A stretch of 64,000 bases of DNA from Promethearchaeota archaeon (GCA_016840085.1 JAEOTA010000019.1:1-64000), one strand, 5' to 3'. Shown: positions 1 through 64,000, numbered from the stretch's first letter. Translations and numbers: made by a program. The notes: a model not told the origin generated them from the letters alone.

Positions 1-53
1 GCTTTCTTTTTAGGTGCAGCTTTCTTTTTAGGTGCGGCTTTCTTTTTTGCCAT
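1..53 (-). CDS. 5' end of a Lys/Ala/Pro-repeat basic protein (MAKKKAAPKKKAAPKKKA...), truncated by the window edge
   Basis: ATG at 53-51 preceded by SD-like AAGGAGAGG; 18-nt repeat unit encoding KKKAAP; not in ORF track. Confidence 0.7.
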   Translation of the reverse strand, partial: MAKKKAAPKKKAAPKKK

Positions 54-727
54 AATAATATACCTCTCCTTAACGTTTGTGAAATATTTCTATTATTAAA
101 AATATTTGTTATTGATTACTCACTTTTATTTATAAATCTTTCTATTTGGTAGGAAAAAGAAAATCTATTAACTAGATATCAATCCCTTATTTGTCATCCG
201 AGAGATTAAATCAAATATAATTATTGATAAGTATTCTTTTTCAAAAGAAAGAAGTGAATTTAAGGTTAAAATTAATTAAATATCCATAAAAGAGAATTTA
301 AATTTTTGGAATAAATAATTCCTCTTTCTTCCCTAAGGTTCGTGTGAAAATTTTATGGTTGTTAATATTTTCTATATACTTTTAGTAATCTAGAATCAAA
401 TCATACTCCATTATAAAGGAAATTGAAGAAATAATTAAAAAACTAAAAAAATCCTCAAAGTTAGTAAATTTTATTTTTTTTTATGTTCTATCCTACTCCT
501 TGTTTACCAGCATAAATGGAGCATCCTAACTGAATTTTCAAGAATGATTGAAATTCTCTTACTTGATGGTTATTATCTCTCACTAACAGCAAGATGGGCG
601 GCAATAGAGAAATTGAACCCCCAAAATAAAATTGAGAGATTTTGAAAATCTAGATTAACCTCCAAAATTTTAAATATCTGTAGTATCATATTTGAACTAA
701 AATCACTTATTAGTCAGTTGAGGTTTT

Positions 728-1144
728 ATGGGAAAAGAAAAAGAAAAGGATAAAGATAAAAAGGATAAAGATAAAAAAGATAAAGATAAAAAAGACAAGG
801 AAAAAGAGAAAGAGAAAAAGGAGAAAAAGGAGAAAGAAGAAAAAAAGGAGAAAGATAAGGATAAGAAAGACAAAGATAAAAAAGATAAAGACAAGGAGAA
901 AGACAAGAAAGAGAAATATAAAGTTGCCGTAGATCAGGATTGGAAATTAAGTATAAGTAAGAATCTTGATGCCGTTACACATGCTTACGAAAAAATAACA
1001 AACAAATTCAGAGATATTGATAATTACATTTTAAAAGATGCCAACTCAAAAGAAGAATTCTTAGAAAAAGTCAAGAAAAATATTGAAGATTTACCTGATG
1101 CCTCTAAACAAATCTTCTTGACTTTCCTAAATTCTATAGAATAA
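728..1144 (+). CDS. Hypothetical protein with K/D/E low-complexity N-terminus and helical C-terminal domain
   Basis: GAGG before ATG; KDKDK repeats with synonymous codon variation; ordinary C-terminal half. Confidence 0.7.
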   Translation: MGKEKEKDKDKKDKDKKDKDKKDKEKEKEKKEKKEKEEKKEKDKDKKDKDKKDKDKEKDKKEKYKVAVDQDWKLSISKNLDAVTHAYEKITNKFRDIDNYILKDANSKEEFLEKVKKNIEDLPDASKQIFLTFLNSIE

Positions 1145-1171
1145 CTCACTTTTTTTTTTATTATAAAAGTT

Positions 1172-1915
1172 TTATTGGAATTTTTTACCAACTACACCCA
1201 CATATATAGCTGTTTCATTAATCCCATCAATTTTTAATAATTCATTAAGCTCATCATCGTATATTGCTCCTATGGAACATGCACCTAAACCTAATGCTTC
1301 AGCAATTAGATAGAAATTCTGACCAATATGACCCGCATCTAAATATATATATCGATAACATCTTTGAAGATATTTCCACTTAGATCTTTCTATCATTGCA
1401 GTCCATACAAAATTCACAGCAGAGTTATAAGCTATTTGTTGATCTAAACAACCTCTAGCAACTTCTACTCGAAAATCGCCTTTCTTTAAAAGTTCAAGAC
1501 TATGGTTCGGAATGTTATAATGATAAATACCTTGTTCAATATCCTTAACGTTATTTATTACAGGATATACTTCAATCGGATATAACCCTCCCGCAGAAGG
1601 TATGGTTCTAAACGCAAATTGAGGAAAAACTCGAGTTAAGCCTGTCATTCCATATAATAAAAGGCTAAGTTCTGATAATGTTATAGGATCTTTTTTAAAT
1701 TTTCGAGTAGATTTTCGATTTACTAATACTTGCCAAAATTTTATTTCATTATCAAATTCAGGCGTGGGAAGTTTTATCGTTTTCATTGCGTTTTGATAGG
1801 TCTTATAAGTTTCTGGCTTTATTGACCAATCTAATCGATGCCCTGGTAATTGATTTCTTAAATATTTAGATTTTTGCTGAAAATCGTCCCCAAATTTCTC
1901 CATTTTATTATTCAT
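1172..1915 (-). CDS. SagB/ThcOx-family nitroreductase-like dehydrogenase
   Basis: RKSTRKF, RTIPSAGGLYPIE, YLDAGHIGQN motifs. Confidence 0.9.
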   Translation of the reverse strand: MNNKMEKFGDDFQQKSKYLRNQLPGHRLDWSIKPETYKTYQNAMKTIKLPTPEFDNEIKFWQVLVNRKSTRKFKKDPITLSELSLLLYGMTGLTRVFPQFAFRTIPSAGGLYPIEVYPVINNVKDIEQGIYHYNIPNHSLELLKKGDFRVEVARGCLDQQIAYNSAVNFVWTAMIERSKWKYLQRCYRYIYLDAGHIGQNFYLIAEALGLGACSIGAIYDDELNELLKIDGINETAIYVGVVGKKFQ

Positions 1916-2159
1916 ATGGGAAAAAGATTAAGACATCCTTAAAAGTTTTAATTTAATATTTTAAAAATGTTAAGATGTCATTAAAAGGGAATTTGTATGT
2001 TTATTTACAGTTTTCATAATATTTCAAAATCATATAGGACGCATGATTATAAATCAAAATATTTTAGTTGATTTTTATTGTAATAATTTTAAGTTAGAGT
2101 AAAAATCTTAATAAAATATTAACTTTAGACTTAAAATTTCTGTTCTATTTTATTATTAC

Positions 2160-3434
2160 ATGAAGAAGATTTCTTTTCAATACCCACGATTATTACCCTT
2201 GTGGGTTGCAGTATTTGTTGATATTTTAGGCTTCAGTATTATTTTACCTTTTTTACCCTTTTTCATGCAAGAATATAACAGTTCACCTATAATTATTGGA
2301 TTCTTGCTAAGTAGTAATGCTATATTTGCATTTTTCTTTGGGCCGATTTTAGGGAAATTGAGCGATAAATATGGAAGGAAACCATTATTATTAATTTCAC
2401 AAGCTGGAACTATAGCAGGATTCATAATTTTAGCTTTTTCACAAAATATTCAGATGCTCTTTATCGCAAGAATTGTCGATGGAATATTTGGTGGACAATT
2501 TCCCATATCTAAGGCAGTTATAGGGGATATAGTACCGCCACATGAAAGACCTAAACAAATGACAAATATAGGCATAACATTCACCTTAGCATTTTTAATT
2601 GGGCCTGCAATGGGAGGATTTTTATCACCTTTCGGGATTATGGGGCCCGGTATTGTCTCAAGTATTTTAGCAAGTTTTACATTTATTTTTACAGCAATAT
2701 ATCTAAAAGAGACATTACCAATTAAAACAATGAATGTACAAGCGATTAGCAATAAAACAGGATTTACTCTTGCTGAAAAACCACTTAATGGTTTGATGAA
2801 TAATGTTGAAGAGCAGCGATCTTCAATATGGAAAAATAAGCAGACACTTATTATTCTAATACAATATAGCTTTTTAGCTATTGCTGCTGGTGTTTTTCAA
2901 ACAACTTTTAGTCTTTTTGGAAATATTAGACTAAATTTAAATGCACAGATTATTGGTCTACTCCTTTCATCAATGGGAGTGTTCCAAGTTGTCTTTAGAG
3001 CCTTTTTCTTTAATAAAATCCGAAATTATTTAGGAGATGCAAAAACAGCAATGTTAGGTTTAGGAAGCTTTATTTTAGCATATTTTCTTTTAGGAGTAGT
3101 AGCAGAAATTTGGCATTTAGTCGTTTTGCTTTTTTTTATAAGTTTTTGTGGAGCAACTTCACGAGGTATAACTATTGGTTTTTTAAGTCGCTCAGTTGAC
3201 TTTCGAAATCAAGGTAAAATAATGGGTATTAGCTCTTCAATAGACAATTTGTCTCAAATTATAGGACCAATCCTAGGAGGGCTCTTACTTGCTTTTCCGA
3301 ATACATATTTGTTTGGCATAACTTTAAGTTTTATGAGCATTCTACCCTTCTTTTTAAGCTTTCGTGTCCTGAAGTTTGGTTTTGATAGCAAAAAGTCCTT
3401 TGTTATTCCACAAATAAAACATATCGATACTTAA
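2160..3434 (+). CDS. MFS transporter (TetA/DHA1-like)
   Basis: GKLSDKYGRKP motif A; about 12 hydrophobic segments. Confidence 0.9.
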   Translation: MKKISFQYPRLLPLWVAVFVDILGFSIILPFLPFFMQEYNSSPIIIGFLLSSNAIFAFFFGPILGKLSDKYGRKPLLLISQAGTIAGFIILAFSQNIQMLFIARIVDGIFGGQFPISKAVIGDIVPPHERPKQMTNIGITFTLAFLIGPAMGGFLSPFGIMGPGIVSSILASFTFIFTAIYLKETLPIKTMNVQAISNKTGFTLAEKPLNGLMNNVEEQRSSIWKNKQTLIILIQYSFLAIAAGVFQTTFSLFGNIRLNLNAQIIGLLLSSMGVFQVVFRAFFFNKIRNYLGDAKTAMLGLGSFILAYFLLGVVAEIWHLVVLLFFISFCGATSRGITIGFLSRSVDFRNQGKIMGISSSIDNLSQIIGPILGGLLLAFPNTYLFGITLSFMSILPFFLSFRVLKFGFDSKKSFVIPQIKHIDT

Positions 3435-3679
3435 AAATACGAAATTCAACGGAGATAAAAACCATTTTAATAATTATCAATTATTGAATTTGGATAATAA
3501 AATGAAATCAGTGAGAGGAAGAGAGAAACTAAGCTTATGCAACTGGATAAAGGTGACGACATCATCAGGATAAACTATTCGTTAAAATCCACTTTTAAAT
3601 AGTGCACCTTATAAATCGAAGTACTTTTAAAAAATTATTAATAAAAATTGTACATATTGTTTAATTTAGATCTTAAAAG

Positions 3680-5329
3680 GTGAAAATAGTGGTTAAATAT
3701 AAACGAGGTCATCTCTATTACCCTGAAATCCCTATTCATGAAATTTTGGAAGATACAGCTGAAAGGTTTCCAGATAGGTCTGCTTTTCTTTACCCTCAGA
3801 AAATGACTTTTAAACAATTTAAAGACCAAGTAGATATTTTTGCTACTGTCCTAAATAATTTAGGTGTGAAAAAAGGAGATAGAGTTGCCTTATATGGATG
3901 GAATTCAATTGAATGGGAGATTTCTTTCTTCGGATTAGAAAAAGCAGGTGGTATTCTAGTCCCTATGAACCCATTATTCAAGGAATCTGAAGTTGAATAC
4001 GAAGCGAGTGACTCAGGAGCAGAAACGATAATAGTCTCAGAACCCCAATACCCTAACGTAGCAGCAATTAAGAACAAAACAAACCTTAAAAATATCATAA
4101 TAATAGAATCAGAAGAGAATCCAGAAATACCAGAAGGAACTAATAGTTGGTCAAAGTTAATAGCAAAAACAAAACCGAATCCCCCTGAATATGATTTCAA
4201 TCCTAAAGAAGATCTTGCAACCTTAGTTTATACAAGTGGAACAACAGGTCTCCCGAAAGGAACCATGCTTACGCACTACAATATAGTATCAAATGTAATC
4301 CAAATATGTCAGCTTTACGAATTAAGTGAATTAGATATCGCGATGACAGTACTTCCTCTTTACCATATTTATGGACTAAATGTATGTATGAACCAAGCAA
4401 TTTGGTTAGGCGCAGCTCAGGTTGTTTCACCACGGTTTGAAGTAGAGAAATTCTGTGAGCTTATAGAAAAATTTCAAGTTACTTATAGCTTGTGTGTACC
4501 TCCAATATTCCTCGCAGTTGTTCGACATCTTGAAGAACCTAGTATAAAAGGTTATGATTGGACAAACCTCAAAATCTTTAACAATGGCGCTGCACCAATC
4601 CCTCTCGAACTTCTTGAAAGATTCGATAAATTAGCAAAAGAAAAATGTAATGCTAAAGATGTGACCATCCAACATGGGTGGGGCTTAACAGAAGCGTCTC
4701 CTGTTGTTGCTGTAAATCCTATGTCTCGCCCCAAAATGGAATCTCAAGGTACACTAATTCCAGATACTTTTCATAAAATCATAGACTTAGAGACTGGTGA
4801 AGAGCTTCCTGAAAGAGGGCAGATTGGCGAATTAATTATTAAGGGTCCTCAGGTTATGAAAGGGTACTGGAATAGACCTGATGCTACTAAGGGTGCTTTT
4901 TGGACCGACCCTAATACTGGTGAGAAATGGCTGAGAACAGGTGATATGGCATATATCGATGAAGATGAATATGAGCATCTTGTTGATCGCATCAAGGAAA
5001 TGATAAAATATAAAGGATGGAGTATTGCGCCTGCTGAACTTGAAGACTTACTGTTTAAGAATCCGCATGTATTTGATGCTGCTGTTATTGGAAAACCATC
5101 TACAGAATTGGATGTAGGTCAAATTCCCAAGGCTTTCATAATTTTAAAACCAGAATCTAAGGGTAAAGTATCTGATGACCACATTATGGATTGGGTTGCT
5201 GAAAGAATCTCTGCCTATAAAAAGATTCGGGAAGTTGAATTTGTAGATCAAATTCCAAAATCTGGTTCCGGTAAAATTTTACGCCGAGAATTAATTGAGC
5301 AGGAAAAAAAGAAACTTGGTTTAAAATAG
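3680..5329 (+). CDS. Long-chain fatty acid-CoA ligase (AMP-binding); real start probably GTG 3689
   Basis: YTSGTTGLPKG, GWGLTE, RTGD, PKSGSGKILRR. Confidence 0.9.
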   Translation: MKIVVKYKRGHLYYPEIPIHEILEDTAERFPDRSAFLYPQKMTFKQFKDQVDIFATVLNNLGVKKGDRVALYGWNSIEWEISFFGLEKAGGILVPMNPLFKESEVEYEASDSGAETIIVSEPQYPNVAAIKNKTNLKNIIIIESEENPEIPEGTNSWSKLIAKTKPNPPEYDFNPKEDLATLVYTSGTTGLPKGTMLTHYNIVSNVIQICQLYELSELDIAMTVLPLYHIYGLNVCMNQAIWLGAAQVVSPRFEVEKFCELIEKFQVTYSLCVPPIFLAVVRHLEEPSIKGYDWTNLKIFNNGAAPIPLELLERFDKLAKEKCNAKDVTIQHGWGLTEASPVVAVNPMSRPKMESQGTLIPDTFHKIIDLETGEELPERGQIGELIIKGPQVMKGYWNRPDATKGAFWTDPNTGEKWLRTGDMAYIDEDEYEHLVDRIKEMIKYKGWSIAPAELEDLLFKNPHVFDAAVIGKPSTELDVGQIPKAFIILKPESKGKVSDDHIMDWVAERISAYKKIREVEFVDQIPKSGSGKILRRELIEQEKKKLGLK

Positions 5330-5336
5330 AATATAT

Positions 5337-6101
5337 CTAATCCATAAAATTTTCTTTAATCTTCCTCCTACGTCTTCTCCTTAGGAAGACTACAATTATT
5401 ATCAGTATTAATAGACCTACTGGTAAAAATATAATTACGAAAAACTTCCCAAACATATAACGCCAATAACTAGTATATGAATATGAGATATAAACACAAT
5501 CTGTATTAATCACATCGTTTTTCCATTCCCATACATAACTCTGACCATCTTCAATATCATAAATCACAAAGTTGTAATTATAAAAATCATTTGAACTATT
5601 TGAATATGAATCAGGTTGCTTTCTATATACATTGAATTCAACTCGTTCTGTTATTGTTCCATTCCATGCACGAGATGTTCCTACATCATAAAATATTTCT
5701 AAAACACTATTTTGATAGTCTTTAATATTAATATAGGCATCAAAATAATATTCAAGCTCAATAGAATCAAATCCTGGGAATTCAATGAAGGCAAATAAAC
5801 ATTTCCTATTTGACGACTCTGTGAATCTCCAAGTAAAATATTCATCCCATAAATTTCCATCTATTTCAATCTCATCAAATTCGAAAGGAATTTCATTATC
5901 CTTTAATTTTATTACACATGTTGTTTCCAGATTTTTAAAATCAGCTGAAAAAGGGGCTGCAAGTGTCATATTCAAGGAGTCATGGGGATTATGAATTGTA
6001 TAATTTCCATTAAAGCTGAGAAAAATTTTATCTAAGGACTTAGAATAATTTATATTAAAGGTGACACTTGAGTTAGTCATAATTAAAGAACAATCTTCCA
6101 C
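5337..6101 (-). CDS. Exported protein with C-terminal TM anchor and RRRRRK tail; frame stays open upstream to about 6260 and encodes a signal-peptide-like segment
   Basis: C-terminal hydrophobic helix plus basic tail; upstream in-frame KKKQVQVLLFFIIIISLILPNY...KADVVPVG. Confidence 0.7.
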   Translation of the reverse strand: MEDCSLIMTNSSVTFNINYSKSLDKIFLSFNGNYTIHNPHDSLNMTLAAPFSADFKNLETTCVIKLKDNEIPFEFDEIEIDGNLWDEYFTWRFTESSNRKCLFAFIEFPGFDSIELEYYFDAYINIKDYQNSVLEIFYDVGTSRAWNGTITERVEFNVYRKQPDSYSNSSNDFYNYNFVIYDIEDGQSYVWEWKNDVINTDCVYISYSYTSYWRYMFGKFFVIIFLPVGLLILIIIVVFLRRRRRRKIKENFMD

Positions 6102-6374
6102 GGGAATAAAATTTCCTGTTCCCGTAGAACCGACTGGGACAACGTCAGCTTTAGATTTACTTATATAATTTGGGAGTATTAATGATATTATTATAATAAA
6201 AAATAAAAGAACTTGAACTTGTTTTTTTTTTAAATGAAAAATTCTCGCCTCAATACTTATAATAGTTTATCTGTAATTTTCATTTAATATTATATTATAG
6301 GATAAATCAATATAAAAATCTAAATTCAAAAGCTTATTCTTTATTTCTTACAAAAATGGAAAAAAAAAAATAAG

Positions 6375-6743
6375 TTATTTGGCGTTAGGATCTTCTTGCA
6401 TAATTCCTGTAACAATTCCCTCAACATCTTTAAAATATGCTAACCAACCTACTCCGGGCACTGCATGTTTCGGGCGCACTATTTCACCACTATTATCTTT
6501 AATTTTTTCAATAATTTCATCTACATCATCAACATCGATAGTATTAACTACCTTTGGAAAATCTTCTTCTTCAGCACCTAGCCCCCCATCAATCCCTGGT
6601 TCATTTTCACCACCTGTCATAATTAGCCAATAATCTATTGGCCCTTGCCATTTTTCTATTTTCCAACCAAATACTTTTTCATAAAAATTTATAGTTTTAT
6701 TCACATCCTTTACATTCAGCTCAAAATGTACTACTCTTGGCAT
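6375..6743 (-). CDS. VOC (glyoxalase/bleomycin resistance) family protein
   Basis: VVHFE, GIDGG, PGVGWLAYFKD; GAGGTGA 5 nt upstream of ATG. Confidence 0.9.
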   Translation of the reverse strand: MPRVVHFELNVKDVNKTINFYEKVFGWKIEKWQGPIDYWLIMTGGENEPGIDGGLGAEEEDFPKVVNTIDVDDVDEIIEKIKDNSGEIVRPKHAVPGVGWLAYFKDVEGIVTGIMQEDPNAK

Positions 6744-6968
6744 TTATTTCACCTCAACTAATATAAAGTTATTATATCTTTGGATATTAATTCTATTTAA
6801 TAATGTCGTTAATAAATCCAAACTAACTATATTATTTAACTTATAAACCTTAGGATTATTTAGTAGAAGCAGTTGGTTCAATAAAAAAAGTTTATAATTA
6901 TTCTATTTTGTAATAAATACAGACCTAAGAATAGATTTTTAATTCCTTATAAAAAAATAATATTAATT

Positions 6969-7973
6969 ATGCCTTCGAATGGTTCTGATGGAAAAGACGA
7001 AGAGTTACAAAATTGGGAGAAGGAGCTCTTTGCTAATCATCGTTGGGGACGGCTCAAAGTGTGGTTCCCTGAGGATCATGTTTCTTTAGATAGTGAAATA
7101 GTATCTAGTGAACACACATTTCTCAGGAATCTTTGGAAAAAAGCTCAACCACTTGATCAAACAGGTAAGGATATTTTAAAAAGTATAATTGATCTTGAAA
7201 TATGTAATTGGAATCTTGAGAACAGTATTATAAGTATATGTAAGGCAATAGGTGAAAATAGAGCTCCCACAATCCCAATTGGTCATTTAAAATCAATCAA
7301 AAGCGAAAGATGGATGAAAATTTGTGCATACTATTTAGCGCTGCGGAGTTGGCTTCCATCTTTAGGAACTAGTGGTTATGAAGCTCTTCAAAATTTATGT
7401 GATCCTGATAAATCTGTGAAGAAAATGATTTATGAATTACTCAATGAAAGAAATAGATTAAAAGAGTTATATGTAGAGCGTATTTGTCTTTTATTTGAAT
7501 TTTGGATTGGGGGGTATTGGGGGAAATCACCTCAATTGATTGCTCATCTTGCTGCTGTAAAAGCAATTGAAAATGAGATCCTAAAAATACATCCAGATAG
7601 TTTGATTTTAAAAGCGATGATATCTGAAGGTGATGGTAGGCTTCAACCTTGTAATCATAAAGCTTTCCGTAGATATGATATAATAATTTCCAGTATCGGA
7701 GCAGGTAAGTGGAGAGCGACTATGCCGAGGAAGGGAACTGATGGATTAAAACGAGCTGTCCTTCTAGATAAATATTTCCAAGCAATTAAATCCTGGATTA
7801 GAGATCATAAAAAAATTGAAGAGGGTGATGGTGACAAATTATTCCAAATAATTCATAATCTTCTTGGAGAACCAGACAATAAAAAAAAATTCCTTGCATC
7901 ACTTCTTATTTCATTACTACAACCTCAACAAATGGCAGCGAAGCTATTAGCAGAGAATCGTATTAAAGATTAA
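6969..7973 (+). CDS. Hypothetical protein
   Basis: 334-aa ORF, no recognised motif. Confidence 0.7.
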   Translation: MPSNGSDGKDEELQNWEKELFANHRWGRLKVWFPEDHVSLDSEIVSSEHTFLRNLWKKAQPLDQTGKDILKSIIDLEICNWNLENSIISICKAIGENRAPTIPIGHLKSIKSERWMKICAYYLALRSWLPSLGTSGYEALQNLCDPDKSVKKMIYELLNERNRLKELYVERICLLFEFWIGGYWGKSPQLIAHLAAVKAIENEILKIHPDSLILKAMISEGDGRLQPCNHKAFRRYDIIISSIGAGKWRATMPRKGTDGLKRAVLLDKYFQAIKSWIRDHKKIEEGDGDKLFQIIHNLLGEPDNKKKFLASLLISLLQPQQMAAKLLAENRIKD

Positions 7974-8075
7974 TTAATACTATCAATGTCAGCAAAAACT
8001 TTTCAAAAACTAGAGATCCTTATAATTTTAAATAAACATACTTCTCATTATATAAATTAATTTAAGCTATTTTAT

Positions 8076-8771
8076 TTACCTAGAATCCTTGTAAATAACT
8101 TTTCGAATCTTTTCTGCGGCAATCTTAGGATTTTTGGCACGAGTAATTCCTCCTCCTATAATAATAATATCCAGTGGATAAGTGAGTAGCTTAGAAATAT
8201 CGGTGACTCGAATCCCCCCAGCTATTGCTAACCGGGGACGGTCTTGTAAGTGTATTACTGACTCCAATTCTGATAATGGGGCTCTTCGTGATGCTTGGAT
8301 ATCTAAACCACTATGCACTAAGGCATAATGCACTTTTGTACCTTTATAATTTATATTAATAAGATCTGCTAATCTTTTGGAAGGTTTTCGAGACACAATA
8401 AGGTCTGCCATAATCTCCACATGAAACTCATGTGCAGCACGCAGCGCTTCCTCGATTGTATTGTTATAAGCATCGGCAAGAACTGTAATAATATCGGCTT
8501 TTGCTTTAGCCGCCATCCGTGTCTCAAGGTATCCCGCATCTGTGGTTTTTAAATCGGCACAAACTAACTTGTTTGGGTGTGTTTCCTTTAACGTTCGAAT
8601 AGCTCTTACACCTTCAGATTTTATTAAAGGTGTTCCAGCTTCCAAAATATCTACAAAAGGAGCAACTTGTTTTGCTATCGCCAAAGCATCATCTAATATT
8701 TCTAAATCCAATGCCACTTGTAGCAATGGTTTTTGTTGGTTCTTTTTACGCGTATGTGAAAAACCCATCAC
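8076..8771 (-). CDS. hxlA: 3-hexulose-6-phosphate synthase / KGPDC family
   Basis: LQVALD, EAGTPLIKSEG, ADLKTTDAG, AIAGG. Confidence 0.8.
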   Translation of the reverse strand: MMGFSHTRKKNQQKPLLQVALDLEILDDALAIAKQVAPFVDILEAGTPLIKSEGVRAIRTLKETHPNKLVCADLKTTDAGYLETRMAAKAKADIITVLADAYNNTIEEALRAAHEFHVEIMADLIVSRKPSKRLADLININYKGTKVHYALVHSGLDIQASRRAPLSELESVIHLQDRPRLAIAGGIRVTDISKLLTYPLDIIIIGGGITRAKNPKIAAEKIRKVIYKDSR

Positions 8772-8834
8772 CTCTCCCTTTTTATTGTAAAAATCATCAT
8801 TCCTCCACGAGGATATAAGTATTTTTTTTTGAAC

Positions 8835-9029
8835 TTATTTCTTTCTTCTATCAATAACTAATTCTCCCCCAACGCCAACATTTTCTGACAGGTTCTCTTT
8901 TATTAATATTGTATAAACCTCTCTCGGTAATTTATATGCCTTTTCAAGAGCATTTGTAATTTCCTTAACTAATTGTCTCTTTACTTCTATATCATCAATT
9001 GGAGGGCCATCTATGGTTACATTTGGGAT
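8835..9029 (-). CDS. dmpI: 4-oxalocrotonate tautomerase family (DmpI-like); probable start ATC 9029-9027 giving an N-terminal Pro
   Basis: P-NVTIDGP...KRQLVKEIT...IKENLSENVGVGGEL; the track start GTG lies inside the AGGTGA SD motif. Confidence 0.75.
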   Translation of the reverse strand: MPNVTIDGPPIDDIEVKRQLVKEITNALEKAYKLPREVYTILIKENLSENVGVGGELVIDRRKK

Positions 9030-9194
9030 TTTATTATTCACCTTTCTTGTTAATTTTCAATTTAATATTTATCCATAATATAGTATTATGACAATCAAAT
9101 TAAAAAAAGTTAATGTGACCATTATATCAATTATCTAAAGAAAACAGTTCTTATAGATCAATATGAGTATCAAGCAATTATCAATATACTGAAA

Positions 9195-9347
9195 TTATAA
9201 TCTCATTACTTTAAAAACCCATTTTAATTTACATTGACGTGAACAGAAAAGTCGTTTTTTTGGTTGTTGACATATATTGATATGGTGATGTTCCTTATTC
9301 CACTTATTACTAACGATGCTCTTACCACAGAATTCGCAATTAGGCAT
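9195..9347 (-). CDS. 50-aa TRASH/MYM-type zinc-finger microprotein, copy 1
   Basis: Manual translation MPNCEFCGKSIVSNKWNKEHHHINICQQPKKRLFCSRQCKLKWVFKVMRL; paralog at 15545-15697. Confidence 0.8.
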   Translation of the reverse strand: MPNCEFCGKSIVSNKWNKEHHHINICQQPKKRLFCSRQCKLKWVFKVMRL

Positions 9348-9528
9348 TATTATTTGTCTTCTTTTTTAGTCTCTTTAAATTTCTCTATGTTGCTCAATTA
9401 TTACTAATATGTTAATGTTAATGAGCTTTTATATATAATATAAAAAAATTATGTGAGTTCTACTTTTTCTTTTCTTTATAATTCCTACGGATTGAATATA
9501 TTTTTCTTTTTTTAAAAGTATTTTATTT

Positions 9529-9900
9529 TTAATCCCCTATTGGCTTTACAGTACTTTTTTCCATTATTAAGATTGATGTACGAGTAGGAGCTCTTGTACG
9601 ATGCATTACACCTTTTGGTACAGTAAAACCTTGATTGGGTCTCAATTCAATTAATTTATCTTCCAGATCAATTAAAAGTAATCCTTCAATAACGAAGAAG
9701 AATTCATCTTCTTTTTCATGTTTATGCCAGTGAAATTCTCCTTCAATAACTCCTAACCTAACGACAGAATCATTTACTTGGCAAAGAGATAAATTTTGCC
9801 ATTTTTTAGTGCAATTTTCTATTACTCTTGGAATATCAATAACTTCCAATGGTTTATATTTTATTTCAGGATCAATTGAGTATTTATTATAGTCATTCAT
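9529..9900 (-). CDS. Cupin domain protein
   Basis: GEFHWHKHEKEDEFF, VPKGVMHRT. Confidence 0.9.
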   Translation of the reverse strand: MNDYNKYSIDPEIKYKPLEVIDIPRVIENCTKKWQNLSLCQVNDSVVRLGVIEGEFHWHKHEKEDEFFFVIEGLLLIDLEDKLIELRPNQGFTVPKGVMHRTRAPTRTSILIMEKSTVKPIGD

Positions 9901-9911
9901 TTTTTTTTAAC

Positions 9912-10429
9912 CTATATGTCTGTAACTTTCGATATATCTAATGAAAACATGACCCTACGCCGATACGGCTCAGATTTACTTAGTTCTCGACAAGCTCTTG
10001 CTGCTAGTGCCTTTATTTTTGTTGTTCGCTTTTTATAATCATCGTCCGAAAGCTCAATAAATTTTAAACAATCATAAAAACAGAAATTCACGCATGCTGG
10101 TGACCCATCACATAAATCACACTTATTAATCATTTGTTCTTTGATATATTCAATTGTTCCAAATGGACAAGCAACAATGCATTGATTGCATCCAATACAC
10201 TTATCTTTATTCACAGCAATTAATGGGTCTCCTTGAGGCGTTTTAGTCTTATAAATAGCCCCAACTGAGCATGCTCTCATACACATTGGATCTTCGCATT
10301 GTAAACAAACAACAGGTCTCGACCATCCTTCCAGTCCATTGGAAACTACCCGAATACGCGAATGTGAAAGAATAAACTCTCCCTCTCTGGTACTAGAGCA
10401 CCCTTAACTACTAAGACTTTTTTGCTCAT
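9912..10429 (-). pseudogene. AOR-associated 4Fe-4S dicluster protein, frameshifted near the 5' end and missing its first CxxCxxC
   Basis: ATG 10429 gives MSKKVLVVK; a different frame gives CSSTREGEF...SRIRV...CLQCEDPMCMRAC...CIGCNQCIVACP...KCDLC. Confidence 0.75.
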
Positions 10430-10443
10430 AGCCTTTTCTTATC

Positions 10444-10725
10444 TCATCCTCCTGTAATGTAAGCAGTTATAATTATTTCATCCTTATCTTTTAAAAGAGC
10501 TTTAAACTTATCTGGCAGTGTGCTTGCATTGCGCCCATTAATCAAAACTGATATTTCTTTTTTAATTTTTCCGTTATTGAACAATTCTTCCATTAAAACC
10601 TTACCATATTTACTTACTAGCGTATCTAAAACTCCTTGAATAGTGAACTCACGCCCCTCGATGACTACTTGCCCGTGTGGTAAGCTTTTAGCTAAGGCTC
10701 CAACCGCTGTAATTTTAATTTTCAT
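10444..10725 (-). CDS. moaD: MoaD/ThiS ubiquitin-like sulfur carrier
   Basis: VLINGRN, C-terminal GG; directly downstream of AOR. Confidence 0.85.
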   Translation of the reverse strand: MKIKITAVGALAKSLPHGQVVIEGREFTIQGVLDTLVSKYGKVLMEELFNNGKIKKEISVLINGRNASTLPDKFKALLKDKDEIIITAYITGG

Positions 10726-10781
10726 AATAAACGTATTTTTTTAATTATAATTTTTCTTCTAACTAACAGTAATAATATGTT

Positions 10782-12599
10782 CTAAATCTCGATACTCGGT
10801 TCAATGTTATATTTATATTTGGTAATTGTCTCTTGAGTTGGCACTCCTTCACTGTCCCACCCACGGCATAAATAATAATTTGATCGCATTTTAAAAAAAT
10901 TCTCCATTCCAATAACTTTGCCTGCTCCCGGGCCATCAGGAAGATTTTGTTCCAAAGTGCGTTTAGGTAGAATGTCATCTTTGGAACTAAAACCCTCTCG
11001 AATATTAATACGCCTGATAAGCGTTTCAATGATTTCAGTACTCCTATTGAGATCATCTCCTGTATAACTTGAGCCAACAACAACATTTAAGTACTGAGCC
11101 CAATCTTCCATTCCTAAGCGAATTATTGACCCTGGCATATCACAAACTATAAGTGAATGCATTATACATCTATGATTCATCAAATTTATTACTCTTTCTG
11201 CTTTTCCTTCGATACTAAAAGGATTTAAACCCCCTAAAACTTCTACCGATGGAGGCCACGCTCTTCGATGACAAGCTCCCCTTGGTGTAACAGAATAAGT
11301 AATGGCTGAACCCCACCCCGCTCGGGGATCATAAGCAGGGAATTCAAGTCCTTTAGAATGCATAGCGAAATCTTCTGTATTTTGTCCAAGTACTCTTGCC
11401 ATCTCTTTTACACCTTGAGCACAAAAAGCTCCAAAATCTCTTCTATAAGCCATAAGCTCCAATAATTCAATCACAGCTCCATAATTGCCGAATTTGAGTT
11501 CTAATCCTCCAGTGTTTTCTTGAGTTAAAATACCTCGTTCATAGCACTCCATTGCAAAACCTATAGCTACACCTGCAGAAATGGTATCCATACCTAAATC
11601 ATCACAAAGATAGTTTGCCTTCATTATTGCCGGTAAATAATTAATTTCCAAATTAGCCCCTAGCATAGCAAGCGTCTCATATTCTGGTCCTTCCAATAAT
11701 AAATCTTTAAATATACCCTCCTTAACTTGCGTTATATTTGCACAACCAGCAAAACATGCGTAACAAGCCCGATCCGCTATTTTTACATCTATAACAGCAT
11801 CTTTATCGATAGTACCGATACCCTTTTTAAATTGACCTTGAGTAAAATTTCGAGTTGGAAGCATGCCCGCAGCATTAGTAAGAGTTAATGTCATTGGAGT
11901 CATGTGTCTTTGTCTAATTCGTTTTTGATGATTAAGAACAAGATGATGAAGAGCCCTCATATTGGCACAGCTAATCCCACTAGTGCCTTTAACCGCAATA
12001 GATTTAAGATTCTTAGAGCCCATCACAGCACCAGCACCTCCACGACCTGCTTTTCTAAAATAATCACTTCCTACGCATGCAAATGGGAGGAGATTCTCTC
12101 CAGCTGGCCCAATAGATAGAGCACCACATTCTGGATTGAAATTCTCCCTAATAAATGTCTCCGTCTCAAAAGAGCCTTTACCCCATAAATGCCTAGCATC
12201 TGAAAATTCCACTTTATCCTCATTAATAAACACGTTAATAGGATATCTAGCCTTATGAGTAATAATAAGACCATCATATCCCGCAAATTTCAGTTCTGAA
12301 GCTATTTTCCCACTAGAATAAGAATCTAACCACCCACCAGTTGCAGGGGATTTAGTAACTATAAGATGTTTTCCTGCACCAGGTGCCATTGTGCCACTCA
12401 ATGGACCAGTAAGAATCATAAAAATATTGTCTTGTCCAAGTGGATCTGCTCCTGGTGGAATGAGATCCCAATAAAGTTTTGCTCCAAGACCACGACCACC
12501 AATATACTTCTTCAATATTTCTTTTGGAATATTTACTGTCTTATAGGATTCTTTAGAAAGATCTATATGTAAAAGTTTACCTTTATATCCATTAAGCAT
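10782..12599 (-). CDS. aor: Aldehyde:ferredoxin oxidoreductase family (tungstopterin)
   Basis: YIGGRGLG, KSPATG, GRGGAGAVMGSKNLK, GPEYET, DDLGMD. Confidence 0.92.
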   Translation of the reverse strand: MLNGYKGKLLHIDLSKESYKTVNIPKEILKKYIGGRGLGAKLYWDLIPPGADPLGQDNIFMILTGPLSGTMAPGAGKHLIVTKSPATGGWLDSYSSGKIASELKFAGYDGLIITHKARYPINVFINEDKVEFSDARHLWGKGSFETETFIRENFNPECGALSIGPAGENLLPFACVGSDYFRKAGRGGAGAVMGSKNLKSIAVKGTSGISCANMRALHHLVLNHQKRIRQRHMTPMTLTLTNAAGMLPTRNFTQGQFKKGIGTIDKDAVIDVKIADRACYACFAGCANITQVKEGIFKDLLLEGPEYETLAMLGANLEINYLPAIMKANYLCDDLGMDTISAGVAIGFAMECYERGILTQENTGGLELKFGNYGAVIELLELMAYRRDFGAFCAQGVKEMARVLGQNTEDFAMHSKGLEFPAYDPRAGWGSAITYSVTPRGACHRRAWPPSVEVLGGLNPFSIEGKAERVINLMNHRCIMHSLIVCDMPGSIIRLGMEDWAQYLNVVVGSSYTGDDLNRSTEIIETLIRRINIREGFSSKDDILPKRTLEQNLPDGPGAGKVIGMENFFKMRSNYYLCRGWDSEGVPTQETITKYKYNIEPSIEI

Positions 12600-12745
12600 T
12601 TGTATCGGAAAAATTTTCTTTTAAATTATAATTTTTTCTTACTTTTATAAATAAATATTATTTTATATTTTATCAGAATTTATTCATTCTAATAAATAAA
12701 CAAATAAATAAACAAGATAAAAAATAAAAAATCGTGAAATAAATA

Positions 12746-13603
12746 TTGAAACATATTGAGGGAGAATTTATAGGAGTAAAAGGGTTGAAAATTTATTATC
12801 AAGCATGGATTCCAGATACTCCTAAAGCGGTTATTCAACTTGTTCATGGAGGATTTGAACACTCTGGAAGATATCAATCTGTTGTAAATGAATTAGTTCC
12901 CGAAGGATATGCAATTTATGCAGATGATCATCGCGGTCACGGAAAATCTGAAGGATTAAGAAATTATGTCGATTCCTTTGAACAATATATAGAAGATGAA
13001 AGATTACTATACCAAATTATAAAGGAACACTATCCATATTTACCAATATTTATGTTGGGTCATTCTCTTGGCTCATTTATCGCTATTTATTTCACAAAGA
13101 AATATGAGAATCTCTTACATGGTCTTATCCTTTCGGGAACGGGAACAAAACCAGGTAGAGAGACTAGCCGATTTTTAAAACTAATAGCAAAAGGTTTCTC
13201 AAAAATCGCTCCTAAAATGAATTTCAATCCAAGACTTAATGCTAAATTTTTAAGCCACGACCCAGAAGTAGTAAAGCTGTATGAGAACGATCCTTTCGTG
13301 AATGCCGATAAAATTTCGGCAAGATTAAGCTATGAAATGGTAAAAAATTTCAAACATTTTAAGACATTTATCGGAAATTTTAAAGTTAATTTGTTAATTC
13401 AGTGCGGTTCAGACGATAAATTAATTAAAGGAAGCAAAGAACTTGACGATTTGTTTAAAATGGATGATAAAACCATTAAAATCTATGAAGGGTTATACCA
13501 TGAAGTATATAATGAAATCGAATATAATAGAAAAGTAGTATTAAAAGATCTTCGTGATTGGTTAAACAACCGCCTATTCATATCTAAATCGATGAAAAAG
13601 TGA
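12746..13603 (+). CDS. Alpha/beta hydrolase, lysophospholipase/monoglyceride lipase-like
   Basis: HGGFEHSGRY, DHRGHG, GHSLG, YHEVYNE. Confidence 0.9.
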   Translation: MKHIEGEFIGVKGLKIYYQAWIPDTPKAVIQLVHGGFEHSGRYQSVVNELVPEGYAIYADDHRGHGKSEGLRNYVDSFEQYIEDERLLYQIIKEHYPYLPIFMLGHSLGSFIAIYFTKKYENLLHGLILSGTGTKPGRETSRFLKLIAKGFSKIAPKMNFNPRLNAKFLSHDPEVVKLYENDPFVNADKISARLSYEMVKNFKHFKTFIGNFKVNLLIQCGSDDKLIKGSKELDDLFKMDDKTIKIYEGLYHEVYNEIEYNRKVVLKDLRDWLNNRLFISKSMKK

Positions 13604-14503
13604 GAGTGCATTTTCACGCTCAATAGCAATACAATCTTCTTTATCAAGGTCTTCATAGTCTCCAATCCCTTGAAGCATTTCCTTTACTACTCTTTCGTGA
13701 ACAAAGGGAAAATCACTACCAAAAAGCAATTTTGAAGGATTCACTACTTCCATAAGAGTTTTAAACACATAAGGGGTTGCTGATATTGCCATATCATAAT
13801 AGAAATTATTTAGATATTTTATTAGCCTCTTATTTCCAAAGGTAATCCTCCATGCTAAATAAGGAGCAGTCCCTCCAGCATGCGCTAAAATAAACCGAAT
13901 ATCAGAATAGCGTTTAAGAATTCCATGATGCATTAGATTTGCAACTGTACGAGTTGTATCAAAAACAAATTCTAAAACAGAGGTAGGAAAACTGAGCTGG
14001 GGGAGATTCTCTTCAGGAGGTGCATTAGGATGAATAAATACCACTGTCCTTCGACGATTAAGTTCTGAAAAAAGTTCTTCAAATTCGGGGTCTCCTAAAT
14101 ATTTTCCATTTATGTTTGAAAGTAGCACAACACCATCCAATTCCAATGTATCTAATGCATACTCTAATTCAATTAATGATGCTTCAATATCGGGTAAAGG
14201 TAATGTAGCAAATCCACCAAAACGTTGAGGATACTTGTTAATTAAATTAGCTGAAAAATCATTACATATTCGGGCTAAATCTCGTGTAAATACACAATCT
14301 CCAAAATAAACTCCAGGAGAAGAAATTGAGGTTATAGCAGTCGCGATACCTTGGCGATCCATTACCTCTAAACTATCTCTTGGCTCCCATGTGGGGAAAC
14401 CTACATTCCCTGCAGTAGTAATATTAACTTTAGCTAGAAATTTAAGATACTCTGGAGGTAAAACATGATGATGAATATCGATTCTATGAGCTTTTTTCTC
14501 CAT
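13574..14503 (-). CDS. Amidohydrolase family (ACMSD/decarboxylase-like)
   Basis: IDIHHH, FIHP, LAHAGG, FGSDFP. Confidence 0.9.
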   Translation of the reverse strand: MEKKAHRIDIHHHVLPPEYLKFLAKVNITTAGNVGFPTWEPRDSLEVMDRQGIATAITSISSPGVYFGDCVFTRDLARICNDFSANLINKYPQRFGGFATLPLPDIEASLIELEYALDTLELDGVVLLSNINGKYLGDPEFEELFSELNRRRTVVFIHPNAPPEENLPQLSFPTSVLEFVFDTTRTVANLMHHGILKRYSDIRFILAHAGGTAPYLAWRITFGNKRLIKYLNNFYYDMAISATPYVFKTLMEVVNPSKLLFGSDFPFVHERVVKEMLQGIGDYEDLDKEDCIAIERENALSLFHRFRYE

Positions 14504-14513
14504 AGTATTAACT

Positions 14514-14744
14514 TTATTTATTATATTTTTCTCTCAAATAATCTTCAGAGTTTAAAAATATCTCACAATCACAAAATCCTCCAGAACTTCTGCAATCTTC
14601 TAAAAACTCTTCTTGATCCTTTCTAGGTATATTCATTTCTTCTAATATAATCTCTGCATTGGTTAAATCGCGACCATTACATCCATTGACTTCTAATAAT
14701 TCCTCTAATCGATTAAAGAATTTTTCCAGATCTTGTTTATTCAT
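14514..14744 (-). CDS. DUF2695-like small Cys-rich protein
   Basis: GC...GGFCDCEIFLN. Confidence 0.75.
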   Translation of the reverse strand: MNKQDLEKFFNRLEELLEVNGCNGRDLTNAEIILEEMNIPRKDQEEFLEDCRSSGGFCDCEIFLNSEDYLREKYNK

Positions 14745-14838
14745 ATTTCTTTTACCTAGTTCAATTTTATTAAGTGTTTTTTTAGATTAATATCTTTAAT
14801 TAATAAATCTTAACATCATTTTTCCCCCATAGGTTCAT

Positions 14839-15510
14839 TTATTTCTTAAGAATAATTTTCATCCACCCATCTGTTAATATCATTTGGAAGTGTTTCTGGA
14901 ATTTTGATCGTTCAAGAAGACTTTTAATTTTGGTATTGTATTCTTCCCACTTAAATCCGTGTAATTTTTGGATTTGACTGACAATAGGGTATCGAAAACC
15001 ACCATAAATTCTTTTTAATTTAAGTACTTCTTCATTAGGGGGGTTGTAACATCCATCATAAATCCATGCTTCCCTATTCGGCTTCAAAACACGGTAACAC
15101 TCATTGAAAACCTTAATTGGAGTTCCCCAGTGATGAAATGAACCTGTACTAACAATTAAATCAACTGTATTGTCTCCAAAAGGAAAGTCTATAGCATTCG
15201 CTAATTTAAACTTTACATTGTTAAAACCACTCGCATTACCTGACGCAATCTCAACCATTTTGATACTTAAATCAATCCCGAAAATTTTAAGTTCTGGCGC
15301 TCTCTTCGCTATTTCTATTGATAAGAATCCTGTCCCTGAACCTACATCTATTAAAATTCCGCTATCTATTCTTTGAACAATATTTTGAGCAATTCTTACT
15401 TCTGGTTTGCTTAAAATTCTTTTTATAATAGCATTATAAACAATAGCACCTAAAGTGGGAATTGCTTCTAATTTTACTTGTATGTCTCTAATAAATTTAA
15501 CTAAACACAT
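14839..15510 (-). CDS. Class I SAM-dependent methyltransferase
   Basis: IDVGSGTG, GIDLS, RVLKP. Confidence 0.9.
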   Translation of the reverse strand: MCLVKFIRDIQVKLEAIPTLGAIVYNAIIKRILSKPEVRIAQNIVQRIDSGILIDVGSGTGFLSIEIAKRAPELKIFGIDLSIKMVEIASGNASGFNNVKFKLANAIDFPFGDNTVDLIVSTGSFHHWGTPIKVFNECYRVLKPNREAWIYDGCYNPPNEEVLKLKRIYGGFRYPIVSQIQKLHGFKWEEYNTKIKSLLERSKFQKHFQMILTDGWMKIILKK

Positions 15511-15544
15511 TTGATAATATCACGCAATGATCAAAAAATTAAAA

Positions 15545-15697
15545 TCAAACTGTGATTATTTTAAAAACCCATCTTAATTTACATTGACGGGAACAGAAAA
15601 ATCGTTTTGATGGTTGTTGACATATGTTGATATGGTGATTTCTCTTATTCCACTTATTATTCTTGATGTTTTTTCCACAGAATTCGCAATCCGGCAT
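15545..15697 (-). CDS. 50-aa TRASH/MYM-type zinc-finger microprotein, copy 2
   Basis: MPDCEFCGKNIKNNKWNKRNHHINICQQPSKRFFCSRQCKLRWVFKIITV; same length as copy 1 with all Cys kept. Confidence 0.8.
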   Translation of the reverse strand: MPDCEFCGKNIKNNKWNKRNHHINICQQPSKRFFCSRQCKLRWVFKIITV

Positions 15698-15844
15698 TGT
15701 TCTTTTTTTATTTTTTTCCATTCTCCTTAAATTCCTCTATCACATGTAGTGTTGCGCTTAATTACTCTATATTGTTCATAGAATAATGATCTCAAATGTT
15801 ACTAATACGTTAATGTAAATAGCCTTTTGTATATAATATAAAAT

Positions 15845-15965
15845 ATGGAAAATCAATAAGCCGCATTTATCGAAACTGTATAGCAAAGTCTGTCAGCTCT
15901 GTGAGAAATATGAAAAGGTTGAGTTTTTCCATATCGATAAAAGTAATCTATCCATGCTAAAATAG
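15845..15965 (+). pseudogene. Relic of the 3' part of an RNase HI gene
   Basis: WKINKPHLSKLYSKVCQLCEKYEKVEFFH matches WKINYLHLMKLYSKVHQLCENYEKVEFFH at about 40116-40203. Confidence 0.85.
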
Positions 15966-16207
15966 GTAATCAGCGATTAGATACTGAAAGATTAATCCTC
16001 AATTAATTTAGACATTTTTTGTTGAGGTCTATTATTCATATTAGTTTACTGATAAATCGAAATAAGTATTATGGTTATTTTTCTATAAGTAATTGAATAT
16101 TAATCTAATATTTCACAATTTGCTAATGAAATTTATGTGAAAAATATATATATCAAATTGATTAAACTATTTTTTGATAAAATAAAATTTATGATGAGAT
16201 TATTCAA

Positions 16208-16672
16208 ATGAAGGATAAATTTCAATTAGTTGGGACAAAAATTCAAGAATTCAAATTACCTAATTCAAGAGGAGAAACCTTAAACATCAGAGACTTAGAG
16301 GGAAAAAATGTCGTAGTAGTCCTTTTCAGGGATATACATTGACCTTATTGTCGTTGGCATGCTGCAAAACTCCGAAGAGACTATGAAAAATTTCAAGAAT
16401 CAAATACTTACTTGTATACAATATTAGCAGATAAAAAGAAAAATGCAATTAAAATGGAACAAAAATATGCGCGCAAATATGCTGTGTTTTATGATAAATC
16501 AAAAAAAGTTCCCAAAATGCTTAAACAACAAGTTAAAATAACTAAACTTGGAAGAATGCCAGGATTATTGGTCATTGATAAGCAAGGAATCATTCAATAT
16601 GCATATTATGGAGATAACATGCATGATATTCCCACAAATGAAGAGATTTTCGAAGTATTAAAAAAGATATAA
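16208..16672 (+). CDS. Peroxiredoxin-like (AhpC/TSA redoxin) protein with in-frame TGA at codon 45 in UxxC; probable selenoprotein, 154 aa
   Basis: MKDKFQLVGTKIQEFKLPNSRGETLNIRDLEGKNVVVVLFRDIH-TGA-PYCRWH... continues in frame into track ORF 16412-16672 (PGLLVIDKQGIIQYAYYG). Confidence 0.85.
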
Positions 16673-16679
16673 TAATATT

Positions 16680-16751
16680 GATTTGGTAGGAATAAAGTAG
16701 AAAACAAAAATGATGCTTTTTTCCTAAAAGTTAGCCAAACTTTTCCAAATC
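16680..16751 (+). promoter_or_regulatory. Predicted three-way-junction RNA structure in the 3'UTR of the TGA-containing gene (SECIS candidate or terminator)
   Basis: GATTTGG/CCAAATC closing stem, TAGGAATAAAGTA/TGCTTTTTTCCTA hairpin, AAAGTT/AACTTT hairpin; paired by eye. Confidence 0.4.
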
Positions 16752-16802
16752 TTTTTTGATTTGAAGAAACAATTAATTAAACTATAAATTTATTAATTTG
16801 AT

Positions 16803-17438
16803 TTAAAAACTCAAATTTCTAAAGATATAGGTGCTAGCTGTTTTTGTATAACCTATACCCCGTTGAATTTTCTCTAAATAACTCTTAGTAACTTTTAAAT
16901 CTGATTTTTTAGGGATGAAATATTTGTCTAAATTCTTTTCAGTTAATCGATAGTGCCGATTACTTCGATAAATAACCCCTATAAATTCATAATATTCATC
17001 TAGGTATGCCATACTTGCATCACCATGGTTATTGTTTGCTAAAAGGATTCCACCTTTCTTAAGGTATTTTTTACAGCTTTGCGAGATAAAACCACCATAT
17101 TGGGAAATTAGCAAATCAAAATCTTTAAAAGTTTCTCCAATATTAGAATTATAATCTTTATGGTGGAATCTGATAACTGGTTGCTTCTTATATGTTCGAT
17201 TTTTATAAATAAATTCAAAAATGCTTTTGTCCCTAAAGAAATCTTTTACTTTTTTATAAGTATCGATATACACAGTTATAGGAATATATAATGACGGTGC
17301 TATATGTATATAACTTCCAGGATAAATAGCACTCTGTATTTCATACTTATTAACTAAAAGCTCAAATATTTCCCTTCTATCACCATTAGAAAAATGTTGT
17401 GTATACTCCTGAACCGCCTTTCCCTTTAATGGTATCAC
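16803..17438 (-). CDS. Hypothetical protein, possibly methyltransferase-like fold
   Basis: YPGSYIHIAPS, FDLLISQYGG, YLKKGGILL. Confidence 0.65.
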   Translation of the reverse strand: MIPLKGKAVQEYTQHFSNGDRREIFELLVNKYEIQSAIYPGSYIHIAPSLYIPITVYIDTYKKVKDFFRDKSIFEFIYKNRTYKKQPVIRFHHKDYNSNIGETFKDFDLLISQYGGFISQSCKKYLKKGGILLANNNHGDASMAYLDEYYEFIGVIYRSNRHYRLTEKNLDKYFIPKKSDLKVTKSYLEKIQRGIGYTKTASTYIFRNLSF

Positions 17439-17461
17439 CCTGAAAAAGTTTAGAGAAAAAT

Positions 17462-17851
17462 TTATTCTTTCTTAAAATCGAGAGAAATCGAATTAATACA
17501 ATATCGACAACCCTTATTCTTCGGTACATCATCAAATACATGTCCCAAATGCCCTCCACAATTTTTACAGAGGACCTCTGTGCGCTTCATTCCATAACTT
17601 CTATCTGGTTTTTCTTCTATATTAGCCTCATCATAGGGTTCATAAAAACTTGGCCATCCAGTTCCCGAATCAAACTTTTTATCAGAAGAGAAAACAGGCG
17701 CACCACAAGCAGCACAATAATAAATCCCCTTTTCATGATTATTCCAATGTTTTCCTGTAAATGCAGGCTCAGTTCCTTTTTCTCGGAGAACGTGATATTG
17801 CTCTTTTGTTAATTTATTTTTCCACTTATCCTCAGATGATTTAGACTTCAT
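17462..17851 (-). CDS. msrB: Peptide methionine-R-sulfoxide reductase
   Basis: [38 protein letters not shown]. Confidence 0.95.
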
Positions 17852-18003
17852 AGAGTTAAAAAGGAATTTCTGATATTATAATTATTTCCTTATAAATCCT
17901 AAAACTATTACGGTTTTCTACTTATAGAAAAAATCTACTATTCATCTCAAATTTATATAAAATTAGACGTACATTTATTTCACGGAATCTTTGTGTAATA
18001 AGT

Positions 18004-18483
18004 ATGGAGACTCAAAAAGCAATTTTTGCAGCAGGTTGTTTCTGGGGTGTAGAGGCTAATTTTCGAAAAGTAAAAGGAGTTATATCTACTCGTGTGGGAT
18101 ATACTGGTGGGGACTTTACCAATCCGACCTATAAAAATGTATGTTCTCATAAAACGGGTCATGCAGAAGCGGTTGAAGTTACGTATGATCCTACTAAAAT
18201 CACATATGATGAACTTTTAGATGTATTTTGGTCAATTCATGACCCGACGACTTTAAATCGGCAAGGTCCTGATGTTGGTACACAGTATCGATCCGCGATT
18301 TTCTATCTGAACTCAGAACAAAAGGAAAAAGCCATGAACTCTAAAGCTAAGCTTGAGGCATACAAACGGTTTAAAAGAACAATAGTTACACAAATACTCC
18401 CGGCATCAGAATTTTGGAAAGCAGAGGAGTATCACCAACAATATTTAGATAAAAGACAAAAACGATTTATTACCAATTTTTAA
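18004..18483 (+). CDS. msrA: Peptide methionine-S-sulfoxide reductase
   Basis: [31 protein letters not shown]. Confidence 0.95.
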
Positions 18484-18624
18484 GAAATTTAAAATTTTCC
18501 AAAATTAATAAATACTAATTCTTGATCTTTAAAGCATTTTGGTAAAAATGTAAATACTTTTATTTAATGTTCCCTATTTAATTTTACTATAAATTTAAAA
18601 AAAACTATTAAGGGAGCAAATAAA

Positions 18625-19257
18625 ATGACATTAGATTTTGAATTTCAATTCTTAACTTATGGAATATTGAATTGGATTGCTTTTATCTTATTAGTTTCAT
18701 CTTTTGTTTTTCTTGTCTTAGGGAGTCTTGATCAAAAAAAAGACCTTAAAGAATTGTCAAAGTTGTTAGTTTTTCTTGGAATTGTATTATTAATCTGGGA
18801 AATAATTAGCCTTTTAATCCCAAATGTTGTTGGCGATTCACCAACATCATCAGAAACGACAACAGGATTCATCTATGATTTGCTTCTCTTTATTTTAGTT
18901 CCTAATCTACTTCACATAATTCTTGGAATCCTTTTCATTCTATTTGGAGTTAAAAATATCACTCCAACTGGTCAGATTATCTCATTAGCAGGATTATTTT
19001 ATTTTATTGCAATGTTCGAGAGTTTTTTTATTGGAACTATTAGTACATATTCTGGATGGTATGATCCAACCTTCATTGATTCATTACAAAGTATTTTAAA
19101 ACTAATGGAATGGATAATGTACATCTCTTATCTTTTTGCAGCATTATTAGTTATAATCTATTCTGCTAAACTAAAATCGAAATTTCTTCTTATATATGGA
19201 TTATTTACCCTTGCTGTAGGGACGCTTGAACTTTTAAGCTTTCTTGAAATAATTTAA
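18625..19257 (+). CDS. Multi-pass membrane protein
   Basis: About 6 hydrophobic segments. Confidence 0.75.
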   Translation: MTLDFEFQFLTYGILNWIAFILLVSSFVFLVLGSLDQKKDLKELSKLLVFLGIVLLIWEIISLLIPNVVGDSPTSSETTTGFIYDLLLFILVPNLLHIILGILFILFGVKNITPTGQIISLAGLFYFIAMFESFFIGTISTYSGWYDPTFIDSLQSILKLMEWIMYISYLFAALLVIIYSAKLKSKFLLIYGLFTLAVGTLELLSFLEII

Positions 19258-19422
19258 ATATTACAATTCCTATTTTTTTCTATTCTAACAAGATTAAAGT
19301 GTAGTTTATTTATCAAAATCGAAAATCTTAACATTCTTTTTAGTAACTAATTCCCAATTCGAACCACAATTCGCTGAAAGATAATAATCAATGGAGTTGC
19401 TCGAAGGAATGGATTGCTTAGC

Positions 19423-19515
19423 CAAATTTTTCCAGCTTCAGACTTTTGACAAGCAGAAGAATATCACCAACAATATATAGAAAAAAGAGAAAAACACTTT
19501 GTGGTCCAACGCTAA
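19423..19515 (+). pseudogene. Relic of an msrA 3' end
   Basis: [25 protein letters not shown] aligns with 18391-18483; Trp TGG replaced by TGA. Confidence 0.85.
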
Positions 19516-19549
19516 ATTGCTTCTGAAATAATAATTTTGATATAATAAT

Positions 19550-20146
19550 TTATTGATTTATTACAATTTCTGTAAGATCTTCAAATGTTTCTTCTATATT
19601 CTGACCTGTTTTTGATGAAATTTCTTTATAACTCGATAAATTATATTTTTTAGCGATTTCAATTCCCACTTCAATATTAAACTCACGAGATTCTTCTAAA
19701 TCTAATTTATTACCAACTAACATAATTGGAATATCACCAACTTCTTCTCTTATGATTTTAATCCACTCAATTATTTGATCTAAAGATTTCATATTAGTAA
19801 TATCATATATGATCATAGCACCATTTGCACCACGACAATAATTTGCCAAGAGGAACGTAAATCTTTCCTCACCTCCTAGAACCCAAATTTGCAATTTAAC
19901 TCTCTTACCATGTAATTCTATTGTTTTAACATAAAAATCCACTCCAATAGTTAATCCTTCTGAAGGATTGAAAATATCGAAGCAAAATCTTTGAGCTAAG
20001 GTGGTCTTTCCTACTTTAGGTTCACCGAATAACATAATTTTAAATGTATAATCATAATCAAAGGGTGGTTTAAAGACAACTTTCCTTCTTATTCTGGAAA
20101 TTATCTTAACCCAAATTTTCACCAATTTTGAGAGTATACTCATCAT
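19550..20146 (-). CDS. Rab-like small GTPase with the G3 Asp replaced
   Basis: GEPKVGKT, TIGVDF, WVLGGEERF, GNKLD, SSKTG. Confidence 0.9.
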   Translation of the reverse strand: MMSILSKLVKIWVKIISRIRRKVVFKPPFDYDYTFKIMLFGEPKVGKTTLAQRFCFDIFNPSEGLTIGVDFYVKTIELHGKRVKLQIWVLGGEERFTFLLANYCRGANGAMIIYDITNMKSLDQIIEWIKIIREEVGDIPIMLVGNKLDLEESREFNIEVGIEIAKKYNLSSYKEISSKTGQNIEETFEDLTEIVINQ

Positions 20147-20364
20147 CTAAATTAATTTTGTACCCAATATGAATTATTTTTTCTAAAAACAGTTTCTTCC
20201 ATCTTTGAATAAGACAATTTGGGTATATAAATCTAACATTTGTGTCAGTTTTTCACATGACATAAAAGAAATTCTATTTCGGAGAGAAAAAAATTTATAG
20301 CTATTATGATAACAAGTTATATTGAAAAGAAACCCAAAATATAATTAAATTTGATGAGAAAATT

Positions 20365-21675
20365 ATGATAAAAGAATTTGAAGGAAAGGTAGTTGTTATT
20401 ACAGGTGGTGCAAGCGGTATCGGACGTGGACTTGCTCATGCTTTTGCTAAGCGGGGATGTAAAATAGTTCTCGCGGATATCGATAAAGAAAATCTCGATA
20501 AAGTGTCCAAAGAACTCGGTGAAATTGGCGCTGAAGTAATGACTCAAATAACAGATGTGAGTGATCATGAACAAGTTGCTCATTTGGCAGATGCTTCTTA
20601 TGATCGTTTTGGGTCCGTTAATATACTTTGTAACAATGCTGGTATCGGATCAGGGGGACCTATGAGCTTAATGACCCTTGAGAACTGGAATTGGGTACTT
20701 GGTGTTAATCTATTTGGGGTTATCTATTGTATTCAATATTTCTTAAATCGCATGTTGAAGAGTAAAGAACCATGTCATATTGTTAATACTTCTTCAGTGG
20801 CAGGATTACTGACTGGAGATAATCAACCATACGCTGCCTCTAAATTTGCTGTAGTCTCAATTAGTGAAACCTTAGCTTTAGAATGCTTTAATACAAATGT
20901 TGGTGTTTCTGTGGTTTGTCCTGGTTATGTTAACACAAATATAATAGAAAATTCAGAAATCCTTAGCCAAACACGACCAGGACTTTTCAAACCAACACCA
21001 GAAATGATTAAAATGTCAGGACCTGCTAGGGAAAATTTTGAGAAAATATTAGCATCAGGAATGGTTCCGGAAAACATGGCGGAAATAGTAATTAAAGCAA
21101 TTGAAAACGATGTATTTTATGTAATAACTCATCCAGAATTCATTTCACCAATACAAGCTCGGTTTGAGCGAATCTATGAGGATACTTTAAAATTGCATGA
21201 GGGAATTGAAGAAAAACATGAGATTAAAACAAAAATCTTTAAAAATGATTCACCTGCGTTTTCTGTTACCTACCCAGAAAATCTTATAGAATTAAAACCA
21301 AACCCATTATTTAATCCACTAGTTAATCCAGTCTTCGTTGCTACTTCTCTAAACCTAGGTTTTGATCTTGGAATTTATGTTTCAAAAATCTCTCCTAAAA
21401 GGCGCTTAGAAGATGCCGTTAAAAAAATAGTGAGAGGCTTTAAGGCTAGGGCAAATGAGATCAAAATTATTTCCAATACCCCAATTAACTTGGGAGATGG
21501 AACACCTGGTTATGAATCTGTTATTGAATTTAAATCGGCAGGAACATTTAAGGTTAAAAGTATACATATTTCAGTTTTTAAGAATGAAAAATGGATCCGC
21601 GTTAGTATATTCGCCGGAGTTAACTTTTATGATGAAAATTTCAAAAATATTGTACACTCTCTTGAATTTAAATAA
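20365..21675 (+). CDS. SDR oxidoreductase fused to a C-terminal domain of about 150 aa
   Basis: TGGASGIG, NNAG, YAASK; extra C-terminal domain. Confidence 0.88.
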   Translation: MIKEFEGKVVVITGGASGIGRGLAHAFAKRGCKIVLADIDKENLDKVSKELGEIGAEVMTQITDVSDHEQVAHLADASYDRFGSVNILCNNAGIGSGGPMSLMTLENWNWVLGVNLFGVIYCIQYFLNRMLKSKEPCHIVNTSSVAGLLTGDNQPYAASKFAVVSISETLALECFNTNVGVSVVCPGYVNTNIIENSEILSQTRPGLFKPTPEMIKMSGPARENFEKILASGMVPENMAEIVIKAIENDVFYVITHPEFISPIQARFERIYEDTLKLHEGIEEKHEIKTKIFKNDSPAFSVTYPENLIELKPNPLFNPLVNPVFVATSLNLGFDLGIYVSKISPKRRLEDAVKKIVRGFKARANEIKIISNTPINLGDGTPGYESVIEFKSAGTFKVKSIHISVFKNEKWIRVSIFAGVNFYDENFKNIVHSLEFK

Positions 21676-21770
21676 TTATATTGAATTCTTTTTAATTAAA
21701 ACAAAATTCCTTGATGATCCAAATCTAGTGGTGGGATTAAAATTAAAGATTACCTTGATGAATAGTTACA

Positions 21771-22595
21771 TCAACCAAGATTATCTTGAATAAAATTCCA
21801 TATTGAATTATTAGCTTCCTCAGGATCTTCAATAGTAAATGCATGTCCTAATCCGTTTAAAATTTCTAATTTTGAGTTTGGCATTTTCTCATGCATTTCT
21901 TCTCTCATTCCTGGTATCGTCATTTTGTCTCTTGATCCTGAAATTATTAATGTAGGTTGAGTAATATTCTGTATTGTGTCTCGCATATCAAAGTCCCTTA
22001 ATGCTTCAATTTGATTAATCCAATCCTTATAAAGAGAGGGATCAAAAGTTTGAGCGCAAAAGTTCATGTCTTTCTTTATGATGTCAAATAATTCTTTATC
22101 TTCATTTAGTTTTTTTTTAAATACCCTTGAATATACGAGTGGGAACCAATATTCAACTCTTTGGCCTTGATCTAAATCTTTTAACGTCTGATATGTAAGG
22201 TAATTTTGATCAATTGTTTTTGAAGGATAATAGCTAAATGTACTACATAATATCAATGTTTTTATCATTTCAGGATACTTTAAAACAAATCTCTGAGCAA
22301 TCATCGCTCCCATACTTGATCCACACAAATGAATACCTTCCTTTATATTGAGATAATCACATAAATTCTTAAAATCCTCAACAAACATTTCCATGGTATA
22401 GTGATAATCTGGGCGGGAACTCTTTCCTTCACCTCGTTTATCAAAAGCAATCACTGTCATCTTATCTTTAAAAAAATCAATTTGGTAATTCCAGGATTGC
22501 AGTTTAGTAAAACTACCACTAACTAATACTAAAGGCTCTCCCTGTCCCTCCTTTATATAATTAATATCAATATTATTATAACTAAAAATTGGCAT
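21771..22595 (-). CDS. Alpha/beta hydrolase
   Basis: DKRGEG, GSSMG, GSRD, GHAF. Confidence 0.88.
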   Translation of the reverse strand: MPIFSYNNIDINYIKEGQGEPLVLVSGSFTKLQSWNYQIDFFKDKMTVIAFDKRGEGKSSRPDYHYTMEMFVEDFKNLCDYLNIKEGIHLCGSSMGAMIAQRFVLKYPEMIKTLILCSTFSYYPSKTIDQNYLTYQTLKDLDQGQRVEYWFPLVYSRVFKKKLNEDKELFDIIKKDMNFCAQTFDPSLYKDWINQIEALRDFDMRDTIQNITQPTLIISGSRDKMTIPGMREEMHEKMPNSKLEILNGLGHAFTIEDPEEANNSIWNFIQDNLG

Positions 22596-22701
22596 ATATA
22601 TATTTCTACCTTGATTTACTTTAATTAAATTAAAATTAATTAATCTGTTTTAATTTAAAACTATATCCCAATCATATTAAATTTCGAGACGAATAAAAAA
22701 T

Positions 22702-23409
22702 ATGGCTATTGAAGAAGAAAAAAATTATTATTTAAAGAAAAAAAGAACTTTGTTGAGAACGTTTAAAACAGCATTAGTTATAGTTAAAAATATTCTGATT
22801 GAATATTTTGGAGAATCCAAATTTAAAGAGATTTCTACCATTACAGAGAAAGAATTTGAAGCACTTATACCTCAAATCCCTTATGTAGGAGGAGATGAAA
22901 ATCATTTAACTGAAGATCTTATCAATGCAACTCTTTTATTACCATTACTTCGAGTTTTTGAGAAAGAAGGATTAGATTTTTATGAAATAGGTAAGTTGGC
23001 GTATGATTTGTTCGAAGCTTTTTATAAAGTAATACCTCCTACAAGTAATATTTTTTCAGAAGAGTCTTTTATTCAACTAAAAGAAAGTGCTAAACATTCC
23101 AAATTACGTAAATATAACGGTGATTGGGTTTATGATTTTGTTGAAGGTGATGGCAAAACTTTTACATACGGCACAGATTATTACGAATGTGGGGTATTTA
23201 AGTTTTATAAAAGCCAAGGTGCTGAACATTTTATGCCAATAATATGTATATCTGATTTTGCTCAAGCTCAGGCTTACGGATATGGGCTGAAACGTACTCA
23301 AACAATAGGAAACGGAGCTCCACTATGTGATTTTCGTTACATTAAAAATGGCTCTACACCTCGAGCATGGCCCCCAGATAATCTACCAGAATTTAAAAAG
23401 AGGTTATAG
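22702..23409 (+). CDS. L-2-amino-thiazoline-4-carboxylate hydrolase family protein
   Basis: IPYVGG, ECG, C-x-x-D, RTQTIGNGAPLCDFR. Confidence 0.8.
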   Translation: MAIEEEKNYYLKKKRTLLRTFKTALVIVKNILIEYFGESKFKEISTITEKEFEALIPQIPYVGGDENHLTEDLINATLLLPLLRVFEKEGLDFYEIGKLAYDLFEAFYKVIPPTSNIFSEESFIQLKESAKHSKLRKYNGDWVYDFVEGDGKTFTYGTDYYECGVFKFYKSQGAEHFMPIICISDFAQAQAYGYGLKRTQTIGNGAPLCDFRYIKNGSTPRAWPPDNLPEFKKRL

Positions 23410-23443
23410 CTCGCTATATTAAACTCTTAACTTTATAGTTCTT

Positions 23444-23941
23444 TTATATTTTTATTTTACTTAAAATATCATCAAGATAGTGGATATTTTCCTTTTCGAG
23501 TTCTACTTTTAAAGTATTTGCTAGTGAATATCTAAATGCCCATACTTCCATATTTTTCCCCAATTCTTTTACTTTCTTTACAACAGGAACAAAATCGCCG
23601 TCTCCCGACACCAATACTACTGTGTCATACGCATTTTCGTATGCTAGCGAGACGATGTCAATCGCAATATTGATATCAACTTTCTTTTCAATGGCTCCAC
23701 TTCTCGCGATCTTATCAAAACTCGCTTTAATTATGTAACCACTTCGTATTGTTAGCTCTTTATACCAACTCCTCTTCTCTGGACTCATAGGATATACAAC
23801 ACCCTCATATAAGAATATAGCATCTAATCTACGGCCACGAGTTATGAAATTTTTCAACTTTTCATAGTCCACTTTGATATTATATTTCTGAAAACCCTTG
23901 AAAATATTGCTATTATCTATAAAAATTGTGATTCGGTCCAT
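23444..23941 (-). CDS. NYN/LabA (PIN-like) domain protein
   Basis: FIDNSN, EKKVDINIAID, VSGDGDF. Confidence 0.9.
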   Translation of the reverse strand: MDRITIFIDNSNIFKGFQKYNIKVDYEKLKNFITRGRRLDAIFLYEGVVYPMSPEKRSWYKELTIRSGYIIKASFDKIARSGAIEKKVDINIAIDIVSLAYENAYDTVVLVSGDGDFVPVVKKVKELGKNMEVWAFRYSLANTLKVELEKENIHYLDDILSKIKI

Positions 23942-23968
23942 TTTAAAGACTTTTTTTGCTCTTTTTGA

Positions 23969-24817
23969 TTATTTGTCTTTTTTGATCATTTTTCGTTCTA
24001 GATTCATAGTTTCCAAGTCAATCAAAACGTAGATTAAAGAATCCTCATCTTGTCGAAATTGTCCTGGTTGAATACATATCGTATTACCTATTTGAGAATA
24101 CCATTTGCCTGAAACATCGGGAGATTCGTGAATATGCCCATGAAGCGAGAGTTTTGGCTGTTTTTTTTTAAGAAACGCATATTCTGCTTTTGACCCTACT
24201 TTTTGACCAGCATGGGTTACATCAAGATCTATATTAGCGGGGGGATTATGAAAAATATAGATAGTATTACTCATATTGGAAGATTTTACTAAATTTCTAA
24301 GCTCATCTTCAATTGTAGGGAGATTCTCGACATACGAGAACCAATCTTCAACTTTTTTGAATCCATTTGGTGTAGAAAGATATTGTTTTCCAATTTGTTT
24401 TGGATGCTCAAAATCCGTAGTATCTTTACGTGCCCTATCTTTTAGCCCAAAAGGCAAGTCTGAAACCCAATTCATCCCTATAAACTCATATTTACTACCT
24501 TCAATCTCGAACTTTGTTTGAGCCATATTAACTACATAAGAATATTTATCGCAAGTTTTTTGAAATAAGTCATCGAATATCCTCAAATCATCATTTCCTA
24601 ATTGTCCTAAGTAATAAATCTTCTTTGATTCAAATCTTGAAAAATACTCATCAAGAAATCCAGTAATAAACTTATCTTGATGTAATAAATTTCCTTTAAA
24701 TGGAAGTATATCTCCACCATTTATTACTACATCAGGTTTTAATGAAGATGCTATATGGAAAATCTCGTTATGCTTCCATTCAATCCCATGTATGTCGGTT
24801 ACATATAATAATTTCAT
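23969..24817 (-). CDS. Calcineurin-like metallophosphoesterase
   Basis: TDIHG, GGD, GNDD, HNPP, HGHIHE. Confidence 0.88.
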   Translation of the reverse strand: MKLLYVTDIHGIEWKHNEIFHIASSLKPDVVINGGDILPFKGNLLHQDKFITGFLDEYFSRFESKKIYYLGQLGNDDLRIFDDLFQKTCDKYSYVVNMAQTKFEIEGSKYEFIGMNWVSDLPFGLKDRARKDTTDFEHPKQIGKQYLSTPNGFKKVEDWFSYVENLPTIEDELRNLVKSSNMSNTIYIFHNPPANIDLDVTHAGQKVGSKAEYAFLKKKQPKLSLHGHIHESPDVSGKWYSQIGNTICIQPGQFRQDEDSLIYVLIDLETMNLERKMIKKDK

Positions 24818-24857
24818 AATTCTATTATATTATATTAAATCTCGGAGATAATCTTTC

Positions 24858-25700
24858 TTATGATTTCTTTCTCATTCGAATGATCATAACTAAAGCAACG
24901 AGGATTATACCATATAATATGAAGAGGTTGAATCCAGGAATATCTTGTTTTGTTTTAGATGGTTTAAACGGTGATATTTCAGTAGGATTTAAATGTGGGT
25001 TTTTCATAAGGAACATATGAAAACTGCCAAGTCTCTCTGTAGTTCCCAAAAGAAAAATATTATCTGATGAATCTAACACTATAGCTTCACCACTATCATA
25101 ATCAGATTCCCCCCAAGTCATATTATATTGCATCACGCCATCACTATTATATTTCACAAGAGCTATATCAAAATCTCCCGCCCCGAAACTCTCCGTAATT
25201 CCCACAAGATAAATATTATCTGATGAATCCAACGCTATTTCATGACCACTTTCATAATCTGATCCTCCCCATGTCTTATTCCATTGTTCTACACCCAACT
25301 TATTATATTTCACAAGACCTTTACCAGCAAAATAAACGTTATCAGATGAATCAACTACAATACCTCCAGTAGGGCTACTACCATAATAATTGCTCCAGTT
25401 ATGGTCCCATAGATAATAACTAGAACTGTCAAATTTAAATAGAGACACCCAATGATTTGTCTGATGTTGTTCTCCCGCAATATAAATATTGTTTGATGAA
25501 TCCAATGCAATATCAATTCCCAATCCCCCATAACCAGAGTCCCATATAAAATACCATGAATCTTCAGCTGAAATAGTGTCAGAGAGGTTAGGAATAATAT
25601 CCATACTATCTCTATTATCATTTCCTCTATGACAAATGTCAGTTGCTTGCAACATGAAGCTAAACAATAAAATGGCAATAAAAACCAACTTACTTTTCAT
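24858..25700 (-). CDS. Exported SBBP beta-propeller repeat protein with Loki-CTERM-like tail
   Basis: Signal peptide; four xxDSSxNxYxxG-type repeats; IPGFNL-TM-RKKS. Confidence 0.85.
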   Translation of the reverse strand: MKSKLVFIAILLFSFMLQATDICHRGNDNRDSMDIIPNLSDTISAEDSWYFIWDSGYGGLGIDIALDSSNNIYIAGEQHQTNHWVSLFKFDSSSYYLWDHNWSNYYGSSPTGGIVVDSSDNVYFAGKGLVKYNKLGVEQWNKTWGGSDYESGHEIALDSSDNIYLVGITESFGAGDFDIALVKYNSDGVMQYNMTWGESDYDSGEAIVLDSSDNIFLLGTTERLGSFHMFLMKNPHLNPTEISPFKPSKTKQDIPGFNLFILYGIILVALVMIIRMRKKS

Positions 25701-25879
25701 TATAATCTCGTTAAATATGAATTAGTAGGAAAATTAATTACTTTACATATTTAAAATTATTGATATCAAAATCGCTTTATCAAAAATTTAAACAATTTAT
25801 ATTTCATAAGGAGCTTAATTAACCTTTTCTAAGAATTTAGACATAGGATAAGTGTGAAAAGCTTTAACTTCAATATAAT

Positions 25880-26095
25880 TTACTTATGGTCAAAATCTTT
25901 CTTTGATTCTGTTTTAAATTCACTGTCATTGTGAGCAATTATTATACTAAATGGACAATTCATCAGTTTTCCTTTTTTATTAAAAATTTGAAACTGATAA
26001 GAGTAAGTAGGAATTACTTCATATAAATGAGGAATTTTTATTGAGATATGGATTTTATATCCATATATTTTGAAGTCTTCCATATCCAAACTCAC
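25880..26095 (-). CDS. Short hypothetical ORF or gene remnant
   Basis: 71-aa ORF with no motif. Confidence 0.3.
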   Translation of the reverse strand: MSLDMEDFKIYGYKIHISIKIPHLYEVIPTYSYQFQIFNKKGKLMNCPFSIIIAHNDSEFKTESKKDFDHK

Positions 26096-26360
26096 AGAAT
26101 AATATTATTAAAGTTAATCTATCAAGTATCTAAGCTATCATATGATATTTAAATAGGTATGGTGACTTTATGAAGTAATAAGTTCCGTTTAAATTCATAA
26201 GGTGGAAAATTTTCCCTGATTTCAGTATATCAGCAGTCTTATTACTTAGATCCCCGTATTGAGACTGTATTTAGAAAAACCGATGATATGGATTTCACTT
26301 TTCTATTGTTTGATATCATGAAAGAATAAAAATAAGCTATATTCACAATCTATAACAAAT

Positions 26361-27158
26361 TTAGCTTTTCTGATTTATTATTTCCTGCATTTTAATGTTA
26401 GGATGGTGATATCTTTGTGTTTTTAACGTTCCTTTACCAAATTGAATAGATCTTTCTGGACAAAAATTAATACAGGCTAGACATTGTTGACATCTATGCT
26501 GCCACTGGGGTACCCCCTCAACCAATGTGATGTTATTTACGGGACAAACTTGCTCACAAATTCCACAATTGCTGCAATTGTCATCAGCGTAGAAATTTTT
26601 ATCCCCTTCATTAACATCCTCTCGAAATTTGGCATTAAATCTCTCTGCTCTTGTTAAATCTTTTTTGAAAACGTTTTGATTCAGATTATTTTCTTTTTTC
26701 TTTATTATTTCCGCAATTTTTTCTACCTGCGCCTTCTCCCTTTCAAAAAACTCTTTTTGACGTTTCTCCGAGTGAATATCATAACCAATAATATAATTAT
26801 TTGGCATAGTAATCAAAAATCCTGCATTGAGTGATTTTGCTTTTGGTTTTACCTTTAAAAGCTTCTCGATCTGCTGTAAAGGTAACTCAGTGATATCTCC
26901 AGCACTCGTTACCACCGCAAAAATATATTCAGATTTGGTTAAATCAATATTCTCTATAAAATCATAGACAATCTTCGGCAATCCAGAATAATATAAGGGA
27001 AAAATAAAACCTAAATTGTCACTTGTCGACGCAAGATTTTCCCTCTGCCATATCTTCGCGATGGGTATAAGTTCACAAGCTCCTAACTTCACAGCAATAT
27101 CTTTTGCTACCTGTAAAGAATTACCTGTTCCCGTAAAAAAGTAGATTGTAGTATCCAT
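26361..27158 (-). CDS. EFR1-family flavodoxin plus 4Fe-4S ferredoxin protein
   Basis: FTGTGNS, MPNNY, CSNCGICEQVCP, CQQCLACINFCP, RYHHP. Confidence 0.9.
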   Translation of the reverse strand: MDTTIYFFTGTGNSLQVAKDIAVKLGACELIPIAKIWQRENLASTSDNLGFIFPLYYSGLPKIVYDFIENIDLTKSEYIFAVVTSAGDITELPLQQIEKLLKVKPKAKSLNAGFLITMPNNYIIGYDIHSEKRQKEFFEREKAQVEKIAEIIKKKENNLNQNVFKKDLTRAERFNAKFREDVNEGDKNFYADDNCSNCGICEQVCPVNNITLVEGVPQWQHRCQQCLACINFCPERSIQFGKGTLKTQRYHHPNIKMQEIINQKS

Positions 27159-27220
27159 ACATTCTTAAAATTATCTCTTCTTTTAGAATTTATTGGTAGG
27201 CAAAGGGCTCAAAAACAAAG

Positions 27221-28066
27221 TCATTTCAAAAATTCTACAATAACAATTTTGGCGATTTTAAGCAATTCACTGCCCTTAATCATTTTACGCGTCTTCTTAT
27301 GTAATTTAGGATTGAAAGGAATTCGAGAATACATCGTGTACCATTCTTTTATTCGTAATTTATCAGACCATTTTAAAACAGTTTTATCTGGATTTCCAAT
27401 AGGTAAAGAAAAGGATAATTCAGAACCATATTTTTTTGCTCTTCTATTTACAACTTTAGCTGCTATTTTATTAACACAATCAAATGCAATTCCTCCCCCA
27501 GGAAACTGCTCTGCTAATGCCCTGAAAAGCTTAGAAACATCCTCTTCAGTGTAATAATAAACAAATCCTCCCGCTATGAAAAAAATTCCTTTTGCCAGAT
27601 CATGATCCACATCATTCAGCCAATCAAGTTCAAATGCTGATCTTGCTAAGTAACTACTTCTTGAAGTTTCGGGAATAAATTGTTTGCGGAAGTTTATTGC
27701 ATCGGGTAAATCTAAATCATACCATTTAACCCTTTCATTATCTACTCGGTGGAAAGTTGTATCCAATCCTGCTCCAATATTAGCAACTGTAGCTTGCGGA
27801 TGTTCTTTTATGTAATCCTTGACCGCATTATCAAGATTTCGAGCTCGAACAAGAAGGCCGATACCGCGCCACTCTCCTAAAAATTCTTTAAGCTCAGAAA
27901 AATCATAGTCAATACTTGTAAGGATTTCCACGGCTTTGGGATCCTCTAATATTTCGGGATATTTTTCACTTAAAGTTGCTCGAGCCCATAACGGTCCTAT
28001 CATCGTTTCTTGAATCGATCCTTTAACAATAAAATCATGCCCTCTAATTTTTTCTTGTTCAACCAT
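27221..28066 (-). CDS. TcmP/leucine carboxyl methyltransferase-like SAM O-methyltransferase
   Basis: QETMIGPLWARA, NIGAGLDT, WYDLDLP. Confidence 0.85.
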   Translation of the reverse strand: MVEQEKIRGHDFIVKGSIQETMIGPLWARATLSEKYPEILEDPKAVEILTSIDYDFSELKEFLGEWRGIGLLVRARNLDNAVKDYIKEHPQATVANIGAGLDTTFHRVDNERVKWYDLDLPDAINFRKQFIPETSRSSYLARSAFELDWLNDVDHDLAKGIFFIAGGFVYYYTEEDVSKLFRALAEQFPGGGIAFDCVNKIAAKVVNRRAKKYGSELSFSLPIGNPDKTVLKWSDKLRIKEWYTMYSRIPFNPKLHKKTRKMIKGSELLKIAKIVIVEFLK

Positions 28067-28245
28067 TTTTTCATTCCTTATTAGGATAATAAAATTCTAA
28101 CAGCTAATAATGATACCTTTCTCTCTTACATTAACCGTCTGCTGTTTTTAAATCGTAATTTTTACTAAAAATGCCTTAGTAAAATTAAAAATACTAAAAT
28201 TAATTAATTTTGGGGGCAACCCCTTTTTTTTATCTTTTTAGATTA

Positions 28246-29016
28246 TTAAATTTTCCGCTTTATTGGATAGGCAATTTCAGATCGTTTTATAATAAAAGAA
28301 TCATCAAGATCATTAACCATACGTTTAACAATCTCAAATGGAATACCCATCGATAAGTAATCCTGAGGAAACCAATAATTTCCAGTAGGGTCAGTTGGAC
28401 CAATAATAATAGTATTTTCTGATCCATTTTCAACCATACCTGCAGGATATGTTACAAAAGAGGCACATGAAGGACCCCAAGGGATTTGTATATTAAATCC
28501 TTTTTCCGGTCGAAAGTAAGCCAATGAACATAGATTTCTTATTTGTTCTGAAAGCCCAAAACAAATTAGAGCTTTTACATCAGGATCTTGTTCATCTAAA
28601 TCATCACATTTTCGAATTACAATATATTTTCCAAGAGGTGTAATTTTTCCAATAGAATTTAATCGTTTTTCAGCAAGATCCGGAGTTGCTATTAAAAATT
28701 CGGCGGCACCATTCCTAAAATTTTCTGATCCTGTTGATAAAAAGTATTTTAACATTGGTAAAAATGTTTTATAACCAAACCACGCTTGTCCTCCTGGACA
28801 ACAACCCTCCAATGCATTATTTCCAATATATATAGCATTGATATTTTTGTTAACTGATAATGAAAAAATAGCGTTCGCTATACAACGATTAATCATTTTT
28901 ATAGGGATAGCATTATCAGGAACTGTGTCTGAACTATAGACGCACAATGGACTTGCTTTTAACCTTCCTGCTTGAGCTAATTTGACTCCTATCTCTTTAA
29001 TTGTTAAATTTACCAT
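28246..29016 (-). CDS. DUF169 family protein
   Basis: CPGG, PWGPSCASFVTYP, IGPTD. Confidence 0.7.
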   Translation of the reverse strand: MVNLTIKEIGVKLAQAGRLKASPLCVYSSDTVPDNAIPIKMINRCIANAIFSLSVNKNINAIYIGNNALEGCCPGGQAWFGYKTFLPMLKYFLSTGSENFRNGAAEFLIATPDLAEKRLNSIGKITPLGKYIVIRKCDDLDEQDPDVKALICFGLSEQIRNLCSLAYFRPEKGFNIQIPWGPSCASFVTYPAGMVENGSENTIIIGPTDPTGNYWFPQDYLSMGIPFEIVKRMVNDLDDSFIIKRSEIAYPIKRKI

Positions 29017-29127
29017 AACTATTATCTTAATATTTTTTTAAGATCTTATCATCATTTCTTGGATCGATCCTTAGCAATAAAATGATGTCCTTCAATTTTT
29101 CATTCTTCAATAGGATAATTCATTTTA

Positions 29128-29832
29128 TTAGCTCTCGGAAAGAATTTCTTTTAAAGAAGGAAGATTCTCATTCATATATTCAAATATCTCATTTGCCCTT
29201 CTTATTATTTTATCTCGTTCACGAGATTTATTTTTATGATTGTTTTCGTATCTCTTTATTGCAATCTTTCTCCATTTCTTTTTCCAAGAGGGGAAACCGA
29301 TCTTAACGAAACGTTCTCGATTTGGAAAGTCTTGACAGACCCAGTTAAACAAGATAAAATAACGCTGTGCACCTGATTCTATCGTAAGGTTACGAGAAGT
29401 GATACCGAGTTTTCTAAGATGCTCGATATATCTACCTTCCACAGCGTCTTGGAGTTCTCCTTCTATAATTGCGGGTTCATAATATATTTCATTCTCTTTA
29501 AAGTATTCTCTAACGAGATCAAAACAATTACCTCGACATAGAAGTATCCTATCTCCATTGCCGTGTTTAAGATTTTTAAGAGTTTTGATAATGACCTTTA
29601 ATATGTGCTTTTTCGCTCGATCATCATCCTTATTATCTTCATTATAGAGTCCCACGGGAACTGACTGAAATATTATTTTTCCGCTTTCAATATCTCGAAA
29701 GCCAATGAAAGCATCCCCGACGAGATCTCCCGTCCCAGCGTCATCAATTTCTATTGTTCTTCCCTTCCACTCGCTGGGATTAACAGTGGATTGGCACGAC
29801 TCATCGTCGTTTTTTTCTTTTTTTGTCTTCAT
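29128..29832 (-). CDS. Hypothetical protein with RNase HII-like N-terminal motif
   Basis: IEIDDAGTGDLVG resembles the GIDEAGRG motif. Confidence 0.6.
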   Translation of the reverse strand: MKTKKEKNDDESCQSTVNPSEWKGRTIEIDDAGTGDLVGDAFIGFRDIESGKIIFQSVPVGLYNEDNKDDDRAKKHILKVIIKTLKNLKHGNGDRILLCRGNCFDLVREYFKENEIYYEPAIIEGELQDAVEGRYIEHLRKLGITSRNLTIESGAQRYFILFNWVCQDFPNRERFVKIGFPSWKKKWRKIAIKRYENNHKNKSRERDKIIRRANEIFEYMNENLPSLKEILSES

Positions 29833-29952
29833 TACTTCTTAAAATATTTAGCGTCATAAATACGTTATGATTTTGAATTATTATTTTGAAAATGTAGCTA
29901 GTGTTTTTTGAGTACAGTTCAGAAAAAATGTAGCTTAGAAATTCATAAAAAA

Positions 29953-30810
29953 TCAATCTTTCCTTAGGAGTTTTACTTTATTTTGTGCTTCTGTTGCACC
30001 GTCAAAATCACCCACTTTTTTGAGAACTATACTGAGGTCATCCCAGGTTTCATCATCCTCTGGGTCAAGTTCAAGTACTTTTCTAAAGGCCTCTATCGCC
30101 CCCTTATAATCTTCCTTCTTCTCAAGAGCCACTGCAAGATTATACCATGCAAGTTCTATATCTGAATCGAGCTCAAGAACTTTAATATAAGATTTAATCT
30201 CCTCCTCAATATTACCAGTTAGTCCAAGCGTTAATCCACGGTTACACCATGCTTTTTCATCATTAGGATCAATCTCTAATGCTTTCTCAAAGGCTTTCAG
30301 CGCTTTTTCAAAATCATCCACCTGTATCTGAACAACTCCAAGATTAAGCAAAGCTTGAGCATCGCTTGGATTAATTTCTAGAGCTTTTTTGTAGGCTATA
30401 ATTGCACTCTCATAATCTTCCATCCTCCCAAAAGCTACCCCCAGATCAAACCAAATATCAGCATCTTCTGAATCAAGCTCTAATGCCTTCTTATATGCAT
30501 CAATCGCGTCATTAAAATTGTCTATCTCTTCAAATACTACTCCAAGATTAACCCACACTTCCACATTTTTCGGATCAAGTTCCAGAGCTTTTTTATAAGC
30601 CTTAATTTCAGCTTGAGTATCTCCATTCTGACCATGTGCTACCCCTAGATTAATCCAAGCTGTCTCATCTCTGGGATTGAGCTTTAATCCATTATTGAAA
30701 GCTTCAATAGATCCAGTTAAATCTCCCTTTTCTCCAAGTTTCACCCCAAGATCAAACCATTCTTCAGAATCCTCGGGATCTTCCACTCTCACTCTGTCTT
30801 GGCCTTTCAT
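29953..30810 (-). CDS. Tetratricopeptide repeat protein
   Basis: Repeated 34-aa WxNLG...AYKKALELDP units. Confidence 0.92.
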   Translation of the reverse strand: MKGQDRVRVEDPEDSEEWFDLGVKLGEKGDLTGSIEAFNNGLKLNPRDETAWINLGVAHGQNGDTQAEIKAYKKALELDPKNVEVWVNLGVVFEEIDNFNDAIDAYKKALELDSEDADIWFDLGVAFGRMEDYESAIIAYKKALEINPSDAQALLNLGVVQIQVDDFEKALKAFEKALEIDPNDEKAWCNRGLTLGLTGNIEEEIKSYIKVLELDSDIELAWYNLAVALEKKEDYKGAIEAFRKVLELDPEDDETWDDLSIVLKKVGDFDGATEAQNKVKLLRKD

Positions 30811-30967
30811 TGCTGTCCCTCATTACGATGTTATCAAGGAAAAAATGATAGTTATCATAATTTTTCCACTAAATGAAAGAGATAATTTCGTTTTATAATA
30901 TGTATTAAATTCTTTCCTTTAAGAAATTACATAATTTTTAAAACTTTTTCAAGATTCTTAGACTTAA

Positions 30968-51092: not shown

Positions 51093-53375
51093 GTGATTAT
51101 GAGAAATTCTAAGAAGAATAAAAATATTGGTATTATTACTCTGTTTTTTTTAATTTTTTCTATAGTTCTATTTTATAATATCAATATTTCATATGCGGGG
51201 GATAATAATAATTCTTTAACGATTCCTTTAAAACTTCAAATTTTTGAATTCTCTGAAAAAAAAAGTACAATAAATAATGTAAGTTCTATAGATATTGAAT
51301 TACCCTCATCTACTTGGGATATCACTTATTTAGTAATGAATTTTACAAATATTGAATATTACGAGCGAGAAATAAAAACAATTGAAGATACGCCTACTAA
51401 GGATGATTTATTCATAGATAAACAAGATTTAGAAGGGCTTGGTGTTCAAATTACGCTAAATGATACCATAACGATTTATGGTGCTTATCTTAATATAAAA
51501 ACATCACTAACCCATACGTTGGATGATATATTTGTTCAAATAAGAGGTTATAATTCATCAATCAATGCGCCAAATAATACTATCTATGGATATATAGATT
51601 TAAATCATACAATAGTTGATGGATGGAATTATCAGAATTTTACCTCACCTATAACGCTCCCTAAGGGGCATTATTATTTAGTTATGCAAGGTTTTGTTCA
51701 AGCCGCAGGAATATATCAGTGGTATTATAATGATGTCGATCCAAATAATCCAAATTTATATAGATCAGAAAAAAATGGATTTGGTTGGGTAAATGGCATT
51801 CAAGGGTCACCATTTTTATATAAATTGGATCAAACGGTTAAGAAGAGAGATGTTTACCCGGAAGAATTCAATATGACTGCTGAAATAGACAGTGTCTCTT
51901 ATAGAATCTTAAATGGTATACATATGGGTTCAGGTACTCTTAAGTTACCAGATATTAATTTTTCTCCTAATGATGAAATTTTGCATATTCCTATTGAAAC
52001 TAATAGATTTTTCTTCGACTTAAATTATCATCTTAAATTACAAAATCAATTCCTCTCTAATGCTTTTGTTAATATATCTGTAAAAGAAGATAATTTCTGG
52101 AAAATTATTCCTGAGATTAATAGATGTAATTATTATTATTCTATTAAATTTGAATTGCCAAATAATTGGTATAATTTAGTCGTATCTAAGGATAATATAG
52201 ATATTACATCATCTGATGATATCATGATCAATGGAAATTTTTTACATATATTGAATAATACAATTAATGGTGATGCTGACTGGGAAATTACTACGAAATC
52301 ACCTAAAACTGATTTTACCTTAGATCTTAGTAGGGGGACTGAATTTAAACTAGGTAACGAATTAATATACTCGGCTATTGCTCTAATTAGAGAAGGAAAT
52401 TTTACATTCCTACTTTATAACGAACTTGGAGTAGAATTGGATAATAAAACAATAGCTGTAACTTCAGGTGATACAGTGTATTCTTTCAATATTACATCAA
52501 CTGCTTCTCTAGGCTATTGGACTGCCTATATTTATTGGAATAGCTACAATGATGCAAGCGTCAAATCTCAAGTATTCAAAATAATTCCCAATCGTCCCCC
52601 TCCCTTTGATATAAATCTTATTCCAGTAATTATAATAGGAGTAATATTAGGTGGTGGGAGTTTAACGAGTTTAACTGCTTATCAAACAATTAAAAGAAAA
52701 AAGAGAAGAAGTGATTTAAAACTTAAGGGAATATCTAATAAATTTAAGGATATCCTCAGTCTAAATTATCTGATGATCTCAGATATTAAATCAGGAGTAA
52801 ACGTATATGAACAATTCATTACGGGAAGATTTATGGATCCTAGCTTAATTTCAGGATTCTTGGATGCTATAAGAAACTTCGGGATTGAATTAACTGGCTC
52901 TTATCGCAAATCAGAAACATTGAGTCTAGATTATGAAGATTCAATAATTTTAATGAATGAATCTGAAGATTTTAGGATAATAATTGTATTGTCAGATAAA
53001 CCTTCAGAAGAATTCACAAATTCAATTACGAATTTGGCAAAAGATATTAAGGAAAAATATGGAGATCTACTTCGAGCGTTTAAAGGAGGACAAGTTACTC
53101 AATTTGCGGGTTTAAGTGAATTAATTGAAAAGCATCTAAATGTTTCATTTGCCTCACCATTAAAGATTGCTTTCCATAAGAAAGCCAAACTTAACACTAT
53201 CGAAAAATCAATCATACAAAAAGCAAATGAAATTATGAACCAAACCAATTTAGATTATTTCTACACATCATTTTTAATGCCTGATCAAAAGTTCGATCCT
53301 GAGACGACTAATGTAATATTCGATTTGATTAATAAAAAGATATTTCAACCAATTAGTTTAAATTTAGAAGAATAA
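51093..53375 (+). CDS. Single-pass membrane protein: large ectodomain, TM helix, cytoplasmic longin-like domain and C-terminal helical/wHTH-like tail
   Basis: Signal helix, many NxT/S sequons, TM plus KRKKRR, then LNYLMISDIKSGVNVYEQ...LISGFLDAIRNFG. Confidence 0.8.
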   Translation: MIMRNSKKNKNIGIITLFFLIFSIVLFYNINISYAGDNNNSLTIPLKLQIFEFSEKKSTINNVSSIDIELPSSTWDITYLVMNFTNIEYYEREIKTIEDTPTKDDLFIDKQDLEGLGVQITLNDTITIYGAYLNIKTSLTHTLDDIFVQIRGYNSSINAPNNTIYGYIDLNHTIVDGWNYQNFTSPITLPKGHYYLVMQGFVQAAGIYQWYYNDVDPNNPNLYRSEKNGFGWVNGIQGSPFLYKLDQTVKKRDVYPEEFNMTAEIDSVSYRILNGIHMGSGTLKLPDINFSPNDEILHIPIETNRFFFDLNYHLKLQNQFLSNAFVNISVKEDNFWKIIPEINRCNYYYSIKFELPNNWYNLVVSKDNIDITSSDDIMINGNFLHILNNTINGDADWEITTKSPKTDFTLDLSRGTEFKLGNELIYSAIALIREGNFTFLLYNELGVELDNKTIAVTSGDTVYSFNITSTASLGYWTAYIYWNSYNDASVKSQVFKIIPNRPPPFDINLIPVIIIGVILGGGSLTSLTAYQTIKRKKRRSDLKLKGISNKFKDILSLNYLMISDIKSGVNVYEQFITGRFMDPSLISGFLDAIRNFGIELTGSYRKSETLSLDYEDSIILMNESEDFRIIIVLSDKPSEEFTNSITNLAKDIKEKYGDLLRAFKGGQVTQFAGLSELIEKHLNVSFASPLKIAFHKKAKLNTIEKSIIQKANEIMNQTNLDYFYTSFLMPDQKFDPETTNVIFDLINKKIFQPISLNLEE

Positions 53376-53475
53376 CTAATAAAATTAAAACAAATAATAT
53401 CAACCAATTTAACAATAACAAAATCCTAAAACATTAAATCTTGAAATAAGAAATTACAATATAAAGTTTTACAAT

Positions 53476-53934
53476 ATGGATGAAATAATTTGGATTCACA
53501 TTATAGATGGCTCTGGTGCAAATATTTTTAGTTATGAAAATTATATCAAAGGAACTTCTGAAGTTAATCTCACTTTATTATCTCATTTTATCTATGCGTT
53601 ACGAGCAGTTGCAAAAAATATGGAAGTAGATGAAATTAAAGAAGTTGACATAGATAAAAATAAATTCTTTTTAATTAAAGAAAAATTAACTAATTTCCTC
53701 TTTATTATAAAAACTAAACCAAAAGCAAAGACTGAAATTATAACGCCAATATTAAGAAAAATTAAAGAAAAGTTTGTTGAGAAATTTACAGGGCATTTCA
53801 CTTTACCTATTCAAGATAAGATACAACTATTAAAATCGTTTAAAGAAGATGTTAAGAGAATAATTGAAGGTAAAAACCCCCGAATAGATCTAATAGACTC
53901 ACTCTCAAAAACTAAAAGAATTACTCGAATTTGA
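53476..53934 (+). CDS. Soluble longin-like domain protein
   Basis: IHIIDGSGANIFSY, LLSHFIYAL, FLFIIKT, LRKIKEKFVEKF. Confidence 0.7.
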   Translation: MDEIIWIHIIDGSGANIFSYENYIKGTSEVNLTLLSHFIYALRAVAKNMEVDEIKEVDIDKNKFFLIKEKLTNFLFIIKTKPKAKTEIITPILRKIKEKFVEKFTGHFTLPIQDKIQLLKSFKEDVKRIIEGKNPRIDLIDSLSKTKRITRI

Positions 53935-53974
53935 AGAACAAGATAAATATCAAATGATAATTTTATTTAAAATT

Positions 53975-54529
53975 TCAGCATATTTCTTCAAGTTCTATCA
54001 TTTTTCCTTCGTTGATTACCATGTTATTTAGCATTAATCGCATCAATGATTCGAATAACAGCTCGATATTCTCACCAGTTTTGCTGGAACATTCAATAAA
54101 TCCATTTAAACCCATCGATTTGGCAACTCTCGCTCCCACTTTTCGAGGGATTTCTCTAATAAAATCTAAATCTAACTTAGCACCAAGTAATATAATTGGA
54201 AATCTTTGGTTAGTTTTTTGTATTAGTGATAACCAATTACCAATATGAGAAAAGGAAGAGTAATTTGTTATATCATACATCAAAATGCCTCCCAAAGCGC
54301 CGTATAAATATTCAGGAAACATATATTGAAACCGTTTGTGCCCGGCAAAATCCCAAATCATTAGCTTTAATTCCTTTCCATCGAGCTCACAATCCTTAGT
54401 TTGAAAATCAACTCCAATTGTCCTTAAGCAATTATAATCAAATATATCAGTAATGAATCGCTTTACCAATGTTGTTTTACCAGAATCAGTATCGCCTAAA
54501 ATGACGGTTTTTAAAATTGCATCATACAT
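53975..54529 (-). CDS. Rab-like small GTPase
   Basis: GDTDSGKT, TIGVDF, WDFAGH, GAKLD, SSKTG. Confidence 0.9.
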   Translation of the reverse strand: MYDAILKTVILGDTDSGKTTLVKRFITDIFDYNCLRTIGVDFQTKDCELDGKELKLMIWDFAGHKRFQYMFPEYLYGALGGILMYDITNYSSFSHIGNWLSLIQKTNQRFPIILLGAKLDLDFIREIPRKVGARVAKSMGLNGFIECSSKTGENIELLFESLMRLMLNNMVINEGKMIELEEIC

Positions 54530-54867
54530 TTTAATATTATCTTATCCTATCTAAGTTCTTTATCGCGTTTTTCTTTAAAGTATAATATCCTTTTTTGTAA
54601 AAATTATTTGCATTACTACCCATGAAAAGCCCCATATTTAAATATTTTGGAATAAATTAATCAGTTTTTCATTTTTTTCATGGAACTTAATGGAAAATCA
54701 AAAAAGTATGCAGCATTTTAACTTTTTTCCTTTTTGTCCTATGAATAAAAGGAAAAATGAATCTAATAATATATGAATATGGACTATAATTATATTTGTA
54801 TTCTCATTTAGATGATTAAAATTATCAACCTAGGGCGTAAAACAATTATTTTCATGGTCTTCAACCC

Positions 54868-55575
54868 TTACTTAATTGTGATAATGAAATCAAAAAAAGA
54901 CTCTTCTTTCTTATTAGAGACATAGATTTGATCAACTTCACATAACACATCTCTATTTATTGCTTTTTTTAATATACCTTCAGAAATACCACACATTATA
55001 TAAACATGATATATGAAGTCATCAGTATCTTCTAAAAATATTGAATTCTTGAATCTATACGTGGCATTTTTCCCTTCTGGATCAATTTTCAATATTGTTA
55101 TATCGATATTTGGTTGAAAAATATCATAAGCAGAATAAAAAGCCTTAAAACTTTCTAAAAATAGCCTCGAAATGGGATGACTTTTTAAACCTCTCAATTG
55201 TTTCTGAATATTCGGCCCAAAAGAAAATTTAATATCATTTGCTGCTTCTCTTCCGATCTGTATTGCCACATCCTCATTATTTGGTAAATACTTTTTAAAT
55301 TTCGATAATAGAGCTTTATAATACGTTATAGCAGTTTCAAAAGGAATGAATTTTTCTTTTTTAGCAAAAAATAATTTATATGCTCCTACTTTTTTGCTGA
55401 ATATTTGATTTGTACGCTCAAGACTAAGCACATATTTAGAAACTGTGTTCCTTGAGAAATTAGTAATATTAACAATGTCTGAAGCAGTTATTCCTCCAGG
55501 ATTATCTCTAATACATTCTAAAATAACAAATTCATGATTAATAGTGTTCTTTTTGTTAGCCGTTGATCTTAACAC
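54868..55575 (-). CDS. Winged-HTH plus V4R/HNOX-like domain protein
   Basis: GITASDI...SRNTVSKY HTH; C-terminal half with QIGREAA, CGISEGIL, V-x-C-x-V. Confidence 0.7.
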   Translation of the reverse strand: MLRSTANKKNTINHEFVILECIRDNPGGITASDIVNITNFSRNTVSKYVLSLERTNQIFSKKVGAYKLFFAKKEKFIPFETAITYYKALLSKFKKYLPNNEDVAIQIGREAANDIKFSFGPNIQKQLRGLKSHPISRLFLESFKAFYSAYDIFQPNIDITILKIDPEGKNATYRFKNSIFLEDTDDFIYHVYIMCGISEGILKKAINRDVLCEVDQIYVSNKKEESFFDFIITIK

Positions 55576-55690
55576 CTTTAAAAAAAGTTCAGATATCTTT
55601 CAGTAACTTACAAAAGATATATTTATATATTAATCTATCAAAAATTTAATATATATATGTGATAACTATTCTTGATCATTAATTATCAAG

Positions 55691-58342
55691 GTGAAAAAAA
55701 TGTCTAAAAAAATATTAATTCTCTCTGCTGTGCTACTTACATTAGGATCAGGTTTAATACCTGGAGGTATTCTAATTGGGGATTATATTAATAATAGAGT
55801 AGCAAATTCTATTGATGAAGGTCTTTTAGGAATTGAAGAAGGAGCGATTCCATTAATCGAACCAATGATTAAAGAGAAGGGAATTCCACGCTCTCTTAGA
55901 GGAATTAGAGATACAGCGATTCCTATAATTGAACCCATGATTAAAGAGAAAGGAATTCCACAGGCTCTTAGAGGAATTAGAGATTCAGCAATACCTATGA
56001 TTGAACCCATGATTAAAGAGAAGGGAATTCCACAAGCCCTTAGAGGAATCAGAGATGAGGGAATCTCATTTGTAGAAGATATGGTAGAAGCTACATTTGT
56101 AGCTGTATTAATTAAAGTTATGGCACTGGATGGTGGAACTGTTTTAGGTACATATTATCCTCCTATTGGGATAGAAAATTTTTTTAATAATGACACTATC
56201 GGAGTTTGGGTTTTTTTTAGCGGCGTATCACATTATCATACTGAACCTCTATATTTTACTGAAGATGCTCAAAATAGGGTATTATTTGGCAACAGCACTA
56301 CAGTTCCAGGATATATTCCTAGCATTCAAGGCTTTCTTAATGATACATCAACAGGAGCTGGAGTTGCACTATTTTTAGATCAGTATTATAATGCGAATTC
56401 AAGCGAGACTAATGAATTGAAGGAAATAATGCAAGAAAACTATAATTGTACATGGGATCAATTAACAAAATTACATGAATATGTATGTGTTTACTTAATT
56501 GATTTAATTATCCCTATTATAATTCAAAATAACTTGCATGTAGAATATATGCCAGAATTAGCGGGACTTCTTTCAGTTAACGCAATTGCGAAAGCCCTTT
56601 TCATGGAACAGTGGGCTAATGGTACAATATTAGGTGAAGTCCAATATCCAGGAGGAATCGATTTTAGTGAAATGATCGAAGGCATAAACGAAACTCTTGT
56701 TGGATTCGAAGTGGGGCGTATAACCCCATCTAATATTACTCGAAAAGTAGCTTTAGCGCTCTTTGATGAGATTAATTACCCGAATGCCCTAACTAACGAT
56801 ACTGGAATTGACCCGTGGATTACTGCTTATACAAATAATACTATTAAGGATAACTTAATGAATGAATTCAATCTAACACAGACTCAGATGGATATGATTC
56901 TCTACTGGTTATTCGAAGAGTCTTTCAAGGACAATATCGTTCCTGAACTTATGAAGCTACCCCCTCCAGAGGGAATAGGTAAATCTATAACTGAGTTTGC
57001 AAAAGAGCTCCTATTGGAACAATGGGCTAATGGCACAATTTTAGGTGAAATTCTATATCCAGGTGGTATTGATTTTAGTGAATTGCTTGAAAGTATAGAT
57101 GAACCTCTTGTTGGATTTGAAGTGGGGCGTATAACACCATCTAATATTACAACAAAATCCGCTGTGGCACTCTTCGACGAAATTAATTACCCAAACGCCC
57201 TAACTAACGATGATGGAATTGAACAATGGGTTACTGCTAATGCAAATAATGCAATAAAAGATGCATTAAAGGATGAATTCAATTTAACGCAAACTCAAAC
57301 AGATATAATCCTCTATTGGTTGTTCGAGGAATCATTTCAGGAAAATATTGTTCCTGAATTAATGAAACTGCCCCCTCCCGATGGTGTGGGTATGAGTATC
57401 ACAGAATATGCGAGAGTGTTATTATTGGAACAATGGGCTAATGGTACAATATTAGGTGAAACTCTATATCCGGGAGGAATTGATTTTAGTGATATACTCG
57501 AAGGAGTAACTGATACTCTTGTTGGATTTGAAGTGGGTCGGGAAACACCCTCAGGCATTACGTTAATGTCCGCTTCGGCACTCTTTGACGAAATTAATTA
57601 CCCAAATGCTCTAACTAACGATACTGGAATTGAACAATGGATTACGGCTTATACTAATAATACTGTTAAGGATGCGTTGATGAGTGAATTCACTCTAACG
57701 CAAACTCAAATGGATATGATACTCTATTGGTTATTTGAGGAATCTTTTCAAGAAAATATTGTCCCTGAACTTATGAAACTAGCACCTCCAGATGGAGTAG
57801 GTATGAGTATCACAGAATATGCAAGAGTTTTATTTTTGGAACAGTGGGCAAATGGCACTGCAGAAGGAAAAATTCTCTATCCTCATGGATTTCCACTCCC
57901 TTTAAAAGCTGGCACAATATATGGACTTGAAGTGGGATATCAGGGCATAGATATGTCTGTATTGCCAACTAATATGTCATTAAAATCAGCAGAATTGCTT
58001 TGGGATATTTCAAGCGAATTTTCAATAGTAAACAAAATAGGTCTTAGTAAATGGTTGTCAGCAGTAAGAAATCCTAACTCCGCTATAGCTGCTGAATTAC
58101 AATCTGTGAATTACTTAGAAGATGATGAAATGATGATGATTTTAAGTTGGCTACCAAAGTTTAGAGACAATATAATGCCATATCTCGCTCAAGAAGAAAT
58201 GAATTTGCCTTCAGATGCAACTACTTATGCAAATTCAATCGCCCTTGGAATGGTAATTCCGGGAGGGATTTCTATTGGCCTTGGATTGGCAGGTCTAGTA
58301 AGTAATTTACTTGTAAAAAGAAAACTTAAAATAACTCAGTAA
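55691..58342 (+). CDS. Large acidic repeat protein anchored by N- and C-terminal TM helices
   Basis: Hydrophobic termini; 3x24-aa repeats and 3-4x137-aa repeats. Confidence 0.85.
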   Translation: MKKMSKKILILSAVLLTLGSGLIPGGILIGDYINNRVANSIDEGLLGIEEGAIPLIEPMIKEKGIPRSLRGIRDTAIPIIEPMIKEKGIPQALRGIRDSAIPMIEPMIKEKGIPQALRGIRDEGISFVEDMVEATFVAVLIKVMALDGGTVLGTYYPPIGIENFFNNDTIGVWVFFSGVSHYHTEPLYFTEDAQNRVLFGNSTTVPGYIPSIQGFLNDTSTGAGVALFLDQYYNANSSETNELKEIMQENYNCTWDQLTKLHEYVCVYLIDLIIPIIIQNNLHVEYMPELAGLLSVNAIAKALFMEQWANGTILGEVQYPGGIDFSEMIEGINETLVGFEVGRITPSNITRKVALALFDEINYPNALTNDTGIDPWITAYTNNTIKDNLMNEFNLTQTQMDMILYWLFEESFKDNIVPELMKLPPPEGIGKSITEFAKELLLEQWANGTILGEILYPGGIDFSELLESIDEPLVGFEVGRITPSNITTKSAVALFDEINYPNALTNDDGIEQWVTANANNAIKDALKDEFNLTQTQTDIILYWLFEESFQENIVPELMKLPPPDGVGMSITEYARVLLLEQWANGTILGETLYPGGIDFSDILEGVTDTLVGFEVGRETPSGITLMSASALFDEINYPNALTNDTGIEQWITAYTNNTVKDALMSEFTLTQTQMDMILYWLFEESFQENIVPELMKLAPPDGVGMSITEYARVLFLEQWANGTAEGKILYPHGFPLPLKAGTIYGLEVGYQGIDMSVLPTNMSLKSAELLWDISSEFSIVNKIGLSKWLSAVRNPNSAIAAELQSVNYLEDDEMMMILSWLPKFRDNIMPYLAQEEMNLPSDATTYANSIALGMVIPGGISIGLGLAGLVSNLLVKRKLKITQ
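55844..56059 (+). repeat. Three 72-nt (24-aa) tandem repeats
   Basis: AIPxIEPMIKEKGIPxxLRGIRD at 55844, 55916, 55988. Confidence 0.9.
56606..57900 (+). repeat. 411-nt (137-aa) tandem repeats
   Basis: EQWANGT at 56606, 57017, 57428, 57839. Confidence 0.9.
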
Positions 58343-58482
58343 CATTTTTTTTTTATTTGGAGATAAAGACGCTATAACTGCCTTTTATGACTTTCAAAAG
58401 CATAAAATAAAAGATTCACTCGATAATTATTTATTAATTAAGAATATTTCAATTACTTCAAACTTTTTTAAACATAATCACC

Positions 58483-59013
58483 GTGATAATTATTATGGAA
58501 ATGACGTTATTTGATCAACTTGATAAAAATCAATTAAAAGAATTACTTATAAAATGTTGGATGACTCATGACGGTTCATGGTTTTATAACTGTGTCCGTG
58601 AATTAGGAGTTGATACTGCTAACAAACTAAATAAAGCAGCTATTAAAACTCTTTCAGAAGTTGAAATGCAAAGAATAAAAAAGACAATGGGATGGGAAAA
58701 CGTAAAAATAAAAACGTTTGAACAATTAAAGGATTTTATTATTAATGGCTTTAGTGTATTAAAAGGGGATTTTATGGATTTTGAATATACCTTCCCTGAA
58801 AATAATCGGATGCATTGGGAAATGAACCGATGTTTTGCCTACAACGGCATGAAAATGATTGGAGTTAACAAACAATATGAATGTGGCATAATATACCGTG
58901 TTAGTTGCTGGCTGGATGCTCTGGGTATAAGCCATACCATTGAGCCTGAAATCGATAAATGTTTATTAAATTCTCGTGAAAAATGTTCTGGGGATATAAT
59001 ATTGAATCTTTAG
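58483..59013 (+). CDS. DUF6125-like protein (V4R/ATC-hydrolase-related)
   Basis: WMTHDGSWF, RCFAY, YECG, CLL...CS. Confidence 0.7.
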   Translation: MIIIMEMTLFDQLDKNQLKELLIKCWMTHDGSWFYNCVRELGVDTANKLNKAAIKTLSEVEMQRIKKTMGWENVKIKTFEQLKDFIINGFSVLKGDFMDFEYTFPENNRMHWEMNRCFAYNGMKMIGVNKQYECGIIYRVSCWLDALGISHTIEPEIDKCLLNSREKCSGDIILNL

Positions 59014-59195
59014 GGCTAATTAGCATTTATTCTTTATCTTATATTTTATTTTAACGAATTTCCCAATAAAAATCAGGATATTCTTATAATTTTCCTATGG
59101 ATATTTAGTGTGATTTTACTTTTTGTTGGTGGAGTCATTTATAATGATACATTAATTTCGAAAAAAAAATAGAATTTAATTAATTTTATGATATT

Positions 59196-59615
59196 TCATT
59201 TTTTTTTTCTAAGAATTAATATTATGAATACAGTACCGATTATAAAGGAGAGATTATATCCTGGAATTGCTGGTGCTTGTTGTTGGAGAATTTTACCTTT
59301 TATAACAACTACACTTTCAGAAACCATATTTCTTGCTCTATCCTGGGCATAATAAGTTATTATAATTTCTCCTTCAGGTATAGCATCCCATGCATCTTGA
59401 TCGATAGAACCATTTAATTCTGTAAAATCAAATTCTCCGGAGACTCCTTCTATTATATACCATGTAGAGATTAAATTCACTTCAATTATAGATAAATTAT
59501 AATTTGGAGGTGTACTCGCAAATTTTTCACCCTCAAGAGGTGAATATATAGTAATTATAGGCTCAAGGGTATCTTTGTAAATTAATATGGAATCAAAATT
59601 GATTCGCTCTTTCAA
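59196..59615 (-). pseudogene. 3' fragment of an Ig-like surface protein with Loki-CTERM-like tail
   Basis: KDTLEPIITIYSP...YAQDRARN; IPGYNL-TM-RKKK; no signal peptide, frame closed upstream. Confidence 0.65.
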
Positions 59616-59768
59616 TAGTTTGTGGTTTGTGTTAATTGGAATATTCCTTATATCGTCAACAAGGAAAACTTATACTTGGACATTATACCAAGTAAAGCTT
59701 TCAAACATCAAAGTTAAAGATATTATAAAAATAGTATTCTTAAAAATAGATTTTGTTTTTCTCTTCAT

Positions 59769-60167
59769 TTAATAATCAATTTTTTTGACTTTGAGATTTT
59801 CCACATCCTTAAAGTGAGTTTCCGTAGTGTAAATAAATATTTTCCGAGTTAGCGCTTCAGCAATCATTATTGCATCCACTATTGATAGGAATTTATACTT
59901 ACACTTAAGTTCTCCCGCCAATATTGATATGTTTTTGCTAAGAGGTATAAACTTGATTATATTACCTTGACGGAGATTTTCCATTATAATTTGAGCGTTG
60001 ATTTTTCCTTTTTCTCTGCATAAATGATTAAATAGTTCAATATAATTTAATTCTGAAGATATGAAATTAAATTGATTTTTTTTAGTCTTAATCTTTTTAA
60101 GTGTTTCTTCATGATTACTTTGGTATAAAGTAATAACCCCCGAATCAAGAAAGATGGTATTCTTCAT
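59769..60167 (-). CDS. vapC: PIN-domain toxin
   Basis: FLDSG, E, LSIVDA, YTTETHF; overlaps the antitoxin stop. Confidence 0.85.
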   Translation of the reverse strand: MKNTIFLDSGVITLYQSNHEETLKKIKTKKNQFNFISSELNYIELFNHLCREKGKINAQIIMENLRQGNIIKFIPLSKNISILAGELKCKYKFLSIVDAIMIAEALTRKIFIYTTETHFKDVENLKVKKIDY

Positions 60168-60430
60168 TAAGATTTCCCCTGATATAATTTATTTTTATCA
60201 TGTTCTATTTCTTTTTTGCGTTCTTTAGAGATTTCTTCAATGATCTTGATACCTGTCTCCTTATCTAATATTGATTGCATTTTCTTATCCGAAAGATAAG
60301 GTAATATTTTAATTCCTTCTAAAGGGTGATCAATAATTATTACTTTATCACCATCCTTCCATCCATATTTCTTCCTTATTTCTGAAGGAATCGTTATGCG
60401 TCCATGATTGCTTATATTTGTTATTGTCAT
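60167..60430 (-). CDS. AbrB/MazE-family antitoxin
   Basis: ISNHGRITIPSEIRKKYGWKDGD; ATG 60430. Confidence 0.85.
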   Translation of the reverse strand: MTITNISNHGRITIPSEIRKKYGWKDGDKVIIIDHPLEGIKILPYLSDKKMQSILDKETGIKIIEEISKERKKEIEHDKNKLYQGKS

Positions 60431-60736
60431 GGTATATAAATAGAAAATTAAGAATTTAAATATGCTTACAATTTTCAAAAATTGCTAAGCACATTGTATA
60501 AGATTATAAAATGTTTGGTAACACTTTGGAATAATAAATATTACTTTCACCCTCCATTCTTACTTGATTACGATATTAAAAAAAACGAGTAGAAATAAAA
60601 TAATATCGCTCAATTAAATTATTTGATTTCTAAAGACCAATTTTTATACAATAGAGTGAATTAAAAATTTATCAATAGGAATAAATCAATTTTCTCTAAA
60701 CCAATTTTGATTTCAGTCATATCTGTAACTTGGTAT

Positions 60737-62329
60737 TTATTTAGAAACTAGCTTGTCCTGTCCATCTGTTAGCCAATCAATATCCACTTTTATTAAAGTT
60801 ATAGATTCACGCAAATCGTACTTCCCAGCTTCAAACAATATGCAGATGGTATAATCTGATAAGATTGTAATGGAAGAATAGGCTGAAGGTCCTGCATAGA
60901 CCTGTTTCGAAACATTCCATGTTTCTCCCTCATCATAACTCATCCTGAGAGTAAAATGTCCTCGAGAAAAGAAATTAGGGTTAGAAAATAACACTCGAGA
61001 TCGCATATGAGTAGATGTATTTGTGAAGCGGAATACGGATGCTTGAGTGCCAGCTTCAGGAAGATCTTTTGCATAATAATACGATTCCCATGCTTCTCCG
61101 CCATTATAACTCCAAGCTATTAATCTGTTTCCACCTCGACCAACACGACAATTAATAACCAGCGACCCATTTAAACTTTCAAATACTTGTGGTTCTTCAC
61201 CTTCTCCAACATAAGCTCCTTTTTGCCAAGTAATTCCATTATCATCACTAAAAACAACACAAGCACCTCCGATATTCGCTGGAATAATTAATCGACCATT
61301 TGACATTTGAATTCCATTACCTGGCCCTGTTGCGCAGTATAATCCTTCGGAATCTAACTCTTGTGTAAGTTCTCTAGGCTCTGACCATGTAATTCCAAGA
61401 TCAGTACTACTCATAATAAAAATCCGCTTATAATCTACACAGAACGGTAAAAATAGTGTTTGAGTATCATTATCGAATATAGGACAAGGATTATGCACCG
61501 TATGTTCTCCTCTATTTTGTAAAACCTGCAAATCTCCCCATGTCTCACCTCCATCAAAGCTTCTCTTCATTACAATGTCTATATCTCCCCAATCTGCCAT
61601 CGCATCCCACCGAGATTCACAAAATGCCAACATGATATCATTAGGCAATACAATTAAAGCAGGAATTCGATACCCACGACCTATCTGATTTCCTACAAAT
61701 ATCTTTTGACGCTGAACACCACTAGCCCATTGTGGATTCCAAAATGCCATTATAACTCCAAATGAACCAAACACAAATAGAAACACAATTCCTGATACAG
61801 TTAAACCTCTCATCAACCGAGCTTCCCTCTTAAATCGAAATTTTTCCAAAAATAATTTGATGCTACCGATTATAAGAAGAGCAGCATATCCAAAAAAAGG
61901 AATACCAAGAATTACGATTAGAATGATGGGTATAGCTTCTGCTGACCCTAAATAAAGTAATCTAAAAATAAAAAAAAGCACAATACCTACAAATATATTC
62001 CATATCGCCCAAAATAATAACCAAGCTAATCTGGCATTTTTATTCGAGATTTTTTCAATTAATAACCCTCGTAATCTGTCTGATCTTTTACTTAATACAG
62101 CCATAATCACACTATATATTGTTCCACCAATTAATAACGCAGTAAACACATATAATATCCACTCATTCTCAGCAACGATTAAAAATTCACCTCCAAACAT
62201 CATAATAAAAATAAAAGCCACGCCACCTAATAAAACAGCAAAAATTGTTAGTAGAATTCCTAAATAAATGTCCCATTTATAAGTTTTAGTTAAAATTTGA
62301 TTGTGTGTTTTTTGTTCTTCTTTATCCAT
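60737..62329 (-). CDS. Multi-TM-anchored sialidase (GH33)
   Basis: About 5 TM helices, then YRIP, SxDxGxTW Asp-boxes, GPG, EEPQ, SAYS. Confidence 0.88.
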   Translation of the reverse strand: MDKEEQKTHNQILTKTYKWDIYLGILLTIFAVLLGGVAFIFIMMFGGEFLIVAENEWILYVFTALLIGGTIYSVIMAVLSKRSDRLRGLLIEKISNKNARLAWLLFWAIWNIFVGIVLFFIFRLLYLGSAEAIPIILIVILGIPFFGYAALLIIGSIKLFLEKFRFKREARLMRGLTVSGIVFLFVFGSFGVIMAFWNPQWASGVQRQKIFVGNQIGRGYRIPALIVLPNDIMLAFCESRWDAMADWGDIDIVMKRSFDGGETWGDLQVLQNRGEHTVHNPCPIFDNDTQTLFLPFCVDYKRIFIMSSTDLGITWSEPRELTQELDSEGLYCATGPGNGIQMSNGRLIIPANIGGACVVFSDDNGITWQKGAYVGEGEEPQVFESLNGSLVINCRVGRGGNRLIAWSYNGGEAWESYYYAKDLPEAGTQASVFRFTNTSTHMRSRVLFSNPNFFSRGHFTLRMSYDEGETWNVSKQVYAGPSAYSSITILSDYTICILFEAGKYDLRESITLIKVDIDWLTDGQDKLVSK

Positions 62330-62622
62330 TAATTTAATCCTCTCTAGTTTATCAATATGAAAGTTGATTCATTATTATTTAATATTCACACTACACATTT
62401 AAAAAGATAATTTTTATGTAAAGTTATTGATTATCTTAAGAATATTTTCTATTCTTAATTTCTCCCTTATCTCTTCATCTAAAATATCCACACCTGTAAT
62501 CATTTTCATTCATATATCACCTTCCAATCAATTTTTGACAAAAATGTGCATTTATATATTTATATTTTTTTATCAATACTTGGAAGGACAAGTCATAAAA
62601 AAAGGGACGAATTAGTATAAAA

Positions 62623-63702
62623 ATGGGATTATTTAAGAAAAGGAGAGAAAAGCCAGATAAGATATTTAAGATAAATGATTTAGTGGACTTAAGATTAATA
62701 AATAACAAGACTCATATCTATATCAAGAATAAACCATTCATTATTTGTGCCCATTTACTAATAAATATTCCAGTTGAGAGTATTCACAGTTATGATGATA
62801 TTAAATCAATTGATGAGACTATAGAATTATTTAAATCAAAGGAGAGAGTCCAATATATGATATCTCCAGAAGAAGAATTCATGGGACATTGTTCAAACAT
62901 TCAGGCATTTTTCGAGAACGGATTAAATACAGACATTTTGCATACAAATATAGCATTTCCGTTATTACAAAAATTAGTAGAACTGAAATTCGAACCAGCC
63001 CGAAGAGTCTTCAAGGAAGAAATAGTAATAAGATTTAATAAGGGCACTAAAAGTTCAAGATTTTTCTTAAGTTCAGAAGGATATCTCGATCATCTTAATG
63101 GAGAAGAGAAACAGGCATTGAGAGGTTATAAACCTACTTGGTTTCAAAGAAGGGTCTCTCCTGATTTTATGTTAAAAATAGTTATTTTAGGTGATGATAA
63201 TGTGGGAAGATCAACTTTAGTACTCGACTATTTAAACTCACGGGGTTACAATCCTCGTGCCCCTATTGGAGTAAATTTTGCCACAAAAGACATAGTATTA
63301 AATAACCATAGTGTTAGATTACAGATTTGGTTTCTTTCTAATCTTAAACTATACGAAAAGCTTTTTAAATTTTATTTATCTGGAACGTTAGGAGCAATAA
63401 TAATGTATGATATCACTAACATCAATTCTATGAATAGTGTCCCTAAATGGATTCACACTATTAGAGCAAATAAATGGGTTCAATCCAGAGGAGATATTCC
63501 GATACTCTTGGTAGGGAATAAATTTGATTTAAAAGAAAACCGAGTAGTATCCAAAGAAGAGGGAATCAAAATCAAAAATAAATTCAATCTAACAGGTTGT
63601 ATGGAAATTTCTTTGAGAACAGGAAAAAATGTTGCTGAGATGTTTGATGAGATTACGAAGCTGATACATTTGCATCAAATTTTGTATATATATAAATACT
63701 AA
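62623..63702 (+). CDS. N-terminal Lokiarchaeal-type domain fused to a degenerate Rab-like GTPase
   Basis: PEEEFMGHCSNIQA...LHTNIAFPLL; GDDNVGRST, PIGVNF, WFLSN, GNKFD. Confidence 0.8.
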   Translation: MGLFKKRREKPDKIFKINDLVDLRLINNKTHIYIKNKPFIICAHLLINIPVESIHSYDDIKSIDETIELFKSKERVQYMISPEEEFMGHCSNIQAFFENGLNTDILHTNIAFPLLQKLVELKFEPARRVFKEEIVIRFNKGTKSSRFFLSSEGYLDHLNGEEKQALRGYKPTWFQRRVSPDFMLKIVILGDDNVGRSTLVLDYLNSRGYNPRAPIGVNFATKDIVLNNHSVRLQIWFLSNLKLYEKLFKFYLSGTLGAIIMYDITNINSMNSVPKWIHTIRANKWVQSRGDIPILLVGNKFDLKENRVVSKEEGIKIKNKFNLTGCMEISLRTGKNVAEMFDEITKLIHLHQILYIYKY

Positions 63703-63761
63703 TATCTATAAAAAACGGACATTACATTAATTATGATTGGTATTTATGTACTATTTTTATT

Positions 63762-64000
63762 TCAAATCTTCTCTTTTTCTATATTACTTATATCAATTCC
63801 AAGTTGATACGCTTCTTCTAATTGATCTTGGCACATATTAATTGGAATATCTTTTTGTTCGTCTTTATTATAGGTACAGCATATAATTATGAATAATTTG
63901 ATGTTAAAAAATGGCGCTATCCGTTCAAAAAATGCAACTGTTGATTCACAGTGATGGCGATAAGTAATTATGACTACAAATGTTTTGTTTCCAAAATCCT
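63762..64000 (-). CDS. 3' end of a gene, possibly flavodoxin/FMN reductase family; partial
   Basis: Open frame DFGNKTFVVIITY...LEEAYQLGIDI, stop TGA 63764-63762. Confidence 0.55.
   Translation of the reverse strand, partial: DFGNKTFVVIITYRHHCESTVAFFERIAPFFNIKLFIIICCTYNKDEQKDIPINMCQDQLEEAYQLGIDISNIEKEKI

What the first reader, a model, noticed from the sequence alone, without database searches (positions are those of the whole stretch)
16208..16672. Hidden selenoprotein: peroxiredoxin-like with UxxC
Seen: one TGA (16340-16342) sits exactly at the first Cys position of a redoxin CxxC (H-U-P-Y-C), with intact coding sequence on both sides. Known: TGA aligned to a catalytic Cys is the standard selenocysteine signature, and Lokiarchaeia are reported to encode Sec. 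The ORF track shows only the last 86 aa. The gene lies about 0.8 kb from msrB/msrA.
Basis: partly seen in the sequence, partly recalled or inferred. Interest (0 to 1): 0.8.

Follow-up and report, generated by a model that had tools for sequence, protein, structure and literature searches.

The report
Known Asgard peroxiredoxin-like selenoprotein gene
This is a real selenocysteine-encoding, peroxiredoxin-like redox gene of a Loki-type Asgard archaeon that gene callers cut in half; the family was published in 2016 and 2024, so the only unusual part is the three-armed RNA signal behind the gene, which lacks the usual kink-turn core.

Summary
Window 16208-16672 (+) is one 154-codon thioredoxin-fold frame (Pfam AhpC-TSA, 80 bits) with a single in-frame TGA at 16340-16342, in the motif H-U-P-Y-C.

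The selenocysteine reading is supported:
- The genome holds SepSecS, an EFSec candidate, PSTK, two TGA-bearing SelD genes and an intron-split tRNA-Sec.
- TGA otherwise ends 13% of long open frames.
- The TGA sits at the same codon in 31 of 31 extracted relatives, down to about 53% identity.
- All 41 full-length database homologs show W at this site, which is the mark of TGA read under code 4. None has Cys.
- Codon-position conservation is the same on both sides of the TGA.

The family is already catalogued. Huang et al. 2024 (PMC11227280) list 29 Lokiarchaeial "Prx-like" selenoproteins with XP[YF]CRWHA. The scan has also reported it on other DNA (e1-5590966, e1-3060016).

By sequence the protein is a cytoplasmic TlpA/ResA-like UxxC oxidoreductase, not a true peroxiredoxin. 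The msrB/msrA neighbourhood is not conserved in relatives.

The atypical part is the 3'UTR element at 16676-16755. It is a covarying three-helix RNA with a lokiSECIS-like apical hairpin but no AUGA_GA core. It occurs once per genome, downstream of this gene family wherever its position was checked.

The parts
16208..16672 (+). Complete PrxL (Prx-like, UxxC) selenoprotein gene: 154 codons plus a TAA stop
   Evidence: Searches give the frame and Pfam AhpC-TSA at 80 bits. Searches give orthologs with the same frame. One search gives codon-position differences of 0.235/0.124/0.429 upstream and 0.246/0.145/0.419 downstream of the TGA.
16340..16342 (+). TGA codon 45, read as selenocysteine (the nucleophile of the U-P-Y-C redox box)
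   Evidence: TGA is at the same aligned column in 31 of 31 relatives. All 41 full-length database homologs show W here, i.e. TGA. The site aligns with the first Cys of CxxC in 3hdc and ResA.
16349..16351 (+). TGT codon 48, the only Cys of the protein; presumed resolving residue of the UxxC box
   Evidence: sequence; one C and one U per protein. It is replaced by Ala or Ser in a sister subgroup.
16676..16755 (+). Three-helix 3'UTR element, the presumed SECIS of this gene
   Evidence: Covariance model R1 scores 82.5 bits here, against 22.8 bits on the antisense strand, and this is the only strong hit in the genome. It is present behind 30 of 30 TGA-bearing orthologs. Covariation: 8 pairs changed on both sides against 1.8 in shuffles.
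16680..16686 (+). Lower stem, 5' strand (GAUUUGG), starting 8 nt after the stop codon
   Evidence: MFE fold. Invariant within the family-level set. It covaries in more distant orthologs: GAUGC/GCAUC, UCAAAC/GUUUGA, CUGGCC/GGCCAG.
16687..16726 (+). Hairpin 1: long A/U stem with an A-rich apical loop GAAAACAAAAAUGA. It matches the lokiSECIS upper stem and loop but has no AUGA_GA at its base.
   Evidence: Loops in the relatives aligned mostly end in UGAG or UUAG, like the canonical lokiSECIS loops of this genome.
16727..16743 (+). Hairpin 2: AAAGUU / AACUUU stem whose loop holds the conserved UAGCC motif
   Evidence: Searches show G-C to C-G swaps in this stem. The UAGCC loop is kept even in GC-rich orthologs G051, G053 and G055.
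16745..16751 (+). Lower stem, 3' strand (CCAAAUC), followed by a U tract at 16752-16757

Best explanation
The locus encodes a 154-residue cytoplasmic thioredoxin-fold oxidoreductase of the Asgard 'Prx-like' (PrxL) selenoprotein family. Codon 45 (UGA) is decoded as selenocysteine by the genome's archaeal/eukaryal-type pathway: tRNA-Sec, PSTK, SepSecS, SelD and EFSec. Shown here: one continuous frame under equal purifying selection on both sides of the UGA; an invariant UGA in all relatives examined; the full machinery elsewhere in the genome; and UGA used as an ordinary stop in other genes. Inferred: recoding is directed by the three-helix element that starts 8 nt after the stop codon (16676-16755). 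Its first hairpin has the stem length and the A-rich apical loop of the lokiSECIS (ending mostly in UGAG or UUAG in the relatives aligned). Its base is Watson-Crick paired instead of carrying the AUGA_GA quartet, and a second hairpin carries a conserved UAGCC loop. Inferred chemistry: the Sec45 selenolate at the N-terminus of helix 1 attacks an oxidised substrate (a disulfide, sulfenate or peroxide). Cys48 then resolves the adduct into an intramolecular selenenylsulfide, which a thioredoxin-type reductant reopens. The natural substrate is unknown. The gene contexts point to repair of oxidative or light damage: msrB/msrA here, and heliorhodopsin plus UvdE in most same-genus relatives.
For: Frame, motif and family. 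Machinery. TGA conserved in about 40 genome hits at 38-88% identity and at the same column in 31 of 31. 41 of 41 full-length database homologs read W (TGA) and none reads Cys. Codon-position pattern is equal on both sides. TGA ends 250 of 1866 long open frames. The exact subfamily is listed as a selenoprotein in the supplement of PMC11227280 and the family is described in PMC4989117. 3'UTR element. It is absent behind the non-TGA paralogs. No canonical lokiSECIS lies within 1.5 kb of any of 30 orthologs.
Against: There is no protein-level evidence (mass spectrometry or 75Se) for this gene or any ortholog. The 3'UTR element lacks the AUGA_GA core that defines every described Asgard or eukaryotic SECIS, so its role as a SECIS rests on association and partial resemblance. 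EFSec and PSTK score below the NCBIfam cut-offs, which appear to be set for other lineages (my reading; selB and selen_PSTK are nevertheless the best hits). The genome is a MAG with 7.6% estimated contamination, and the machinery lies on other contigs.
Confidence: 0.92

Rival explanations
1. The gene is a pseudogene, or the TGA is an assembly or sequencing error in a former Cys or Trp codon.
For: Table-11 ORF calling splits the frame. The source is a MAG.
Against: The TGA is at the same codon in 31 of 31 relatives from different genomes, and in more than 40 database homologs called with W. Purifying selection is the same on both sides. A dedicated conserved 3'UTR RNA follows the gene.
Confidence: 0.01
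2. UGA at codon 45 is read through as a standard amino acid (Cys or Trp by near-cognate decoding, or lineage-wide reassignment) rather than as Sec.
For: Gene callers produced full-length proteins with W at this site on short contigs. No protein data exist.
Against: TGA ends 13% of long open frames in this genome, and it ends this same gene in several orthologs. The machinery genes have no internal TGA, except SelD at its known Sec site. A complete Sec pathway is present. The site is the redox nucleophile of a CxxC box, the classic Sec position.
Confidence: 0.04
3. UGA terminates translation, and the locus yields a 44-residue peptide plus a separately initiated C-terminal protein (the 86-aa track ORF).
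For: A TTG-started ORF (16412-16672) exists downstream of the TGA. Public annotations list such fragments.
Against: The model is a single compact domain (pLDDT 92, pTM 0.88). Its strands at 16-19, 24-26 and 34-40 and its active-site helix would be lost or split. The N-terminal 44 codons show the same coding constraint as the rest. The fragments would lack the redox box.
Confidence: 0.02
4. The three-helix 3'UTR element is not the SECIS but a transcript-end element (terminator, stability or regulatory RNA). On this view Sec insertion depends on something not yet recognised.
For: No AUGA_GA quartet can be paired. In this genome a U tract follows the element.
Against: Most orthologs have no U tract after it. 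It is strand-specific (82.5 against 22.8 bits). It occurs once or twice per genome, and behind TGA-bearing PrxL genes, including a UxxU paralog, wherever that was checked. It is missing behind the non-TGA paralogs. Its first hairpin copies the stem length and loop of the canonical lokiSECIS of the same genome, and it shares their three-helix layout. No other conserved structure or canonical SECIS lies nearby.
Confidence: 0.2

Closest known systems
Asgard 'Prx-like' (PrxL) selenoproteins: PrxL.1 (UxxU) and PrxL.2 (UxxC) of Mariotti et al. 2016 (PMC4989117); 'Prx-like thiol:disulfide oxidoreductase' of Huang, Xiao and Zhang 2024 (PMC11227280)
   Same: AhpC/TSA thioredoxin fold. Sec at the first position of the redox box. 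No Cys outside the box. Lokiarchaeial origin. The supplement of PMC11227280 holds 29 sequences with XP[YF]CRWHA that align along the whole protein.
   Different: The published lokiSECIS (AUGA, 9-bp stem, 11-nt loop, GA) is not found behind this subfamily. A three-helix variant without the GA quartet stands there instead. A second PrxL of the same genome (NWUSHC, contig C4) does carry the canonical form.
TlpA/ResA/DsbE-like thiol-disulfide oxidoreductases (PDB 3hdc, 4nmu, 1su9)
   Same: These are the best sequence matches among solved structures. The W-C-P-Y-C box of 3hdc aligns with H-U-P-Y-C. The R-x-P segment before the last strands is shared. TM-scores normalised by target are 0.84-0.87.
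   Different: Those proteins use Cys, are mostly extracytoplasmic and carry an N-terminal anchor or signal. This protein starts MKDKFQLVG with no hydrophobic segment, so it is probably cytoplasmic.
BCP/PrxQ-type peroxiredoxins (PDB 3drn, 3hjp, 2cx3)
   Same: Top structural matches (TM 0.83-0.87) and the same Pfam family.
   Different: True Prx have T/S-x-x-C with the peroxidatic Cys at the second position. Here Sec occupies the Thr position, so the redox box is thioredoxin-like.
lokiSECIS / eukaryote-like SECIS (kink-turn core AUGA_GA)
   Same: It lies in the 3'UTR within about 10 nt of the stop codon. It has a stem of about 9-10 bp and an apical loop that is A-rich and, in most relatives (11-12 nt), ends in (U)GAG. 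It shares the overall three-helix layout of the seven canonical elements of this genome.
   Different: The base of hairpin 1 is Watson-Crick paired and covaries (G-U, G-C, A-U, U-A at columns 16/56). The junction strands are only 2, 3 and 1 nt long. No GA_GA quartet is possible. A conserved UAGCC loop and, within the family, an invariant lower stem are added.

Membership tests
Asgard Prx-like (PrxL) selenoproteins | AhpC/TSA (Redoxin) thioredoxin fold | tested here: met
   Pfam PF00578 at 80.3 bits and PF08534 at 65.5 bits. AlphaFold pLDDT 92.3 with Prx and ResA structural hits.
Asgard Prx-like (PrxL) selenoproteins | UxxC or UxxU redox box with in-frame TGA at the first position | tested here: met
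   U-P-Y-C at codons 45-48. Same column in 31 of 31 relatives.
Asgard Prx-like (PrxL) selenoproteins | No Cys outside the redox box (Mariotti 2016) | tested here: met
   One Cys and one Sec per protein.
Asgard Prx-like (PrxL) selenoproteins | Sequence membership in the published catalogue | tested here: met
   Files 51, 79 and 86 of PMC11227280 hold 22 sequences with PYCRWHA and 7 with PFCRWHA, with X at the Sec site, alignable end to end.
Asgard Prx-like (PrxL) selenoproteins | Canonical lokiSECIS (AUGA, 9 bp, 11 nt, GA/AA) in the 3'UTR | tested here: not met
   No match in the 3'UTR, CDS or 5'UTR of 31 genes, nor within 1.5 kb apart from two chance matches inside coding sequence. The same scan finds seven good elements elsewhere in the genome. 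A variant three-helix element is present instead.
Asgard Prx-like (PrxL) selenoproteins | Host genome encodes tRNA-Sec, PSTK, SepSecS, EFSec and SelD | tested here: met
Peroxiredoxins proper (Prx) | PxxxT/SxxC active site with the peroxidatic Cys at the second position | tested here: not met
   The sequence reads R-D-I-H-U-P-Y-C: Sec replaces Thr/Ser and Arg replaces the Pro. NCBIfam Prx equivalogs score 17-40 bits against cut-offs of 123-374.
TlpA/ResA/DsbE-like thiol-disulfide oxidoreductases | CxxC at the N-terminus of helix 1 of an extended thioredoxin fold | tested here: met
   U45 aligns with the first Cys of WCPYC in 3hdc and of CxxC in ResA. The helix starts at residue 46.
TlpA/ResA/DsbE-like thiol-disulfide oxidoreductases | Extracytoplasmic location (signal peptide or membrane anchor) | tested here: not met
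   The N-terminus MKDKFQLVGTKIQEF has no hydrophobic stretch. This was read from the sequence; no predictor was run.
SelL-related redox proteins (NF040769) | Score above the curated cut-off of 120 bits | tested here: not met
   43.2 bits, covering residues 12-101 only.
Eukaryote-like SECIS / kink-turn RNAs | Tandem sheared G.A pairs (AUGA on the 5' side, GA on the 3' side) at the base of the upper stem | tested here: not met
   Positions at the base of hairpin 1 form covarying standard pairs. Pattern scans find no such core.

The most novel reading that the evidence does not exclude
The UP[YF]C branch of Asgard PrxL selenoproteins is decoded through a SECIS that has lost the kink-turn (AUGA_GA) core. 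It relies instead on a tight three-way junction with a conserved UAGCC loop and a near-invariant lower stem that starts at the stop codon. If so, Lokiarchaeia would run two SECIS recognition modes side by side in one cell. That bears on how SECIS recognition evolved between archaea and eukaryotes, where no Asgard SECIS-binding protein is yet known. I found no description of this element in the papers and supplements I could read.
Probability: 0.4. Interest if true: 0.55.

Novelty: already known. Interest (0 to 1): 0.3.

Why it matters
For annotation, the gene should be called as one 154-residue selenoprotein, not as an 86-aa "redoxin" fragment. Public records of its relatives are either truncated or carry Trp at the Sec site.

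For biology, the protein adds nothing new to the published Asgard selenoproteome.

The 3'UTR element does matter somewhat. It is a well-supported, widespread RNA structure (74 of 151 genomes of the class) that keeps the apical part of the lokiSECIS but drops the GA quartet considered essential in eukaryote-like SECIS elements. It is a natural test case for what the still unknown Asgard SECIS reader recognises.

Tried and rejected
- **Rfam on the window and ARAGORN.** These found no tRNA-Sec or SECIS. RF01852 on the whole genome gave only ordinary tRNAs below the cut-off. The real tRNA-Sec was found only by a permissive scan next to EFSec and SepSecS, because it is split by two insertions.
- **A by-eye SECIS candidate in the 5'UTR** (16126-16161, AUGA...GA with a bulge). 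No equivalent was found in the 5'UTR scan of the relatives, so I dropped it.
- **A functional link to msrB/msrA.** None of 35 orthologous loci (1.5 kb on each side) holds any of the window's neighbours. It stays as a weak, local hint only.
- **Cys/Sec pairing within the family.** No close homolog has Cys at the site. The two non-TGA paralogs have Asp there (D-L-F-C). Cys occurs only in distant CxxC relatives.
- **A lokiSECIS-like pattern on the minus strand at window 22454.** It lies inside ORF 21750-22595 and has a mismatch and a 10-nt loop, so I take it as chance.
- **Alternative pairings that would create a GA quartet** (lower stem against the UAGCC loop, AUGA in the hairpin-1 loop, the looser NNGAN...N[GA]ANN model of Huang 2024). 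None fits the conserved sequence when worked through by hand on alignment A1.
- **Supplement of Mariotti 2016.** It is not held as text. I could therefore not see which PrxL 3'UTRs they folded.

Full report
**Observation.** Window 16208-16672 (+) is a single frame of 154 codons from ATG to TAA. Its only internal stop is TGA at 16340-16342 (codon 45), in ...VVVLFRDIH-U-PYC-RWHAAKL.... Read through, the protein matches Pfam AhpC-TSA over residues 8-131 (80.3 bits, E 1.4e-22) and Redoxin (65.5 bits), and the match spans the TGA.

**Is the TGA a Sec codon?**
- *Machinery in the window's own genome (4.68 Mb, 89 contigs, 29.5% G+C):*
  - SepSecS scores 390 bits on Pfam and 487 bits on TIGR03531, against a cut-off of 225.
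  - A translation GTPase has selB as its best family (235.7 bits), against 138 bits for EF-1alpha.
  - A PSTK aligns end to end with TIGR03574 at 138.6 bits.
  - Two tandem SelD genes each carry one in-frame TGA.
  - The tRNA-Sec escaped Rfam's threshold and ARAGORN.
  - A permissive scan between EFSec and SepSecS on contig C32 found it, with loop CUUCAAA and a ~30-nt insertion in the T loop (cmscan printed 31 nt; the splice gives 30). Mariotti et al. describe a 31-nt T-loop intron in Lokiarchaeota (PMC4989117).
  - Its 5' acceptor strand lies further upstream, because a second 34-nt insertion splits the D arm.
  - With both insertions removed, the 90-nt RNA folds by minimum free energy (-46.6 kcal/mol) into a 9/4 cloverleaf. 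It has a 7-bp D stem, a 4-nt D loop, a UCA anticodon and a G discriminator.
- *TGA is otherwise a stop.* It ends 250 of 1866 open frames of at least 300 codons, and it is the terminator of this very gene in several orthologs.
- *Conservation in genomes.* A six-frame search of 80 related genomes found homologs in 46 of the 81 genomes searched (the window's own included). About 40 of the hits have exactly one in-frame TGA, at 38-88% identity across genus, order and class.
- *Same codon everywhere.* In the 31 genes I extracted, the TGA is at the same aligned codon, in the motif U-P-[YFH]-[CA].
- *Protein databases.* In a 5.8-billion-protein collection, all 41 full-length homologs carry W at that position, which is TGA called under code 4. 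The other 60 are C-terminal fragments. None has Cys.
- *Selection on both sides.* Mean pairwise differences at codon positions 1, 2 and 3 are 0.235/0.124/0.429 upstream of the TGA and 0.246/0.145/0.419 downstream. Both halves are therefore translated in this frame under the same constraint.
- *Verdict on alternatives.* Pseudogene, sequencing error, termination with re-initiation, and genome-wide reassignment are all effectively excluded.

**What the protein is.**
- The nearest solved structures by sequence are a thioredoxin-family protein with W-C-P-Y-C (3hdc) and ResA. U45 aligns with their first Cys.
- An AlphaFold model (pLDDT 92.3, pTM 0.88) is one compact domain. U45 sits directly before helix 46-57 and after strand 34-40.
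- Foldseek ranks BCP/PrxQ, AhpC and ResA structures at TM 0.77-0.87.
- True peroxiredoxins carry T/S-x-x-C with the reactive Cys second. Here Sec takes the Thr position and the box is thioredoxin-like, which is the published definition of 'Prx-like'.
- The protein has one Cys and one Sec and no hydrophobic N-terminus.
- I therefore read it as a cytoplasmic selenol/thiol-disulfide oxidoreductase. Sec45 attacks the substrate, Cys48 resolves the adduct to a selenenylsulfide, and an external reductant recycles the enzyme. These steps are inferred from the family, not shown here.
- A sister subgroup has U-P-Y-A or U-P-Y-S, with no resolving Cys. Two non-TGA paralogs have Asp at the Sec position.

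**Already known.** Mariotti et al. 2016 reported PrxL as one of five Lokiarchaeial selenoprotein families. Huang et al. 2024 found it in 43% of Sec-using Asgard archaea. Their sequence files contain 22 entries with XPYCRWHA and 7 with XPFCRWHA. These align with this protein from MKDKF to the C-terminus, next to the XPYAKAH and NWXSHC types. Public records of relatives are labelled Candidatus Lokiarchaeota. The scan itself has reported the same family on other DNA with the same verdict (e1-5590966 and e1-3060016). As a selenoprotein, this is a further copy of a catalogued family.

**Context.** msrB and msrA lie 0.8-1.3 kb downstream. None of 35 orthologous loci (1.5 kb of flank on each side) contains them or any other neighbour from the window. 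In the same genus the gene instead usually sits with a heliorhodopsin (16 loci), a UvdE UV endonuclease (14), a PNPOx-like protein (17) and a DUF1761 protein (10). Both settings suggest oxidative or light damage, but this is a hint only.

**The recoding signal.**
- *No canonical element.* The published lokiSECIS is AUGA, a 9-bp stem, an 11-nt loop (A-rich, ending in AG) and GA, close behind the stop codon. A strict scan finds seven such elements in this genome. Five of the seven are behind frames I could name: four VhuD-like genes and a second PrxL (NWUSHC) on contig C4; the other two follow a C-U-U protein and a 78-aa membrane protein, both without a Pfam match. No such element occurs in the 3'UTR, CDS or 5'UTR of this gene or its 30 relatives. 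None lies within 1.5 kb either, apart from two chance matches inside coding sequence.
- *What stands there instead.* All 30 TGA-bearing genes whose 3'UTR was aligned are followed, within about 10 nt of the stop, by a 75-85-nt element. It has a lower stem (GAUUUGG/CCAAAUC). Hairpin 1 has a 9-10-bp stem and an 11-14-nt A-rich loop, mostly ending in UGAG. Hairpin 2 has a UAGCC-containing loop.
- *In the window.* The element spans 16676-16755: lower stem 16680-86 with 16745-51, hairpin 1 at 16687-16726, hairpin 2 at 16727-16743.
- *Covariation.* RNAalifold recovers this Y shape. On the alignment, 95.5% of cells are paired, against at most 59% when the partners are slid. Eight pairs change on both sides, against 1.8 in shuffles, and 0 of 500 shuffles reach the observed value on any measure.
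- *Distant orthologs.* They fold on their own into the same shape with different helices. The lower stem becomes UCAAAC/GUUUGA, GAUGC/GCAUC or CUGGCC/GGCCAG. Hairpin 1 becomes GGCACGGGA/UCCCGUGCC. UAGCC is kept in most of them.
- *Distribution.* A covariance model built from the alignment hits the own genome once (82.5 bits; the antisense strand scores 22.8). It hits 74 of 151 genomes of the class, once or twice each. Wherever I checked, the hit lies behind a U-P-x-[C/A/S] gene, and once behind a UxxU paralog. The non-TGA paralogs lack it.
- *Relation to the canonical form.* The seven canonical lokiSECIS elements of this genome sit in the same three-helix layout. Each has a lower stem, then AUGA, the hairpin and GA, then a short second hairpin. 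Their loops (AAAAAAAUGAG, GAAAAAAUGAG and similar) resemble the hairpin-1 loops of the PrxL element. The PrxL element therefore looks like a derivative of the lokiSECIS.
- *What is missing.* The junction strands are only 2, 3 and 1 nt long. The base of hairpin 1 forms covarying standard pairs (G-U, G-C, A-U, U-A), so no GA_GA quartet can form. It also fails the looser model of Huang et al. (NNGAN...N[GA]ANN, checked by hand).
- *Prior notes.* I found no mention of such an element in the texts and supplements available.
- *My estimate.* I put about 0.75-0.8 on the element being this gene's SECIS. I put about 0.4 on the full novel reading: a functional, kink-turn-less and undescribed SECIS.

**Limits.** No expression or protein data could be obtained. 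The genome is a MAG with 98.8% completeness and 7.6% contamination. EFSec and PSTK score below cut-offs that I take to be set for other lineages. The substrate and the physiological reductant are unknown.

**Verdict.** The selenoprotein belongs to an already known family, so interest is low to moderate. The non-canonical SECIS-like element is the one feature worth an experiment.

Noticed in passing
G000 contig C32:24374-24527 (L019:16375-16528): The tRNA-Sec gene is split by two insertions: 34 nt in the D arm and 30 nt in the T loop. The spliced 90-nt RNA folds into a perfect 9/4 archaeal tRNA-Sec cloverleaf. Mariotti 2016 described only the T-loop intron. The gene lies between EFSec (C32:18.5-19.5 kb, minus strand) and SepSecS (C32:25.05-26.2 kb).
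   Followed up: partly
G000 contigs C4(-)77338, C9(-)52118, C19(+)107596, C24(-)112265, C44(+)46859, C82(+)24457, C82(-)91172: All seven canonical lokiSECIS elements of the genome sit in one three-helix layout: a lower stem, then AUGA, a 9-bp hairpin and GA, then a short second hairpin. This is what a kink-turn in a three-way junction (k-junction) would look like.
   Followed up: partly
G000 contig C82:24200-24436 (L095:201-437, +): A 78-aa predicted membrane protein with T-Q-U-P-S-A-C, followed by a canonical lokiSECIS within about 20 nt of its stop. The TGA is kept in two same-genus genomes at 70-74% identity. It has no Pfam match, and its motif is not in the supplement of Huang 2024. It may be an uncatalogued small selenoprotein.
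   Followed up: partly
G000 contig C19:107151-107588 (L094:252-689, +): A 145-aa protein with adjacent TGA-TGA (…PDSG-C-U-U…) and a canonical lokiSECIS. Both TGAs are kept in nearly all of its matches (36 of 37), which lie in 33 of the 41 genomes searched. The scan has already followed this family up as a ubiquitin-fold C-U-U selenoprotein family (e1-5573265).
   Followed up: partly
G000 contig C4, about 76.9-77.9 kb, minus strand (L093): A second, divergent PrxL selenoprotein (FFRGNW-U-SHC) in the same genome. It carries a textbook lokiSECIS, so the canonical and the variant signal coexist in one cell.
   Followed up: partly
G000 contig C78:5990-6754 and 7319-8158: Two tandem SelD (selenophosphate synthetase) genes, each with one in-frame TGA.
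   Followed up: no
Loci L023-L042 (same-genus orthologs): In most same-genus genomes this PrxL gene sits with a heliorhodopsin, a UvdE UV endonuclease, a PNPOx-like flavoprotein and a DUF1761 protein. This looks like a light and oxidative damage island.
   Followed up: partly
L043, L044, L048, L039:295-759, L069, L070, L075, L078, L080: A sister subgroup has U-P-Y-A, U-P-H-A or U-P-Y-S, that is Sec without a resolving Cys and no Cys at all. It keeps the same three-helix 3'UTR element. Two non-TGA paralogs (G069:C126:6218-6685 and G070:C159:885-1352) have Asp at the Sec position and lack the element.
   Followed up: partly
window 16803-17438 (-) and 18625-19257 (+): The 211-aa gene convergent with PrxL and the 210-aa multi-pass membrane protein after msrA have no Pfam match.
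   Followed up: no
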